The notes under the pieces: model-generated
Databases searched by the model: none
What the model was told of the DNA's origin: nothing
The model's input: only the letters and a program-made list of their open reading frames with translations
Position numbers and translations under genes: made by a program
Shown here: positions 1 through 64,000 of the stretch, piece after piece
Layout of the letters: each line of letters begins with the position of its first letter
How positions within the stretch are numbered: the first letter of the stretch is position 1
NCBI GenBank assembly: GCA_965223325.1
Contig: CBDCWI010000001.1
Coordinates: 352,001 to 416,000 of the forward strand
DNA from: Candidatus Multivoradales bacterium
Lineage (GTDB): Bacteria; Acidobacteriota; Thermoanaerobaculia; Multivoradales; Multivoraceae
Reading direction: 5' to 3'
DNA: 64,000 nucleotides

Positions 1-547
1 CTTGCCGAAGATGGTCATCAACGCTACCGGTGATCAGTTCTTCCTGCCCGACTCATCGCAGTTCTACTGGGACGGGCTGGTGGGCCCCAAACTTCTACGC
101 TACGTACCGAACTCGGAACACTCGATGGAAGGCACCGACGTCGCCGAGACCTTCCTCTCGTTCTACCAGTCCATCGTGCTCGGCCGCCCTCTGCCCGCGC
201 TCAGTTGGAAGATCGAAGGCGACCGCCTGATCGTCTCTTCAGAGGGCAAAGAGCGGCCCATCGAGGCTCAGCTCTGGTCGGCGCACAACCCCAAAACGCG
301 CGACTTCCGCGTCGACACCATCCGCCGCACCTGGGAACCCACGAAGATCGAAGCCGCCGCCGACGGTACCTTCGCCGCTGTGCTCGAGGACCCGAAAGAG
401 GGCTACCGCGCTTATCTGATCGAAGTGACCTTCGAAGGCCCCCAGAAGGTGCCGTTCAAGCTCTCGACTGGCGTGACGGTGCGCCCCGAGGTGCTGCCCT
501 TCCCGCCGCGGGAGTTGTCGAGCGAGAGGATGACCAGCGAGGAGTGA
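1..547 (+). CDS. PhoPQ-activated pathogenicity-related (PqaA-like) alpha/beta hydrolase, 5'-truncated by window edge
   Basis: PKMVINATGDQFFLPDSSQFYW...LRYVPNSEH and RDFR motifs typical of the PqaA family C-terminal half; stop TGA 545-547. Confidence 0.75.
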   Translation, partial: LPKMVINATGDQFFLPDSSQFYWDGLVGPKLLRYVPNSEHSMEGTDVAETFLSFYQSIVLGRPLPALSWKIEGDRLIVSSEGKERPIEAQLWSAHNPKTRDFRVDTIRRTWEPTKIEAAADGTFAAVLEDPKEGYRAYLIEVTFEGPQKVPFKLSTGVTVRPEVLPFPPRELSSERMTSEE

Positions 548-562
548 CCCTTCGAGCTTCGA

Positions 563-2041
563 TCACTCGCCGGCGCGGGCCGCCCTCGCTGCCTGGAAAG
601 AGTCCAGGAAAGCATCGTGAAGGGCCTCCGCCGAGCCGCTCTCGAGCTTGAAGTAGAACTCGTTGGGCCGCGGCCCACGGCGCAGGTAGGAGTACCGCCG
701 CGGGCTACGCTCCCGCCGCCCCACCAGGTACATCCACACATCGTCGATGGCGCGCAAGAAGCGCACCCGTGCGCCTTCCGGCGGCGTGGGATGAAAGGGC
801 CGTAGATCGTGCATGGCTTCGAGCGCCAGGACCTTGCGGCGCCGCGTCTCCTCATCGAGAGCGAGCGAGAACACACCGCCATGAACCAACTCGGGTGAGC
901 TGGCAAACCAGGGCGGCGCCGAAGCGACCGCGGTGGCGGGGCCAAGCGGATAAGGCTCTGCCGCGACTGGATGGTTGGTATAGAGCAGAAGAGTTCCAGA
1001 CCAGCCACTCTCGATCACCGCCTCGAGCAGCGCAACGGTCGTGAACTGGTGGTCGGCGTGCGCATCGAGCTGCGGATGCGGCGCCGCGATGACCTCAGGA
1101 GCCGCACGTTCGAGCTCGGCGCGCAACTCGCGCACCAGGCCCGGCCAGCTCGATTCAAACGACCGTGCTTGTACTTCCTGATCGACGTTCCAACCTCGAT
1201 AGTGATCGGGGCGCGGTAGATCGGCGTACGGCGGCGGGACCTTCTCGGGGCGCTCGAGCCAGAGCTGGCGCACGGTGGCGTCGTAGAAGCCGAGGTTGCG
1301 GGCGCGCTCCGCCGGCACCCCACCCACCCGGGGCACCGTGACGCTGTCCCAGGTGCGCACTTCGCCCTTGACGCGGAACTGTTCTCTGTCGTCTTGCCAA
1401 AGCGCCCTGAAGTTGCGGCCGCCGGCATCTCCCGCAGTCACCGTAACGACGGTTGCATCGGTGGTGGCGTAGAAACCGAACGCAGCAATCTCGGCGTCAT
1501 CGGGATGGGGCGCGATGACCAGGGTCGGCGTGCTCCGCTCGAGAGGGACATCGTCAAACAGCAGCAACCGAGAACTGCCCGAGCTCCAGCCAACGCCCCG
1601 GCCTTCGAGCTCGATGCGCTTGGGCGCTTCACCAGGAGCATCGAACAACGCGGTGAGGTTCAAGTAGCGGCGGCCACTCGACCCGCTGGCCAGGTGTTGG
1701 CGGCCGTTCTCCTGGCCAGCCCGCCACAAGATCGCCGGATCGAGATCGGGCACAAGGCCGCGTGGACGAACGTCGAGCTCGAGCAGCGCGGTGCCGGCAA
1801 AGTTGCCCAGGGCGGCCGGCACGTCGACACCCGCGCCGTCGATCGCGACCTCGACCGACGAGAAGCCGCGCGCCTCTCTGAGGCCGATGTCATGCGAGTT
1901 CGCAGGATCGTGGCGGAGGAAAGCGCGCGGCGCCAGCGCCCGCTCACAGAGCATGGCAACGGTCGCAACGACCGCAACCACGATGAAGACCTGACCCATT
2001 GTTGGGCACTCTTTCGAAGGGTCATAGCGAGCGGTTCCCAT
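563..2041 (-). CDS. PIG-L/LmbE family de-N-acetylase, DnpA-like, N-terminal membrane anchor
   Basis: APHPDDAE and HxxxDxHxDH metal motifs; RYLNLT, WDSxxVPxxGGVPAER and MHDL segments resemble Pseudomonas DnpA (recalled); start may be 1999. Confidence 0.8.
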   Translation of the reverse strand: MGTARYDPSKECPTMGQVFIVVAVVATVAMLCERALAPRAFLRHDPANSHDIGLREARGFSSVEVAIDGAGVDVPAALGNFAGTALLELDVRPRGLVPDLDPAILWRAGQENGRQHLASGSSGRRYLNLTALFDAPGEAPKRIELEGRGVGWSSGSSRLLLFDDVPLERSTPTLVIAPHPDDAEIAAFGFYATTDATVVTVTAGDAGGRNFRALWQDDREQFRVKGEVRTWDSVTVPRVGGVPAERARNLGFYDATVRQLWLERPEKVPPPYADLPRPDHYRGWNVDQEVQARSFESSWPGLVRELRAELERAAPEVIAAPHPQLDAHADHQFTTVALLEAVIESGWSGTLLLYTNHPVAAEPYPLGPATAVASAPPWFASSPELVHGGVFSLALDEETRRRKVLALEAMHDLRPFHPTPPEGARVRFLRAIDDVWMYLVGRRERSPRRYSYLRRGPRPNEFYFKLESGSAEALHDAFLDSFQAARAARAGE

Positions 2042-2092
2042 CCTCGGCCGTCCGTTCCTCTCGAGTTGTTCGGGCGTTCGGTCGCTCTCACT

Positions 2093-2908
2093 CTAAACCG
2101 TTGCGATGTCGCGCCTCCTGAACCACCAGAACGACAGGCCGAAGAACACGATACCCACCAGCGACAAGACAACAAGGTGGGCGGTTTCGGCACGGCCTGC
2201 CTCAAGAATCGGCTGCGGCTGATACCAGTGAAAGACCGAAAGCGGGTCGAGCGGCTCGGCTCGCGACCACAACCCGGCGATCAGGTGGACGAAGAACGAG
2301 ACCACCAGGAAGCCCAGCGAGCGCGCCACCGCGACGCCCTGCTCCCTGGCCGTCGCCGAGAAGAACGTCACCACACCGCCTACCGCGAAGAAGAGAAGCC
2401 ACAGGTTGAGGAGCACCCAGCGATAGGGAGCGACCGGATCAGGGGGATCGAGTTCGGCGATGCCGAGGCCGACATGCATGCACGTCCAGACGACCAGCGT
2501 CATGGTGGTGAGCACAACGAGCACGTAGAGAACCAGCGCGGCGACCAACTGCCAGCGTGCCACCGGGCAGGCGAGCAGCACATCGATCGTGCCGCGGTCG
2601 ATCTCCCCGGCCAGGGTGCGCGCCGCCACCGCCACCAGGAGAACCGAGAACATCGTCATCACCAGCGGGTGCACGAACAAGGTCACCAGCCACTGATCGA
2701 GCGGCGTCAAGCCAGCCAGGAGGCCCCCGAACATGCTCGAGATCAGCTCCGGCGACAGCCTGGTCATGACCTCGACGTTCATCTCGCCGAAAGTCACGAA
2801 CAGGTAGGAACCCAGCCCAACGAAGAGCGCCGCCAGAGCGTGGCAGAACATGAGCGTGGCCCGCTGTTCGAGCAGGATCTTGCGAAACAGGAGAGCCAGA
2901 ACACGCAC
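2093..2908 (-). CDS. ABC-2 type exporter permease
   Basis: Multiple TM segments, GEIDRGTIDVLLACPVAR motif, C-terminal FRRRDI; abuts the ATPase gene. Confidence 0.85.
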   Translation of the reverse strand: MRVLALLFRKILLEQRATLMFCHALAALFVGLGSYLFVTFGEMNVEVMTRLSPELISSMFGGLLAGLTPLDQWLVTLFVHPLVMTMFSVLLVAVAARTLAGEIDRGTIDVLLACPVARWQLVAALVLYVLVVLTTMTLVVWTCMHVGLGIAELDPPDPVAPYRWVLLNLWLLFFAVGGVVTFFSATAREQGVAVARSLGFLVVSFFVHLIAGLWSRAEPLDPLSVFHWYQPQPILEAGRAETAHLVVLSLVGIVFFGLSFWWFRRRDIATV

Positions 2909-3885
2909 TAGCTCTCGCCTTCTGCGGGCTCGCGATAGTGGTCGAAGAACACTTCTTCGAGGGTCAATGGATCCATGCGCACGTCGAGAGGTGGGCAGTC
3001 ACGAAGCGCAGCCAACATCGGGCCCGCTTCACCGCGAATGCCGAGCGACACCTCATTCGAACCCGAACAGGCGCGGTCCGGTGACACGCGAGGCTCGAAG
3101 CCAGCGGCCACCAGGGCACGCACGCCGGCTTCGGGATCGCCGAAACGCAGCACGACCCGGCGCGATTCGAGACGATCCAGCTCGTCGACTGCGCGCACGT
3201 CGAGAATGCGCCCGTGGCGGATCATGGCAACGCGATCGCACACCTTCTCGACTTCGCTCAGTACATGAGACGAGAAGAAGATCGCCCGCCCTCGCCCCCT
3301 GAATTCGCGCAGGAGCTCGTAGAACGCTTCCTGGACTAGCGGGTCGAGTGCCGAAGAAGGCTCGTCGAGAATCAGAAGGTCCGGATCGTGCATCAAGGCC
3401 AGGGTGATGCCGAGCTTCTGCCGGTTGCCCTTTGAGTAGGTCTTGACCCGCCGTTCGAGATCGAGACCGAGATGCTCGGCGATCCGCGCTGCTCCGGCTC
3501 GGCTCTCGCACGCAGGGCGGCCACCGCCGGCGGCTCGCAGTCGCGCCATCTCGACCACGATCTCGCGGCCAGCCCTCGCTTCCCAGAGGCGCACATCGCC
3601 AGGAAGAAAACCAACCCGACGACGGACGGCAACCGACTCGTGCCAGGCATCCAACCCCAGAACTCGCGCTCGGCCCGCCTCCGGGCGGAGGAGCCCGAGC
3701 AGCAGGCGAATGGTGGTCGTCTTACCGGCTCCGTTCGGGCCGAGGAAACCAAAGACCTCGCCTCGAGCGACCTCGAGATCGACACCATCGACCGCCCGCA
3801 CGACCTGGCTCTCGCCGGCGGGCGCACGACGACGGCGAAAGGTGCGGGTCAGCCCCTCGAGGGCCAGCGCAGGATCATCGGCCAT
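2908..3885 (-). CDS. ABC transporter ATP-binding protein
   Basis: Walker A GPNGAGKTT, signature YSKGNRQK, Walker B LLILDEP, H-loop SSH. Confidence 0.95.
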   Translation of the reverse strand: MADDPALALEGLTRTFRRRRAPAGESQVVRAVDGVDLEVARGEVFGFLGPNGAGKTTTIRLLLGLLRPEAGRARVLGLDAWHESVAVRRRVGFLPGDVRLWEARAGREIVVEMARLRAAGGGRPACESRAGAARIAEHLGLDLERRVKTYSKGNRQKLGITLALMHDPDLLILDEPSSALDPLVQEAFYELLREFRGRGRAIFFSSHVLSEVEKVCDRVAMIRHGRILDVRAVDELDRLESRRVVLRFGDPEAGVRALVAAGFEPRVSPDRACSGSNEVSLGIRGEAGPMLAALRDCPPLDVRMDPLTLEEVFFDHYREPAEGES

Positions 3886-3935
3886 GACCTCTGCAGGCTA
3901 GCTCGAAACGCAGTCCCAGCGCTCGGTGTGAACGC

Positions 3936-4445
3936 CTAGCGGGCCGCCGCGTTGCGCAGCTCTTTGACGAAGTCTTCCGCCTCGAGCAGGCGTGCACCAC
4001 CGTCCGCAGTGCGCTCCATGCGGGTTACGCGCGAAATCGTCTTGGTACGTGAACTGTGCATGAACAGCGAGGGGTAACCCTGCACGCCATACATGTCTTT
4101 GAGCTGTACTTCGGCACGGCCGTTCTCGGCGTTGATACGCACCGCGATGATGTCGTCCATGTAGTCGTCGACCAGTTCCTCGGTCATCATCACGCGATCG
4201 AACTGCTGGCAGTAGCCGCACCAGGTGGCGTAGAAGTAGACGAACATCGGCTTGCCGGTTTTCTTCTGCTCCTCCATCGCTTGACCCATGCCCTCGGCAT
4301 TCTCGTACCAACCCGTCCAGTCGGGCTTGCCGTCACCGGCGGCCGTCGCCTGACTGGCAGACACGAGGACCGCACCGAGCATGAGAAGAGCGCCAAGCAG
4401 TGAAAGGCTGCGGTGGCGGGCGTTGGGTTCTGGATTCTGAGGCAT
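3936..4445 (-). CDS. Exported thioredoxin-family protein
   Basis: FYATWCGYC active site, GYPS cis-Pro, hydrophobic signal peptide; start chosen after AAGGA (4484 is an alternative). Confidence 0.85.
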   Translation of the reverse strand: MPQNPEPNARHRSLSLLGALLMLGAVLVSASQATAAGDGKPDWTGWYENAEGMGQAMEEQKKTGKPMFVYFYATWCGYCQQFDRVMMTEELVDDYMDDIIAVRINAENGRAEVQLKDMYGVQGYPSLFMHSSRTKTISRVTRMERTADGGARLLEAEDFVKELRNAAAR

Positions 4446-4634
4446 GAGAGCGGTGTTCCTTGTGAGGCAGAGACCTTCGGGCAACGGCAGCGTGTGGTTG
4501 CTGGTTCTAGGCCGGTTCGGAGTCGGAGACGGAGGTGAAGAAACTGGGGCTGGTGTTGACCCGCCTCAGGACAAACGTCGGCCGGCGGCCATCTGTTCCC
4601 AGATCAGGCCAACAATCCATGAATTCTAGCAAAA

Positions 4635-6350
4635 CTAGCGAACTTGTCCGTTGTTCTTCGGACGCCCGGCCTTCGATCGCGAGTGGATCTGAGCGCCCGT
4701 CGGCCCGGGAAGCAGGCGGCGCCCATCGGCCAGGCGCCCCTCGGCGGCTTCGATCATCTCTTGCAGACCGAGCCGCCTGGTGGCCGAAACGGCCACCCCA
4801 TCGAGTTGGTGGGCAAGCGCCTGGGCTTCGTTCCAGCCGATGAGATCGGCCTTGTTCAGAACCAGGAGCCGCGGCACATCGCCGAGTCCGAGCCGCTCGA
4901 GCAGTTCGCGCACAGTGTCACGGCGAGCATCCAACCGGTCATCCGAGGCATCGACGACATGCAGCAGGAGATCGGCGTCGGCGAGTTCCTCGAGTGTCGC
5001 CTGGAAGGCCTGCAGAAGATCTTCGGGCAGCTCGGCGATGAACCCGACCGTGTCGGTGATGACCACTTCGCCCTCCCGCGGAAAGCGCAGTCGGCGACTG
5101 GTCGGGTCGAGAGTCATGAAGAGCTTGTCCGCTGCTTCGATGTCGCTGTTGGTCATCGCGTTCAAGAGGGTGCTTTTGCCGGCGTTGGTGTATCCAACGA
5201 TCGACAACACCGGGATCGAGCTCTCCCGGCGACGTCGGCGCCGCAGGTCACGCTGCTTGGAGAGCTTGCCGATCTCCTTCTCGAGCCTTCGGATGCGATC
5301 GTTGATGCGGCGGCGCCCGATCTCGAGCACCGTCTCACCAGGCCCACGACCACCAATGCCGCCCGCCAGTCGTGAAAGGCCGGCGTCTTTCTCGGTCAGC
5401 CGGGGCAGCGAGTAGCGCAGCTGCGCCAGCTCGACCTGCAACTTGCCATCACGGCTGCGAGCGCGCTGTGCGAAGACATCGAGAATCAACTGGGTGCGGT
5501 CGATCGTCTTGAGACCCGTCGCGTCTTCGAAGGCGCGCGCCTGAGCGGGCCTCAAATCGACATCAAAAATCGCCACGGTTGCAGAACGCCGCATGCCTTC
5601 GAGCACGATCTCGGTCAACTTGCCCTTCCCCACCACCGTCTTGGGGTGGAGACGCGAGCGCTTCTGACGCATGGTGCCAGCCACCTCGACATCCGCCGAG
5701 CGCACGAGTTCGAGGGTCTCCGCGAAGTGTTCGTCGTCAGGCTGCACGCCCAACACCAGGGCGCGTTCGCGCTCAACGCCATCTGCCCTTCCGCGAGCCA
5801 GCCTCGCGAGCTCAGCCTCGAGAGCCTGAATGGTGGCGTCGAAATCGAAGTCGAGACGGAAGAGGTCTGGCGCTTCGATGCGATCGAACGGTGGCGCATC
5901 GGCATCGACCTGCCCGTCGCCCAGGTCGACATGCGGCGCGAGATGTGCCAGCTCAACCCGACCAGGCTCGCCCTCCTCAGCCACCTCGATCATTGCCACC
6001 AGGTCAAGGCGCAGAAGCGCCAGGTCGTTTAAATCGTCAGCTGTCAGCGGCTCACCGCGCAGGTGGGTGTGCACCAGCCGCAGGCCACGAAAACGCCCAG
6101 TACCCCCGCGCAGGCGGCCAATGTCAGGAATCTCGAGAGTCGACGCGTCGCCAACGATCACGTCGCGAATGCTGCCCTCGCGAGCAATCAGAACGCCAAC
6201 CTGGCGCCCGATTTCATGCGAGATCGAAACCAGGTGGCGGGCCAACTCAGGCGAGACCAATTCGCCCGGTGCGACTTTGCGTCGGTAGGTGCGTTCGAGC
6301 GCCCGGCGCTCTGAAGCCTTGAGGCCCTGGGTGTTTCCGTGGATGTTCAT
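4635..6350 (-). CDS. hflX: Ribosome-splitting GTPase HflX (long N-terminal form)
   Basis: G1 GYTNAGKS, G2 FMTLDPT, G3 DTVG, G4 NKAD; [15 protein letters not shown] and [11 protein letters not shown]. Confidence 0.95.
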
Positions 6351-6455
6351 TCGCGACCGGCGATGGTACCAGTGCAGGCCATCCCTGTGTCGCCCGCACA
6401 GTATTATCCTCCTCACCTCTTCTGCCAAAGAAGGCTCGTTCGAGAAAACACGCCG

Positions 6456-7658
6456 ATGACCACTCCTCACCCTGAGCCCTGCCGCGGCCTACTCACCAAA
6501 GGTCTCGAAGAGGAGGTCTACACCGGCACCGCCGACGGCGAGGTGGTCGGCCTGTCGCACGAGATCTCGAAAGCTCTGGTCGGTTTCACCACCGAGCCCG
6601 ACTCCCGCAACGTCGAGTTCACCACCGCGCCGTACCGCGACTACGACCTGCTGCTCGACCGGCTGATGACCAAGCGCTGCCAACTGCGCCGCTGGCTAGA
6701 AGCCCGTGACTACACCCTGGTTCCCGGCAGCACCCTGTCGCTCGCCAAGCCTGGCGACTTCCAGATCTCGGACGAGAACAAGCTCTACTACCGACAGATT
6801 CGCGACACCTACGGCACCGACGTCGTCACCGCCAGCACCCACATCAACGTCGGCCTACCGGACACGGTCGAAGAAGCACACTACGAAACGATGATGCGCG
6901 CCTGGCGCCTGGCCCGAGTGGACGCACCCATATTCCTCGCCCTCACCGCCGCCTCGCCATTCCTGGGCGGCGAGGCCACCGGCTTCCACTCCACCCGCTG
7001 GCACGTTTTTCCACCAACGCCAGAGCACGTCCCCTTCTTCGCCGAGCACCAGCCTTACGTCACCTGGTTCGACGCTCAGCTCGAAGCCGGTACCATGTTC
7101 AACTCGCGCCACCTCTGGGTCGCCGCACGCCCCAACGGCCCGCAGCCCCCACGCGATCTCAACCGCCTGGAACTGCGCATCTGCGAACGCATCTCCGAAC
7201 CACTCCGTATCCAGGCCCTCGTCGCCCTCTTGGAAGCCCGCGTCTGGCAACTAGCCGCCGACCCCGAACTAGACCCCCTCTCCCCCGCCTACTCGAACGG
7301 CAAAACCACCGAAGAGCGCTCGAACGAACTCGTCGAACTCTGCCGACACAACGAAGCCGCCACCGCACGCGACAGCCTGGAAGCAACAGTGTTGGACTGG
7401 CGCACCGGCAAAGACATCAAGATGCGCGACTGGATCGACCGTCACCGCGACGAAGTCTCCCCACACGCCACCGCCCATTGCTTCGCAGACCGACTAGAGC
7501 CTCTCGACGAAATCCTCGAACACGGCAACCACGCCCAACGCTGGCTCGAGTGGCACGCCAACGGAATGTCGGTAAGCAGCATCATGCGCAAAGCCGCCGA
7601 AGAGCAACTAGCCGCCGACTGGAAGTACGACCCCGCCTGCTCCCAGATCGCCCCGTAG
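6456..7658 (+). CDS. gshA: Glutamate--cysteine ligase, cyanobacterial-type GshA
   Basis: LLTKGLEEEVYTG...VGLS...EPDSRNVEF...TASTHINVG...RHLW..RPNG...LNRLELRIC resembles cyanobacterial GshA; gshB, chaC and gor nearby. Confidence 0.8.
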   Translation: MTTPHPEPCRGLLTKGLEEEVYTGTADGEVVGLSHEISKALVGFTTEPDSRNVEFTTAPYRDYDLLLDRLMTKRCQLRRWLEARDYTLVPGSTLSLAKPGDFQISDENKLYYRQIRDTYGTDVVTASTHINVGLPDTVEEAHYETMMRAWRLARVDAPIFLALTAASPFLGGEATGFHSTRWHVFPPTPEHVPFFAEHQPYVTWFDAQLEAGTMFNSRHLWVAARPNGPQPPRDLNRLELRICERISEPLRIQALVALLEARVWQLAADPELDPLSPAYSNGKTTEERSNELVELCRHNEAATARDSLEATVLDWRTGKDIKMRDWIDRHRDEVSPHATAHCFADRLEPLDEILEHGNHAQRWLEWHANGMSVSSIMRKAAEEQLAADWKYDPACSQIAP

Positions 7659-7683
7659 GCACGACCTCACCCGGCGACGCAAC

Positions 7684-8180
7684 GTGCGAAGCACGAGCGT
7701 GAGCCAGCAACCTGAAGAACACCACCAGCGATCGGGGCCAACACGCCGCGGCTCAACGGTTCACGTCATCCGAGAAGCGCGATGTGCGAAGCACGAGCGC
7801 GGCCCCGCCCCCAACAAACGACCGTCAACCCGGAAGGTCCCAAGGGTCGGAACGGGGGGTGTGCGCCAGGGAGCGGCGCAAAAGGCGCACAGCCCCCGAT
7901 CCCACGTCCCCAACCAAAGAGCGCCGCTTGCGATCGGGGCAACACGCCGCGGCTCAACCATTCACGTCATCCGAGAAGCGCGATGTGCGAAGCACGAGCG
8001 CGGCCCCGCCCCCAACAAACGACCGTCAACCCGGAAGGTCCCAAGGGTCGGAACGGGGGGTGTGCGCCAGGGAGCGGTCAGCCGCCAACCAACAGCGCCA
8101 AGCAAACGCGGTGGTCAATGACCAAACCCGAGCACCAAACAGCCACATCCATGAAGCGGCGCGGAAGGCGCACAGCCCCC
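7684..8180. repeat. Intergenic direct repeat (about 149 bp x2, period 201 bp) with hairpins, REP/MITE-like
   Basis: 7728-7876 nearly identical to 7930-8077; GTGCGAAGCAC at 7684, 7784 and 7985; inverted arms 7854-7867/7884-7897 and 8055-8068/8167-8180. Confidence 0.9.
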
Positions 8181-8257
8181 GTTTCGACCCGACGCCGTCC
8201 CCATCCCTACCGACCAATCAACCAATCAACCAACCAAGAAAACGCAGCCCAAGAAAG

Positions 8258-9031
8258 TCAACGCCCAGAAAACCGAGGCTCCCGCTTCTCCTGAAAAGCC
8301 GCAATAGCCTCAGCAGTATCAGAAGTAGAAAAGTTGACGGTCTGCGCCATCCCTTCGGATTCGAGCGCCTGATGAAGACTAGAAGTCAACCCATCGTTGA
8401 GCAGCCGCTTCGTCATCTTGAGAGCCAGCGGCGGCCCTGCTGCAAGCCGCTGGGCCCACTCATCAACGAAACCATCGAGCGCATCGGTAGGAACCACCCG
8501 GTTGACGATACCCAACCGCTCCGCCTCGACCGCGTCGATAATCTCACCGAACAGAGCCAGCTCCTTCGCCTTGTGAATACCCACGAGGCGCGGCAACAAC
8601 CACGACCCACCAAAGTCGATCGACAGCCCTCGACGCGCGAAAATCTCCGAAAAACGCGCACGCTCCGAAGCAACGATCAAATCGCAGCCAAGCGCCATGT
8701 TGAGGCCGGCGCCTACCGCCACACCATCGACCTTGGCGATCGTGGGAATCGCCACCTGGTGGAGCGCCATCGCGACCTGCGTAATATCGTGCATGCGATC
8801 GAGCTGGTGCTTGGAGACCTTGCGACCTTCGGGGCTGAGATCGGCGCCGGCGCAGAACTCACCACCCGCGCCGGTGATCACGGCAACGCGATCGCTCGGG
8901 TCGTTGCCGAGAGTGCTCCACACGTCCAGAAGCTCGTTCCACATCACACCATTGACGGCGTTCTTGCGCTCTGGACGGTTCATCGTGATGGTGACGACAC
9001 CATCGTTCCGGTCGACGATCAGGGTTTCCAC
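8258..9031 (-). CDS. Enoyl-CoA hydratase/isomerase (crotonase family, PaaG-like)
   Basis: NRPERKNA, FCAGADL, GVAVGAG, GLSIDFGG (Asp-type), EKREPRFSGR. Confidence 0.9.
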   Translation of the reverse strand: METLIVDRNDGVVTITMNRPERKNAVNGVMWNELLDVWSTLGNDPSDRVAVITGAGGEFCAGADLSPEGRKVSKHQLDRMHDITQVAMALHQVAIPTIAKVDGVAVGAGLNMALGCDLIVASERARFSEIFARRGLSIDFGGSWLLPRLVGIHKAKELALFGEIIDAVEAERLGIVNRVVPTDALDGFVDEWAQRLAAGPPLALKMTKRLLNDGLTSSLHQALESEGMAQTVNFSTSDTAEAIAAFQEKREPRFSGR

Positions 9032-9091
9032 TAGCCTCGCTCCTCTGGTGGGTGAGTTGGGCCGCCAAGCTAACAGATGGATCCCGAGCGC

Positions 9092-9643
9092 CTACGGGGC
9101 CTGCTCGACCGACCGGGCACGCTCCACAGCACGAACCAGCTCGCGGAGCTCGGGCTCCGGTTCGCCGATGGCCCGGAGCGCATGGTAGAGCTCGACGACG
9201 TAGGCGACGTTGTTGCCGCTCGGACCATGGGCGCTTTGGATCTGTGTCGCCATCTCTTCATAAGAAGTCGGGCCGAGCCAGTTCCTATTCTCCGGCGTGG
9301 CAACCCAGGTGATCGCCTCGACCTCCTGCGGGGCGCCCGCGCCCAGGAGATGCAACCTCACGTCCAGACGGCGGTAGCCTCCCTTCTCACGATGATCGAG
9401 CGCCGCCAGGGTCCGCGCGGCGTTCAGACCGAGCCGGTACGCCACACCGAGGTTCGACGCCCCCGGATCTTCGATCAACGTCACAACCCTCCCCGGAGCA
9501 CCCGGTACCCCGCGATGGTCGGTCGATCCCTGCCAGAAGCGTCGCGCCCAGCCGTCCAGCCTTGCCGGGTGTCGTTCTTCGAAGTCGAAGTCCGGTCGCC
9601 AGACCAGGGAACCGTAGCCGTAGACCCACACGTTCATTTCCAA
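9092..9643 (-). CDS. chaC: Glutathione-specific gamma-glutamylcyclotransferase ChaC
   Basis: WVYGYGSLVWRP, RRFWQGSTDHRGVPGAPGRVVTL, LDHREKGGY, GPSGNN. Confidence 0.9.
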   Translation of the reverse strand: MEMNVWVYGYGSLVWRPDFDFEERHPARLDGWARRFWQGSTDHRGVPGAPGRVVTLIEDPGASNLGVAYRLGLNAARTLAALDHREKGGYRRLDVRLHLLGAGAPQEVEAITWVATPENRNWLGPTSYEEMATQIQSAHGPSGNNVAYVVELYHALRAIGEPEPELRELVRAVERARSVEQAP

Positions 9644-9702
9644 ATCCTAGGAGTGAACCGAAGAAACATCCAGGCGTCCACGCCCGCTATCATCCCCTCG
9701 CC

Positions 9703-10662
9703 ATGCGACATCTCTTCATCATCGACCCGCTCGAGCGCTTGCTGCCAGACGCCGACACCACGATCGTCTTCATGCGGGAAGCGCAGAAGCGCGGCTACGA
9801 AGTCGCCACCTGTGAGGTCACCGACATAGGCCTCGACCGTGGAGTTCCCTACGCCGCCTGCCAGCGCGTTTCCCTGAGAGCCCCCGGCAACGAGCCCTGG
9901 TTTGAAAGAGACGGTGAAAGAACGCGAGCCGTACTTTCTGAATTCGACGCGGTCTGGATGCGCAAAGATCCGCCGTTCGACATGGACTTTTTCTACGTCA
10001 CGCACCTCCTGTCGATGATCGACGGCAAGACTGTCGTCGTCAACGATCCAGCAGCACTGCGTGACGCCAACGAGAAGTTGTTCGCGCTGCGCTTCGCTGA
10101 GTATTGCCCCGACACATTGGTCTCGCGTGACATGGCGGAGATCACTGCCTTTCGCGACAGCCTGGGCGGCGAGTGTGTCGTCAAGCCACTCGACGGCGCC
10201 GGCGGCGAGGGCGTTTTCCACCTCGCCCCTGGTGACCGTAACGTTGGGGCGATTCTCGAAAGCTCGACCGCCCATGGCACGCGCTACCTGATGGCGCAGC
10301 GCTACGTCCCCGAGATCCGCACTGGTGACAAACGCATCATCCTGGTCGAAGGCGAGCCTCTGGGCGCCGTTCTGCGAGTGCCCACCGACGAGGACGCACG
10401 CGCCAACTTTCACGCTGGCGGCGCCGCAGCCAAGACCGAGATCACGGCGCGCGAGCGGGAGATTTCCGCCGCCATGGCACCAATGCTGCGCTCGATGGGA
10501 ATCGTGTTCGCTGGCATCGATGTGATCGGCGACTGGTTGACCGAAGTCAACGTCACCAGCCCGACTGGCATCCGTGAGATTGCCCGTCTCGATGGCGTGC
10601 ACCTCGAAGAGGCCGTCATGGATGCTGTCGAGACCCGGGTCCGCGAGAGGCAACGATCGTAG
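9703..10662 (+). CDS. gshB: Glutathione synthetase
   Basis: MRKDPPFD, ANEKL, KPLDGAGGEG, GDKRI, RANFHAGG, TEVNVTSPTG. Confidence 0.95.
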   Translation: MRHLFIIDPLERLLPDADTTIVFMREAQKRGYEVATCEVTDIGLDRGVPYAACQRVSLRAPGNEPWFERDGERTRAVLSEFDAVWMRKDPPFDMDFFYVTHLLSMIDGKTVVVNDPAALRDANEKLFALRFAEYCPDTLVSRDMAEITAFRDSLGGECVVKPLDGAGGEGVFHLAPGDRNVGAILESSTAHGTRYLMAQRYVPEIRTGDKRIILVEGEPLGAVLRVPTDEDARANFHAGGAAAKTEITAREREISAAMAPMLRSMGIVFAGIDVIGDWLTEVNVTSPTGIREIARLDGVHLEEAVMDAVETRVRERQRS

Positions 10663-10708
10663 GCCGGCGGCTCATCCTGGCTCCCCCTGGCCTGCAGCAG
10701 GCAGCGCG

Positions 10709-11446
10709 ATGAATCGTCGTCGCCTCCAGTGGCTCGGTGTCGCGCTCGCGATCGTGGTGGCTATGGTCGCCTTCACTCGCTTTGGCGGGCCCGAGGCGGT
10801 AAGGGTGCTGCTCGATCGGGTGGCGACCATGGGGCCGGCTGGGCCGGTGCTGTTTGCGCTCTTGCATGCTCTTTCGGTTGTCGTTCTCTTGCCGGGAGCG
10901 GTATTTCCGCTGGCGGCGGGCTTTCTGTTCGGAGTCGGGACCGGATCGGTCGTGGCACTGGCGGGCAAGCTGATCGGCGGTAGCGTTTCGTTCTGGTTGG
11001 CGCGCACGCTCATGCGCCACCGGGCCGAAGAGATGCTGGCCAATCCGGAAACGCGCTTGGCAAGAAGTCTTCGCCGGGTCGACCACCATCTCGCCGACGG
11101 GGGTTGGTTTGCGGTCTTTCTGATTCGCCTGGTGCCGGTGATTCCATACAAGGCGTCCAACTACATCTTCGGCGCCTCGCGGTTCAGCTATCGTCACTTC
11201 CTGCTCGGTACCGCTCTCGGCGCCGCACCGTGGGCGGTGTTCGATGCCTGGGTGGGTTCGCTAGGGCGAAGCGTCGCCGACCTCGACCCGGCGCTCTTGC
11301 CGTCGACACCGGGCCAGTGGATCGCCTGGGGCATCGCAGCGATCGTGATGGCCGCCGCTGCCGTCTTGCTGTTCAGGCGGCTGCGCCAGGTTCTATCCAC
11401 GCCGGTCGGCGACGCCTGGGCCGCCAGGAGAGGCGAGGACGGGTAG
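10709..11446 (+). CDS. TVP38/TMEM64 (DedA/VTT) membrane protein
   Basis: LPG...AAGFLFG, RLVPVIPY...NYIFG, GTALGAAP. Confidence 0.85.
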   Translation: MNRRRLQWLGVALAIVVAMVAFTRFGGPEAVRVLLDRVATMGPAGPVLFALLHALSVVVLLPGAVFPLAAGFLFGVGTGSVVALAGKLIGGSVSFWLARTLMRHRAEEMLANPETRLARSLRRVDHHLADGGWFAVFLIRLVPVIPYKASNYIFGASRFSYRHFLLGTALGAAPWAVFDAWVGSLGRSVADLDPALLPSTPGQWIAWGIAAIVMAAAAVLLFRRLRQVLSTPVGDAWAARRGEDG

Positions 11447-11542
11447 GAGAATCGGCGAGACCGGATCCCGGGGGTGCGCTGGAGGTGGCGTAGGATCACT
11501 CTCCCTCCCTCCCTTCTCTCGACCTTCGTTCAGGAGACCTCG

Positions 11543-12940
11543 GTGGCCAACTCCGCCTCACCCACGTCGCGCTACGACTACGACCTGATCTGCATTGGTG
11601 CCGGTTCGGGAGGTGTGCGCGCATCGCGCTTCGCCGCCTCCTACGGCGCGCGCGTTGCCGTCATCGAAGACGGTCCGCTCGGTGGTACGTGCGTCAACGT
11701 GGGATGCGTTCCCAAGAAGCTCTTCTACTACGCCTCGCGGTTGCATCACGACGCAGGTCTTCTACCCGATTTCGGGTGGGAGGCTTCGCAACCTGCCTTC
11801 GACTGGTCACGGCTGATCCAGAACAAGAACCAGGAAATCGCCCGCCTCAACGGGATCTATCGACGCATTCTCGCGGGCGCAGGGGTCGAGATCATTCTCG
11901 GCCGCGGACATATCGAAGGCCCGAACACCGTCAGCGTCGGCGAAACGACGCTCAGCGCACGCTACATCCTGGTGGCCGTCGGCGGGCGGCCCTGGATGCC
12001 AGACTTTCCAGGAAGCGAGCAGGCGATCGTCTCCGACGCGGCGTTCTATCTCGAAGAGATGCCGGAACGTGCCCTGGTCGTTGGCGGCGGCTACATTGGG
12101 GTCGAGTTTGCCGGGATCTGGAACGGGCTCGGAGCCCAGGTCACTCAGGTCTACCGCGGTGAAATGTTTCTTCGTGGCTTCGATGGCGACGTGAGATCGG
12201 CCCTCGCTCTAGAGATGCAGAACAAGGGCATCGACCTGCGCTTTCACACCGAGGTCACGGCAATCGTCCGCCAGGCCGACGGCTCGCTCCGCGCAACGCT
12301 CAGTTCAAAGGATCGCGACGACGAAGAACTCGACGTCGATCTCGTGCTCTACGCCACCGGTCGCGTCCCGCGCACCGACGACCTGGGGCTCGAAAACACC
12401 GCCGTCCGGGTGGGTGCGCGCGGCTTCATTGAAGTCGACGACCAGCTTTGTACCGCGGAGCCCAGCATCTACGCCATCGGCGACTGCATCGAGCGGCCAT
12501 TCGATCTCACTCCAGTTGCCCTCCACGAAGGCATGGCTGTTGCCGCGACCCTCTTTGATGATCGCCCGACCAGTCCCGAGTACGACAGCATCGCCACCGC
12601 CGTCTTCAGCCAACCACCGATCGGTACCGTGGGTCTGACAGAAGAAGAGGCACGCGAGCGCTTCGGTGCCGACAACATCGAGATCTATCGCAGTCGCTAC
12701 CGCGCCTTGAAGCTGACCTTGGGCGACGATCCCGAGCGCTCGCTGATGAAACTCGTCGTCGACCGCGGGAGTCGTCGCGTTCTAGGAGTGCACGTTCTCG
12801 ACTCCGACGCCGCTGAGATCGTGCAGGGCTTCGCCGTCGCCGTAAAGATGGGGGCCACCAAAGAACAACTCGACGCCACGATCGGCATTCATCCAACATC
12901 GGCGGAAGAGCTCGTGACCCTACGCGACCCGGTCAGCTGA
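11543..12940 (+). CDS. gor: Glutathione-disulfide reductase
   Basis: GAGSGG, GGTCVNVGCVPKK, GGGYIGVE, HPTSAEE; GTG start after AGGAG. Confidence 0.93.
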   Translation: MANSASPTSRYDYDLICIGAGSGGVRASRFAASYGARVAVIEDGPLGGTCVNVGCVPKKLFYYASRLHHDAGLLPDFGWEASQPAFDWSRLIQNKNQEIARLNGIYRRILAGAGVEIILGRGHIEGPNTVSVGETTLSARYILVAVGGRPWMPDFPGSEQAIVSDAAFYLEEMPERALVVGGGYIGVEFAGIWNGLGAQVTQVYRGEMFLRGFDGDVRSALALEMQNKGIDLRFHTEVTAIVRQADGSLRATLSSKDRDDEELDVDLVLYATGRVPRTDDLGLENTAVRVGARGFIEVDDQLCTAEPSIYAIGDCIERPFDLTPVALHEGMAVAATLFDDRPTSPEYDSIATAVFSQPPIGTVGLTEEEARERFGADNIEIYRSRYRALKLTLGDDPERSLMKLVVDRGSRRVLGVHVLDSDAAEIVQGFAVAVKMGATKEQLDATIGIHPTSAEELVTLRDPVS

Positions 12941-13083
12941 GAGTGAGCGCGCTGGGGCCCGCTACACTGTGCGAGCGATTGACTTCGGCCGACCTCCTAC
13001 CGCACTTCTCTCCACGAAATACCGGTCTCTATGAATCACCGGCCGGCGGGTCGCTTGCACAGTGATTCTTTGCGGGAGTTGCC

Positions 13084-15036
13084 ATGAACCGTTCTCCGCT
13101 GATCGTCCTCGGACTTCTTTTCCTCGCCGTCGCTCTATCGGGTGTTTCGGCCGATGACTCGCCGGATCCCTCGAGCTGGACCAGCTATGGCGGCGACACC
13201 TGGAGTACGAAGTACTCTCCGCTCGACCAGATCGATGCGACCAACGTCAAGAAGCTCGAGATCGCCTGGCGTTGGGGCTCGCCAGAAAACGACCTTGTCG
13301 CCAAGGACCCCAAGTACCGCCCAGGGCTTTACGAAGCCACGCCCTTGTTCATCGACGGCGTTCTTTACACGGCGACGTCCCACAGCGGCATCGCGGCGAT
13401 CGACCCAGGGACCGGCAAAACGCTCTGGCATTTCGACTCCCTGAGCCAGGAAGGCGGCAGGCCTCCCAACCTCGGCTTCATCCATCGCGGGGTCTCTTAC
13501 TGGAGTGACGGTGAGGCGACGCGAATCTTCATTGGTACGGGCGACTCGCGATTGATCGCCGTCGATCACGTAACCGGTGAACCGATCGGCGAGTTCGGCA
13601 ACCAGGGAAGCGTGGACTTGAGCAAAGGCTTGCGGCGCCCAATCCCAAGGCGCTACTACGGCTTGAACTCCCCGCCGCTGGTTTGCGGCGATGTCGTGGT
13701 GACCGGTGCGACAATCGCCGACCTCGCCATCAGTCGCAACGCGCCCCCGGGCGATGTGCGGGGCTTCGATGTGCGCACGGGCGAACACCTGTGGACTTTC
13801 CACTCCATTCCGCAGGCCGGCGAGTTCGGCAACGAAACCTGGAAGAACGAGTCGTGGAAGGGCACCGGCAACACCAACGTCTGGAGCCTCATGAGCTGCG
13901 ACGAGGAGCTCGGCTACGTGTACCTCCCGTTCGGAACGCCAACCAGCGACTACTACGGAGGAGAACGTCACGGCGACAACCTCTTCGCCGAGAGCCTGGT
14001 CGCTCTGGACGTTGAAACCGGAGAACGCATCTGGCATTTCCAGGCCGTGCATCACGGAATCTGGGACTACGACTTTCCATGCGCGCCCAACCTCGTCGAC
14101 ATCACGGTCGACGGCGAGAGGATCAAGGCAGTCGCACAGGCGAGCAAGCAGGGGTTCATCTACGTCTTCGATCGCGTCACCGGCGAGCCGGTTTGGCCCA
14201 TCGAAGAGCGCAAAGTCCCTGCGTCTTCGGTTCCGGGCGAGAAGCTGTCGCCAACCCAGCCCTTCCCGACCCGCCCGGCACCTTTCGAACGCCAAGGAGT
14301 GAGGCCCGAAGACCTGATCGACTTCACGCCCGAGTTGGCTGCCGAGGCGCGCAAGATCCTCGCCGAGTTCGACTACGGTGAGCTCTTCGTTCCTCTCGGC
14401 ACAGGGCGACCGACGATGTACCTGCCTGGATGGCTCGGTGGTGCCAACTGGACGGGAGCCGCCGTCGATCCCGAGACCGGTGTTCTCTATGTGCCGTCGA
14501 TCACCAGCCCGATCGCCTTCACATTGACCGAAACCGACTCGAACCGCTCCGCGTTCCGCTATACCGCCACTCCTACTCCGGTTATCGGACCTGACGGCCT
14601 GCCGCTGTTCAAACCGCCTTACGGGCGGATCACCGCGATCGACCTCAACAGCGGCGAGCACCTTTGGATGTCACCGCTTGGCGACGGTCCGCGTGATCAT
14701 CCACGACTGGCCCATCTCGACCTTGGACCGCTGGGCGCTCCACAGCGGGGTGCGCCGCTCGTCACGAAGACTCTCCTGTTCGTGACCCAGGAAGGGACCA
14801 TCGGTGAGATCCGCTTCAGCGAAGACCTGCACGCGGCAGAAGCCGAGACCTTCACATCCGACCCAGGGCTGCGGGTGTTCGACAAGCAGAACGGAAACCT
14901 GTTGACCGAGATCGAACTACCGGCCAACGCGATCGCAGCGCCCATGACCTACCTCCACGAAGGCAAGCAGTACATCGCGGTGTCGATCGGCGGTGGCAGT
15001 CAGCACTCCGAGCTGGTTGCCCTGGCGCTACCTTGA
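13084..15036 (+). CDS. Secreted PQQ-dependent dehydrogenase (glucose/quinate family, no membrane domain)
   Basis: Signal peptide; YSPLDQI, RGVSYW, HHGIWDYD, SPTQPFP, GGANW, KPPYG, PMTY..GKQYI. Confidence 0.9.
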   Translation: MNRSPLIVLGLLFLAVALSGVSADDSPDPSSWTSYGGDTWSTKYSPLDQIDATNVKKLEIAWRWGSPENDLVAKDPKYRPGLYEATPLFIDGVLYTATSHSGIAAIDPGTGKTLWHFDSLSQEGGRPPNLGFIHRGVSYWSDGEATRIFIGTGDSRLIAVDHVTGEPIGEFGNQGSVDLSKGLRRPIPRRYYGLNSPPLVCGDVVVTGATIADLAISRNAPPGDVRGFDVRTGEHLWTFHSIPQAGEFGNETWKNESWKGTGNTNVWSLMSCDEELGYVYLPFGTPTSDYYGGERHGDNLFAESLVALDVETGERIWHFQAVHHGIWDYDFPCAPNLVDITVDGERIKAVAQASKQGFIYVFDRVTGEPVWPIEERKVPASSVPGEKLSPTQPFPTRPAPFERQGVRPEDLIDFTPELAAEARKILAEFDYGELFVPLGTGRPTMYLPGWLGGANWTGAAVDPETGVLYVPSITSPIAFTLTETDSNRSAFRYTATPTPVIGPDGLPLFKPPYGRITAIDLNSGEHLWMSPLGDGPRDHPRLAHLDLGPLGAPQRGAPLVTKTLLFVTQEGTIGEIRFSEDLHAAEAETFTSDPGLRVFDKQNGNLLTEIELPANAIAAPMTYLHEGKQYIAVSIGGGSQHSELVALALP

Positions 15037-15052
15037 AGTGCAGTGGGGGGAG

Positions 15053-15412
15053 CTAGCTGCTCTTCTTGCCTTTGAAAGTGCCTTCGCCGACCTGGCCGTA
15101 GTCGCAGGTGCCCTCCATCTCGTCACCTGAGATCGTGCCCTTGTAGGTCACCGTTCCGGCTTGTGACTCGAAGGAGAACGCGATGGAGTTGCCGTCGACC
15201 GTGCCGGAAACCTCAGCGTCGCCGAGCTGGCCCTGGTAGGTCCCGGTTACCTTGCCGCCATCTTCTTCGGCGAGCTTGAAGGTCGCGTCACCACCCTGGC
15301 CGCCCAGGTCGACCGATAGCACCCAGGTGCCATCGACGTGGTGTGAGGCGATTGCAGCGCCGGCTGCGAACAGTAGGAGAACCGAGAACAGGAGAACGAT
15401 TGCTTTCTTCAT
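15053..15412 (-). CDS. Small secreted beta-rich hypothetical protein
   Basis: MKKAIVLL signal peptide, GAGGAG RBS, Gly/Thr-rich beta strands. Confidence 0.7.
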   Translation of the reverse strand: MKKAIVLLFSVLLLFAAGAAIASHHVDGTWVLSVDLGGQGGDATFKLAEEDGGKVTGTYQGQLGDAEVSGTVDGNSIAFSFESQAGTVTYKGTISGDEMEGTCDYGQVGEGTFKGKKSS

Positions 15413-15654
15413 GGCTTGACTCCTCGAGAGACGACCGGGCGAGATAAGAGCCCAGCAGGGGGTGTTCATGGGAACGCCTAACGAGACTAGCGCAGACCGA
15501 ATCGCGCCCCCGCACCGAACCCTAAACTCCGCAGTCGGGGGGAGTCTCCCAGTGGGCCGACTGGCTGTCTGCGGTGCGAGGGTTGAAACTTGTGGGACTC
15601 TGGGGAGTCTCTACTTCAGTCCCGCTTCCCCCCGGCTGTCCTCAGGGAGTCCCC

Positions 15655-18114
15655 GTGCTGATTCAACGATTCCTGCGTAGTTTCTTTGCCCACCCGGGCT
15701 TTACCGGCGTCGCGATTACTACTCTCGCTCTCGGTCTGGCGGCGGTGCTCACGATCTACTCGCTGGTCGACGGGGTGCTTCTGCGGGCCCTGCCGTATCC
15801 CGAGAGTGATCGGCTGGTCTCGGTCGACCACACGGCACCGGCGCTCAACCTGCCAACGATGGGTTCTTCGCGCGGGCTCTATCTCCACTATCTCGCGACG
15901 ACCACCAGCTTCGACGAGATCGGTCTCTTCGACGGCTACCGCGTGACCCTCACCGGCGAGGGTGAACCGGTGCGCGCCCAGGCCTCGAGCGTTACTCCTT
16001 CGTTCTTCCGCGTCCTGGGGACAACGCCTCGCCTGGGAAGGACCTTCTCGGAGGCGGAGGGGCGCCCCGGATCCAATGCCAACGTCGCCGTGATCGCGCA
16101 TGGGCTCTTCGAGCAGCGTTTCGGTGGCGACCCGACGGTCACTTCGGGCGGCACCATGCAGATCGACGGAGTCACCCATCAGATCATCGGCGTCATGCCT
16201 CAGGGATTCGCCTTTCCGTTCGCCAATACCGACCTCTGGCGAGTACGGCAACTGGACGCTGCCTCTGCTCCGCTGGGCTCGTTCAACGACCAGCTCTTCG
16301 CCCGTCTTCGCGACGGTGTCTCGATCGAACAGGCGCGCGCCGACCTCGAGCAGTCGAGTCACGGCCTCGAGCAGAGCTTTCCTGAAGACAGTGCCGCGCC
16401 GATCCTAGACCGTTCCGGTTTCACCGCCACAATCGAAACGCTCCTCGACCGCACCGTCGGTGACACCAGAGACCTTCTCTGGGTACTCCTGGCAACCGTC
16501 GCCGTGATCCTTCTCATTGCCTGCGCCAATGTCGCCAACCTCTACCTGGTGCGGGTTGAAGAACGCGGGCATGAGCTGGCAGTCCGTGCTGCGCTGGGAG
16601 CCGGCGGCCGACGACTGATCGGTCAACTGATGGCCGAGAGCCTTGCGCTGGCTGGGGTCGCCGGCGTGCTCGCGCTCACCCTGGCGACCCTCGCTCTTCG
16701 TCTCATAAAGTCCTACGGCCCCACCGATCTTCCGCGCATTCACGAAGTCGCGATCGATGCCCGCGTCATGGCGTTCGCAGTTGCCGTTTCACTGTTCGCA
16801 GGCGCCCTCTTTGGCTTGCTCCCCGCTTTGCGCGCCGCCAGGGGACACGGCGCGCGCGCCGCGGTTCTGGCTCTGCGCGAAGGTGGCCGTGGCACCGCCG
16901 GCCGCGAACGCCACCGACTGCGCACTGCTCTGGTCACTGCCCAGGTGGCTCTCGGGCTCCTTCTATTGGTGGGCAGTGGCTTGATGTTTCGGAGTCTGCA
17001 GCAGCTGGCGAATGTCGACCCGGGCTTCGTCGCCGACGACACGCTGACCTTTCAGCTCACCCTGCCCGAATCGAAGTACCCGGAGGGCGAAGAGCGCGTT
17101 CGCTTCGCCGAGACCGTCATCGAGCGCGTCCAGGCCTTGCCGGGAATCGACGCGGTTGCCGTCGGCAGCACGACGCCGATGTCAGGCGTGGGCAACGGCT
17201 CCGGTTATTCAGTGCGCGATCAACCGACAACCGACGACTCCATCCCACCGGTCTTCATGCAGGCACACACCGGCCCCGGCTACCTCGAAACCATCGGCGT
17301 CCGGACGCTCGCCGGCCGCCTCCCCGCCCCCGACGACTACCAGAACCGCCGTGGCAATGTCGTCGTCACCAAGAACCTCGCCGATCGCTTCTGGCCAGAC
17401 ACCAGCGCGCTCGGCAAAGAAATCGCCCCCGGCACACGCGGTGCCGAAGATCGTTGGCTGAAGATCGTAGGCATCGTCGACAATGTCCACCAGTTCGGAA
17501 ACTCTGTGGAGGCGCCGCTACTCGTTTTTCTGCCGCTGCTCGACATTGTCGGCGAGAACCCTCAGGACCTCGGCGGCAACCTGTCGTTCGTCGTCGACTC
17601 ACAACTCGCCAGCGACACGGTTCTGGCGCAGATTCGCAACGAGATCTGGTCGATCGACCCGGAAGTGCCCCTCACTTCGGTACAGACTCTCGAGGACATC
17701 TTGCACGCCGACCGGGCCGAGCGCGCCTTCTCCGTCACCGTCCTTGGCATCGCCTCGGGTCTCGCCTTGCTGCTCGCCGCGCTCGGCCTCTACGGCGTGG
17801 TGTCCTACGTCGTAACGCGCCGCACCCGCGAGCTCGGTGTGCGCATGGCTCTGGGAGCGCAGCAGAGCGACATCGCAACGTTGGTGGTGCGCTCCGGGGT
17901 GACGGTGGCGGTGGCGGGCATCGTCATCGGAACCGTCGTCGCAGTCGGCCTGACCCGCTTCCTCGAATCACTGCTCTTCGAAGTCAACGCCCGCGACCCG
18001 GTGGTCTTCGGCAGCGTCGCGCTCGTTCTGCTGGCGGTCACTTGTATCGCGGTCCTCCTCCCGGCACTGCGCGCTTCGCGCGTCGACCCGATGATCGCCC
18101 TGCGTCACGAATAG
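15655..18114 (+). CDS. ADOP-type duplicated MacB/FtsX ABC permease (orphan)
   Basis: PGFT..AITTLALG...LLRALPYPESDRLV, LLIACANVANL, GLYGVVSYVVTRRTRELGVRMALGA, PALRASRVDPMIALRHE; GTG start after GGGAG. Confidence 0.92.
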   Translation: MLIQRFLRSFFAHPGFTGVAITTLALGLAAVLTIYSLVDGVLLRALPYPESDRLVSVDHTAPALNLPTMGSSRGLYLHYLATTTSFDEIGLFDGYRVTLTGEGEPVRAQASSVTPSFFRVLGTTPRLGRTFSEAEGRPGSNANVAVIAHGLFEQRFGGDPTVTSGGTMQIDGVTHQIIGVMPQGFAFPFANTDLWRVRQLDAASAPLGSFNDQLFARLRDGVSIEQARADLEQSSHGLEQSFPEDSAAPILDRSGFTATIETLLDRTVGDTRDLLWVLLATVAVILLIACANVANLYLVRVEERGHELAVRAALGAGGRRLIGQLMAESLALAGVAGVLALTLATLALRLIKSYGPTDLPRIHEVAIDARVMAFAVAVSLFAGALFGLLPALRAARGHGARAAVLALREGGRGTAGRERHRLRTALVTAQVALGLLLLVGSGLMFRSLQQLANVDPGFVADDTLTFQLTLPESKYPEGEERVRFAETVIERVQALPGIDAVAVGSTTPMSGVGNGSGYSVRDQPTTDDSIPPVFMQAHTGPGYLETIGVRTLAGRLPAPDDYQNRRGNVVVTKNLADRFWPDTSALGKEIAPGTRGAEDRWLKIVGIVDNVHQFGNSVEAPLLVFLPLLDIVGENPQDLGGNLSFVVDSQLASDTVLAQIRNEIWSIDPEVPLTSVQTLEDILHADRAERAFSVTVLGIASGLALLLAALGLYGVVSYVVTRRTRELGVRMALGAQQSDIATLVVRSGVTVAVAGIVIGTVVAVGLTRFLESLLFEVNARDPVVFGSVALVLLAVTCIAVLLPALRASRVDPMIALRHE

Positions 18115-18144
18115 CGACACCACCAGCTTGCTAGCATCGCTCGC

Positions 18145-18726
18145 ATGCCGTTCATCCAGATCACCCCACCCGACGAAGCCACCGGCCTGCTCGCCCGCCT
18201 CTACAAGGCAGCCATCGACCGCGCCGGGCGCGTGTTCAACGTGCTGCAGCTCCAGAGTCCAAGGCCCCATGTTCTGCAGGCATCAACGCGGCTCTATACC
18301 GAGGTCATGCACTCCCCGAGGAGTCCCCTGAGTCGGGCACAACGCGAAATGATCGCGGTCGTCGTCTCACGCGCCAACGACTGCCACTACTGAACGCGTG
18401 CCCACGGCGACGACCTCCGGGCTGAGGTCGAGGACACCCAAGCGGCGAGCGCCCTGACCGCCGCGGTAATGACCGACTACCGCCAGGCGCGACTCAGCGC
18501 TCCCGACCGCGCGATGCTCGACTTCGCGGTCGAGCTGACGCGGCAACCTGCCGCCATCACCGAAGCGGCGATCGCCGAGCTGCGGGAGGCCGGCTGGAGC
18601 GACACGGCGATTCACGACATCGTCCAGGTCACCGCGCTCTTCAACTACTACAACCGCCTCGCCGACGGCCTGGGAATCGACCCGGAGCCCGATTGGGACG
18701 AAAGCCCCGCGGCCCTGAAGAGCTAG
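18145..18726 (+). CDS. AhpD/carboxymuconolactone-decarboxylase-like peroxidase, predicted selenoprotein (Sec at TGA 18391-18393), 193 aa
   Basis: ORFs 18145-18393 and 18469-18726 share one frame with no other stop; read-through gives REMIAVVVSRANDCHY-U-TRAHG...LREAGWSDTAIHDIVQVTALFNYYNRLADGLG, a complete AhpD-like protein. Confidence 0.85.
18394..18440 (+). promoter_or_regulatory. Putative bacterial SECIS element
   Basis: CGACCTC (18411-17), loop CGGGCT, GAGGTCG (18424-30); lower stem GTGCCC/GGACAC; loop starts about 24 nt after UGA with G at loop position 2. Confidence 0.65.
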
Positions 18727-18875
18727 AATCAGGGAGCGACGAGCCGGTCCTCTCCCTCCCCCGGTTCGACCAGGACCCCTATATCCCTTCCACCTCACGA
18801 CGGGACGGGGAAGCGACGGGCTTCGTATGCACTCACGAGGCGAATCCACGCCTCGCGCTCGGAGCTCAGTCCCCC

Positions 18876-20498
18876 TTGCCAACCTCACCGTCCCAACCAA
18901 CCCAGGCCCGGCCAACCCAGCCCCGCCCGGCACGCCCTCGACCCGGAAGGCCCGGTGCCCATCGCCGCAACTTGATCATCGCCGCGGTGGTTTCCTTCTG
19001 GATGTTGACCACTGGCCTCCTGGTCTTTCGTGAGCGTAGCCAGTCGACCCGCTTCCTGCCCACTTCGCGCGCCGTTCTGCTCGAGTCGACCGAGAGTTGG
19101 CTCGGCCTGTTCGCCGATGACCAGCCGGTCGGCTACGTGCACATGCAACAGATACCGGAAGTGCGCCACGGCGTAGACGGCCGCACGCTGATTCTCAACG
19201 TCGACCTACAGCTCGACCTCTTCGGCCGCGACGCTGCCCTGCAGCTGAACGGCGACGCCTGGAACGCCCTCCTACCCGCCGAAGTGAGGGCGCGGTCAAA
19301 CCGCGGCGCGCCAGAAGATCGCATCCCGACCGCCGAGCTGGGCTTCTCGGTACGTTCTGGACCCTACGACTTTTCCTTCGACGGCGAAGTCGACGACGGG
19401 CTGCTCACAGCCGAGATCCGCAACGCCGGCGAGGTGCTGCCGCTCGAAGTGCCGATCAGCGACGATGTGCTGGTCTCGGCCGGCCTCGGTGGCGCGACAT
19501 CGCTGCCGGTCCTCAACGTCGGTGAACAGGTCACCATTCAGAGCTTCGATCCGGTGACGTTGCGCGCTTCTGACACCGAGGTCCGGTGCGTCGCGCGCGA
19601 AGTCATCGAGGTCGACGGCGTGACCCATCGCAGCCGGGTCCTGGAAGTCGAGTCGCTGGGCTTGACGACCAAGGCGTGGATCGACGACTCCGGCCAGGTG
19701 CTCAAAGCCAGAACGCCGATTGGCCTCGAACTGCGCCGCATCTCAGCCGATCAGCTCGCACAGACCCGCTTCGGTGGCGATGCCGGTGCCCTGCTCGGGC
19801 TGAGCGCCATCCACCCCACCGGTGTGACCCCCAACCGAGGCGTCACGCACATGCAGTTCCGGGTTACCGCCGGTCCTTCTGACCTGCCGATTTCGCCCCT
19901 CCAGTTCGAGACCGGCGGCCTGTGGACACGCACGACCAACTCCGAGCCTTCCTCCCCCGAGCGCGGGGCTCCCCACCCAGCCCAGCCAGCTGGCCAGGAA
20001 ACTCCCGAGCTCTGGCTGGCCGCCGACGCCTTTGTCCAGTCCGACCATCCGCGCATGCAGGAGCAATCGCGCGCGATCGTTGACGGCCTCAGTGACCCGA
20101 AGGCCCGTGCCCTGGCGATTCACGACTGGGTCTTCGAAGAGATCGCCAAGGAACCCGCCCTGGGAATCCCCTCGGCCCTCGAGATTCTCGAACACCGGCG
20201 CGGTGACTGCAACGAACACACGGTGCTCTACGCCGCCCTCGCACGAGCTGCCGGCCTGCCAACGCGCATCGCCATCGGCGTCGTGTGGAGCGAAGACCTC
20301 GGCGGCTTCTACTACCACGCCTGGCCCGAAGTCTGGTTCGAAGACCGGGGCGGCTGGTCATGGATCGACCCCACACTCGGTCAGCCGTCGGCTGACGCGA
20401 CCCACATCAAACTCCTGGACGGCGGCATCGAAACCTGGCCGCGACTTCTGCCCTGGCTAGGGCAGCTGGAACTCGACATCGAGGACGTCGCCCCATGA
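18876..20498 (+). CDS. Membrane-anchored transglutaminase-like (Cys-His-Asp) protein
   Basis: GDCNEH, YYHAWPEVW and WIDPT triad motifs; N-terminal TM; start uncertain (TTG 18876 after GGAG; frame open from 18693). Confidence 0.85.
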   Translation: MPTSPSQPTQARPTQPRPARPRPGRPGAHRRNLIIAAVVSFWMLTTGLLVFRERSQSTRFLPTSRAVLLESTESWLGLFADDQPVGYVHMQQIPEVRHGVDGRTLILNVDLQLDLFGRDAALQLNGDAWNALLPAEVRARSNRGAPEDRIPTAELGFSVRSGPYDFSFDGEVDDGLLTAEIRNAGEVLPLEVPISDDVLVSAGLGGATSLPVLNVGEQVTIQSFDPVTLRASDTEVRCVAREVIEVDGVTHRSRVLEVESLGLTTKAWIDDSGQVLKARTPIGLELRRISADQLAQTRFGGDAGALLGLSAIHPTGVTPNRGVTHMQFRVTAGPSDLPISPLQFETGGLWTRTTNSEPSSPERGAPHPAQPAGQETPELWLAADAFVQSDHPRMQEQSRAIVDGLSDPKARALAIHDWVFEEIAKEPALGIPSALEILEHRRGDCNEHTVLYAALARAAGLPTRIAIGVVWSEDLGGFYYHAWPEVWFEDRGGWSWIDPTLGQPSADATHIKLLDGGIETWPRLLPWLGQLELDIEDVAP

Positions 20499-21268
20499 CC
20501 ACCAAACTCCCCCACGCCACCACCCCGATGATTCGCACCCGCGGTCTTCACAAACGCTACGGCGACAAAGACGCCGTCTGCGACCTCGACCTCGACATTC
20601 CAGCGGGTGAGTTCTTCTGCTTCCTGGGCCCCAACGGCGCCGGTAAGACCACCACGATCAAGATGCTCAACGGTCTGGTGCGGCCCACCGACGGTCGCGC
20701 TGCCATCGGCGGGCACGACATTGCCGACGAGCCCGTACGCGCCAAGGAGCTGCTCGGATACATCCCCGACACGCCGTTCCTCTACGACAAGCTCACGGGG
20801 CGCGAGATCATGCGCTTCATCGCCGGTCTCTACCGCCTACCGAAGCGTGACTTCGAAGTCCGCTGCGATGAGCTTCTCGACACCTTCGAGATTCTTCACA
20901 AGGCCGACCAGCTGGTCGAGAGCTACAGCCACGGCATGCGCCAGAAACTCTCCTTCGCCTCTTGCTTCCTGCACGACCCCAGAGTCGTCATCGTCGACGA
21001 ACCGTGGGTCGGGCTCGACCCCAAGAACATCCGTAAGGTCAAACAGTTTCTGCGCGAGCGCACGCGCACCCACGGCCTCACAGTCTTCATGTCGACCCAT
21101 ACCCTGTCGATTGCCGAAGAGCTCGCCGACCGTATCGGGATCATCAACCACGGCCGCCTCCTGCGCATCGGCACGGTCGCTGAAGTCAAGGCCTTAGCCA
21201 ACAACCCCGGCACCCTCGAAGACGTCTTTCTCGAGCTCACCCAGGGCGACGACGAGGCCGCCGCTTGA
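20495..21268 (+). CDS. ABC transporter ATP-binding protein
   Basis: GPNGAGKTT, YSHGMRQK, VIVDEP, STH; ATGA overlap with upstream gene. Confidence 0.95.
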   Translation: MTTKLPHATTPMIRTRGLHKRYGDKDAVCDLDLDIPAGEFFCFLGPNGAGKTTTIKMLNGLVRPTDGRAAIGGHDIADEPVRAKELLGYIPDTPFLYDKLTGREIMRFIAGLYRLPKRDFEVRCDELLDTFEILHKADQLVESYSHGMRQKLSFASCFLHDPRVVIVDEPWVGLDPKNIRKVKQFLRERTRTHGLTVFMSTHTLSIAEELADRIGIINHGRLLRIGTVAEVKALANNPGTLEDVFLELTQGDDEAAA

Positions 21269-23043
21269 ACGCCCCGGCACCCGCCGAGGTGCAATCTGAA
21301 GGGCATCACTCCCAGGGGAACGGTGAGCAGTTCTTCCTGCAACTACCGTCGATCTTCCAGGCACGCGGACGAATCGCCCGCCATCTGATTGCCTCGGTGC
21401 GCCGCGAGTCGAAGCTCAAGGTCGGCTTCGTGAGCCTCTCGGCCGTCGTCCTCTGGGGCGGCGCCTTCTTGATCTCGTTTGGGATCCTCAGCCTCCTCTC
21501 CCGTCAGGGCAGCCTCGTCCTCGGCACCGAGGCGGGAATCGACCTCACCGATCTGATCTTCGAACGCATGCTTTCGGTGCTCGCGATGACCGTCTTCTCC
21601 CTGCTGGTGGTATCGAACATCCTGGTCTCGTTCGCGACGCTCTATCGGTCGCGCGAGACCCCCTGGCTGCTGCAGGCACCCTTGTCGACGGGCAAGTTCT
21701 TCTTCGCCCGGTTTCAGGAGTGCGTCAGCTTCTCGTCCTGGGCGCTGGCCTTTCTGGGTTCACCGATTCTCTTGGCGTATGGCGTGGTTCGCGAGGCTGC
21801 GCCGACGTTCTATCTCGCTGCCGTCTTGCTGTTCGTTCCCTTCGTGGCCATTCCTGCCGCTATTGGATCGCTCTTTACGATGACCCTGGTGCGCCTGCTC
21901 GCCGGCATGCGCAAACGAAGCCTGTTCGTCGTGGCGGTCGTCGCTTTCGTCACCGCGCTGGCGGTCCTGCGTGGGCTGATGCGGCAATCCGACACCGGTA
22001 CGGCCCTGCAAGGCGCCGACACGGTGCAGGCGGTGCTCGCTCTCATGGGGCGCACGCAGGCTCCTTGGCTCCCCAGTCACTGGCTTGCAGAAGGACTCCT
22101 CGGTGCCGCAGCCGGTGAGTTCTCGGTCTTCTTGTTCAACGCCATGCTGCTGGTGTCCAACGCCCTGATGGCCATCCTGGTCGCGACTCTGGTCGCCGAG
22201 CGGATCTTCTTCTACGGTTGGACCAACCTGGTTTCCGCCGACGAGGGCCGCGACGCGGTGAGAAAGCGCGGTCCGCTGAGCTTGATCGAACCTCTGCTCA
22301 GACCGATTCCCGAGCCCTGGCGGTCTCTGACGGTCAAGGACCTGCGCCTCTTCTGGCGCGACCCCGCACAGTGGTCCCAGTTCCTGATCTTCTTCGGCCT
22401 GTTGGCGATCTATCTGGCCAACATTCGCGCCGAGGGCGCCTGGCGCGAAGAACCCTTCCGCAGCTGGATCGCCCTCCTCAATATCGCCGTCACCATGCTG
22501 GTGCTGGCGACCCTGACCACCCGATTCGTCTTCCCGCTCATCAGTCTTGAGGGACGCCGCTTCTGGATCCTCGGTCTGGCACCGCTCACGAGGCGCACCC
22601 TCCTGTGGCAGAAGTTCTGGCTCAGTGCGGTCTCTACCGCGATGTTTACCGTGCCCGTCGCCATGCTCTCGGCACATCGTCTCGACCTCGATCGTTTCGC
22701 GCTCCTCTTGACCCTGGTGAGCGTGGCGGCCACCACCATCGCACTGTCTGGACTCGCGGTTGGGCTGGGCGGGCTCTATCCCAACTTCGAGGAAGACAAC
22801 CCGTCGCGCATTACCTCAGGAATGGGCGGCACCTTGAACTTCATTCTCAGTATGGTCTTCGTCACCTGCGTCACGATTGTCCAGGGAGTGCTGCTGCAGT
22901 GGCGACGCAGCGGCGACCTTTCCGCCATCTCGAGTGCTCAAGCGACCGCAACCGGCATTGCAGTCATTACCCTCCTGACGCTCGCCACATGGTGGATTCC
23001 CATGCTGCTCGGCGCCCGAAACCTGGCGCGCATCGAGGTCTAG
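21265..23043 (+). CDS. Putative ABC exporter permease (about 14 TM)
   Basis: Polytopic; KDLRLFWRDPAQWSQ, RFVFPLISLEG; overlaps the ATPase stop. Confidence 0.8.
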   Translation: MNAPAPAEVQSEGHHSQGNGEQFFLQLPSIFQARGRIARHLIASVRRESKLKVGFVSLSAVVLWGGAFLISFGILSLLSRQGSLVLGTEAGIDLTDLIFERMLSVLAMTVFSLLVVSNILVSFATLYRSRETPWLLQAPLSTGKFFFARFQECVSFSSWALAFLGSPILLAYGVVREAAPTFYLAAVLLFVPFVAIPAAIGSLFTMTLVRLLAGMRKRSLFVVAVVAFVTALAVLRGLMRQSDTGTALQGADTVQAVLALMGRTQAPWLPSHWLAEGLLGAAAGEFSVFLFNAMLLVSNALMAILVATLVAERIFFYGWTNLVSADEGRDAVRKRGPLSLIEPLLRPIPEPWRSLTVKDLRLFWRDPAQWSQFLIFFGLLAIYLANIRAEGAWREEPFRSWIALLNIAVTMLVLATLTTRFVFPLISLEGRRFWILGLAPLTRRTLLWQKFWLSAVSTAMFTVPVAMLSAHRLDLDRFALLLTLVSVAATTIALSGLAVGLGGLYPNFEEDNPSRITSGMGGTLNFILSMVFVTCVTIVQGVLLQWRRSGDLSAISSAQATATGIAVITLLTLATWWIPMLLGARNLARIEV

Positions 23044-23171
23044 CGGGGCGGCTCGAGAACGCCGAATCCACCGCACATACGGCACTTCAGCGACTGGCGG
23101 CAAGAAATCAGGACGCGCAACGGGCAATCCGCTATGCTGCGCGCAGACTTTCTACTCTTGATGCTTGTCCT

Positions 23172-24770
23172 ATGACTACCGCCGCAATCTCTGCCGGTGC
23201 ACGAGTGCTCCTCGTTCATCAAAGCAGAACATCGCCCGACCGCCAGAGCGAGCTCTCTCGGCTCGAAGAACTGATCCGAGATGCCGATACCTCGCTGGCG
23301 ATAGACCGCGCCGCCACGCTCGACGCGGCGCTTACGCGACTCAAGGATCACCGCCCCGACCTCGTGCTGCTGCATGCCGGTCCACCGGGCTCCGCGGGCT
23401 TCGACTCGCTGACCCGCCTGCAAGACGAAGACCCGGCCCTACCGATTCTGGTGCTCTCACCCCACCCGGACACCTCGCGCGCCGAGGAGAGTGTGCGACG
23501 GGGTGCGCAGGACTACCTGGTTACCGACGAGATCAACAGCGGGGCACTCGCCCGCGCCGTCCGCAACTCGATCGAACGTGGCCGGGCGGCCGAGGAGCGC
23601 TTTCGGAGTTCGGTGGCCGACCAGAACCGTCGCCGGCTCGAAGATCTCGGCCGACTCGCCGGTGGAATCGCGCACGATTTCAACAACATGCTGGCCGTCA
23701 TGCTGGGCTTCGCCGAAATGGCGAGTGCAGACCTCGAAGAAGACGATCCGCGTGCCGACGCAATCCTCGAGATTCAGCGCACCGGGGAGAAGGCCCAGTC
23801 GCTGGTTCGCCGACTGCTCGCCTATAGCCGTCGCCAGGACCTGGAGTCCCGCCTCGTCGACGCCGACCAGGTGGTCACCGACACGTTGACCCCGCGGCTC
23901 GAACGCGAGAACCGCGGCATGGAGCTCGTCATTCAACGTGCCTCCGCTCCGCTACCGATCCGCGCTCATCCCGTTCAACTCGAAGACATCATCAACAACC
24001 TGGTCGACAACGCCGAAGAGGCGCTCCAGGTCAGCGGCCGAGTCGTCGTGCAGATGGATCCAGTCGAGATCGACGAAACCAACGACCGTCACCTCATTCC
24101 GCACGGGGAGTACGCACGCATCGCCGTCATCGACGACGGCATCGGCATCGAGTCGTCCCAGCTGCAACATATCTTCGAGCCCTTCTACACCCGCAAGAAG
24201 TCGGGCGGCCTGGGGCTCGGCCTGGCAACCGTCTACCAGACCGCCAAAGAGGCCGGCGGCTTCACCTTCGTCAGCAGCCGGGTTGGTGAGGGGTCGACCT
24301 TCGAAGTGTTGCTTCCCCTGGCCAGCGGTCCTGCCGCCGAAGCCTGGCGTCGCGAAGACACCGCCGAACTCCCACGCGGAAACGAGACGGTCCTACTGGT
24401 CGGTAGCAACGAGGAGAGACGCAAGCAGCTGCAGGAAATGCTCGAACTCCTCGGATACGGCATCGTCGTTGCCAACGACGTCGACAGCGCCGTGTCGGTC
24501 TACCGCCACGAGCACCGCGTGATCGACATGGTGGTCTCAGACGCCGACCTCGAGGACGGTTCTGGCACCGACCTCGTCGATGCCCTGCACGAGCACGACC
24601 GTCGACTGCGGATCGCTCTCATCGGTGAGTCGGAAAAGGCGATCACCGACATGCCCCTGGTCTGTGCGGTGGAACGGCCGGTCACGCTCTCCGGGCTCGC
24701 AAACCGGGTTCGAGGCCTGATCGACCTGCGGCGCCGCGGCCGCCCGCCGAAGCCTCGCGGCCTGCTGTAG
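23172..24770 (+). CDS. Cytoplasmic hybrid histidine kinase (pseudo-REC / HisKA / HATPase / REC)
   Basis: LAGGIAHDFNNML H-box, NLVDNA, DDGIGI, FEPFYT, GLGLA; degenerate receiver domains. Confidence 0.88.
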   Translation: MTTAAISAGARVLLVHQSRTSPDRQSELSRLEELIRDADTSLAIDRAATLDAALTRLKDHRPDLVLLHAGPPGSAGFDSLTRLQDEDPALPILVLSPHPDTSRAEESVRRGAQDYLVTDEINSGALARAVRNSIERGRAAEERFRSSVADQNRRRLEDLGRLAGGIAHDFNNMLAVMLGFAEMASADLEEDDPRADAILEIQRTGEKAQSLVRRLLAYSRRQDLESRLVDADQVVTDTLTPRLERENRGMELVIQRASAPLPIRAHPVQLEDIINNLVDNAEEALQVSGRVVVQMDPVEIDETNDRHLIPHGEYARIAVIDDGIGIESSQLQHIFEPFYTRKKSGGLGLGLATVYQTAKEAGGFTFVSSRVGEGSTFEVLLPLASGPAAEAWRREDTAELPRGNETVLLVGSNEERRKQLQEMLELLGYGIVVANDVDSAVSVYRHEHRVIDMVVSDADLEDGSGTDLVDALHEHDRRLRIALIGESEKAITDMPLVCAVERPVTLSGLANRVRGLIDLRRRGRPPKPRGLL

Positions 24771-24795
24771 GCGTAGCAGGCCCCGTGGTTTTTCG
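24753..24795 (+). terminator. Probable intrinsic terminator after kinase
   Basis: CCTCGCGGCCTGCT / AGCAGGCCCCGTGG stem (12/14) followed by a T-rich tract. Confidence 0.5.
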
Positions 24796-25217
24796 GCTTT
24801 TGTAAAGCGCATCTTCTTGGGGAGAGTGGTGGGCGTGAGTCGCGACCTTCTGGTCCCGAGAGGTCGTGTACCACGGGCCCTGCTACCGTCACTTTTGCAG
24901 CGAAAGCGGTCCGCTGGGCGGGCCGTCGTCGTCAGTGGTCGCCCTGCCGATGCGTCCGCGGACTTCGAGTGACCGTCGCGCGCCGCGGATTCCTGGCTTC
25001 GTCGGAACGATTGGTTCGTGTTCAGGATTGCCGCGCTGCCTTCGCTGCGCACCTGACGAAGCGACTTCCGTCGGGGCAAGGTCATCGGGGCAAGATCGAT
25101 CAGACCTCGCGTGTAGGTGCGTCCGCGGACTCGGAGCGACTGTGGTGCCCCGAGGGTTCTGCCCCTTGCCGCGTCCCCGGTGTACGCTCTGTGGCCGAAC
25201 CACCCATGGAGTCTGCG

Positions 25218-26546
25218 ATGCGTTCGTTCGACCGCCACCTCTCTGCTCTTCTCACCTCGATGCTCCTGTGCCTGGGAACCTGGGTCATGAGCCCCTCCCA
25301 GCTCCTGGCCAGTGAGCGCACGCTCATCCAGACCGGTGAGACCATCGATGGGCTTGCTGCTCTACCGCTCGGTCCTCGCTGCCTGGTGATCGAAAACGGT
25401 CGCATTGCGGCAATCGAGAAGGCTCGTTGCCGGCCTGACGAGACGGACACATTCATCGACCTCGGCGATCAGACCGTGCTGCCTGGTTTCATGGATATGC
25501 ACGTGCACTTGCTCGGTGAAAGCAGCCCGTCTAGCTACCTGCGGCGCTATCAGGACGATCCGGCCGATGCGGTGCTCGATGGTGTGGTCTATGCCCGGCG
25601 CACACTCGAAGCCGGCTTTACGACTGTGCGCGATCTGGGCGGGGAGACCAGCGCGATCACCGCTCTGCGCGATGCCATCAACCGCGGAAAGGTGATCGGG
25701 CCGACGATCTACGCCGCCACTGCGAGTCTTGCCTCGACCGGCGGTCACGGCGACCCGTCGAACGGCCTCAACCGCGCTCTGTCCTGGCATCCGACTCCGG
25801 CCGACGGCGTCGTCAACAGCACCGCTGACGCACGGCAGGCAGTTCGTCAGCGCTACAAGGAGGGGGCCGATCTCATCAAGATCACGGCCACCGGTGGAGT
25901 CCTCAGCCTGGCCAAGAGCGGCCAGAACCCACAGTTCACCGAAGACGAGGTTCGCGCCATCGTCGAAGCCGCCCAGGACTACGGCTTTCATGTCGCGGCT
26001 CACGCTCACGGCACCGAGGGCATCAAGCGGGCAGTGCGCGCCGGCGTGCGCTCGATCGAGCACGGCACGTACCTCGATCAGGAGGCAATGGAGTTGATGA
26101 AGGAGCGCGGCACCTTCTACGTCCCCACCATCTCAGCGGGGCGATTCGTTGCCGAGAAGGCGAAGATCGACGGCTACTACCCGGAGATCATTCGCCCCAA
26201 GGCCGCCCAGATCGGGCCGGTGATCCAGGAGACCTTCTCGGCTGCATGGGACGCCGGCGTACGCATCGCCTTCGGCACCGACTGTGGTGTTTGCGTGCAC
26301 GGTGACAACGCCCATGAGTTCGTCTACATGGTCGAAGCCGGCATGCCACCGATGAAGGCCATCCTGTCAGCGACCTCCGAAACTGCTGAGCTGCTCGAGA
26401 TCGCCGACGATGTCGGGACCCTGAGCGTCGGCAAGCGCGCCGATATCGTTGCCGTTGAGGACGACCCTCTAACAGACATCAAGGCACTGCTCGAAGTCGG
26501 CTTTGTGATGAAGGGCGGGGTCGTCTACAAGAACACCTTTGGCTGA
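25218..26546 (+). CDS. Secreted metal-dependent amidohydrolase (Xaa-Pro dipeptidase/carboxypeptidase-like)
   Basis: [41 protein letters not shown]; signal peptide. Confidence 0.9.
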
Positions 26547-26570
26547 CCTCGGCAGGCATAACGCAGGCGC

Positions 26571-27533
26571 TCAGCCATGGAACGCGCAGTCGTCGCACTG
26601 CGACTCGCCGTCTTCGATCTGCAGGGTCACGTGGTCGAGCTCGAAACTCTCGCGTAGGAGCTGGACGAGGACTGGCAGGAGCGACTGACCGCGACCCTCT
26701 TCAGCCACCACGTGCGCCATCAATGCTTCGCGCCCCGAGCCAATCGTCCAAGCGTGAAGATCATGAATCGACAACACACCATCGACCGCCGCCAGTCGAT
26801 GCTCGATGTCGACCAGATCGAGGCGTGATGGCGCTGACTCGAGCAGCACCTCGACGGTATCGCGCAAGAGCGCCAACGACGAGAACAGAACTAGGCTGCC
26901 GATGATCGCCGACGCCAACGGGTCCGCCCAGTAGAGCTTCCAGCCGTAGATCAGAGCTGCCGATGCAATCGCTCCAACGCTCCCGAGAGTGTCGGCCAGC
27001 ATGTGCAGCCAGGCCCCTCGCACGTTGAGACTGTGTTGTTGGCCACCATGGAGAACTACGACCCCAATCAGGTTGACGACCAAGCCACCGATCGCAACCA
27101 ACAGCATCGGCCCGCCCAGAACCTCAGGGGGATTCTGGAAACGTTCCCAGGCCTCTTTGAAGATGAAAATCGCAATGACGATCAGGGTGACCGCGTTGAT
27201 CAACGCTCCCAGCACTTCGGCGCGATGAAGACCGAACGTCCGCAACGGAGTCGGCGGCTGGCGACCAATCCAGATCGCAATGAGTGCAATCGACAGTGCC
27301 GCGACGTCCGAGAACATGTGACTCGCATCTGCCAACAGCGCGAGCGAACCGGTGACCAAACCGCCAATGACCTCGGCGAAGGCGTAGGCGAGCACCAGAA
27401 CGAGAACGAAGGCTAGCTTGCGGGCGTTGCCAAGGCTTGTGTGTTCACCGAGACGAGCGTGGGAATGACCGTGATGATGGCCGTGATGGCCGTGATGGTG
27501 GTGACCGTGGTCCGGTGCTTGGGAAACGTGCAT
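26571..27533 (-). CDS. czcD: Cation diffusion facilitator (CzcD/ZitB-like) Zn/Co/Cd exporter
   Basis: His-rich N-terminus, SLALLADASHMFSD, AWLHMLADTLGS, HDLHAW, HVTLQIE. Confidence 0.88.
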   Translation of the reverse strand: MHVSQAPDHGHHHHGHHGHHHGHSHARLGEHTSLGNARKLAFVLVLVLAYAFAEVIGGLVTGSLALLADASHMFSDVAALSIALIAIWIGRQPPTPLRTFGLHRAEVLGALINAVTLIVIAIFIFKEAWERFQNPPEVLGGPMLLVAIGGLVVNLIGVVVLHGGQQHSLNVRGAWLHMLADTLGSVGAIASAALIYGWKLYWADPLASAIIGSLVLFSSLALLRDTVEVLLESAPSRLDLVDIEHRLAAVDGVLSIHDLHAWTIGSGREALMAHVVAEEGRGQSLLPVLVQLLRESFELDHVTLQIEDGESQCDDCAFHG

Positions 27534-27651
27534 TCTCAGCCAATCATCTGCTGCCGCCCCGGGGGCCGGGAGGGGGCGAAAGGGCGCAAAAGGTCTCCGA
27601 TGGTATCGCGGTAAGGTGCTCTGCATCCCGTTCCCCTCAAGGAGACTCGAC

Positions 27652-29433
27652 ATGCTGCGACCCGTCGCACTCGGAACCCGACCCCGGTTCGCCCTCATGG
27701 GTTCGTTCCTGATCCTCGGCCTCGCTCTGGCAACGGCCGGCTGCCAGCCTTCCACGGCTGGCCCAGCCGCGGACCACGCCGGCTTCGATGTTCGCATCGC
27801 GCCCGAGCTCACAACCGAGCCACTCACCGGCCGGCTCATCCTGATGTTCGCCGCGCCCGACTCGGAGTCCGAACCGCGCAACCAGGTCGGCCCGAGACTG
27901 GGGGCGATTCCTGTCTTCGGAGTCGACGTTCGCAATCACGATTCCGCCGAGCCCATCCACGTGAGCGGTGACACCTTCGGCTTCCCAATCGAGAGCCTCG
28001 CCGAACTTCCCGATGGCGAGTACCGAGTGCAGGCGCTCTTCCATCACTACGAGACGTTCAACCTCGCCAACGGCAAGACCGTCGAGCTCCCGATGGATCG
28101 CGGCGAAGGCCAGCAGTGGCGCACCGCCCCGGGCAACTTCTTTAACGATCCCGTCACCATGACCATAGACGCTTCGGTCGGGGCAGCGCCCGAGATCGAG
28201 CTCGATCGGGTCAACCCACCCATCGACCCGCCGGCCGACACCGCCTTCATCAAGCACGTCAAGATGAAGAGCGACCTGTTGTCTGAGTTCTGGGGCCGCG
28301 ACATGTATCTCGGCGCCAACGTACTTTTGCCGTGGGGCTTCCTAGACCACCCCGAAGCGCGCTATCCCTTAGCCATCTTCCATGGTCACTTCCCCTACAC
28401 CTTCGGTGGCTTCCGCACCGAGCCGCCCGACCCGGACCTCGAACCGGACTGGAGCGATCGCTTTCACGTCGCGGGCTACAACATCATCCAGCAGCAAGAG
28501 GCGTACGACTTCTACCGCTACTGGACCGCACCCGACACCCCACGCATGTTGATCATCGAGGTGCAACACGCCAACCCGTACTACGACGATTCCTATGCGG
28601 TGAATTCGGCCAACCTCGGCCCCTACGGCGACGCCATCACCTATGAGCTGGTTCCCTTCATCGAAGAGAAGTTCCGTGGTCTCGGCGAAGGCTGGGCGCG
28701 CTTTACCTGGGGCGGCTCGACTGGCGGTTGGGAGGCGCTCGCGGTACAGGTCAAGTACCCCGACGAGTACAACGGCTGCTTCGCCGCCTGCCCGGACCCG
28801 ATCGACTTCCGCGCCTATATGACCGTCGACATCTACGAAGATGAGAACGCCTACTTCTACGACTCGAAGTTCAAGCGCCAGGAGCGACCAGGGTGGCGCA
28901 ACACCTGGGGCGACGTCGAGGCCAGCGTGCGCGACTTCAACATGGTCGAACTGGCCCTGGGGTCCAACGGTCGGAGCGGCGATCAAATGGACGTGTGGCA
29001 AGCGGTCTACTCGCCCATGGGCGACGACGGTTACCCCAAGCCAATCTGGAACAAGATGACCGGCGAGATCGACAAAGAGGTCGCCCTGTACTGGCGCGAG
29101 AACTATGACCTGCGCTACATCATGGAGCGCGACTGGGCGACCCTGGGCCCAAAGCTCGAGGGCAAGATCCACATCTATTGCGGCGACATGGACAACTACT
29201 ACCTGAACAACGCCGTCGTTCTCACCGAAGAGTTCCTCGAGTCCACGACTGATCCCTACTACGACGGCGAAGTCGACTACGGCGACCGTGCCGAGCATTG
29301 CTGGAACGGCGACCAGGAGAATCCGAACCACATCTCGAGGCTGCGCTACAACAGCATGTACATGCCCAAGGTCATGCAGCGGATCAAGGAATCCGCGCCG
29401 CCGGGAGCAGACACGACGAGCTGGCGCTACTGA
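27652..29433 (+). CDS. Lipoprotein alpha/beta hydrolase (putative esterase)
   Basis: Lipobox-like LATAGC, nucleophile GGSTGG, AAGGAG RBS. Confidence 0.8.
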   Translation: MLRPVALGTRPRFALMGSFLILGLALATAGCQPSTAGPAADHAGFDVRIAPELTTEPLTGRLILMFAAPDSESEPRNQVGPRLGAIPVFGVDVRNHDSAEPIHVSGDTFGFPIESLAELPDGEYRVQALFHHYETFNLANGKTVELPMDRGEGQQWRTAPGNFFNDPVTMTIDASVGAAPEIELDRVNPPIDPPADTAFIKHVKMKSDLLSEFWGRDMYLGANVLLPWGFLDHPEARYPLAIFHGHFPYTFGGFRTEPPDPDLEPDWSDRFHVAGYNIIQQQEAYDFYRYWTAPDTPRMLIIEVQHANPYYDDSYAVNSANLGPYGDAITYELVPFIEEKFRGLGEGWARFTWGGSTGGWEALAVQVKYPDEYNGCFAACPDPIDFRAYMTVDIYEDENAYFYDSKFKRQERPGWRNTWGDVEASVRDFNMVELALGSNGRSGDQMDVWQAVYSPMGDDGYPKPIWNKMTGEIDKEVALYWRENYDLRYIMERDWATLGPKLEGKIHIYCGDMDNYYLNNAVVLTEEFLESTTDPYYDGEVDYGDRAEHCWNGDQENPNHISRLRYNSMYMPKVMQRIKESAPPGADTTSWRY

Positions 29434-29468
29434 CGAGCGCCTCTCACGGGCCCGGGTAACCGTGAGCC

Positions 29469-30995
29469 CTAGTTGGCGCGTGCGGCCAGCTCCTGCAGCG
29501 TGCTCAACAGCTCGACGCGCTGGTAGGGCTTCTTCAAACACTTCGCCTCGTCGGTCAACAGTCCCGCGCGACGGATTTCGCGCGCCGAGTAGCCTGAGAT
29601 GAAGAGCGTGCGAATTTTCGGTGCCACGCTGGAAACGGCCTCGGCGAGTTCAGCGCCATTCATGCGCGGCATGATGACGTCGGTGACCAGGAGATCGATC
29701 TCTTCCCAGCGCTCCTTGACGATCTCGAGGGCTTCAACGCCACTGCAAGCATCGATCACCGTGTAGCCGGCCTCTTCGAGAATCCTCTGCGTCAGGAGGC
29801 GAACGCTCTCGTCGTCCTCGACCAACATGACGGTGCGGTTCTCGAGCTCGATCTTGGGCAGATGGGTTGCGTCGATCGTGGGTTCGTGAGGCTCACCGTC
29901 GACCGGGAGATGGACCTCGAAGGTCGTGCCCTTGCCCTTCTCGCTGAAGACCCATACAAAGCCACCACTCTGCTTGACGATTCCGTAGACCGTGGCGAGG
30001 CCGAGTCCGGTGCCCTCCTCGGGGCCTTTGGTCGTGAAGAACGGGTCGAAAATGTGGCTCAGGGTCTCGCGTGTCATGCCAACGCCGTCGTCGGCAACCC
30101 GAACCACGATGTAGTCCCCCTCGTGAACCACCTGGCCCTGGTGCCAGCCGGCCTCGAAGTGGCGCATGGAAGTCGAGATGGTCAGCGTTCCGCCACCCGG
30201 CATCGCATCGCGCGCGTTGATGGCGAGGTTCAACACCACCTGTTGGAGCTGGGAGTCGTCGGCGATCAGCGTCTCGAGATCCTCATGAAGGTCGAGCTCG
30301 ACTTCGATCTGCTCACCGATCGTGCGCTCGAGGAAGTCGCGCGACTCGCGTACGACCTTGTTGACGTCGACCGGGCCGCGCGACATGACCTGTTGACGAC
30401 TGAATGCCAGCAACTGTTGGGTCAAAGCGGCGCCGCGTTCCGAAGCCTTGACGATCGTCGAAGCGAAGCTCTCGGCCGCATGAGTGAGGCTCACGTCGTC
30501 ACGAAGAAGGGTGGCATAGCCCTGAATGACCATCAGGAGGTTATTGAAGTCGTGTGCAACCCCTCCCGCGAGCCGGCCGACAGCCTCGAGCCGCTGCGCC
30601 TGGAGAATCTGGCGTTCGACGCTGCGGCGCTCCAACGCCTGGACGACAGCGCGCTCGAGTCGGACGCGACCGAACTGGCCTTTGACCAGATAGTCGTGCA
30701 CTCCGACGTGCGCTGCCGCTACGACTGTCTCCAGGTCGTCCTCCGCACTCAGCACCATCACGGGCGCCATCGGGTGGCGGCGCCGAAACTCCTGCAGGGT
30801 GTCGACTCCCTGGCGCTTCTCGAGGTTGAGCTCGAGTAGAGAAAGGTCGGCGTGATGATCGGCAAGCCATTCACTGGCTGCGTCGAGATCAGGCGCCTGA
30901 TACAAGTCGATCGCCAGTCGCTCACACTCGAGCAACATCTCGACAACTGCCGCGACATCGTCTGGGTTGTTGTCGACGAGCAGCAAGGTCCGCAC
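29469..30995 (-). CDS. Cytoplasmic hybrid histidine kinase (REC / HisKA / HATPase / REC), CckA-like
   Basis: [38 protein letters not shown]; canonical C-terminal REC (VEDD, TDVIMP, KP); GTG start after GGAGGAAGG. Confidence 0.92.
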
Positions 30996-31241
30996 GCCTT
31001 CCTCCGCTGACCTGGGTGTCAGGGTGGCCGAGTTCGAATGGCGAATCAGAAGCTGAACGGGCGAAGAAGAGTCGTGAATCATGCCTTCACGGAGGGAGTT
31101 TCCGAGGTTTCGCCCCGGAAGCACCTCATGGAATCCAGAGGGAGGCACCGGCCTTACGGCTCGATCTCAAGAGTATATCCTTTTTTCTATGAAACCTAGT
31201 TTTTCGATGTAATCTTTCTCAGCTTCTGGTCACATTCACGA

Positions 31242-31270
31242 TTGACCTACCGGACGGTCGGTCGTACGAT
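31242..31270 (+). promoter_or_regulatory. Sigma70-type promoter with imperfect palindrome in spacer
   Basis: TTGACC-17 nt-TACGAT; spacer ACCGGACGGTCGGT is a 10/14 dyad; AT-rich upstream. Confidence 0.6.
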
Positions 31271-31464
31271 GGCAGAGACCCACACAGTCCCTTTGAGGAA
31301 GCGCTGCGAGCCCCTTTAGAGCACGTCTGGGCACCGAGGCGGCACTTCGGCCGCCGATGGTCGGTGCCAGCCCCCTCTAAAGGTGCGATGATCAGGAGTC
31401 CTCCTGCCCGTTGAACTGTCGGCCCCTACGAGGCGTCCTCGGCTCGAGCCTGCCATCAGGGACT
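31268..31464. ncRNA. Candidate structured RNA or non-coding element, class unknown
   Basis: Nested stems 31286-92/31458-64, 31307-12/31441-46, 31313-21/31375-83, 31330-37/31361-68, 31338-43/31350-55. Confidence 0.4.
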
Positions 31465-31548
31465 CACCTGCGCCTCCAGAGGCCGGCGGCCAGAAACGTC
31501 TTACCCACCCCGCCTTCAGACCAAGAACCTCACCACGGAGACCCGTTC

Positions 31549-32667
31549 ATGAACTTCGACTTCTCTGACGCACAGAAAGCTCTCAAGCAGCAGACACGCG
31601 ACATGCTGCGCCAGGTTTGCCCTCTCGAAGTTCCACGCCGCGTCCTCGAAGGCGACGAGACGCACGACTCTTCGACCTGGAAGGCGCTGGTCGACATGGA
31701 GGCTCCCGGCATCGCGATCCCCGAGGAGTACGGAGGGATCGGGTTTGGCTACCTCGAGCTCTGCGTTGTCGCCGAAGAGCTCGGGCGTGCCCTGGCACCG
31801 ACGCCGTTCTCGTCCTCGGCCTATCTGGCGACCGAGGCGATTCTGCTCGCCGGCAGCGACGAACAGAAGAAGTCCTACTTGCCGCGCCTTGCAACCGGCG
31901 AAGTCATTGGCACGTTCGCGCTTGCCGAGGGGCCCGGCGCGCCGACCGAGAACAAGCTCACCACCACCCTCGACGGCGACAAGCTGACTGGTGCGAAGAC
32001 TCCGGTTCCCGACGGTGAGATCGCCGACTTTGCGGTCGTCGTCGCCAAGGAGGGCGGCAGCACTTCGCTGGCGATCGTCGACCTCACCGGCGGAGGGGTA
32101 ACCAGCGAGCGCGTCGAGACCATCGACCCGACGCGCAAGCATGCCGCGCTCACTTTCGACGGCGCAAGCGCCGAGAGGCTCGGCGAGAAGGGCAACGGTT
32201 GGCTCACCAAAGACGAGGTCTTCGACAGGGCAGCCGTCCTGCTTGCCATGGAGCAGCTCGGAGGGGCCGATCGTTGCCTCGAGATGGCGGTCGACTACGC
32301 CAAGGGCCGCTTCGCCTTCGGTCGACCGATTGGTTCCTTTCAGGCGATCAAACACAAGCTCGCCGACATGTACATCAAGAACGAGCTCGCGCGCGCCAAC
32401 TGTTACTACGGCGCCTGGGCTCTGTCGACCGACGCCGCCGAGCTCGCCACCGCGGCCGCCGCCGGGCGCGTCGCCGCCATCGACGCCTACTTCTACGCCA
32501 CCAAGGAGAACATCCAGACTCACGGCGGCATTGGCTTCACCTGGGAGTCGGACTGCCACCTGTTCTACCGCCGCGCCAAGCTGCTGTCGCTCACCATCGG
32601 GAGCGCCCGAGTGTGGAAGGACCGGCTCGTCGGCGCCCTCGAAGCAGAGAGCGAGAGCGCCGCGTAA
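31549..32667 (+). CDS. Acyl-CoA dehydrogenase (short subunit of heteromeric pair)
   Basis: IPEEYGG, FGRPIGSFQAIKHKLADM, QTHGGIGFTWE. Confidence 0.92.
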   Translation: MNFDFSDAQKALKQQTRDMLRQVCPLEVPRRVLEGDETHDSSTWKALVDMEAPGIAIPEEYGGIGFGYLELCVVAEELGRALAPTPFSSSAYLATEAILLAGSDEQKKSYLPRLATGEVIGTFALAEGPGAPTENKLTTTLDGDKLTGAKTPVPDGEIADFAVVVAKEGGSTSLAIVDLTGGGVTSERVETIDPTRKHAALTFDGASAERLGEKGNGWLTKDEVFDRAAVLLAMEQLGGADRCLEMAVDYAKGRFAFGRPIGSFQAIKHKLADMYIKNELARANCYYGAWALSTDAAELATAAAAGRVAAIDAYFYATKENIQTHGGIGFTWESDCHLFYRRAKLLSLTIGSARVWKDRLVGALEAESESAA

Positions 32668-33893
32668 TGGACTTCAACGACACCCCCGAACAGGCCGAGT
32701 TTCGCGCCGAGGCGCGAAGCTGGCTCGAACAGAACGCCGAGCGCAAGACCCCCAACACCCGCGCCCTCAACCGTCGTTTGACCTCGGAGCGCGGCCTCGA
32801 GATCGCCAAAGAGTGGCAGGCCAAAAAGGCCGACGCCGGCTATGCCTCGATGCACTTCCCAGAGGAGTACGGTGGCCAGGGGTCGATCCTCAAGGCGGTC
32901 ATCTTCGACGAAGAAGAAGGCGACTTCAACGTACCGTCGGGTTTTTTCTCGATCGGGCTCGGCATGTGCGCGCCAGTGATGATGACCTACGCCACCGAAG
33001 AGCAGAAGAAGCGTCATGTGCCGCCGATGGTGCGCGGCGACGAAGTCTGGTGCCAGCTGTTCTCCGAACCGGGCGCCGGCTCAGACCTCGCCGGCCTGCG
33101 CATGCGCGCAGAGCGCGATGGTGACGAATGGGTCATCAACGGCCAGAAGGTTTGGACCTCGGGCGCCCACTACTCCGACTACGGCATTCTGGTCACCCGC
33201 CACGACGCAGACCTCGCCAAGCACAAGGGCCTGACCTTCTTCTTCCTCGACATGAAGTCGCCGGGCGTCGAGATCCGGCCGATCAAGCAGATCTCGGGCG
33301 CCTCGGACTTCAACGAGGTCTACTTCACGAACGTGCGGATTCCAGACTCGCAGCGTCTCGGCGAAGTCGGCGAAGGCTGGCAGGTTTCGATCACCACGCT
33401 GATGAACGAACGCCTGGCGGTCGGCGGCGCACCACCACCCGACGCCGATCACCTCCTGCGTCTGGCGCGCGAGGTCGAGCTCGAAACCGGTCCGGCGATC
33501 GCCGACCCGGCCGTACGAGAGCGCATCGCCGAGTGGTACGTCGAACAGGAAGGTCTGCGGCTGGTCAGGGCCCGCACCCGCACAGCCCTCTCGAAAGGAC
33601 AGGCACCAGGCCCCGAAGCCTCGATCGGCAAGGTGGTCTCAGCCAACAAGCTGCAGAACGTCGCCTCGTTCGGCCAGGACCTGCTCGACGCCGGCGGCAT
33701 CTTGAGCGAAGCCGACCAGACGCTCGCCGACGGCATCTTCCAGAGCGGTTTCCTCTACGCGCCTGGCCTGCGAATCGCAGGCGGCACCGACGAGATCCTA
33801 CGTAACGTGATCGCGGAGCGAGTGCTCCAGCTGCCTGGCGACATTCGCGTGGACCGCGACGTTGCCTTCCGGGACATTCCCTCCGGCAGTTGA
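32667..33893 (+). CDS. Acyl-CoA dehydrogenase (catalytic subunit)
   Basis: [36 protein letters not shown]; TAATG coupling. Confidence 0.93.
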
Positions 33894-33957
33894 CCAGCCT
33901 TGGGCCGGCCGACTTCCCCACCGCCCACCATGTACTTCCAGTGAACGGAGACCAGAG

Positions 33958-35166
33958 ATGAACGAGTGCTACATCTACGACGCAGTGCGTACCCCCCGTG
34001 GGCGCGGCAAGAAGGAAGGCGCCCTTCACGAGGTGACGGCGCTGCAACTCGGCACCCACGTCCTCGAACAGATTCGCGACCGCAATGAGCTCGACACCGC
34101 CAAGGTCGACGACGTGGTGTTCGGCTGCGTCAGCCCAGTCGGCGAGCAGGGCTCGGACATCGCCCGCATGTCGGTCCTCAACGCCGGCTACGAGCAGCGC
34201 GTGCCGGGGGTTCAGGTCAACCGCTTCTGCGCTTCCGGCCTCGAGGCGACCAACATGGCAGCCGCCGAAGTCTTCGCCGGTGCTGCCGACATGACGATCG
34301 GCGGCGGCGTTGAGTCGATGAGCCGCGTACCGATGGGCTCAGACGGCGGGCCAATGGCGACCGACCCACAGTTTGCGATGGATCAGTATTTCGTTCCGCA
34401 GGGCATAAGCGCCGATCTCATCGCCACGCTCTATGACATCTCGCGCACCGACGTCGACGCCTACGCGGTCGCCAGCCAGGAGCGTGCCGCAGAGGCCTGG
34501 GAGAACGGGCGCTTCGACGGCTCGATCGTTCCGGTCACCGACGAGAACGGGGTGGTGATCCTCGATCGCGACGAGCACATGCGACCTGGCACGACCCTCG
34601 AGTCGCTCGCCCAACTGCGGCCGTCGTTTGCCGATATGGGAAAGCAGTACGGCTTTGACGCTGTGGCCATTCAACGCTACCCCGAGGTCGAAGAGATCGA
34701 ACACGTCCATCACGCCGGCAACAGCTCCGGCATCGTCGACGGGGCCGCCGCCATTCTGCTCGGCACGCGCGAGGCCGGCAAAGTGATGGGTCTCGAGCCG
34801 CGCGCTAGAGTGCGCGCCTACGCCTCAGTCGGCACCGAGCCCTGCATCATGCTCACCGGCCCGGGTGAAGTGACCCGCAAGGTGCTCGAGCGCTCGGGCA
34901 TGGACAAGAGCGACATCGACCTCTGGGAGCTCAACGAGGCGTTTGCCTCGGTGGTTCTGCGCTACATGCAGGAGCTCGACATCGACCACGACTTGATCAA
35001 CGTCAACGGTGGCTCGATCGCGATGGGACACCCGCTGGGCGCGACCGGCGCCATGATCCTCGGCACGCTGCTCGACGAGCTCGAGCGGCGCGACCTCACG
35101 ACCGGTCTGGCGACCCTTTGTGTCGGGGCCGGCATGGGTACCGCGACCATCATCGAGCGCGTCTGA
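33958..35166 (+). CDS. fadA: Acetyl-CoA C-acyltransferase (thiolase)
   Basis: [33 protein letters not shown]. Confidence 0.92.
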
Positions 35167-35251
35167 GCACCTGGAGCTCCTTCTGACGGCGCACCAGCTC
35201 GTACAGAGCCAAGCCCCTCATCTCATCAGTTCAAAGAACCGGAAGTTCGTC

Positions 35252-37444
35252 ATGGAAAACCTGAAATACGAAATCGAAGATGGTCTCGCGATCATCACCT
35301 GGGACATGCCCGGCCGACCGGTCAACGTGCTCTCGGAGGACACGATGCGCGAGTTCGGCGAGTGCATCGAGCGCGCCGCCAGCGACGACGACATCAAAGG
35401 CATCGTGGTCACCAGCGCCAAACCCGGCATGTTCGTCGCCGGCGCCGACCTCTCGATGCTCGCCGGTGCGAGCTCGAGCGATAGCGGCGAGCGCTCCCGC
35501 GAGGAAACGGCGCGGCTCCTGTTCGAGGGCAATCTCGCTCTCAACCAGATGCTCCGGCGGCTCGAAACCTGCGGCAAGCCGGTGGCTGCGGCACTCAACG
35601 GCACGGCTTTAGGCGGCGGCTACGAGATCGCACTCGCCAGCCACTACCGGGTAGTCGCCGATCATCCCAAGATCCAGATCGGCCTGCCGGAATGCAAGGT
35701 CGGCGTCATGCCGGGTGGCGGCGGTACCCAGCGTCTACCGCGCTTGATCGGTGCGATGGCCGCGCTGCCGCTCATTCTGCAGGGCAAGACCCTCGCCCCA
35801 CGCGCCGCCCAATCGATGGGGCTGGTACACAAAGTCGTGCCGGCCGAAGAGGTCCTCGCCGAGGCCAAACGATGGTTGCGCGAAGAACCCAAAGCGGTCC
35901 AACCCTGGGACGAGCGCGGCTACAAGATTCCTGGCGGAGGTCCATACAGCAAGTCGGGCACCCCAGTGTTCATGGGTGGTGCGGCCATGCTGCGCAACCA
36001 GAGCTTCGGCAACTACCCGGCGCAGGAACACGCCATGCAGTCGGTCTACGAGGGGCTCATGGTGCCCATCGATGCCGGCCTGCGCATCGAGTCCCGCCAC
36101 TTCACGGCGCTTTTGCTCGACCCTGCATCACGCAACATGATTCGCAGCCTGTTCCTTTCCAAGCAGGCTCTCGACAAAGGCGCCCGCAGGCCGCGCGATA
36201 TCGAGCACAGCAAGGTCACCAAGCTGGGCATACTCGGCGCCGGCATGATGGGAGCAGGCGTCGCCTTTGTCTCCGCGCGCGCCGGCATGGAGGTCGTGCT
36301 ACTCGACGTCTCGGAGGAGAACGCCGAGCGCGGCAAGAAGTACTCGGCCGATCTGATGGACAAACGCATCAACCGCGGCCGCTCGACCACCGAAGAGAAG
36401 ATCGCGCTCCTCGAACGCATCAAGCCAACGACTTCTTACGATGACCTCGCCGGTTGCGAGCTGATCATCGAAGCGGTGTTCGAGGATCGAGACATCAAGA
36501 AGAAGGTCACCGAGCAGACCGAGGCCGTCGTAAGCGCTGAGGCGATCTTCGGCTCCAACACCTCGACGCTACCGATCACCGGACTCGCCAAGGCTTCGAA
36601 GCGCCCCGAGAGTTTCATCGGCATTCACTTCTTCTCGCCAGTCGAGAAGATGATGCTGGTCGAGATCATCATGGGGAAGGAAACCTCCGACCGCGCACTC
36701 GCTGTCGCCATGGACTACGTCGCTCAAATCAAAAAGACCCCGATTGTCGTCAACGACAGCCGCGGGTTCTACACCAGCCGTTGTTTCGGTACCTACGTGC
36801 GCGAGGGCATTGCGATGCTGGCCGAAGGGGTCAAGCCTGCCCTGATCGAGAACGCCGGGCGCGCCACCGGCATGCCGGTCGCCCCTCTGGCGATGAACGA
36901 CGAGGTGTCACTCGAGTTGGCGTATCACGTTCAGCAGCAGACCAAGAAGGACCTCGGCGATGCCTATCCCGAGTCTCCCGGCGACGCCATCATCGAGAAG
37001 ATGGTCCAGGACCTCGACCGCAAGGGCCGCAAGAACGGCCGCGGCTTCTATGACTATGAAGACGGCGGCAAGCGTCTGTGGCCAGGTCTCTCCGATCTTG
37101 TTGCAGTGGCGGCAGAACAACCCGACCCCGAAGTGCTGAAGCGCCGCTTCCTGCACATTCAGGCCCTCGAGACCGCACGCTGCTTCGAAGAGAACGTGGT
37201 CACCGACGTCCGCGATGCCGACGTCGGCGCGATCTTCGGCTGGGGCTTCGCACCCTGGAGCGGTGGCCCGCTGTCCTACATCGACACCATAGGCACCGCA
37301 CGCTTCGTCGAGGAGTGCCGGGAGCTCGAAGAGGCCTTTGGGCCACGCTTCGCTCCCAACGATCTGCTCCTCGAGATGGCAAAGAACAATCAGACGTTCT
37401 ACGGGCGCTTCGCTCCGGAGGAACGGCGGCCTTCCGCCGCCTGA
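35252..37444 (+). CDS. fadB: Multifunctional enoyl-CoA hydratase / 3-hydroxyacyl-CoA dehydrogenase (FadB/FadJ)
   Basis: ALGGGYE, GLPE, GAGMMGAG, EAVFE, SNTSTL, HFFSPV. Confidence 0.92.
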   Translation: MENLKYEIEDGLAIITWDMPGRPVNVLSEDTMREFGECIERAASDDDIKGIVVTSAKPGMFVAGADLSMLAGASSSDSGERSREETARLLFEGNLALNQMLRRLETCGKPVAAALNGTALGGGYEIALASHYRVVADHPKIQIGLPECKVGVMPGGGGTQRLPRLIGAMAALPLILQGKTLAPRAAQSMGLVHKVVPAEEVLAEAKRWLREEPKAVQPWDERGYKIPGGGPYSKSGTPVFMGGAAMLRNQSFGNYPAQEHAMQSVYEGLMVPIDAGLRIESRHFTALLLDPASRNMIRSLFLSKQALDKGARRPRDIEHSKVTKLGILGAGMMGAGVAFVSARAGMEVVLLDVSEENAERGKKYSADLMDKRINRGRSTTEEKIALLERIKPTTSYDDLAGCELIIEAVFEDRDIKKKVTEQTEAVVSAEAIFGSNTSTLPITGLAKASKRPESFIGIHFFSPVEKMMLVEIIMGKETSDRALAVAMDYVAQIKKTPIVVNDSRGFYTSRCFGTYVREGIAMLAEGVKPALIENAGRATGMPVAPLAMNDEVSLELAYHVQQQTKKDLGDAYPESPGDAIIEKMVQDLDRKGRKNGRGFYDYEDGGKRLWPGLSDLVAVAAEQPDPEVLKRRFLHIQALETARCFEENVVTDVRDADVGAIFGWGFAPWSGGPLSYIDTIGTARFVEECRELEEAFGPRFAPNDLLLEMAKNNQTFYGRFAPEERRPSAA

Positions 37445-37620
37445 TCAACGGGTGTTCACGAGGGACCGGTGGCCGCCGTCAATCCCATTGTTTACCTCGG
37501 ATACCTCTCGCTATTCGACGGGATAACCCTTTCGGAGGTCTAGAATTGCGCGATCGCGCCCCTACGATCGTCTCAACCCTGGTCGCTCCGTAGGATCTCT
37601 CAGCCCTGAGGAACACTCCG

Positions 37621-38967
37621 ATGAAGCTCTCGCACCTGCCGTTCAATCCGTTCACGACCTTTTCCGCGCTCGCCACCGCCTTGTTGCTGGCGGTCGCATC
37701 GCCGGGTGTGGCAACCAACAACGACGAAGATCTCGCCGGCGAGGGTGGCCACACACCCACCGCGGGAGTGCAGATCATCGTCGACGCTTCGCGAACCATG
37801 GCGGGTTCACTCGCCGACGGAACAGAGCGTATGGACGCCGTGCGTCAGGCCACGGGTGCCTGGCTCGACCACCTCAAGAGCAGCGACGAGACCGTCGAAG
37901 TCTCCCTGCGCGCCTTCGGAAACGGTTCGCGACGTCGCATTCAGGACTGTGAGGACACTGAGCTGCTCGCCAAACCGACCCTCGCAACGGAGGTCGGCAA
38001 GGACTGGACCGGCGCGCTTCTCGGTCTGCCGCCGACCGGTTTCAGCCCGATTTCACGCGCTCTCGAGATCGGAACGCGCGATCTGGCGCGTCGCACAACC
38101 GAGGAGCGTGCAATCGTTCTGATTGCCGATGGTCGCGACAGCTGCGGCGTGGATCCATGCCACACCGCCCGTATCCTGCGGGCTTCGCACCCCACCCTGC
38201 GTATCCACACCATCGCGCTCGACCCCGATGCTGCGACCGGCGCACAGCTCGCCTGCATCGCTGACGTGACGGGTGGCATCCACCTGCATGCCGACTCGGT
38301 CGAGGCAGTCACCGCGGCGCTCACCCAGACCGCCAACGCGGAACCCAACCCCCCGGTCGCGTTTACCGGTGGCAGCGGTGTTCTCACCCTGGATCGGGCC
38401 ACGATCCCGGGCCACGAAGTTCGCGACACGCGCACCGGCACCATCATCGGTTCGCTGAGTTCCGGACGACGCAGCAAGAACCTGCCTGCCGGGGTCTACA
38501 ACATTGCCATGGGCCCACTGTGGTGGCAGAGCGTTCGCATCGCGCCCGGTCAGCAGACGATTCTGCGCCCGGGAATCCTCTCGGTGCGCGGTGCCTCGGT
38601 CCGCGGGCATCGCGTGCGTGACTCCGAAACCGGCGTGCTCGCTGGCGGCGTAAGCACCATCAAGAGTTCGATCCCGCTCATTCCCGGGACCTACGACATC
38701 ACCTTCGGCCAGGCGCTGTGGCGTGGCGTGCGTGTTGAAGCAGGACATGAGACCGTCCTGCGTCCACCACGCCTCGAGTACCGCGGCGTACCGGCGCGTG
38801 GCGTCCAGGTACGTGATGCCGCCGGTCGTGAGGTCGGCACACTCACGCCTGGCTACTGGCGGCTAGCGGTCCCACCGGGGTCCTACGTCGTGGACCTGGC
38901 GGGCGGCCCAGCGACCTTTGACCTCGAACGCGGCCAGGTGATCGACCTGGGCCAGCACGACCGCTAG
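37621..38967 (+). CDS. Secreted VWA-domain protein with three C-terminal beta repeats
   Basis: Signal peptide; IIVDASRTM, LIADGRDSCG; three units of about 62-65 aa with VRD..G...PG.Y. Confidence 0.8.
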   Translation: MKLSHLPFNPFTTFSALATALLLAVASPGVATNNDEDLAGEGGHTPTAGVQIIVDASRTMAGSLADGTERMDAVRQATGAWLDHLKSSDETVEVSLRAFGNGSRRRIQDCEDTELLAKPTLATEVGKDWTGALLGLPPTGFSPISRALEIGTRDLARRTTEERAIVLIADGRDSCGVDPCHTARILRASHPTLRIHTIALDPDAATGAQLACIADVTGGIHLHADSVEAVTAALTQTANAEPNPPVAFTGGSGVLTLDRATIPGHEVRDTRTGTIIGSLSSGRRSKNLPAGVYNIAMGPLWWQSVRIAPGQQTILRPGILSVRGASVRGHRVRDSETGVLAGGVSTIKSSIPLIPGTYDITFGQALWRGVRVEAGHETVLRPPRLEYRGVPARGVQVRDAAGREVGTLTPGYWRLAVPPGSYVVDLAGGPATFDLERGQVIDLGQHDR

Positions 38968-39246
38968 GCCCCCTTTCACACCAGTCACTCAACCGTCGAG
39001 TAACACGCTGGCGCGCAACGCGTAGAAGGGCGTATGCATGGTTCTTCCAAAGGCGCCTCGCCGCAGCGTGGGCCGCGTCGTTTCGCAACCACCCGCTGGA
39101 GCTATCGGCTCGATGATTCCCACGAGCAAAGGTTTGCGGCCTCGAGGCATGCATGGTGGGTGAGGGCGAGGGATTCGACTAGCCCCGCCAAGACACTCTT
39201 CGATGGAATGAGCTAGCGTGGTCTCACAACCCCCGCGGGAGACGCC

Positions 39247-39717
39247 ATGACGGATGAAAACCGAACCGGAGAAGGCCAGACGCGAAGTGGCGGCTGCCTG
39301 TGCGGTCTTGTGCGCTTCGAAGTCGAGCCTCCGTTCTTACGCGCCAATCACTGCCACTGCAGCCGCTGCCGAAAACACTCAGGGGCCAGCGGCTGCGTGC
39401 AGGCACGGGTCGTGCGCGAAAGGTTCCGCCTACTCCGTGGCGACGAAGCGCTCCGCATCTACGGTCGCGGCGAAGGCGCGGTCAAAGTCTTCTGTCGCCA
39501 TTGCGGATCGAGTCTCTTCGGCGGGACCTGGCCAGACGGCCCACAAGTCTCGATTCGCCTCGGCGCCTTCGATGGCGACCCGGGCATCGCACCGCAGTTT
39601 CACACCTTCGTCGACTCGAAAGCACCCTGGGATCGCATCCACGACGACCTGCCACAGTACGCCGGCGCCTGGTCGAAAACCGCTGAACCTCTGTCGCCAG
39701 ACGAACACCGCCGATGA
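39247..39717 (+). CDS. GFA/CENP-V family Zn protein
   Basis: GGCLCG, HCHCSRCRK, FCRHCGSSLF. Confidence 0.9.
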   Translation: MTDENRTGEGQTRSGGCLCGLVRFEVEPPFLRANHCHCSRCRKHSGASGCVQARVVRERFRLLRGDEALRIYGRGEGAVKVFCRHCGSSLFGGTWPDGPQVSIRLGAFDGDPGIAPQFHTFVDSKAPWDRIHDDLPQYAGAWSKTAEPLSPDEHRR

Positions 39718-40841
39718 GAGGTCTTCTGGCAACTCGGGACGCCCGGGCGCCAGTCGTTCTCCTTCTGCTTTCCGGCCTCCTGATCGCAGGCTGTCGCCAG
39801 CGAACCGAGAGCGACGAGAAGGCGACTGCCAATCAGGCGACGACTGCTTCTCATGCAGACCTGATCGAGGCGGGACACGCGGCGCTCGCGCAGCGCACTC
39901 GCGCTGCTCTGTTCGAAAGCCTCGAACTCTTCGACGCCGCCCTTCTTGCCTCTCCCGATGCGACGTCGGCCCTCGCCGGGCGCTCGATCGCTTCGTCCCT
40001 TCTGGCGCTCTACGACGCAGTCCCTCCACGACCGGCGCTCGAACGCGCTCTGGCCGACGCGGAGGCTGCCGTTCGCCTGGATCGAGGCGACGCGCTCGCC
40101 GAGGCCAGTCTCGGTCTAGCGCTCTACCTCGGGCCCCATCGGTACCCGGAGGCGCAGAGCGCTCTAGAGCGCGCCATCGAACTGAACCCGAACGATCCGA
40201 GTGCCTATCACTGGCTGGCGATGTTGCTGTCGGCGACCGGGCAGCACAGCGAAGCGATCCCCAACATTGTGAAGGCACGCGAACTCGCTCCGTCGTCGCT
40301 GCTCTACAACACCAAGGTCGCCACCCTGAAGGCGGCAGCCGGTGACCTCAAAGGAGCCGAAGAAGCCCTCGCCGCTTGCCAGGAGGCGCTCGGTGATAGT
40401 GCCCTCTGGCAGCGCGAGGCTGGTTGGCTGGCGGTGCGAAACGGCGACCTGGAGAGAGCTCGCAGACACTTCGAAGGGGCTCTCGAAACAGCCCCACACA
40501 ACGACGGCATCCGGGCGGCGGCGGCTTTCGCAGCAGCCAGGTCCGGCGACGTCGAAACGGCCCGAGCGGCGCTCGAGGTTCTTTTGGCACCGCTCGACGA
40601 CGACGCTTCAATGGTTCGCTCCAAGGTTCCCGAGGCCATCGTTCTCGCCGGGCTGGCAGATCGCGAGGGTGCTCTCCGAGCGCTTGACCAGGCGCTCGCC
40701 GTTGGGGATCCGGGGCTGATCTACATCGAGTCGCAACCCGCCTTCGAGTCCATCCGGGGCGAGCCAGACTTCCGTGAGATCGTGAGGAGCCTGGGACTTC
40801 CCGAAACACTTGAGCAAGACGGAGCGGCCAGGCGGGGCTGA
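39714..40841 (+). CDS. TPR-repeat lipoprotein
   Basis: Lipobox-like LIAGC; ALERAIELNPND-type TPRs; C-terminal PAFESIRGEPDF. Confidence 0.75.
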   Translation: MRGLLATRDARAPVVLLLLSGLLIAGCRQRTESDEKATANQATTASHADLIEAGHAALAQRTRAALFESLELFDAALLASPDATSALAGRSIASSLLALYDAVPPRPALERALADAEAAVRLDRGDALAEASLGLALYLGPHRYPEAQSALERAIELNPNDPSAYHWLAMLLSATGQHSEAIPNIVKARELAPSSLLYNTKVATLKAAAGDLKGAEEALAACQEALGDSALWQREAGWLAVRNGDLERARRHFEGALETAPHNDGIRAAAAFAAARSGDVETARAALEVLLAPLDDDASMVRSKVPEAIVLAGLADREGALRALDQALAVGDPGLIYIESQPAFESIRGEPDFREIVRSLGLPETLEQDGAARRG

Positions 40842-40862
40842 GCGACGAGGCAGCTACGGTGT

Positions 40863-41858
40863 TCAGGCGCTGACCGGGTTCGCGAACCCGAGACACCCGT
40901 TCTCCTCGATGTGCTCACCGGTGGCGAAGACGCGGAATTCGCCGTCTTCGTCGAGGGTGATCGCGCGCTGGCGATAGCAACGGGCGGTCGAGAAGTGGAC
41001 AACGAAGCTCTTGCGCGAGAGGGCCGCATTGCGCGGCGGCGATCCACCATGCAAGAGCGAGTGGTGCCACAAGAGAACCTCACCGCGTTTCGCCAGATAG
41101 GGAGTTGCCTCGAGCCCGGCAGCGGCACAGTGCTCGCGGTCCCAGGCCATTGCGGCCTCCGCCTCGTCTGCCCCCATGCGCAGGGGGTCGAACATGAACT
41201 GCCCCGGTGCGAACTCGTAGTACGGCAGACGGTGTGAACCCGGAACCACCATCAGGGGACCGCAGTCTGGATGAATGTCCTCGAGGGCGAACCAGGCGGC
41301 CAGGAGGTGACTGGCCGGTGCCGTCGGCACCACCACCGGATCGCGGTGCATTGCCTGCTGACTACCGTACTCGAAGAACAGTGACTGAATCGCCACAGCC
41401 GGCTCGCGGTAGATCTCTTCGATGACCCGAAACACTCGCCGGTCGAGGTAGAGCGCGCGCGCACAACGCCCCCTTCCGTGCAGGTCGTGAATGCGGTACT
41501 TCGGCCTGCGATCGCGTTCGGGATCGGCCGAAGTCATCCGCCGCGCTGGGCCGTCGAAGGCGTAGGCCAGATCGCGGGGCAGCGTCGCCCAGGCTTCGTC
41601 GGCCTCGGCGATCACCCCTTCGAACAGCGCTCGCTGCTCGGGCAGAGCAGGAAGCACCAGGTAGCCCTGCTCGACGAAGTGCGCCAGCGATTCGGCCAGC
41701 CAGGGCTCGAGGTCATCCTGAGCGCGGCGCGCGGCAATCAGGTCGAGAGCGTCCGGCCGATCGACCCACAGCTTGCTGTAGAGGAAGACGTCGCTTCCGC
41801 GGCGTTCGAGTTGCTGCGCCTGGGAGGGGCCTTCCCGGCTGGGGTCGGTGCTCATCAC
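40863..41858 (-). CDS. PhyH-family Fe(II)/2-oxoglutarate dioxygenase
   Basis: QQAMHRD, AAWFALED, VVPGSH, LLHGG, SRKS. Confidence 0.88.
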   Translation of the reverse strand: MMSTDPSREGPSQAQQLERRGSDVFLYSKLWVDRPDALDLIAARRAQDDLEPWLAESLAHFVEQGYLVLPALPEQRALFEGVIAEADEAWATLPRDLAYAFDGPARRMTSADPERDRRPKYRIHDLHGRGRCARALYLDRRVFRVIEEIYREPAVAIQSLFFEYGSQQAMHRDPVVVPTAPASHLLAAWFALEDIHPDCGPLMVVPGSHRLPYYEFAPGQFMFDPLRMGADEAEAAMAWDREHCAAAGLEATPYLAKRGEVLLWHHSLLHGGSPPRNAALSRKSFVVHFSTARCYRQRAITLDEDGEFRVFATGEHIEENGCLGFANPVSA

Positions 41859-42026
41859 CCCTTACTTCATCACGAGCGGGCCCACCGCACGAGGGTCGCA
41901 GCGCGCAGAATCAACGACATCGGCAGATCTCGGGGAAGTACATCTGCAGGACTGATCTGTCCTAGGAATGAACAGCAATGACTTGCGACGAACGAATCTG
42001 ACGGGATTCGGGCGCCTTCTAGCGTC

Positions 42027-42042
42027 TGGCACTGCTCTTGCG
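42027..42042 (+). promoter_or_regulatory. Sigma54 (-24/-12) promoter
   Basis: TGGCAC-TGCTC-TTGC exact consensus spacing, about 54 bp upstream of ATG 42096. Confidence 0.65.
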
Positions 42043-42095
42043 AAGCATGCGCCCAGTAGAAAGACGTCCAATGTCTCTTTCCTCCTCTACCTATC

Positions 42096-43058
42096 ATGGA
42101 GCAACACATGGTCTCCCTCGGCCTTCCTGCCGCCATCGTCCCCGCCGACCACCCACCCAGCACCTACCTCCCGACGGCACCCACCGCCGAGGCGGAGTAC
42201 CCCGCTGATCCGCGCTACGAAGGCTTGCGCCAGCCACTGCCGCTTCTCCACCCGGCCCGTCTATGGTGGTCGACTCTCGCGGCCGGGTTGCGGCTTGCCG
42301 GCCATTTCTCCGACGGCATTCGCACCGGCTGGACTCATGGCTTCGATTCGGGCGCCTCGCTCGACCACGTCTACCGCAACACCGCAAGCGGGCGCGGGGC
42401 GCTCGGCCGCACCATCGATCGCTGGTACCTCGAGAGCCCGGGCTGGTGCGGCATTCGCTGGCGTCGCCAGACTCTCGAAACGATGCTCGACCGGGCCATC
42501 GTCGAACTCGGAAACGAACGGGACCCGGTGCATCTCTTCGATCCGGCATCGGGACCCGGTCGCTATCTCGTCGAAACTCTGCGCCGCCACCCGAAGCGCA
42601 ATCTCACCGCGGTCGCCAGTGACCGCGACGCAGAGGGTCTCGCCGCCGGCCGCGAGCTGGCGCGCGCCGAGGCGGTCAGCGATCGGCTCCGGTTCGAACA
42701 AGGCGATGCATTCGATGCCGGCCGCCTCAGTCGACTGGACCCGAAGCCTGACATCGCAGTCGTCTCAGGCCTGTTCGAATTGTTCCCCGACAACCGACCG
42801 GTCCGCAGAACACTCTTCGGGCTGGCCAGTGCCATGACTCCCGGGTCGATCCTGCTCTACACCAACCAGCCGAGTCATCCGCAGCAGGCGCTCATCGCGC
42901 GGGTGCTCCCCAACCGGGACGGCGAACCCTGGGTCATGCGCTGCCGCTCGCAGCAGGAGATGGACGAGCTGGTCGCCGGCGCGGGCTTTGAACCCGAAAT
43001 AACCCTCACCGATCCCCGCTCTATCTTCACCGTGTCATTGGCGCGGCGCGCAGCCTGA
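42096..43058 (+). CDS. Class I SAM-dependent methyltransferase (YnbC C-terminal-like, stand-alone)
   Basis: GFDSGASLDHVYRN, GWCGIRWR, ASGPGRY, VSGLFELF, YTNQPSHPQ, WVMRCRSQQEMD. Confidence 0.8.
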   Translation: MEQHMVSLGLPAAIVPADHPPSTYLPTAPTAEAEYPADPRYEGLRQPLPLLHPARLWWSTLAAGLRLAGHFSDGIRTGWTHGFDSGASLDHVYRNTASGRGALGRTIDRWYLESPGWCGIRWRRQTLETMLDRAIVELGNERDPVHLFDPASGPGRYLVETLRRHPKRNLTAVASDRDAEGLAAGRELARAEAVSDRLRFEQGDAFDAGRLSRLDPKPDIAVVSGLFELFPDNRPVRRTLFGLASAMTPGSILLYTNQPSHPQQALIARVLPNRDGEPWVMRCRSQQEMDELVAGAGFEPEITLTDPRSIFTVSLARRAA

Positions 43059-43167
43059 TTCTCGAAGAAGGCAAGAAAGAGTTCCGGTTGCAGCAGGCGG
43101 AGTGTAGAATTACTAGTTAATAACCGGGAGTCCCGGCCGATCCGCGCATCCTCTGGACACCCTCGAA

Positions 43168-43953
43168 GTGATGAAGAACAACCCCCAACAGCCCGCGATC
43201 CACCCGGCGGCTCCCACCCTGCCACCGGCGCAGCCGGCACCCAGCACTGCCGACCGCGGCAGCGCCTCGGCTGACCGTGGGCGTGAGGGTCAAAAGACCG
43301 GCAACCGTCGACCGATTGCAGGGTTGTTCCGGCTCACCGCTCGATCGGCAACGACCTGGTCGCTGCGGCGCGGTATCGACCCGAACCTGATCTCACTCGC
43401 CTCGATCGGGGCGACCGCTCTGTCAGCGCTCTTCTACCTGCTCTCCTGGCGCGCCCCGGTGCTTCTTCTGCTAGCGCCGCTGCCGAGCTTTGTGCGTTTG
43501 TGGTTCAACATGCTCGACGGCATGGTGGCGGTCGAAGGCGGCACCGCCAGCCCGGAAGGCGAGATCTGGAATGAGCTGCCGGATCGCATCTCCGACTTCA
43601 TGCTCTTTGGAGCGGTGGCGCTCTCGGGAATCGCGCAGCCGACCCTCGCTTGGATCTGCGGCGGGGCCGCGCTCCTGGTCGCCTACGTCGGCACCCTGGG
43701 GAAAGCAGTCGGTGCGGGTCGCCAGTTCGACGGCTGGATGTCGAAGCCTTGGCGCGTCGTCGCCCTGGCGCTCGGCACGTGGGCCTACTGGTGGGTACAC
43801 CACACCATTGGTGGCGAGGCTTTCTGGAACGACACGGTCGGGCTGGAGAACTTCTGGCGCTACGGCCCGCTCGACCTCATGCTGGTGGTGATTCTGATTG
43901 GCTGCATCCACAGCATCGCAATCCGCCTTCGGAAGATGCACGACGCTCTCTGA
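43168..43953 (+). CDS. CDP-alcohol phosphatidyltransferase (YnbA-like)
   Basis: NMLDGMVA...G...NELPDRISD variant motif; TM helices; start 43168 or 43171. Confidence 0.85.
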   Translation: MMKNNPQQPAIHPAAPTLPPAQPAPSTADRGSASADRGREGQKTGNRRPIAGLFRLTARSATTWSLRRGIDPNLISLASIGATALSALFYLLSWRAPVLLLLAPLPSFVRLWFNMLDGMVAVEGGTASPEGEIWNELPDRISDFMLFGAVALSGIAQPTLAWICGGAALLVAYVGTLGKAVGAGRQFDGWMSKPWRVVALALGTWAYWWVHHTIGGEAFWNDTVGLENFWRYGPLDLMLVVILIGCIHSIAIRLRKMHDAL

Positions 43954-43971
43954 GAACTCGGTGAGAACTCG

Positions 43972-44967
43972 ATGAGGACCGCGAAGGGTACCTTGATGCT
44001 CGAAGACCTACTCCTCAAAGCACCATTCGACCCGGTGCCGGGTGATCCCGCAACGCTGGCGTTCTACATTGCGGCGCTCACTGGCGCCCTCGTGGTCGTC
44101 GGGCTGCTCTTGTCTGTCCTGAGGTTTGGCTTCGGCAAGAAGCTCGCCGGAGTCTGGAAGACCTACGGCGGTTGGTGGCGCATCCTGCCGCTGGTTCTGG
44201 GCGCGCTCGTGCTCGGACGGGTGGCGGTGATCGTCGGCGCCCTCATCGTCGCCCTCATGGCGTTCAAGGAATACGCGCGCGCCACCGGCCTCTACCGAGA
44301 CTGGCCGGTGGTGATCGCCGTCTATCTCGCCATGCTGGCTCTCGGGGTCGTGACCCTGGTGCCTGACCCACGGCTTGCGAACAACGGTTGGTACGGCATG
44401 TACATGGCGTTGCCGGTGTTCGCCATCGCCGGCCTGTTTCTTCTTCCTATCGCGCGCGACCGCGCGCGTGGCCAGCTACAGAGCACTGCCCTCGCGGTTC
44501 TCGGTTTCGTCTACATCGGCTGGATGTTCCTCCACCTCGGCTTCCTGACCAACCTGCCACGCTCGCTCCCCTACCTCTTGTATTTGATCGTGGCGGTGCA
44601 ACTCAACGACATCGCAGCCTTCACCTTCGGCAAGCTGTTCGGGAAGCGGCGCCTGCGGAAGAACATCTCGCCCAACAAGACCTGGACCGGCGCAGCCGGC
44701 GCGCTCGCCGTTTCGATGGTGATGCCCTGGGCCTTCCATTTCACGTTCCCGTGGTTTGGCACCACCGAGTTGATTCTCACCGGTTTGATCGTCGGTCTCG
44801 GCGGCCAGCTCGGAGATCTGACGATGAGCTGGGTCAAGCGTGACCTCGACATCAAGGACATGGGCTCCTTGATTCCCGGCCACGGCGGCATGCTCGATCG
44901 CATCGACAGTCTCATCTACACCGCACCGTTGTTCTTTCACATGGTGCGCTGGTACCACGGCGTCTGA
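43972..44967 (+). CDS. Phosphatidate cytidylyltransferase (YnbB/CdsA family)
   Basis: QLNDIAAF.FGK, ISPNKTW.G, KRDLDIKDMG.LIPGHGGMLDRIDS. Confidence 0.9.
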   Translation: MRTAKGTLMLEDLLLKAPFDPVPGDPATLAFYIAALTGALVVVGLLLSVLRFGFGKKLAGVWKTYGGWWRILPLVLGALVLGRVAVIVGALIVALMAFKEYARATGLYRDWPVVIAVYLAMLALGVVTLVPDPRLANNGWYGMYMALPVFAIAGLFLLPIARDRARGQLQSTALAVLGFVYIGWMFLHLGFLTNLPRSLPYLLYLIVAVQLNDIAAFTFGKLFGKRRLRKNISPNKTWTGAAGALAVSMVMPWAFHFTFPWFGTTELILTGLIVGLGGQLGDLTMSWVKRDLDIKDMGSLIPGHGGMLDRIDSLIYTAPLFFHMVRWYHGV

Positions 44968-44971
44968 AGCG

Positions 44972-45709
44972 ATGAAGAGCTGGCGCTATGACACGGCGCG
45001 CGACCTCGACGACTCTCCCGTCGAGCGCCTGCGCAGGTTCCCGCGCGAACCAGACATGACGGTGCACAGTCTGCGGCTGGCATCGGCCTTCCTGATGCGC
45101 GCCTGGCTGCGCGTGATCCACCGTTTCCACGTGGTCGGCCGCGAACATCTCCCGGGTGCCGAACGCTCGTTCGTGATGGTCGCCAACCACTCCAGCCACT
45201 TCGACGCTCTATGCCTCCTGGCGACCCTCCCACTATCGCGCGTCCATCGCTCTCATCCAGCGGCCGCCCACGACTACTTCTTCGAGGACGATCTGCCGAC
45301 CGTAGCCGCTGGAGTGGTGGTCAACGCACTGCCCTTCGACCGGCTCAAGGACTCCGAAGCGTCGCTCGACCGCTGCCGCGCGCTGCTCGGTGAGCCCGGC
45401 AACGTTCTGATTCTGTTCCCTGAAGGCAGCCGCATTCCGGACCGCGAGATCTCACGTTTTCGCACCGGCATCGGACGGCTGGTGGCCGGAACAGACATTC
45501 CGGTCGTGCCCTGCTGGCTCGAAGGCCCCTGGCGAGCGTTTCCGAAAGGAGTGGCCATCCCACGCCCCCACCGCCTCGAGGCACGCCTGGGCAGCGCGCG
45601 TACCTTTCCCGAGGTCGCCTGTCTGAAGAGTGGCTGGATTGAAGTTTCCAACGCCCTCGAGGCCGATGTACGCAGCCTCGGCGGCCTCGCACCACGCCCA
45701 GACGCCTGA
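44972..45709 (+). CDS. Lysophospholipid acyltransferase (PlsC family)
   Basis: NHSSHFD, AAHDYFF, FPEGSR. Confidence 0.9.
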   Translation: MKSWRYDTARDLDDSPVERLRRFPREPDMTVHSLRLASAFLMRAWLRVIHRFHVVGREHLPGAERSFVMVANHSSHFDALCLLATLPLSRVHRSHPAAAHDYFFEDDLPTVAAGVVVNALPFDRLKDSEASLDRCRALLGEPGNVLILFPEGSRIPDREISRFRTGIGRLVAGTDIPVVPCWLEGPWRAFPKGVAIPRPHRLEARLGSARTFPEVACLKSGWIEVSNALEADVRSLGGLAPRPDA

Positions 45710-46039
45710 GCGCGGACGCGACGACGACAAACCGGTCTGCCTTCCCGAAGAGTTCCCTTCCGAGCTCCCCTCGGCGGCCCACGAATCGCTTCCTGAAGCG
45801 GCTGGCGGAGACCTCTCGGTGATCGCCGAGGAGGCGCAATCGAAGGCCAAACGGCTGATACGATCGTCGACACGCGCTGTCACGTCTAGCTCCACATCTC
45901 GACCGAGAACGGGCCACCGCCGGGCCTTCTCAGGTGAGACTTCGCTCTTTCCAGAGGGCGCTATCGCCTCCGGAGAGAGGAACAGCAAACGTCGGGAGTT
46001 CGCCTCGAGAGCGCGTTTGACTCCAGGAGATTCCACCCC

Positions 46040-48178
46040 GTGCGCACGTTTCTATCGATCAAGATCGCTCGAGTCCTCCCCGGAGCAGCCAGCCTGCTGC
46101 TGCTTCTCACCCCCCTCGCACCCGGTGCGGCATTGGCGCAAGACGAGGAGCCACGCAAAGAGCAGGGAATCGCCGCTGGCTCCTCGGCCGAGACCGAGGA
46201 GCCGGTCGCGCTGCCGGCTGACGCGGTGCTCGTCGTCGAACCCCTCGAACTCACCCTCGAGGTCGGCGAAACGGCGCAACTGACCGCGACCATCGAAGAT
46301 GAGGACGGCCAGGAGATCACCGGCCACCGGGTGGTCTTTTTCTCCCGCAACCGACGCGCCGTGGGGATCAACGCCACCGGTCGACTGGAGGCACACGGCC
46401 CGGGTGAAATCACGGTCATCGCGCTGGTCCCCAAAGACCCCGAAGACCGGCCACGGCGCGCCGACGCTCTCCTGCGGCAGGAGATCACCGTCACCGTGCC
46501 CAACCCGCCGGTCGACACCGTCGAGATCACCGGGCTACCGAAATCGCTCTATGCCGGCACCAGCCTACGCCTCCGCTCGATTGTCACCGACATCACCGAT
46601 GTGGTCCGCGACGACGTCACCGTCAGCTACGCGGCCTCGGCTCCTCGTGTCGCCACCGCCGACGAATTCGGTTTTCTCAACCTCGTTACACCCGGTACTT
46701 TCGAACTCACCGCCAGTGCCGAGGGGCGTACCCATACCGTCGAGCTCGAGGTCGAGGAGAACCCCGTGGTTGGTTTCGAAGTCGAAGCCGACGCCAGCGA
46801 GGTGCGCACCGGCGACGTGGTCTGGGTCGAGGCGCGGGGCCTCGATGCGCGAGGCAAGGCGGTGGCCGATCTCCCGATTCGCTATTCGGTGAGCGGCGAA
46901 ACCGATCACCGCATTATCGCCGCCGGGGCCGGCGCGTTCATCGAACAAGATGGCGCCTTTGTCGCCGAGCGCTCGGGGACCTACACCGTCGTCGCCTCGG
47001 CCGGTGACCACACAGCCACCACCCGCATTCGCGTCACGCCGCGCCGCGTGGCCAAGAAGGTCGAGTTCGTCGGCCAGGGCCCGGTGCGCGACCGTCACAC
47101 CTCCGACCTCTGGGTTTGGGAGGGCACTGATGGTCGCGACTACGCGATCACCGGCACCTGGGGCGCGGAAGGACATGCCTACCTCTGGGACGTGACCAAC
47201 CCCGAGAACATCGCCCTCATCGACACGGTCAAGGTCGACGCCCGAACGGTCAACGACGTCAAGATCTCCGAGGACGGCAAGCTCGCGGTGATCAGCCGCG
47301 AAGGGGCTTCGAACCGCAAGAACGGGTTGGTCATCCTCGACGTCTCCGAACCCCAGGTCGGCGTGCGGATCCTGTCGCGCTTTGACGACCAACTGCGCGG
47401 CGGGGTGCACAACGTCTACATCGACCATAACCATGTCTACGCCCTTTCGAACGGACGCCGATTCGACGTCATCAATATCGAGGACCCGTCTGAGCCGTAC
47501 CGCGTCGGTCGCTTCGAGCTCGACACTCCGGGGCATTCGATCCACGATGTGTGGGTCAGCGAAGGGATCGCCTACACCTCCAACTGGGCCGACGGCGTGG
47601 TGGCGATCGACGTCGGCGGTGGCGACCAGGGTGGCGCTCCGAACAACCCGAAGAAGCTCGGTTCCTATGCCTATCCCAGCGGCTGGAACCATGCCGCCTA
47701 TCCCTACCGTTCACAGTCGACTGGCAAGTTCTACGTCTTCGCCGGCGATGAAGCGTTTCCCTACGGTTTGAGCGGCCAGCGAGAGGGCGAAGCCCCTCCA
47801 CGAGCCGACGGCTGGATCCACATCATCGAGTGGAACGACTGGAGCGAACCACGCGAAGTTGCGCGCTACCGTGTCCCGGAGGCCGGAACGCACAACCTGT
47901 GGATCGAAGACGACGTGCTCTACGTCGCCTACTACAACGGCGGTCTCCGTATGGTCGATGTCTCCGGCGAGCTGCGCGGCGACCTCTATCGCCAGGGTCG
48001 TGAGATTGGGCTCTTCGTGCCCAACGATCCCGAGAGCTTCATGCCCAACGCGCCTTTCGTCTGGGGGCCGCAGCCCCACAAAGATCACATCTTCTTCTCG
48101 GATTGGAACTCGGGCCTGTGGGCCGTCAAGCTGGTCGATCCAGAAGACCCGGAGCGCATCATCGGGGAACCGCAGTGA
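46040..48178 (+). CDS. Secreted Ig-like / LVIVD-repeat protein
   Basis: Signal peptide; Big-like beta domains; GLVILDVS, GVHNVY, HDVWV, GTHNLW, YYNGGLRMVDVS. Confidence 0.75.
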   Translation: MRTFLSIKIARVLPGAASLLLLLTPLAPGAALAQDEEPRKEQGIAAGSSAETEEPVALPADAVLVVEPLELTLEVGETAQLTATIEDEDGQEITGHRVVFFSRNRRAVGINATGRLEAHGPGEITVIALVPKDPEDRPRRADALLRQEITVTVPNPPVDTVEITGLPKSLYAGTSLRLRSIVTDITDVVRDDVTVSYAASAPRVATADEFGFLNLVTPGTFELTASAEGRTHTVELEVEENPVVGFEVEADASEVRTGDVVWVEARGLDARGKAVADLPIRYSVSGETDHRIIAAGAGAFIEQDGAFVAERSGTYTVVASAGDHTATTRIRVTPRRVAKKVEFVGQGPVRDRHTSDLWVWEGTDGRDYAITGTWGAEGHAYLWDVTNPENIALIDTVKVDARTVNDVKISEDGKLAVISREGASNRKNGLVILDVSEPQVGVRILSRFDDQLRGGVHNVYIDHNHVYALSNGRRFDVINIEDPSEPYRVGRFELDTPGHSIHDVWVSEGIAYTSNWADGVVAIDVGGGDQGGAPNNPKKLGSYAYPSGWNHAAYPYRSQSTGKFYVFAGDEAFPYGLSGQREGEAPPRADGWIHIIEWNDWSEPREVARYRVPEAGTHNLWIEDDVLYVAYYNGGLRMVDVSGELRGDLYRQGREIGLFVPNDPESFMPNAPFVWGPQPHKDHIFFSDWNSGLWAVKLVDPEDPERIIGEPQ

Positions 48179-49320
48179 CCAGCGCAAAGGTCACGCCCGG
48201 TCTCGCAGCCCTACTCGCTTCTGCGTGTTTACTCGCCGCTGCGGCGCCTGGAGGAGCTGAAGAACGCGCCGATCTACCGGGGCCGCAACGCAACTACTAC
48301 GCCTATGTCTGCGCCGAGTCCGAAGACACGGTGTCCCTGGTCCGCTTCGGGCCCGACGGAGCAGCGATCGAGAAGACCATCTCGGTGGGAGCGTTCCCGG
48401 CCGAGACCGAGGGGCCGCACGGCATCAATGTGGCCCCCGACGGTCGCTCCTGGTTCGTCTCGATCGCCCACGGTAACCCCTACGGCAGCATTCATCGCTA
48501 CACCACTGGCGACGACGAGTGGCAGGGAGACGCAAGGGTCGGCTTGTTTCCGGCGACGCTCGATGTCTCCGCCTCAACGGGTCTCCTCTACGTGGTCAAC
48601 TCGAACTTCTACGGTGACCACACTCCGAGCACCATCTCGGTCATCGAAACCTCCACCATGACCGAGGTCGAACAGATCGCGACCGGCACGATGCCCCATG
48701 GCGCGCGCCTGTCGCTCGATGGCAGCAAGCTCTACTCGGTCAACATGATGGACGACGAGCTGATCGAGGTCGACGCGCTCGCCTTCGAGATCGCGCGCCG
48801 GCTGCCACTCGGGCAAGTGGCGAAGGGCGCCGACACCCATGCCAATCATGGCAAGCACGCCGGCCACGCAATGAAGATGGCGATCGAGCCGTCCTGGGTC
48901 TCTCCTCCAACGGCCGACAGCCGCATCTGGGTGGCCGCCCTTTCGGGCAACCAGATCATCGAGGTCGATCTCGAGGCCTGGGAGGTTACCCGTCGCTTCG
49001 AGACGCCGAAGGGCCCCTACAACCTGGCAGTTTCTCCAGACGCCACCCTCCTCGTGGTCACCTACAAGAAGAGTGATGCGGTTGGCTTCTGGGACCTGGC
49101 GTCGGGCGACGAGGTCGCGCGGGTCGACACAACCCGCAGAATCCCACATGGCGTCGCGATCACTGCGGACGGCCGCTACAGCTTCGTCACGGTTGAAGGC
49201 GTCGGCGGCGAACCCGGCGCGGTGGAGATCTACGACAACCAGCACCATGCCCGAGTGGCGAGCGTCGATATCGGGAAGCAGGCCGGTGGCATCGCCATCT
49301 GGCAGGGCCCCGGAAGCTGA
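48175..49320 (+). CDS. Secreted YncE/YVTN beta-propeller protein
   Basis: GPHGINVAPDG, MPHG, IPHGVAITADG repeats; GTGA overlap. Confidence 0.8.
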   Translation: MTSAKVTPGLAALLASACLLAAAAPGGAEERADLPGPQRNYYAYVCAESEDTVSLVRFGPDGAAIEKTISVGAFPAETEGPHGINVAPDGRSWFVSIAHGNPYGSIHRYTTGDDEWQGDARVGLFPATLDVSASTGLLYVVNSNFYGDHTPSTISVIETSTMTEVEQIATGTMPHGARLSLDGSKLYSVNMMDDELIEVDALAFEIARRLPLGQVAKGADTHANHGKHAGHAMKMAIEPSWVSPPTADSRIWVAALSGNQIIEVDLEAWEVTRRFETPKGPYNLAVSPDATLLVVTYKKSDAVGFWDLASGDEVARVDTTRRIPHGVAITADGRYSFVTVEGVGGEPGAVEIYDNQHHARVASVDIGKQAGGIAIWQGPGS

Positions 49321-49383
49321 ACCTCGTTGCGCGCCAACGGCATGAACTGAGTACGGCCGTTCAGGGCCTCTCTCTCCGACCCG

Positions 49384-50916
49384 ATGACCCCGAACTCATC
49401 CAACCCCCAGAAAGCACACCTCGAGCGCGGTCTCTCGCGGTTCGCCCGCCGGGAGGCGCGTCGTCACGCGTTCTGCCGCTTGTTGGCCGCTGGGTTCTCT
49501 CTTGCCATCGCCTCGCTCTCATGGCGCCTCCTGACCTTGACCGGCAGCATCGGCGGCAGCGTCTTCAACCAACGCGGCACCATACTTCTGGCTACGACGC
49601 TCGCGATCGGCGCGCTCTGTTGGGTGCTCGAAGCGCTGTTCAAGCGGCGCACCTTGCTGCAGGTCGCCACCGAGGTCGACCGGCGCGCCGCCCTCGACGA
49701 CCGCCTGCGAAGTGCCCTCGAGCTCGAGGATCCGCCCGTCGATCCAGAACAGCCGAAGGTGCACCCCCATCAGGCGAAGTCCTTCGGCTTCTTCGAGCTA
49801 CTCTGCCAGAGAGCCACCAGCGCCATCGATGCCATCGATCCGGCCGAAGTCTTCCCCTACCCGAACACCGCACGCGCAGGTTTCGCCGGGCTGGCCATCG
49901 CGAGCGCTATCGGTCTCTGGGTTTTGCTTCCACCGAGCGCCGACCCGGGGCCAGTCATGGCACAGTTGCCACTCGGTCAAGCGCTCGGTCCCCCGCCCGA
50001 AGCCGGTACCGACGCAATGTTCGACCCCGAAGAAACGCTCGAGCTCGACCCGGACGCCGCCCTGGTTGAGAGCGACCCGAGGAACGCTGGCAAGCCATTG
50101 ACCGGCGACCTCGAAACAACCCCACCCGGCGAAGCTTCCGAGCCCAGCGAAGGCGGCCAGGGCGCGCCCGACGATCGACTTCTCGAAGAAGTGCAGAAGG
50201 CGCTCGAGGAGGGGCGCAAGGCCGAGAACCAGGAAACTGACGCGGGTGAGCCCGGAGCAGCCGGCGAAGAGGCCGCCGGCGAAGACAGTGAGGCGTCGCA
50301 GCAGTCCGACGCACCCGGCCAGGAGCAGGCCGGCGCCCAGTCAGACGAGGGTGGCGAAGGGCAGAAACTCGAAGGTGCCAGCGAGGAGGCCGACGCCGAC
50401 GCCCCGCGCACGGGCATGGCATCGCTCGAGGGCGCTCCCAGCGATGAGAACAGCCAGTCGGAGACCGAACAGGGCGCGGGCTCGGGAGAGGGCACCGGCC
50501 CCCAGGCGGGTGAGGCCGCGGTCTTTGGCGAGATCGCCGAAATGCCGCTCTACCCGGAAATGAGCCTCGAGGAAGCGCTGCTCGAATCCGAGATGGGTGG
50601 CGGGCGCCCGCTCGATGAACCGCCACGCGAGCTTCCCAGTGTCGCTCAGGAAGCCGAGAGTCGCCGACGCACCGGCCTTCGGCAGGCCGAGACCATCGCC
50701 GGCGGTGGTGCCCTCGCATCGCCGGTGCCCCTGGCCCGTCGGGGCGTGTTGTCGCGTACCTATCCAGAGGACCCGCCAGATCCTGAAGAAGCAGGCACCG
50801 AGGCCCCGGGTCCTGACGAACCGGATACCAAGGGCCCAGACGCCAGCGCTCGAGGCACCGACTCAGGCGACGAAGCCGCCTCCGGCAACGCAACGGGCGG
50901 CCACCAGGCGAGGTGA
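49384..50916 (+). CDS. Membrane protein with long acidic low-complexity tail (MoxR-operon associated)
   Basis: Three TM segments, LDDRLRSALE motif, E/G/A/Q-rich C-terminal region. Confidence 0.7.
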   Translation: MTPNSSNPQKAHLERGLSRFARREARRHAFCRLLAAGFSLAIASLSWRLLTLTGSIGGSVFNQRGTILLATTLAIGALCWVLEALFKRRTLLQVATEVDRRAALDDRLRSALELEDPPVDPEQPKVHPHQAKSFGFFELLCQRATSAIDAIDPAEVFPYPNTARAGFAGLAIASAIGLWVLLPPSADPGPVMAQLPLGQALGPPPEAGTDAMFDPEETLELDPDAALVESDPRNAGKPLTGDLETTPPGEASEPSEGGQGAPDDRLLEEVQKALEEGRKAENQETDAGEPGAAGEEAAGEDSEASQQSDAPGQEQAGAQSDEGGEGQKLEGASEEADADAPRTGMASLEGAPSDENSQSETEQGAGSGEGTGPQAGEAAVFGEIAEMPLYPEMSLEEALLESEMGGGRPLDEPPRELPSVAQEAESRRRTGLRQAETIAGGGALASPVPLARRGVLSRTYPEDPPDPEEAGTEAPGPDEPDTKGPDASARGTDSGDEAASGNATGGHQAR

Positions 50917-51008
50917 GACATTGACCATCGACAACAACCATTCGACCAGGCCCCGGCTCGAGGAGCTGAGAGTTCCGGCCCCGTCCGAGCCACGTGAGGA
51001 GTAGAGAC

Positions 51009-52007
51009 ATGAGTGTTGCAGTAGCCGAAGGCCACATGGCCGAATTCCAGGACTCTTTCAGGAGCCTTCAAAAAGAGGTCGGGAACACCATCGTCGGCAA
51101 CGAAGACGTCATCCAACTCGCACTCACCAGTCTCCTGGCGGGCGGGCACGCGCTGCTCGAGGGCGTCCCGGGTCTAGGGAAGACCAGCCTCGTGCACGCG
51201 CTCGCCGACGCCCTCGACCTCACGTTCTCACGGATCCAGTTCACGCCCGACCTGATGCCGGGGGACATCCTGGGAACGCACGTGGTCGAAGAAACCGAAT
51301 CTGGCGGGCGCACCCTGATGTTTCGACCAGGGCCGCTGTTCGCGCACGTCATTCTCGCCGACGAAATCAACCGCGCCACGCCGCGAACCCAGTCGGCTCT
51401 GCTCGAGGCCATGCAGGAGCAGACGATCACCGTCGGCACCACGTCGCATGAGCTCGAGAAGCCGTTCCTGGTCCTGGCGACCCAGAACCCGCTCGAAATG
51501 GAAGGTACCTACCCGCTCCCCGAGGCACAACTCGATCGCTTCCTCTTCAAGCTCGAAATGGAGTACCCGAGTGACGAGGAACTGCACGAAATCCTCGAGC
51601 GCACCACCGCACGGGAGATGCCCAAGGTCAAAGCAGTGGCTGACGGCGCCTCGATCCTCGCCATGCGTGAGATGGTGCGGGCCGTGCCAGTGGCACCCAA
51701 CGTGCGCCAATACGCCATCTCGCTGACTCGCGCCACTGACCCGACCGATGCGCGCGCCCCGGAGCCCGTGCGCCGGTTGGTGCGTCACGGCGGCTCACCG
51801 CGTGCCGTGCAGGCGATGGTGCTGGGAGCGAAGGTTCGAGCCCTACTCGACAACCGCTCCTGGGTCTCGTGTGACGACATCGCCAAGATCGCGGGCCCGG
51901 CTCTCTCGCATCGCGTGCTCTTGAACTTCGAAGGCCAGGCAGAGGGCGCCTCGGCGCGCGAGCTGGTGCTGGCCGTGATCGAGTCGGTTCCGGTACCGGC
52001 CGACTGA
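51009..52007 (+). CDS. moxR: MoxR-family AAA+ ATPase
   Basis: GVPGLGKT, RIQFTPDLMPGD, LADEINRA, ATQNPLEMEGTYPLPEAQLDRF. Confidence 0.95.
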   Translation: MSVAVAEGHMAEFQDSFRSLQKEVGNTIVGNEDVIQLALTSLLAGGHALLEGVPGLGKTSLVHALADALDLTFSRIQFTPDLMPGDILGTHVVEETESGGRTLMFRPGPLFAHVILADEINRATPRTQSALLEAMQEQTITVGTTSHELEKPFLVLATQNPLEMEGTYPLPEAQLDRFLFKLEMEYPSDEELHEILERTTAREMPKVKAVADGASILAMREMVRAVPVAPNVRQYAISLTRATDPTDARAPEPVRRLVRHGGSPRAVQAMVLGAKVRALLDNRSWVSCDDIAKIAGPALSHRVLLNFEGQAEGASARELVLAVIESVPVPAD

Positions 52008-52020
52008 GGGACTGAGGAAC

Positions 52021-52923
52021 GTGGCGACCTCGGCCGAACCGGCGATCTTCGATCGCGATCTGCTGACGCGCCTGGCGCGCCTGCGGGTGGTCTCGAAGCG
52101 CGTCCTCGCCTCGGGGCTGGCGGGCGAACACCGCGTCAACCGGCGTGGAGCGGGGGCCGAGTTCGCCGACTACCGCCCCTACGTCCCAGGTGACGACCTG
52201 CGTGCCCTCGACCCGGGCGCCTGGTTGCGGCTCGACAAGTTGTTCGTGCGCCTGTACGAGGAGCAGGGTGACTTATCGCTCTATATCTTCCTGGACAACA
52301 GCGCCTCGCTGACCAAAGCCCAGAACGGAGTGCGCTTTCGCCTGGCCCGGCAGGTGGCCGGCATGCTTGGCTGGATCGCACTGCACCGCCACGACCCGGT
52401 TGACCTCTGGACCTACTCTCACCAACCGGGACCGGGCGTCTTCGGTCTTCGGGGGGCCGCCGCCGGCCAGCGACTCCTGCGCTTCCTCGAAACCCTCGAG
52501 GCCACCGGGGGTGAAACCGGGGGCACACGCCTCGCCGCCGTCTTGCACTCTGCCTTCGCCGCCCAACGCCGTCGCGGGTTGGTGGTGGTCATCTCGGATT
52601 TTCTCGACGACGACTGGCAAGACGCCTTCCGCCGCCTGGCGGCCCTACGCCACGACGTTCTCATTGTTCATCTCACCGATTCCGCCGACCCAAAGAAACT
52701 GCCTCCGATCGCCCTGCTCATCGATTCAGAAGACGGCAGCCAGCGGCGGGTGCGCGCGCGACCCTCGCTCATCAAGGCCTTACACCGTGAGCAGGCTAGA
52801 CATCGTGAAGATCTCGAGAACGCCTGCCGGCGCTGGGGCTTCGGTTATCTCGGTCTCGAGGACGAAGAGTCGCTGGATCAGGTTCTTCTGCGCACTCTCG
52901 CCCGTGGACGGGTAACGCGGTGA
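52021..52923 (+). CDS. DUF58 domain protein
   Basis: EFADYRPYVPGDDLR, LDNSAS, VISDFL. Confidence 0.9.
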   Translation: MATSAEPAIFDRDLLTRLARLRVVSKRVLASGLAGEHRVNRRGAGAEFADYRPYVPGDDLRALDPGAWLRLDKLFVRLYEEQGDLSLYIFLDNSASLTKAQNGVRFRLARQVAGMLGWIALHRHDPVDLWTYSHQPGPGVFGLRGAAAGQRLLRFLETLEATGGETGGTRLAAVLHSAFAAQRRRGLVVVISDFLDDDWQDAFRRLAALRHDVLIVHLTDSADPKKLPPIALLIDSEDGSQRRVRARPSLIKALHREQARHREDLENACRRWGFGYLGLEDEESLDQVLLRTLARGRVTR

Positions 52924-54629
52924 CGACTGTGCTCGACTGGCTCCCCGTCGCGATTGCAGCGGCGGTGATCCTGATCTACCTACTGCGCTTGCCGGCGCGC
53001 CCGGTCGAAGTGGGTTCGCTCCATCTCTGGCGGCGCCTGCTGGTCGAGAAGAGCCCGGTTCGCAACTGGCTACGCTTCCTTCTGTCGCTTCTCCTGGCAA
53101 CTGCAATCGCCGTTCTACTGGCCCTCACGCTGGTGCGCGGCGGTCTGCTCGAGGACTCAGCCAGTGGAAAACGTTTGATGGTGCTGGTCGACAACTCGCC
53201 GTCGATGGCCACGCTGCAGTCGGGGCGCACACGCCTGGCAATCGCCCAGGACGCAGCCCGCCGCGAGGTTCGGCGCGCCCCCACCGGCTCTAGGTTCTTG
53301 ATTTCCTCGACTCACCCGAGCGAGAACGACGACCAACCGAGGAACGATTCTGGCGACTGGCTCGACGCCAGCGAAGCCAGCTCGGTCATCAACAACATCA
53401 GCGTGGGCCACGGGGCACCGCGCACTCTCCGCGTGCCCGCTGCCCCTGGTAGTCCTGAGGTGCTGCACGTTACCGATGGCGTCGCGCCACGGCCACGCCT
53501 GCTGGCCGGCGACTCGCTCGGCTGGCGCACCATCACGGTCGCCGAGCCGGTGAGAAACGCTGGCATCTCGACGTTCGCAGTGCGTTCGGTAGAGAGTGCT
53601 CTGGAAGGAGGTCTCGCGGCGACGCGACGCGAGGCCGACCTCGAAGTCGTGCATTCGAGCGACCGCCCTGGTTCGGTTCGCTTGACCGTTCGTGACAGTG
53701 AGCGTGTGGTCTTCGAACGCAACCTCGAACTCGAGCCGGTGGCCATCTGGTCGGCAAGCCTCGACGCGACCCGCTGGGCGCCCGGCGACGTGGTGGCGCG
53801 GGTCGAACTGGCAGGGGACGCCTTCGAACGCGACGACGGCGCCAGCTTGACGGTCGATGCGCCCCGCCGGGTCGCGATGATCGGAAGGCCCACGCCCTTC
53901 GTGCGCCGGTTGATCGACGGGCACCCCCACCTCCGGGTCACCCGCGGGAAGCGCCTTTCCGAAATCGCTGGAGTCGACCGCCTCGGGGGAACCATACAGA
54001 TCGGAGTGGCGCCGGCCGATCCACCGAGCCTTCCGACTCTCTTGATCGACCCTCCACCCCGCGCCTGGTTACCGCTACCTGAACAACAGCTCAGTTTGCG
54101 GCCGGGGGCCCAACGTCTCGACGCTCCAACGCGAGCTCGAAGTACGCCCGACCTCGCACGCCTGGCAGAGGGCATCACCGGCCGTACCCTGCGGCTGCCG
54201 TGGCTGAGGAGGCTCGACTTCGATAACCCGGAGATCGAGGTAGCGACCGCAGCGGGCAAGGCCGCAGCCCGGTTCGAGATCGCCGCGACGATCGCAGGAC
54301 ACCCGGCACTCCTCGTCCACCCACAGGGACCCACCGTCGTTTTGCCCTTCCGCCCCACCGATGCGGCGGCAGGCACCGGCGGCGCCCTGATGATCGAGAA
54401 TGCCCTCGCCTACCTCTTCGAGCGACCGGCGGTCGAGCTTGGAATTCGCAACCGCACGATTTCGCTTCTTCGACCGCGTCCCGAGTTGGTGGCCGAGAAG
54501 GTCGTACCCTCGCTGACCGAAGCCGAACCGACGGAACCGGCACCGATTCCGTGGCGGGTTCTCCTCTCCACAGCCATCGCGCTTCTGGTCCTCGAGACCG
54601 TGACCTGGAACAGAAACGTCACGTACTGA
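52920..54629 (+). CDS. BatA N-terminal / VWA domain membrane protein
   Basis: ILIYLLR...SLHLW BatA-like N-terminus, VDNSPSM MIDAS, C-terminal TM. Confidence 0.8.
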   Translation: MTTVLDWLPVAIAAAVILIYLLRLPARPVEVGSLHLWRRLLVEKSPVRNWLRFLLSLLLATAIAVLLALTLVRGGLLEDSASGKRLMVLVDNSPSMATLQSGRTRLAIAQDAARREVRRAPTGSRFLISSTHPSENDDQPRNDSGDWLDASEASSVINNISVGHGAPRTLRVPAAPGSPEVLHVTDGVAPRPRLLAGDSLGWRTITVAEPVRNAGISTFAVRSVESALEGGLAATRREADLEVVHSSDRPGSVRLTVRDSERVVFERNLELEPVAIWSASLDATRWAPGDVVARVELAGDAFERDDGASLTVDAPRRVAMIGRPTPFVRRLIDGHPHLRVTRGKRLSEIAGVDRLGGTIQIGVAPADPPSLPTLLIDPPPRAWLPLPEQQLSLRPGAQRLDAPTRARSTPDLARLAEGITGRTLRLPWLRRLDFDNPEIEVATAAGKAAARFEIAATIAGHPALLVHPQGPTVVLPFRPTDAAAGTGGALMIENALAYLFERPAVELGIRNRTISLLRPRPELVAEKVVPSLTEAEPTEPAPIPWRVLLSTAIALLVLETVTWNRNVTY

Positions 54630-54663
54630 GACCCGCGCTTCTCATACCCCCGTCTTTCACCTC

Positions 54664-57261
54664 ATGAGCTTCGAGTACCCCATCGCCCTTCTTCTCCTGG
54701 TGCCCGCCACCTGGGTGGCACTCCAGTTCGCGCCCGAGGGGCCGGGCAGCCGGGTCCGCCGCGCCGCCCTTCGGTGGGCGACTCTGAGCGCCGCCACCCT
54801 CGCCCTCGCTGGCCCCCAGATCCAGGTCGCCGTTCCGGGAGCGCCGAGCGTGGTGGCCATCGACGTCTCGCAGAGCGTCTCACCTGCCTGGCTCGGCTCT
54901 GTCCTCGATCGTCTCGCGGCCCTCGAACAACGACAGCCCCATCGCTTCAACGTGGTGGCATTCGCCGACGGCGCCCAGCAGATCCAACGGGCGGCAGACC
55001 TTCGCGACCTGCGTGTTGGTCAACCAAAGGGGCCGCTCCAGGAAGGAACCGGCGATGGTAGCCCGGTGCGTGAGGCCGTTACCGCAACCACTCTAGGCCG
55101 CTCGCGTAGCGACCTGCTCGACGCCGCCGCCGTCGCACTGGCTGACAAACCAGCGCGCATTCTGCTCCTTTCCGACGGCAACTTCGAAGCCGACACCTTC
55201 GGGCGCGCCCTCGAGCAGTTCACCGCCGCGGAAGTCCCAGTTTCAACTGTCGTCGCCGCCAGCCGCACTCCCAAGTACCCACTCGTTGTGTCGGTGCGCA
55301 GCCTGACCGAGGCCCGGGCTGGGAGTCCGACGCGCCTCGAGGTCGAAATCGTAGCTCCACTCGAGATGACCGTCGAACTCGATCTGACCCACGCCGGGGC
55401 CGATGCAGCCGAAACCGGGACCGAGGCTCTCGCCAGTCTCGTCTATCGACATCCCGGCGGGCTCCAGAAACTGGTCCTCGAGCCGCGGATCGAAGAGACC
55501 GGCGATCTGCCGCTCGTTCTGGCGCTGCGCTATGACACAGACGATGACGGCCTTCTCGATGCCGGCGCGACCTACCCCGTCGCCCTCGCTGTCGGCGAGC
55601 CGCTGCGGGTTCTCTACGTCGAGGGCGAGCAAGAGAACGCGCGCTACTTCGCCCGAGCGCTCGACGAAGCCGGCTTCGACGTCATCCGCCAACGGCCGGG
55701 CGCGATTCCCACCAGGGCAGAAGAGCTCGCGACCTACGACGTGGTCGTCCTGAGCGATACGAACGCCAACGACCTTCCCCCCGGTGCTTCGGCCGCAGTC
55801 GCCACCTGGGTACGGGATCTGGGTGGCGGGCTCCTGTTTGCCGGAGGCGAGAACACGTACGGCGAGAACGGTTGGTCTGACACGCCGATCGAGAGGGTCC
55901 TGCCCCTCGAGCTCGAGGTCGAGGAAGAAGAGAGCGACGTCGCCATGGTGATCGTGCTCGACAAGAGCTACAGCATGCGAGGCGAGAAAATCGAGCTCGC
56001 CAAAGCGGCGAGCGTCGCAGCCCTGGGAGTTCTCGAAGACCGCCACCACTTCGGCCTCATCGCCTTCGACTGGAACCCCACCGTCGTGGTGCCGCTGCGT
56101 CCGGCGAGCGAGCGCGACGCGATCACCGAGCTCATCGGTCGCATCGAGGCGACGGCCCAAACCAACTTCTTTCCCGCCCTGGTGATGGCCTCCGACACTC
56201 TCGAAGCAAGCACCGCGCGCACCAAACACATCGTGCTGCTCTCCGACGGAAAGACCTATCCCGACGCCTACCAGCGACTGCTCGCCGAACTCCGGGAGAG
56301 CGGCATCACGGTGTCGACCGTCGCGGTGGGTGCCGAAGCCGACAAGGACCTCCTCGGCCAGATCGCCGAATGGGGTGGTGGCCGCAGCTACGTCGTCGAA
56401 GACGCCCAACGGGTGGTCAACGTGCTGGTGGAAGAAGCCGAGATGACCCTGCAGGACTCGGTGATCGAAGAATCGACCCAGGTCGTCGTAACAGCCCGGG
56501 CGCCCTTCCTCGACGGGGTGCGCATGAACACCGCACCGCCAATCGACGGCTACGTCGCGGCCCTGGCTCGCGATCGCGCCGAAGTGGTGCTCCAAACCCC
56601 AGACGAGAAACCGGTGCTTGCGAGCTGGAACATTGGCCAGGGCCGCTCGATCTTCTTCACCAGCGACCTCAGCAACCGGTGGAGCGCCGACTGGATCACC
56701 TGGCGCGACTGGGGTCGGCTGTGGGCCCAGGTGGTTCGTGACCTCGGCGGTCGGTCGCTGTCGGGACGCACCCGGGTCGAGCTCGAGCGCCTCGGCTCGA
56801 CCGTGACGGTCACCCTCACCGCAACGACGTCTTCGGGCCGTCCGGCGATGGCCCTTGAACCGGCACTCGTGCTCCCGTCGGGGGACCGCCCCATGAATCC
56901 GATCGGACCTGGCCGCTACCAGGCGCAGTTGCAGGCGCGTCCCGCTTCCGCACCGATCACCATCACGACGAGGAGCGACGACGGCCTACCGCCCGGCAAC
57001 CACTACCTGAGCTGGCCGCAGAGCGACGAGTTCTCTGTCCTCGCGCCCAACCCTCAGACGCTCGCACTCCTGGCCCGCGCCACGGGTGGGAAGCAGGGCC
57101 AGGACCTCGAAGAGGCCCTCGCTTCGCCGCCTGGCGCGGCACGCCATCCCCGGCTTCTGGCCCCGTGGTTGGCAGCACTGGCACTCCTCCTGTTCTTGTT
57201 CGAGATTCTCTCGCGGCGACTTCCTATTCGGTGGCCGAGTGCTCAGAGCGCCCATCGATAG
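54664..57261 (+). CDS. VWA plus glutamine-amidotransferase-like domain membrane protein
   Basis: IDVSQSV, LLSDG, VLYVEG, GGGLLFAGG, LDKSYSM, C-terminal TM. Confidence 0.85.
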   Translation: MSFEYPIALLLLVPATWVALQFAPEGPGSRVRRAALRWATLSAATLALAGPQIQVAVPGAPSVVAIDVSQSVSPAWLGSVLDRLAALEQRQPHRFNVVAFADGAQQIQRAADLRDLRVGQPKGPLQEGTGDGSPVREAVTATTLGRSRSDLLDAAAVALADKPARILLLSDGNFEADTFGRALEQFTAAEVPVSTVVAASRTPKYPLVVSVRSLTEARAGSPTRLEVEIVAPLEMTVELDLTHAGADAAETGTEALASLVYRHPGGLQKLVLEPRIEETGDLPLVLALRYDTDDDGLLDAGATYPVALAVGEPLRVLYVEGEQENARYFARALDEAGFDVIRQRPGAIPTRAEELATYDVVVLSDTNANDLPPGASAAVATWVRDLGGGLLFAGGENTYGENGWSDTPIERVLPLELEVEEEESDVAMVIVLDKSYSMRGEKIELAKAASVAALGVLEDRHHFGLIAFDWNPTVVVPLRPASERDAITELIGRIEATAQTNFFPALVMASDTLEASTARTKHIVLLSDGKTYPDAYQRLLAELRESGITVSTVAVGAEADKDLLGQIAEWGGGRSYVVEDAQRVVNVLVEEAEMTLQDSVIEESTQVVVTARAPFLDGVRMNTAPPIDGYVAALARDRAEVVLQTPDEKPVLASWNIGQGRSIFFTSDLSNRWSADWITWRDWGRLWAQVVRDLGGRSLSGRTRVELERLGSTVTVTLTATTSSGRPAMALEPALVLPSGDRPMNPIGPGRYQAQLQARPASAPITITTRSDDGLPPGNHYLSWPQSDEFSVLAPNPQTLALLARATGGKQGQDLEEALASPPGAARHPRLLAPWLAALALLLFLFEILSRRLPIRWPSAQSAHR

Positions 57262-57300
57262 CACCCGCGACCACGCGCTGGCCCCACCAAGAAAGCCCCA

Positions 57301-57340
57301 ACAAGAAGGAGCGCCCCGGAGGGGCGCCCTTTGGTTCGTT
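57301..57340. terminator. Probable bidirectional intrinsic terminator
   Basis: GCGCCCC-GGA-GGGGCGC hairpin with A-rich and T-rich flanks between convergent genes. Confidence 0.65.
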
Positions 57341-57377
57341 GGCGTCGTCTAGCGGTAGACGAAACCCATCGGCTGCC

Positions 57378-58754
57378 TCAGTCGCCAGCCTCCTCGCGGG
57401 AATCCCTGAAGCGCTTCATCCACTTCGTGCGCTCTTCTGGAGTCAGCGCCTCCCAGTCCACGCCGAGACGCTCTTTCAGCATCTTCTTCATCCGCTCGGG
57501 GTTGTTGCTGCCGGCGCCGAAAATCCCGCCCTGGGGAACGAAGCCAGGCTCGGCATCGGCATAGGCAATGAACCCGAACATCATCTCGGCGGTCGTTGGC
57601 TGGCCATAGACCACCGTCGCGGAAGGATCAGGGTTGGCCGGATTGTCGGCCGAGTTGTTCCACGCCATGGTGAGCTCGATCTCGGTCCCTGCAGGGATTC
57701 GCTTGCCGCCCTCAGGATAGGCGTAGTGGGTCTGCCAGTTGAAGTCGTACTCTGGAACCTCGAGCAGGGTCTCTTTGGTGCCGTCAGGGTAGGTCGCAAC
57801 ATACTTGGCGTAGGTCCCGCGCAAATGCATGTGCGGGGTGTAGCCGAGTAAAAGGGTTTCGCGATCGAACGTTGTGGTCACCTTCTCGGCGTGACGTTTG
57901 GCACCAGGTGGGATCTCGAAGTTGAACTTCCCCATCGAGTCGCTGGCAACTCGATACTCGGGGGTGTAGCCCTCGGGGTAGAAGCGAATCGCGGCTTCGG
58001 AAAGGTCCCAGGTACCAGTGCCGTCACCTGCCTCCTTGTGGTAGTGCATCTGCCACTTGATCTTGGTGCCCGGTTCGAGCAGCACGCCGAAGCCATCGTT
58101 GTACACCGTCGGGTCGTTGCCCGGTGCAATGCCGCCCAGTGGCCGCGCGATGATGTGATGCACCACGGGGCTACCGGGACGGAACTCGACCGCCTTGATG
58201 AAACGGGGACCCGAGATCATGTCTTCGGTGATCTCGGTGGTGAAGTTGATGTACTGGTCCTCGACGTCGTCTTCGACGAAGTACTTCTCGCCCATGTTGA
58301 TCACCAGGTCGGGTGTTCCAATCGTCCAACCTTCGACACTCGGCCACTCACGGGCGGGCGGCGCCTGGCTGATATCCCCGGCGGTCGCCCCGGTCTTGGC
58401 CCAGCGCACCAGAGTGTCGATTGCGTCTTGATCCATGGTGCGCTCGTTCGCGAACACTCCGTGGTATTCGGGTGCCGCATGCCACGGTGGCATCTTGCGC
58501 GCTTCGACCTGCTTGGCAATCGACTTCGCCCACGGGCGGGTCTCTTCGTAGGAGGTAAAGGCCATCGGAGCCACCATGCCGCCGAGGTTGGCACCGTTGG
58601 GGCGATGGCAGACCTGGCAGTTCTCCTGCAGGATCGGTAGGACTTCGCCGTAGAAAGTCGGGGTTTCGACCTCAGTATCGTTGTTGTTCGATGAGGCCAT
58701 GGCTCCGGCCGCGAGCAGGAGGGCTGCGGCGGAGCCGATGAGTACCTTGCGCAT
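57378..58754 (-). CDS. Secreted cytochrome c / copper type II (PHM/DBH-like) monooxygenase fusion
   Basis: Signal peptide, CQVCH, MPPW, VHHII, QMHYH, PHMHLRG, YDFNWQ, EMM. Confidence 0.8.
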   Translation of the reverse strand: MRKVLIGSAAALLLAAGAMASSNNNDTEVETPTFYGEVLPILQENCQVCHRPNGANLGGMVAPMAFTSYEETRPWAKSIAKQVEARKMPPWHAAPEYHGVFANERTMDQDAIDTLVRWAKTGATAGDISQAPPAREWPSVEGWTIGTPDLVINMGEKYFVEDDVEDQYINFTTEITEDMISGPRFIKAVEFRPGSPVVHHIIARPLGGIAPGNDPTVYNDGFGVLLEPGTKIKWQMHYHKEAGDGTGTWDLSEAAIRFYPEGYTPEYRVASDSMGKFNFEIPPGAKRHAEKVTTTFDRETLLLGYTPHMHLRGTYAKYVATYPDGTKETLLEVPEYDFNWQTHYAYPEGGKRIPAGTEIELTMAWNNSADNPANPDPSATVVYGQPTTAEMMFGFIAYADAEPGFVPQGGIFGAGSNNPERMKKMLKERLGVDWEALTPEERTKWMKRFRDSREEAGD

Positions 58755-58886
58755 AGCGGTCTCTCCGGTCTTGGATGGAAGCGACGGCCTTTCGACCGCC
58801 CGGTCGGTCGGTTCTCCTACAATGTATCGTGAGCCATCCCGTCTCAGCAACTTTCCGCAACTCACGTCCCGAGGCTGCGCTCTGAT

Positions 58887-59894
58887 TCAGGCGCTCTCGC
58901 TCGCCATGGCAGTCGCCGCTGCACCGAGAAGGCCCGCACGCACGCCGAGTCTCGAGACCAGGAGCTCGATGTCGCCGCTCTCGAAAACCCGCAGGCGCTC
59001 GTCCAGTGTTGCCCGGATCGGGTCGAGCAACAGGTCGCCGAGACGCGCCATGCCGCCCCCGAAAACGATCGCATCGGGATGGAGGGTCACGCCCAGGTTG
59101 GTCGCCACCAGGCCGAGATAGCGGCCAGCGCGGGCAATCGCGTCGCGCACTGCATCGTCGCCGGCGCGTGCCGCCTGGGCCATGCTGGCCGCGTCGACTT
59201 TGGAAACGTCTCCAGACAGGAGCTCGTGCAGCTTGGGGGCCTTGCCCGAAAGCATCAAGCGAACGCCCTCGCCTGCCAGTGCCGGGCCGGAGGCGTAGGC
59301 CTCGACACACCCGTAGCCGCCGCAACCACAGGGTCGACCGTTCGCCTCGACGATCTGGTGACCAACCTCCCCGGCCGACCCCAGCGGACCGAGCCGGAGA
59401 CGACCGTCGATGACCACTCCCCCGCCGATTCCAGTTCCCAGTGCCAGAAACGCAAACGACCGATAGGTCTGGCCGTGCCCGAAGCGCAGCTCGCCGAGCG
59501 TCGCGGCGCGCACGTCATTGATCAATGAGATCGAACGGCCGAGGGCGGCCGCGAGAGGACCACTTGCGTCGATATCTCGCCACCCGCCACCCAGGTTGGG
59601 AAGCCAGCGGGCGATCCCGGTTTCCGAGTCGACCCACCCTGGCAGGCCGACTCCCACGGCCCGGGCCGTCTGGCCGGCTTCTCCCTCGAGCGCCAGGGCC
59701 ATCTCGCCCAGCCGCGCGAGCACCGCCTCCGGGCCCTCGTAGGCGAGCGTTGGCAACTTGGTCGAGCGCAGGACCGTACCGGAGTCGTCGACCAGGGCGG
59801 CTTTCATCGTAGTCGCTCCTACGTCGACCCCGAGCCAACAAGAAGGGGAGGCTCGAGCCTCCCCCTGGACCGCCGACTGTGATGGCTTGGACAA
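58887..59894 (-). CDS. ROK-family sugar kinase (glucokinase-like)
   Basis: GVDVGAT, NDVRAATLGE, GTGIGGG, GEVGH, CGCGGYGCVE; no HTH domain. Confidence 0.9.
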   Translation of the reverse strand: MSKPSQSAVQGEARASPSCWLGVDVGATTMKAALVDDSGTVLRSTKLPTLAYEGPEAVLARLGEMALALEGEAGQTARAVGVGLPGWVDSETGIARWLPNLGGGWRDIDASGPLAAALGRSISLINDVRAATLGELRFGHGQTYRSFAFLALGTGIGGGVVIDGRLRLGPLGSAGEVGHQIVEANGRPCGCGGYGCVEAYASGPALAGEGVRLMLSGKAPKLHELLSGDVSKVDAASMAQAARAGDDAVRDAIARAGRYLGLVATNLGVTLHPDAIVFGGGMARLGDLLLDPIRATLDERLRVFESGDIELLVSRLGVRAGLLGAAATAMASESA

Positions 59895-61292
59895 TCAGTC
59901 GCCACCGCCGGCTGCGGACACCTCGGCAGTCGCAACCGCACTGCCGGACGCGCCTTCACTGGGAGTTGCGCTCTCCGAGTAGTCAATGAAGCCGATCATC
60001 ATTTCGTCGGTCGTGGGGCCATTGAAGCGTACCGAACGACCAGTATCGATATCGAGCGAGGTGACTTTGTTGCGCTCCTCGGTGTTGGTGAACGTCATCG
60101 TCACCTCGATGCGGGTTCCGGCGGGAAACTTCTTCGGCTGCTTGAGGTTGTAGATCGTCTGCCAGTTCCAGTCGTAGCTGGGAACGTGGAGGAGCAGCTC
60201 TTCTCGGCCATCCGGGTAGTGCGCGACGTAACGCGCCGCCTGCCCGCGGAGATGCATGTGCGGAAGGTACGAGTAGATCGTGATCGGCTCATCGAAGGTG
60301 GTTGCAGCGCCGACCACCCACTCCTCGGCGTTGGGGGGAATCTCGAAGTAGCGATTGCCGATGCCATGGAACTGCGCCACCTCACGCACCGGGGCGTCTT
60401 CCGGGTGGAACTTGATCGCCATCTGCGAGCGATCGAACAGCCCCGTCCCCGCACCGGGCTCCTTGTTGTAGTGCATCTGCAGGTAGATCTGGGTATCCGG
60501 AACCAGCAGCCGGCCGACGCCATCGGGGAACTGGAACGGTTCACTGCCCGGTGCGATGCCACCGATCATGCCCGAGGCTCCCGGAGTCTCGGCAGTCGCG
60601 GCGCGCTTGCTCGCGATGATGTGGTGGACGATGTCGCTGCCAGCGCGGAACTCGACCGCCTTGATGTAGCGCGGCCGCGGCAGCATCTCTTTGGTGATCA
60701 GCTGTGCCGGCAGGCTGATGTTCAAGTCGACGACGTCATCGCCGACCCAGAAGGGCTCTTGGAGGTCGATGACCAGGTCGGGCTCGCCGATCAACCAACC
60801 CTGGTGATCGCTCCAGGAGCGCGCCGGTGGAGCCTTGTTGACATCGCCGGCCGGCGCGCCAGACTCGACCCACTTGATGATCGTCGCCTTCTCGACCTCG
60901 CTCAGGCGGCGCTCGTTTTGAAACTGGCCTCGGGTGTGGTCGCTGGCGAACCAGGGCGGCATCGAGCCTTCGCTCACCTGGCGAGCGATCGACTTGGCCC
61001 ACGGCCGCACCTGGCCGTAGTCAACCAGCGGCATCGGAGCCCGCATGCCGCCGAAGTCAGCCCCCTCCGGTCGATGGCAACCCTGGCACTCGCGTTGGAG
61101 AATCGACTCCACATGCTCGTGGAAAGTCACCGTGGCCGGAACTTCGGACAGAACCGTTGCCGGTTCGCTGGCCGCCGCACCACTGGCGGTCCCTAACCAC
61201 AACGCAACGCCGGCGATGAAAACCAGGCAGAGGAGTTTCTGCCTGTTCTCTCGGAGAATGGGGTTTCGGGGAGTGGCAGTGCTTTGGCTCAT
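59895..61292 (-). CDS. Secreted cytochrome c / copper type II monooxygenase fusion (paralog 2)
   Basis: CQGCH, MPPW, VHHII, QMHYN, PHMHLRG, YDWNWQ, DEMM; GAGGAG RBS. Confidence 0.8.
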   Translation of the reverse strand: MSQSTATPRNPILRENRQKLLCLVFIAGVALWLGTASGAAASEPATVLSEVPATVTFHEHVESILQRECQGCHRPEGADFGGMRAPMPLVDYGQVRPWAKSIARQVSEGSMPPWFASDHTRGQFQNERRLSEVEKATIIKWVESGAPAGDVNKAPPARSWSDHQGWLIGEPDLVIDLQEPFWVGDDVVDLNISLPAQLITKEMLPRPRYIKAVEFRAGSDIVHHIIASKRAATAETPGASGMIGGIAPGSEPFQFPDGVGRLLVPDTQIYLQMHYNKEPGAGTGLFDRSQMAIKFHPEDAPVREVAQFHGIGNRYFEIPPNAEEWVVGAATTFDEPITIYSYLPHMHLRGQAARYVAHYPDGREELLLHVPSYDWNWQTIYNLKQPKKFPAGTRIEVTMTFTNTEERNKVTSLDIDTGRSVRFNGPTTDEMMIGFIDYSESATPSEGASGSAVATAEVSAAGGGD

Positions 61293-61416
61293 GGGAGGCT
61301 CCTCGATGAATCGAGCGTCTCCCATCCGACCGGGGCGGATCGCCCCGCCCGCGTGGGCCCCACTCTGGCTTCGTGTCCTTCTGGGCCAGGGCGTCGTAGG
61401 GGCGCTCGGTGAGGCC

Positions 61417-61445
61417 ATTGTAGACCGCACCCGCGAGGCAGGCAA
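61417..61445 (-). promoter_or_regulatory. Sigma70-type promoter of the monooxygenase-ROK unit
   Basis: TTGCCT-17 nt-TACAAT on the minus strand. Confidence 0.55.
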
Positions 61446-61534
61446 AAGCGCTGCGATTGAACCCTCGAGCGCGCCGCCCTGGGTCGGGCTGCGCTCCTTC
61501 TTGTCGGGGAAGTGTTCTTGGCGGGAAGTGCCGA

Positions 61535-61575
61535 ACAGTGCGCCGACAGTGCGCCCACAGTGCGCAACAGTGCCA
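61535..61575. repeat. Four phased ACAGTGC direct repeats
   Basis: Starts at 61535, 61546, 61557 and 61567 (spacing 11, 11, 10). Confidence 0.85.
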
Positions 61576-61835
61576 GCGTGCGAGAAGCTCCCTGGAAGAG
61601 AGAACTCCCTGAAAGAGAGCCTCCCGGGGGAGGCTGCGGGTGGGCCCGCACGACCGTGAAGAGGAAACCAAGCTGGGGGGTTGAGAGGGATTATCCGCGG
61701 CCTTCCCGAGACCTCCAAATAGCTATCGAAGCTTTGCCGGGAAAGTCACCCAGATCCGTCGAGAAAACTGCAAGAGGGGGTCCGGCGGGACTAGAAAACG
61801 CAGTCTCGTGCTACTCCAGAAGCCCCCGGAAGAGG

Positions 61836-62108
61836 CTACTCGGCCTCCGCCTCCGGTGGCCGCGCCACGATCCGGTCGACCGCGTGAACCGGCGCATTCT
61901 CGCCAGCCATCAGGTGGGCGATTGCCTTGAGCACCAGGCGCTGACGAGCAAGCGTGCGCTGGCCCTCGAAGACCTCCGAGATGACCCGGATTTCGAAGTG
62001 GCCACCCATCCCATCGACGGCGATCTCCGCCTCTGGAAAGGCCTCGCGGAGCGCTTCTTCGAGGAGGCCGGCGGTTTCTTGGGCGGGCCGATTGATCTTG
62101 ATGCTCAT
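61836..62108 (-). CDS. bolA: BolA/IbaG family protein
   Basis: GGHFEIRVISEVFEG.RTLARQRLV...VHAV; next to the Grx4 gene. Confidence 0.88.
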   Translation of the reverse strand: MSIKINRPAQETAGLLEEALREAFPEAEIAVDGMGGHFEIRVISEVFEGQRTLARQRLVLKAIAHLMAGENAPVHAVDRIVARPPEAEAE

Positions 62109-62138
62109 GGTCCTGTGGAGGCGGCTCCGTTCCTCCCG

Positions 62139-63071
62139 TCAGTAGGTCGGAACGTCGTGATCGACTTCACGCGCCCAGGCGTCGATGCCACCCGAGAGGT
62201 TGTGAATGTCGCTGAAACCGCGCTGCTTGAATCGCTCGGCGAGCGCCTGAGAGCGCGCCCCCTTATGACAGTGAAACACCAGCGTCGCATCCCTCGGCAG
62301 CGCCTCGAGCTCACGCAGCACAGCCTCGCTGATGAGCTCGGCACCGGCGATCGATGCGGTCGCGTGTTCTTCCTCGGTCCGAACGTCGATCAAGCGGTGC
62401 GCGCGACCCTCGCGGCGCCATGCCTCGAGCTCGGCTACCTTGAGCTGCGGAACGGAAAGGTCGGGCGCATTCGGGTTCTGGATACGCAGTGCCATCCCCT
62501 GGGGCGTGTCCTGGACGTCGAGGAGCAGACCGGCTGCCCGAACTGCGCTGTCGCGATCGAGCAGGACTCGAACCCCATTGTTCTCTGCCGCGACCTCGCT
62601 GCCATCTGCGGGGCCAAAGAAGAGCATGTTGCGGTAGAGAGCATCAATGCCGAGATGGAGTTCACCATCCTGCTGCGCCGCCGCCTCGGTGAGGGCCTCG
62701 CGAGCAGCGTCGGTGATGGTGATCTCGGGCGGCGCGGCGGGAGGTGGGGAGATCCCCAGGACCTCGTGTAGCTCGCCGTTGCCGTACATCTCTGTTACCA
62801 CGTCACAGCCACCCTGGAACTCGCCGGCCACGTAGAGCTGGGGAATCGTTGGCCAGTCCGAGAAGACCTTGATGCCCTCGCGGACCTCCATGTCGGCAAG
62901 CACGTCAACGGTTCGGTAGTCGGGCAGAACTCGGTCGAGGATCTGGACGACCCGCGCCGAGAAGCCGCACTGCGGCTGGTCGCGGTTGCCCTTCATGAAG
63001 AGCACAACGGGCGCCGAGTCGACGATCGACTGCAGCTGCTCCTGGATCTGGGAATCGGGGGTCACGAACAT
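62139..63071 (-). CDS. grxD: Monothiol glutaredoxin Grx4 fused to a Cys-less A-type-carrier-like domain and a rhodanese domain
   Basis: LFMKG..PQCGFS, WPTIPQLY, GGCD; ITITDAA...NPNA domain; IDVRT...CHKGARS...GGIDAW. Confidence 0.88.
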   Translation of the reverse strand: MFVTPDSQIQEQLQSIVDSAPVVLFMKGNRDQPQCGFSARVVQILDRVLPDYRTVDVLADMEVREGIKVFSDWPTIPQLYVAGEFQGGCDVVTEMYGNGELHEVLGISPPPAAPPEITITDAAREALTEAAAQQDGELHLGIDALYRNMLFFGPADGSEVAAENNGVRVLLDRDSAVRAAGLLLDVQDTPQGMALRIQNPNAPDLSVPQLKVAELEAWRREGRAHRLIDVRTEEEHATASIAGAELISEAVLRELEALPRDATLVFHCHKGARSQALAERFKQRGFSDIHNLSGGIDAWAREVDHDVPTY

Positions 63072-63338
63072 CTCTCCTATGAATCAGCGGCGCGGGGCTC
63101 ACTGTCGCCACCGGCGGGGCGCAACTGCCCGCGATCTTAGGCCATCGGGCAGCGGCGTGCTGACCCCCTTTAGAAGGCCCCGATCGTCAGGTCCCGCGGC
63201 GCCTTTCACCTGTTTCAGACCGACCGCAGACATGCCGTTTCTTGTCACCTGGACGCTCATCGGGGCACTTCCACGGCATCGTCGATCTAAAAGAATCGAT
63301 CATCCATACCTTTAAAACTTGTTTTCTTATCTTTTCTG

Positions 63339-63355
63339 TTGGTATTCTCTTTGCT
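63339..63355 (+). promoter_or_regulatory. Probable sigma54 promoter of pilin gene
   Basis: TTGGTATTCTCTTTGCT (GG-N10-GC) preceded by an AT-rich tract. Confidence 0.55.
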
Positions 63356-63421
63356 TCTGAAGGACCCGCCGGTTCTCTTGCCCAGCACCCCTCCCAATCC
63401 GGCACATCAACAAGGACTTCC

Positions 63422-63952
63422 ATGATGCGCGTTCCCCGCCCCGCCAGCCGAAAACAAGGTGGCTTCACCCTGATCGAGCTGCTCGTCGTCGTCGCCGTGA
63501 TCGGCATCATCGCCTCGATCATGATCCCCAGCTTGATGTCCGCGATCCAGAAAGCCAAGCAGAAGCGCACCATCGCCGATATCAAGCTGATCGGCAACGC
63601 CTGGATGGGCTGGTTGACCGATGAGGTCGGGGCCGCAGCGGCCGGCGCGCCCCAGCAGTTCGAATGGGACCAGTTCACCCAGAAGACGGTGCCCGAAATG
63701 CAATCGCTCTTGATCCCCCAGTACATGACCGAGATTCCTACCAGGGATGGCTGGCGCCAGACCTACGGCTTCGGCATCGCCAGTGATCTCGAATCGCCGA
63801 TACCGATGGCGGTGCGCTCGAGCGGTTCGGACCATGAGTGGGAGGGCGACACCTACACCACCGGACCCTTCCCCGCCAACCGGTTCAGGAAGGACATCGT
63901 CTGGGCGGGTGGCTACTTCGTCCGCTGGCCAGAGGAAAGCAAAAAGGAGTAG
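63422..63952 (+). CDS. Type IV pilin / type II secretion pseudopilin (GspG-like)
   Basis: Prepilin cleavage motif G|FTLIELLVVVAVIGII; DGWRQTY, SSGSD. Confidence 0.9.
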   Translation: MMRVPRPASRKQGGFTLIELLVVVAVIGIIASIMIPSLMSAIQKAKQKRTIADIKLIGNAWMGWLTDEVGAAAAGAPQQFEWDQFTQKTVPEMQSLLIPQYMTEIPTRDGWRQTYGFGIASDLESPIPMAVRSSGSDHEWEGDTYTTGPFPANRFRKDIVWAGGYFVRWPEESKKE

Positions 63953-64000
63953 CTGGGCTCGTGGTCTTGGCGGCCTCTGTAGAGCGGTCCAAGGTTGGAA

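Follow-up and report, generated by a model that had tools for sequence, protein, structure and literature searches.

Organization of the locus

The DNA analyzed here, referred to throughout as the window, is a stretch of 64,000 nucleotides from the genome of a Candidatus Multivoradales bacterium. The list of open reading frames (ORFs) and their translation place a single 193-codon frame at 18145-18726 on the forward strand, the sole interruption of which is a TGA codon at 18391-18393. Standard ORF calling divides this frame into two pieces, an 82-aa ORF at 18145-18393 that takes the TGA as its stop, and a second of 85 aa at 18469-18726 that shares its frame. A first-pass annotation of this DNA had described the pair in just these terms, as one frame broken only by TGA that standard annotation would report as fragments. 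The 75 nt separating the two ORFs (18394-18468) comprise 25 stop-free codons, also as described. When the TGA is translated as selenocysteine (Sec, U) the product is 193 residues long with a single recoded position, U83, within the sequence ...REMIAVVVSRANDCHYUTRAHGDD..., and this agrees with the earlier placement of the UGA at the second Cys of a CxxC-type motif. Orthologs begin with MAWI..., and these starts align with the N-terminal MPFIQITPP. A consensus scan for promoters and terminators between 17900 and 19200 returned no sites of either kind. The features of the locus are as follows.

18145..18726, + strand: predicted AhpD-like selenoprotein gene (TIGR01926, CMD superfamily), coding region complete; 193 codons, one of them for Sec, with a TAG stop at 18724-18726.
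18391..18393, + strand: in-frame TGA, the predicted selenocysteine U83 and second redox residue of C80-H-Y-U83; the column is TGA at 29 of 30 aligned loci and TGT (Cys) at one.
18346..18405, + strand: predicted active-site segment E68-x11-C80-x-Y82-U83-x3-H87, from the translated sequence and the relay residues given in PMC3141380.
18411..18430, + strand: putative SECIS hairpin with a 7-bp stem and a 6-nt apical loop, CGGGCU, from its folding (-11.3 kcal/mol) and the pairing in 14 orthologs.
18969..20498 (start approximate), + strand: transglutaminase-like gene, the downstream neighbor (Transglut_core, 78.5 bits), with the same adjacency at 5 of the 13 close ortholog loci.

Conservation of the TGA codon among relatives

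A six-frame protein search was carried out on 41 genomes, comprising that of the window and 40 relatives. Matches are present in 27 of these genomes, and 41 of the 45 matches contain an in-frame TGA. The best 30 of the 45 matching loci, drawn from 26 relatives and the genome itself, were translated in the matching frame and aligned, and all 30 were kept. The U83 column is TGA in 29 of them and TGT (Cys) in the other one (L042, from genome G008), and the codon is flanked by conserved blocks, REMIAxxVS..N.C.YU upstream and NY.NR.ADGLG downstream. The aligned homologs extend down to ~32-40% identity with no further stops or frameshifts, and the C-terminal half is conserved without decay. The first-pass annotation had predicted either Cys or TGA at this column among homologs, and these are the two states seen, with Cys present in the solved structures 3c1l and 6k40 as well. 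It had also named relatives with a Cys codon together with a decayed 3' half as a reason to abandon its reading, and the alignment presents the opposite picture. A second paralog in the same genome has 185 codons, is 39% identical, and carries CHYU at residue 83. This paralog is located at L051:1486-2040 (+), equivalent to G000:C2 ~4030785-4031339, and is flanked by genes for a Na+/H+ exchanger and an SNF2-type helicase.

These comparisons bear on two readings in which the UGA is not decoded at all. In one, the gene is a pseudogene in which a Cys codon (TGC or TGT) has become TGA, a step needing one transition or transversion, such that the gene is dead or gives only the 82-residue N-terminal fragment. 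The two fragments obtained by standard ORF calling could be taken in this way, as could the finding that a large protein collection contains no full-length relative more than 53% identical; related genomes nonetheless hold orthologs that are 56-71% identical, and where gene callers split Sec genes, databases should be short of close full-length proteins, which is consistent with what is seen here. The shared TGA of the aligned homologs, with conserved sequence downstream of it, argues strongly against a pseudogene, as do the conserved and covarying hairpin after the TGA and the full Sec machinery of the genome (both described below). We consider this reading exceedingly improbable, and TGA at 29 of the 30 loci effectively refutes it.

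In the other reading, TGA is an assembly or sequencing error and the true codon is TGC or TGT, for which nothing specific speaks and the chance appears vanishingly small. In three public runs, contigs spanning the codon show no differences (X1 and X2 over the whole stretch, and record 18 of X4 over 18229-18521), although they are not independent confirmation of the TGA because they may be the source data of the assembly. Reads showing TGC or TGT had been named as evidence that would overturn the Sec assignment; the public assemblies holding the stretch, with the same reservation as to source, read TGA. The independent argument is the presence of TGA at the same column in 26 other genomes, and it is on this basis that a sequencing error is rejected. 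Together, the same-column TGA, the conserved flanks and the CHYU paralog rule out a nonsense mutation of recent origin as well as an error of sequencing.

Beyond these close relatives, an even sample of the phylum (121 genomes) includes 36 genomes with a match, and 49 of the 58 matches have an in-frame TGA, counted irrespective of column. By this count, Sec forms are more frequent than Cys forms in the phylum sample.

Two further observations concern incomplete matches. Genome G108 has a homolog in two overlapping pieces (G108:C5:26937-27254 and 27242-27469, corresponding to query residues 2-112 and 114-189), which may reflect a frameshift or misassembly of this copy. Other contigs of runs X1, X2, X4 and X5 match only the segment REMIA...C.YU (18334-18394) and diverge right after the TGA, with ends reading ...TGCCATTACTGA..., from which it appears that further organisms in these samples carry Sec forms of the AhpD-like family.

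A candidate SECIS element

The TGA is followed by a hairpin in which CGACCTC (18411-18417) pairs with GAGGTCG (18424-18430) around the loop CGGGCT (18418-18423). Counting from the UGA, 17 nt precede the stem and 24 nt the apical loop. The hairpin itself, a 7-bp stem with a G-containing 6-nt loop, had been recognized previously and is as described, but the distance of about 24 nt then assigned to it is that of the loop, the stem being closer. The criteria for bacterial SECIS (bSECIS) elements listed in a 2026 review (PMC13188914) are a loop of 3-9 nt, an upper stem of 4-16 bp, a G within the first two loop positions, 16-37 nt between UGA and loop, and a minimum free energy of -7.5 kcal/mol or lower. 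The hairpin falls within all four of these published limits on size, sequence and spacing (6-nt loop, 7 bp, G at loop position 2 followed by another G, and 24 nt) and also within that on energy, at -11.3 kcal/mol.

Folded alone, the hairpin has a z-score of -2.1, and 7 of 200 shuffles fold as well as it does. The UGA-proximal context of 50-63 nt does not fold better than shuffles (z = +0.27 and +0.42), which is expected in DNA of 64% GC. As folding energy is thus uninformative in context, the support for the hairpin rests on the comparison between genomes, for which we used the alignment of the 14 closest orthologs, which is free of gaps (50-71% identity at the protein level). The hairpin is kept in all 14, with 98.0% of pair cells paired, versus 18-45% after sliding of the 3' partner. 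Compensatory changes, altering both sides, occur at two pairs: at pair 24-37, two sequences have U-A for C-G, and at pair 21-40, two have G-C for C-G. None of 500 shuffles reaches the covariation score, and the number of pairs altered on both sides is attained in 49 of 500 (a figure recorded elsewhere as 49 of 500 falling short); because the compared genomes are kin, these shuffle figures overstate the significance.

Because much of the stem falls within the conserved codons D-D-L-R-A-E-V, coding accounts for some of its conservation. All 14 orthologs use CTC for the Leu within the stem, and the remaining third positions of the stem are nearly fixed; third positions in the spacer between UGA and stem (alignment columns 6, 9, 12 and 18) vary. 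A scan of the whole 64-kb window against Rfam at gathering thresholds gave no matches. With its agreement with the published bSECIS limits and its covariation in the 14 orthologs, the structure earlier called SECIS-like stands as a good candidate.

More distant subgroups (L035-L050) have different hairpins within the 60 nt after the Sec-UGA, which begin ~8-15 nt from it; among them are GGAGC-GGGG-GCUCC, CCGGCGC-GGGCU-GCGCCGG and ACGCAGA-GUU-UCUGCGU. The SECIS thus appears to differ between paralog groups.

Selenocysteine machinery and genetic code of the host

The genome is 6.69 Mb in length with 64% GC, is assembled in two contigs with a two-replicon organization, and is 98.2% complete. Profile searches identify selA (449.1 bits), selB (296.9 bits, or 327.4 with its C-terminal piece) and selD (222.8 bits), all over their cut-offs. 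There is one tRNA-Sec, scoring 71.9 bits against a gathering score of 47, which ARAGORN also reports as tRNA-SeC with anticodon tca. The prediction that an organism with this gene should have Sec machinery is therefore borne out for all four components.

By analogy with the established bacterial Sec pathway, SelD would make selenophosphate, SelA would convert Ser-tRNA(Sec) to Sec-tRNA(Sec), and SelB would bind the mRNA hairpin at 18411-18430 and deliver Sec-tRNA(Sec) to the UGA at 18391-18393.

The sole selD of the genome encodes a 767-aa fusion, with a pyridine-nucleotide-disulfide oxidoreductase domain (residues 11-312) followed by the SelD AIRS/AIRS_C domains (462-754), at L010:295-2598 (+), equivalent to G000:C1 ~1387876-1390179. 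Fusions of this 'Ndh-SelD' type are mentioned in the GOS selenoproteome paper (PMC2398784).

The distribution of selA is broad; it is found in 40 of the 41 genomes (the genome itself and its 40 relatives), including 14 without an AhpD-like match, so its co-distribution with the family cannot separate the groups. In genome G009, which is 90% complete and in 240 contigs, homologs containing TGA are present and a selA match was not found.

Low-level read-through of UGA exists in bacteria, and decoding need not in principle involve Sec: the codon could be read by near-cognate insertion of Trp or Cys, or TGA could have been reassigned (codes 4 or 25). Reassignment is rejected, as TGA terminates 1711 of the 2944 open frames of at least 400 codons, where it is the commonest stop codon and thus not a general sense codon in this genome. 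Against non-Sec read-through more generally are the position of the codon at a redox Cys with Cys-containing homologs, the bSECIS-type hairpin that follows it, and the retention of selA, selB, selD and tRNA-Sec. General read-through is the one point that favors such decoding, and we regard decoding other than as Sec as highly improbable at this codon.

Protein family and active site

The joined protein matches the NCBIfam model TIGR01926 ('peroxidase-related enzyme') with 155.8 bits against a cut-off of 81.8, residues 5-183 aligning with profile positions 4-178 of 178 and crossing the TGA. It also matches Pfam CMD (PF02627) with 51.1 bits against a gathering score of 23 (E = 1.4e-13), a sequence match that indicates fold and superfamily only and implies no decarboxylase activity. 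From these two matches the joined frame appears as a full-length AhpD-like/CMD protein, as had been supposed. Five solved structures match with E-values from 2e-27 to 2e-20 (3c1l, 6k40, 2pfx, 2oyo and 2prr), and since all five are TIGR01926-type structures matching at E <= 2e-20 they fix the fold. Two of these, Mlr4105 (3c1l, E = 2.1e-27) and DR1765 of D. radiodurans (6k40, E = 4.2e-27), align over nearly their full length and share the same helix, N-x-C-x-Y-C-x-x-x-H-G; they carry Cys where the window protein has U83, and identity is only moderate.

Comparison with M. tuberculosis AhpD, the AhpC-reducing adaptor (TIGR00777), shows both common and distinct features. The proton relay described for that protein consists of Glu118/Cys130/His132/Cys133/His137, with PA0269 having Tyr at the His132 site (PMC3141380). 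Both proteins belong to the CMD/AhpD superfamily, and the residues E68, C80, U83 and H87 have the spacing E-x11-C-x-x-U-x3-H, equivalent to the Glu-x11-Cys-x-x-Cys-x3-His of AhpD. Unlike AhpD, the window protein has a Tyr (Tyr82) at the relay His position and Sec in place of the second relay Cys, has no ahpC among the seven ORFs scanned around it, and scores only 20.1 bits against the TIGR00777 cut-off of 191.95, which places it outside that family. It likewise lies outside NF041238 (AhpD_rel_CFYUT), a different family, with 72.1 bits against a cut-off of 175 and alignment to only the C-terminal part of the 357-position model, although a CxxU in an AhpD/CMD-type domain is shared with NF041238, NF041047 and PF02627 'CMD-like', as far as their descriptions go. 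There is weak homology across the whole protein to the N-terminal domain of Sestrin (PF04636; 5dj4; E = 2e-4 to 4e-4, and 20.8 bits against the Pfam cut-off of 29.4), which is eukaryotic, much larger, and not a selenoprotein.

By analogy with M. tuberculosis AhpD and DR1765, U83 would be the nucleophile of a C80-x-x-U83 redox pair, activated by a relay of E68, Y82 and H87. The pair would be expected to cycle between the selenol/thiol and selenenylsulfide states, and may reduce a peroxiredoxin-type partner or a hydroperoxide directly.

As judged from the sequence, 18145-18726 is very probably a single functional gene encoding an AhpD-like thiol/selenol oxidoreductase of ~21 kDa, in which the UGA at 18391-18393 is recoded as Sec. 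The first-pass annotation had gone further in proposing an active Sec-dependent thiol peroxidase/reductase. The Sec gene is upheld; the peroxidase activity was overstated, being a prediction. DR1765 is the best functional analogue found, and its deletion increases sensitivity to H2O2, with complementation requiring the CxxC cysteines, according to a review (PMC8945050).

A real selenoprotein with a role other than in peroxide metabolism is a lesser possibility, but an appreciable one; the protein could have another thiol-selenol redox function, such as reduction of a specific protein disulfide or detoxification of an electrophile or metalloid. The cautious NCBI name for TIGR01926, which says only 'peroxidase-related enzyme', leaves room for this, and the distant match to true AhpD, the lack of a neighboring ahpC, and a partly conserved adjacency to a transglutaminase-like gene (see below) point in the same direction. 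Pointing toward a peroxide-linked role are the complete AhpD relay spacing and the reported contribution of the homolog DR1765 to H2O2 tolerance in a CxxC-dependent manner (PMC8945050).

Neighboring genes

The gene upstream, separated by a gap of 30 nt, encodes a duplicated MacB/FtsX-type permease, which is matched in only one of 29 homolog loci (L040). Downstream, the transglutaminase-like ORF is listed at 18693-20498 (+), with a TTG start that overlaps the end of the selenoprotein gene; the start given above, ~18969, is approximate because homology to relatives begins near residue 93. The adjacency of these two genes is seen at five of the 13 close ortholog loci (L023, L024, L028, L030 and L031). 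ABC transporter genes and a hybrid histidine kinase gene follow. No AhpC/Prx domain is present in the seven ORFs scanned between 11474 and 24770. Neither the genes around the window copy nor those around the paralog include a convincing functional partner.

Located 5-7 kb upstream of the selenoprotein gene, at 11474-12940 (+) and 13084-15036 (+), are genes for a pyridine-nucleotide-disulfide oxidoreductase with a dimerisation domain (lipoamide/glutathione-reductase type) and a PQQ-dependent dehydrogenase.

We have also considered that the selenoprotein could be a dedicated redox partner of the transglutaminase-like protein, a membrane-anchored protein with a Cys-protease fold, for example by keeping its catalytic Cys reduced. 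If so, the two would form a small conserved module and the selenoprotein would not be a free-standing peroxide-defense enzyme. The one line of evidence for this is the adjacency at five of 13 loci, which shared ancestry explains equally well, and we think such a partnership rather improbable.

Relationship to known selenoproteins

The 'AhpD-like protein' (COG2128, CxxU) was described as a new selenoprotein family from 27 Sargasso Sea sequences, with a figure of its predicted bSECIS (PMC1088965). In the GOS survey 'AhpD-like 1' ranks fourth among families by number, represented by 299 selenoproteins alongside 902 Cys homologs (PMC2398784); 'AhpD-like protein, TIGR01926, CxxU' is among the entries of the 2026 review (PMC13188914), and the AhpD-like family is the browsing example of BSepDB (PMC13326102). 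With this family (COG2128/TIGR01926), as these sources present it, the window protein has in common the NCBIfam model, a CxxU with Sec in the second position, a bSECIS right after the UGA, and widespread Cys homologs. There is no difference of kind. The present example comes from a two-replicon genome of 64% GC, and in its phylum sample the Sec form is the predominant one (49 of 58, by the in-frame TGA count), whereas Cys homologs outnumber Sec forms 902 to 299 in the GOS data reported in PMC2398784.

The gene in the window adds an ordinary member to a well-known family of selenoproteins and opens no new question, as publications since 2005 have covered this family together with its CxxU motif and SECIS. 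Its main value is one of annotation, in that a gene call split into 82-aa and 85-aa fragments is corrected. For the organism, it reflects a lineage that invests in selenium, with selA in all but one of the 41 genomes, at least two AhpD-like Sec paralogs in this genome, and the Sec form of the family predominant.
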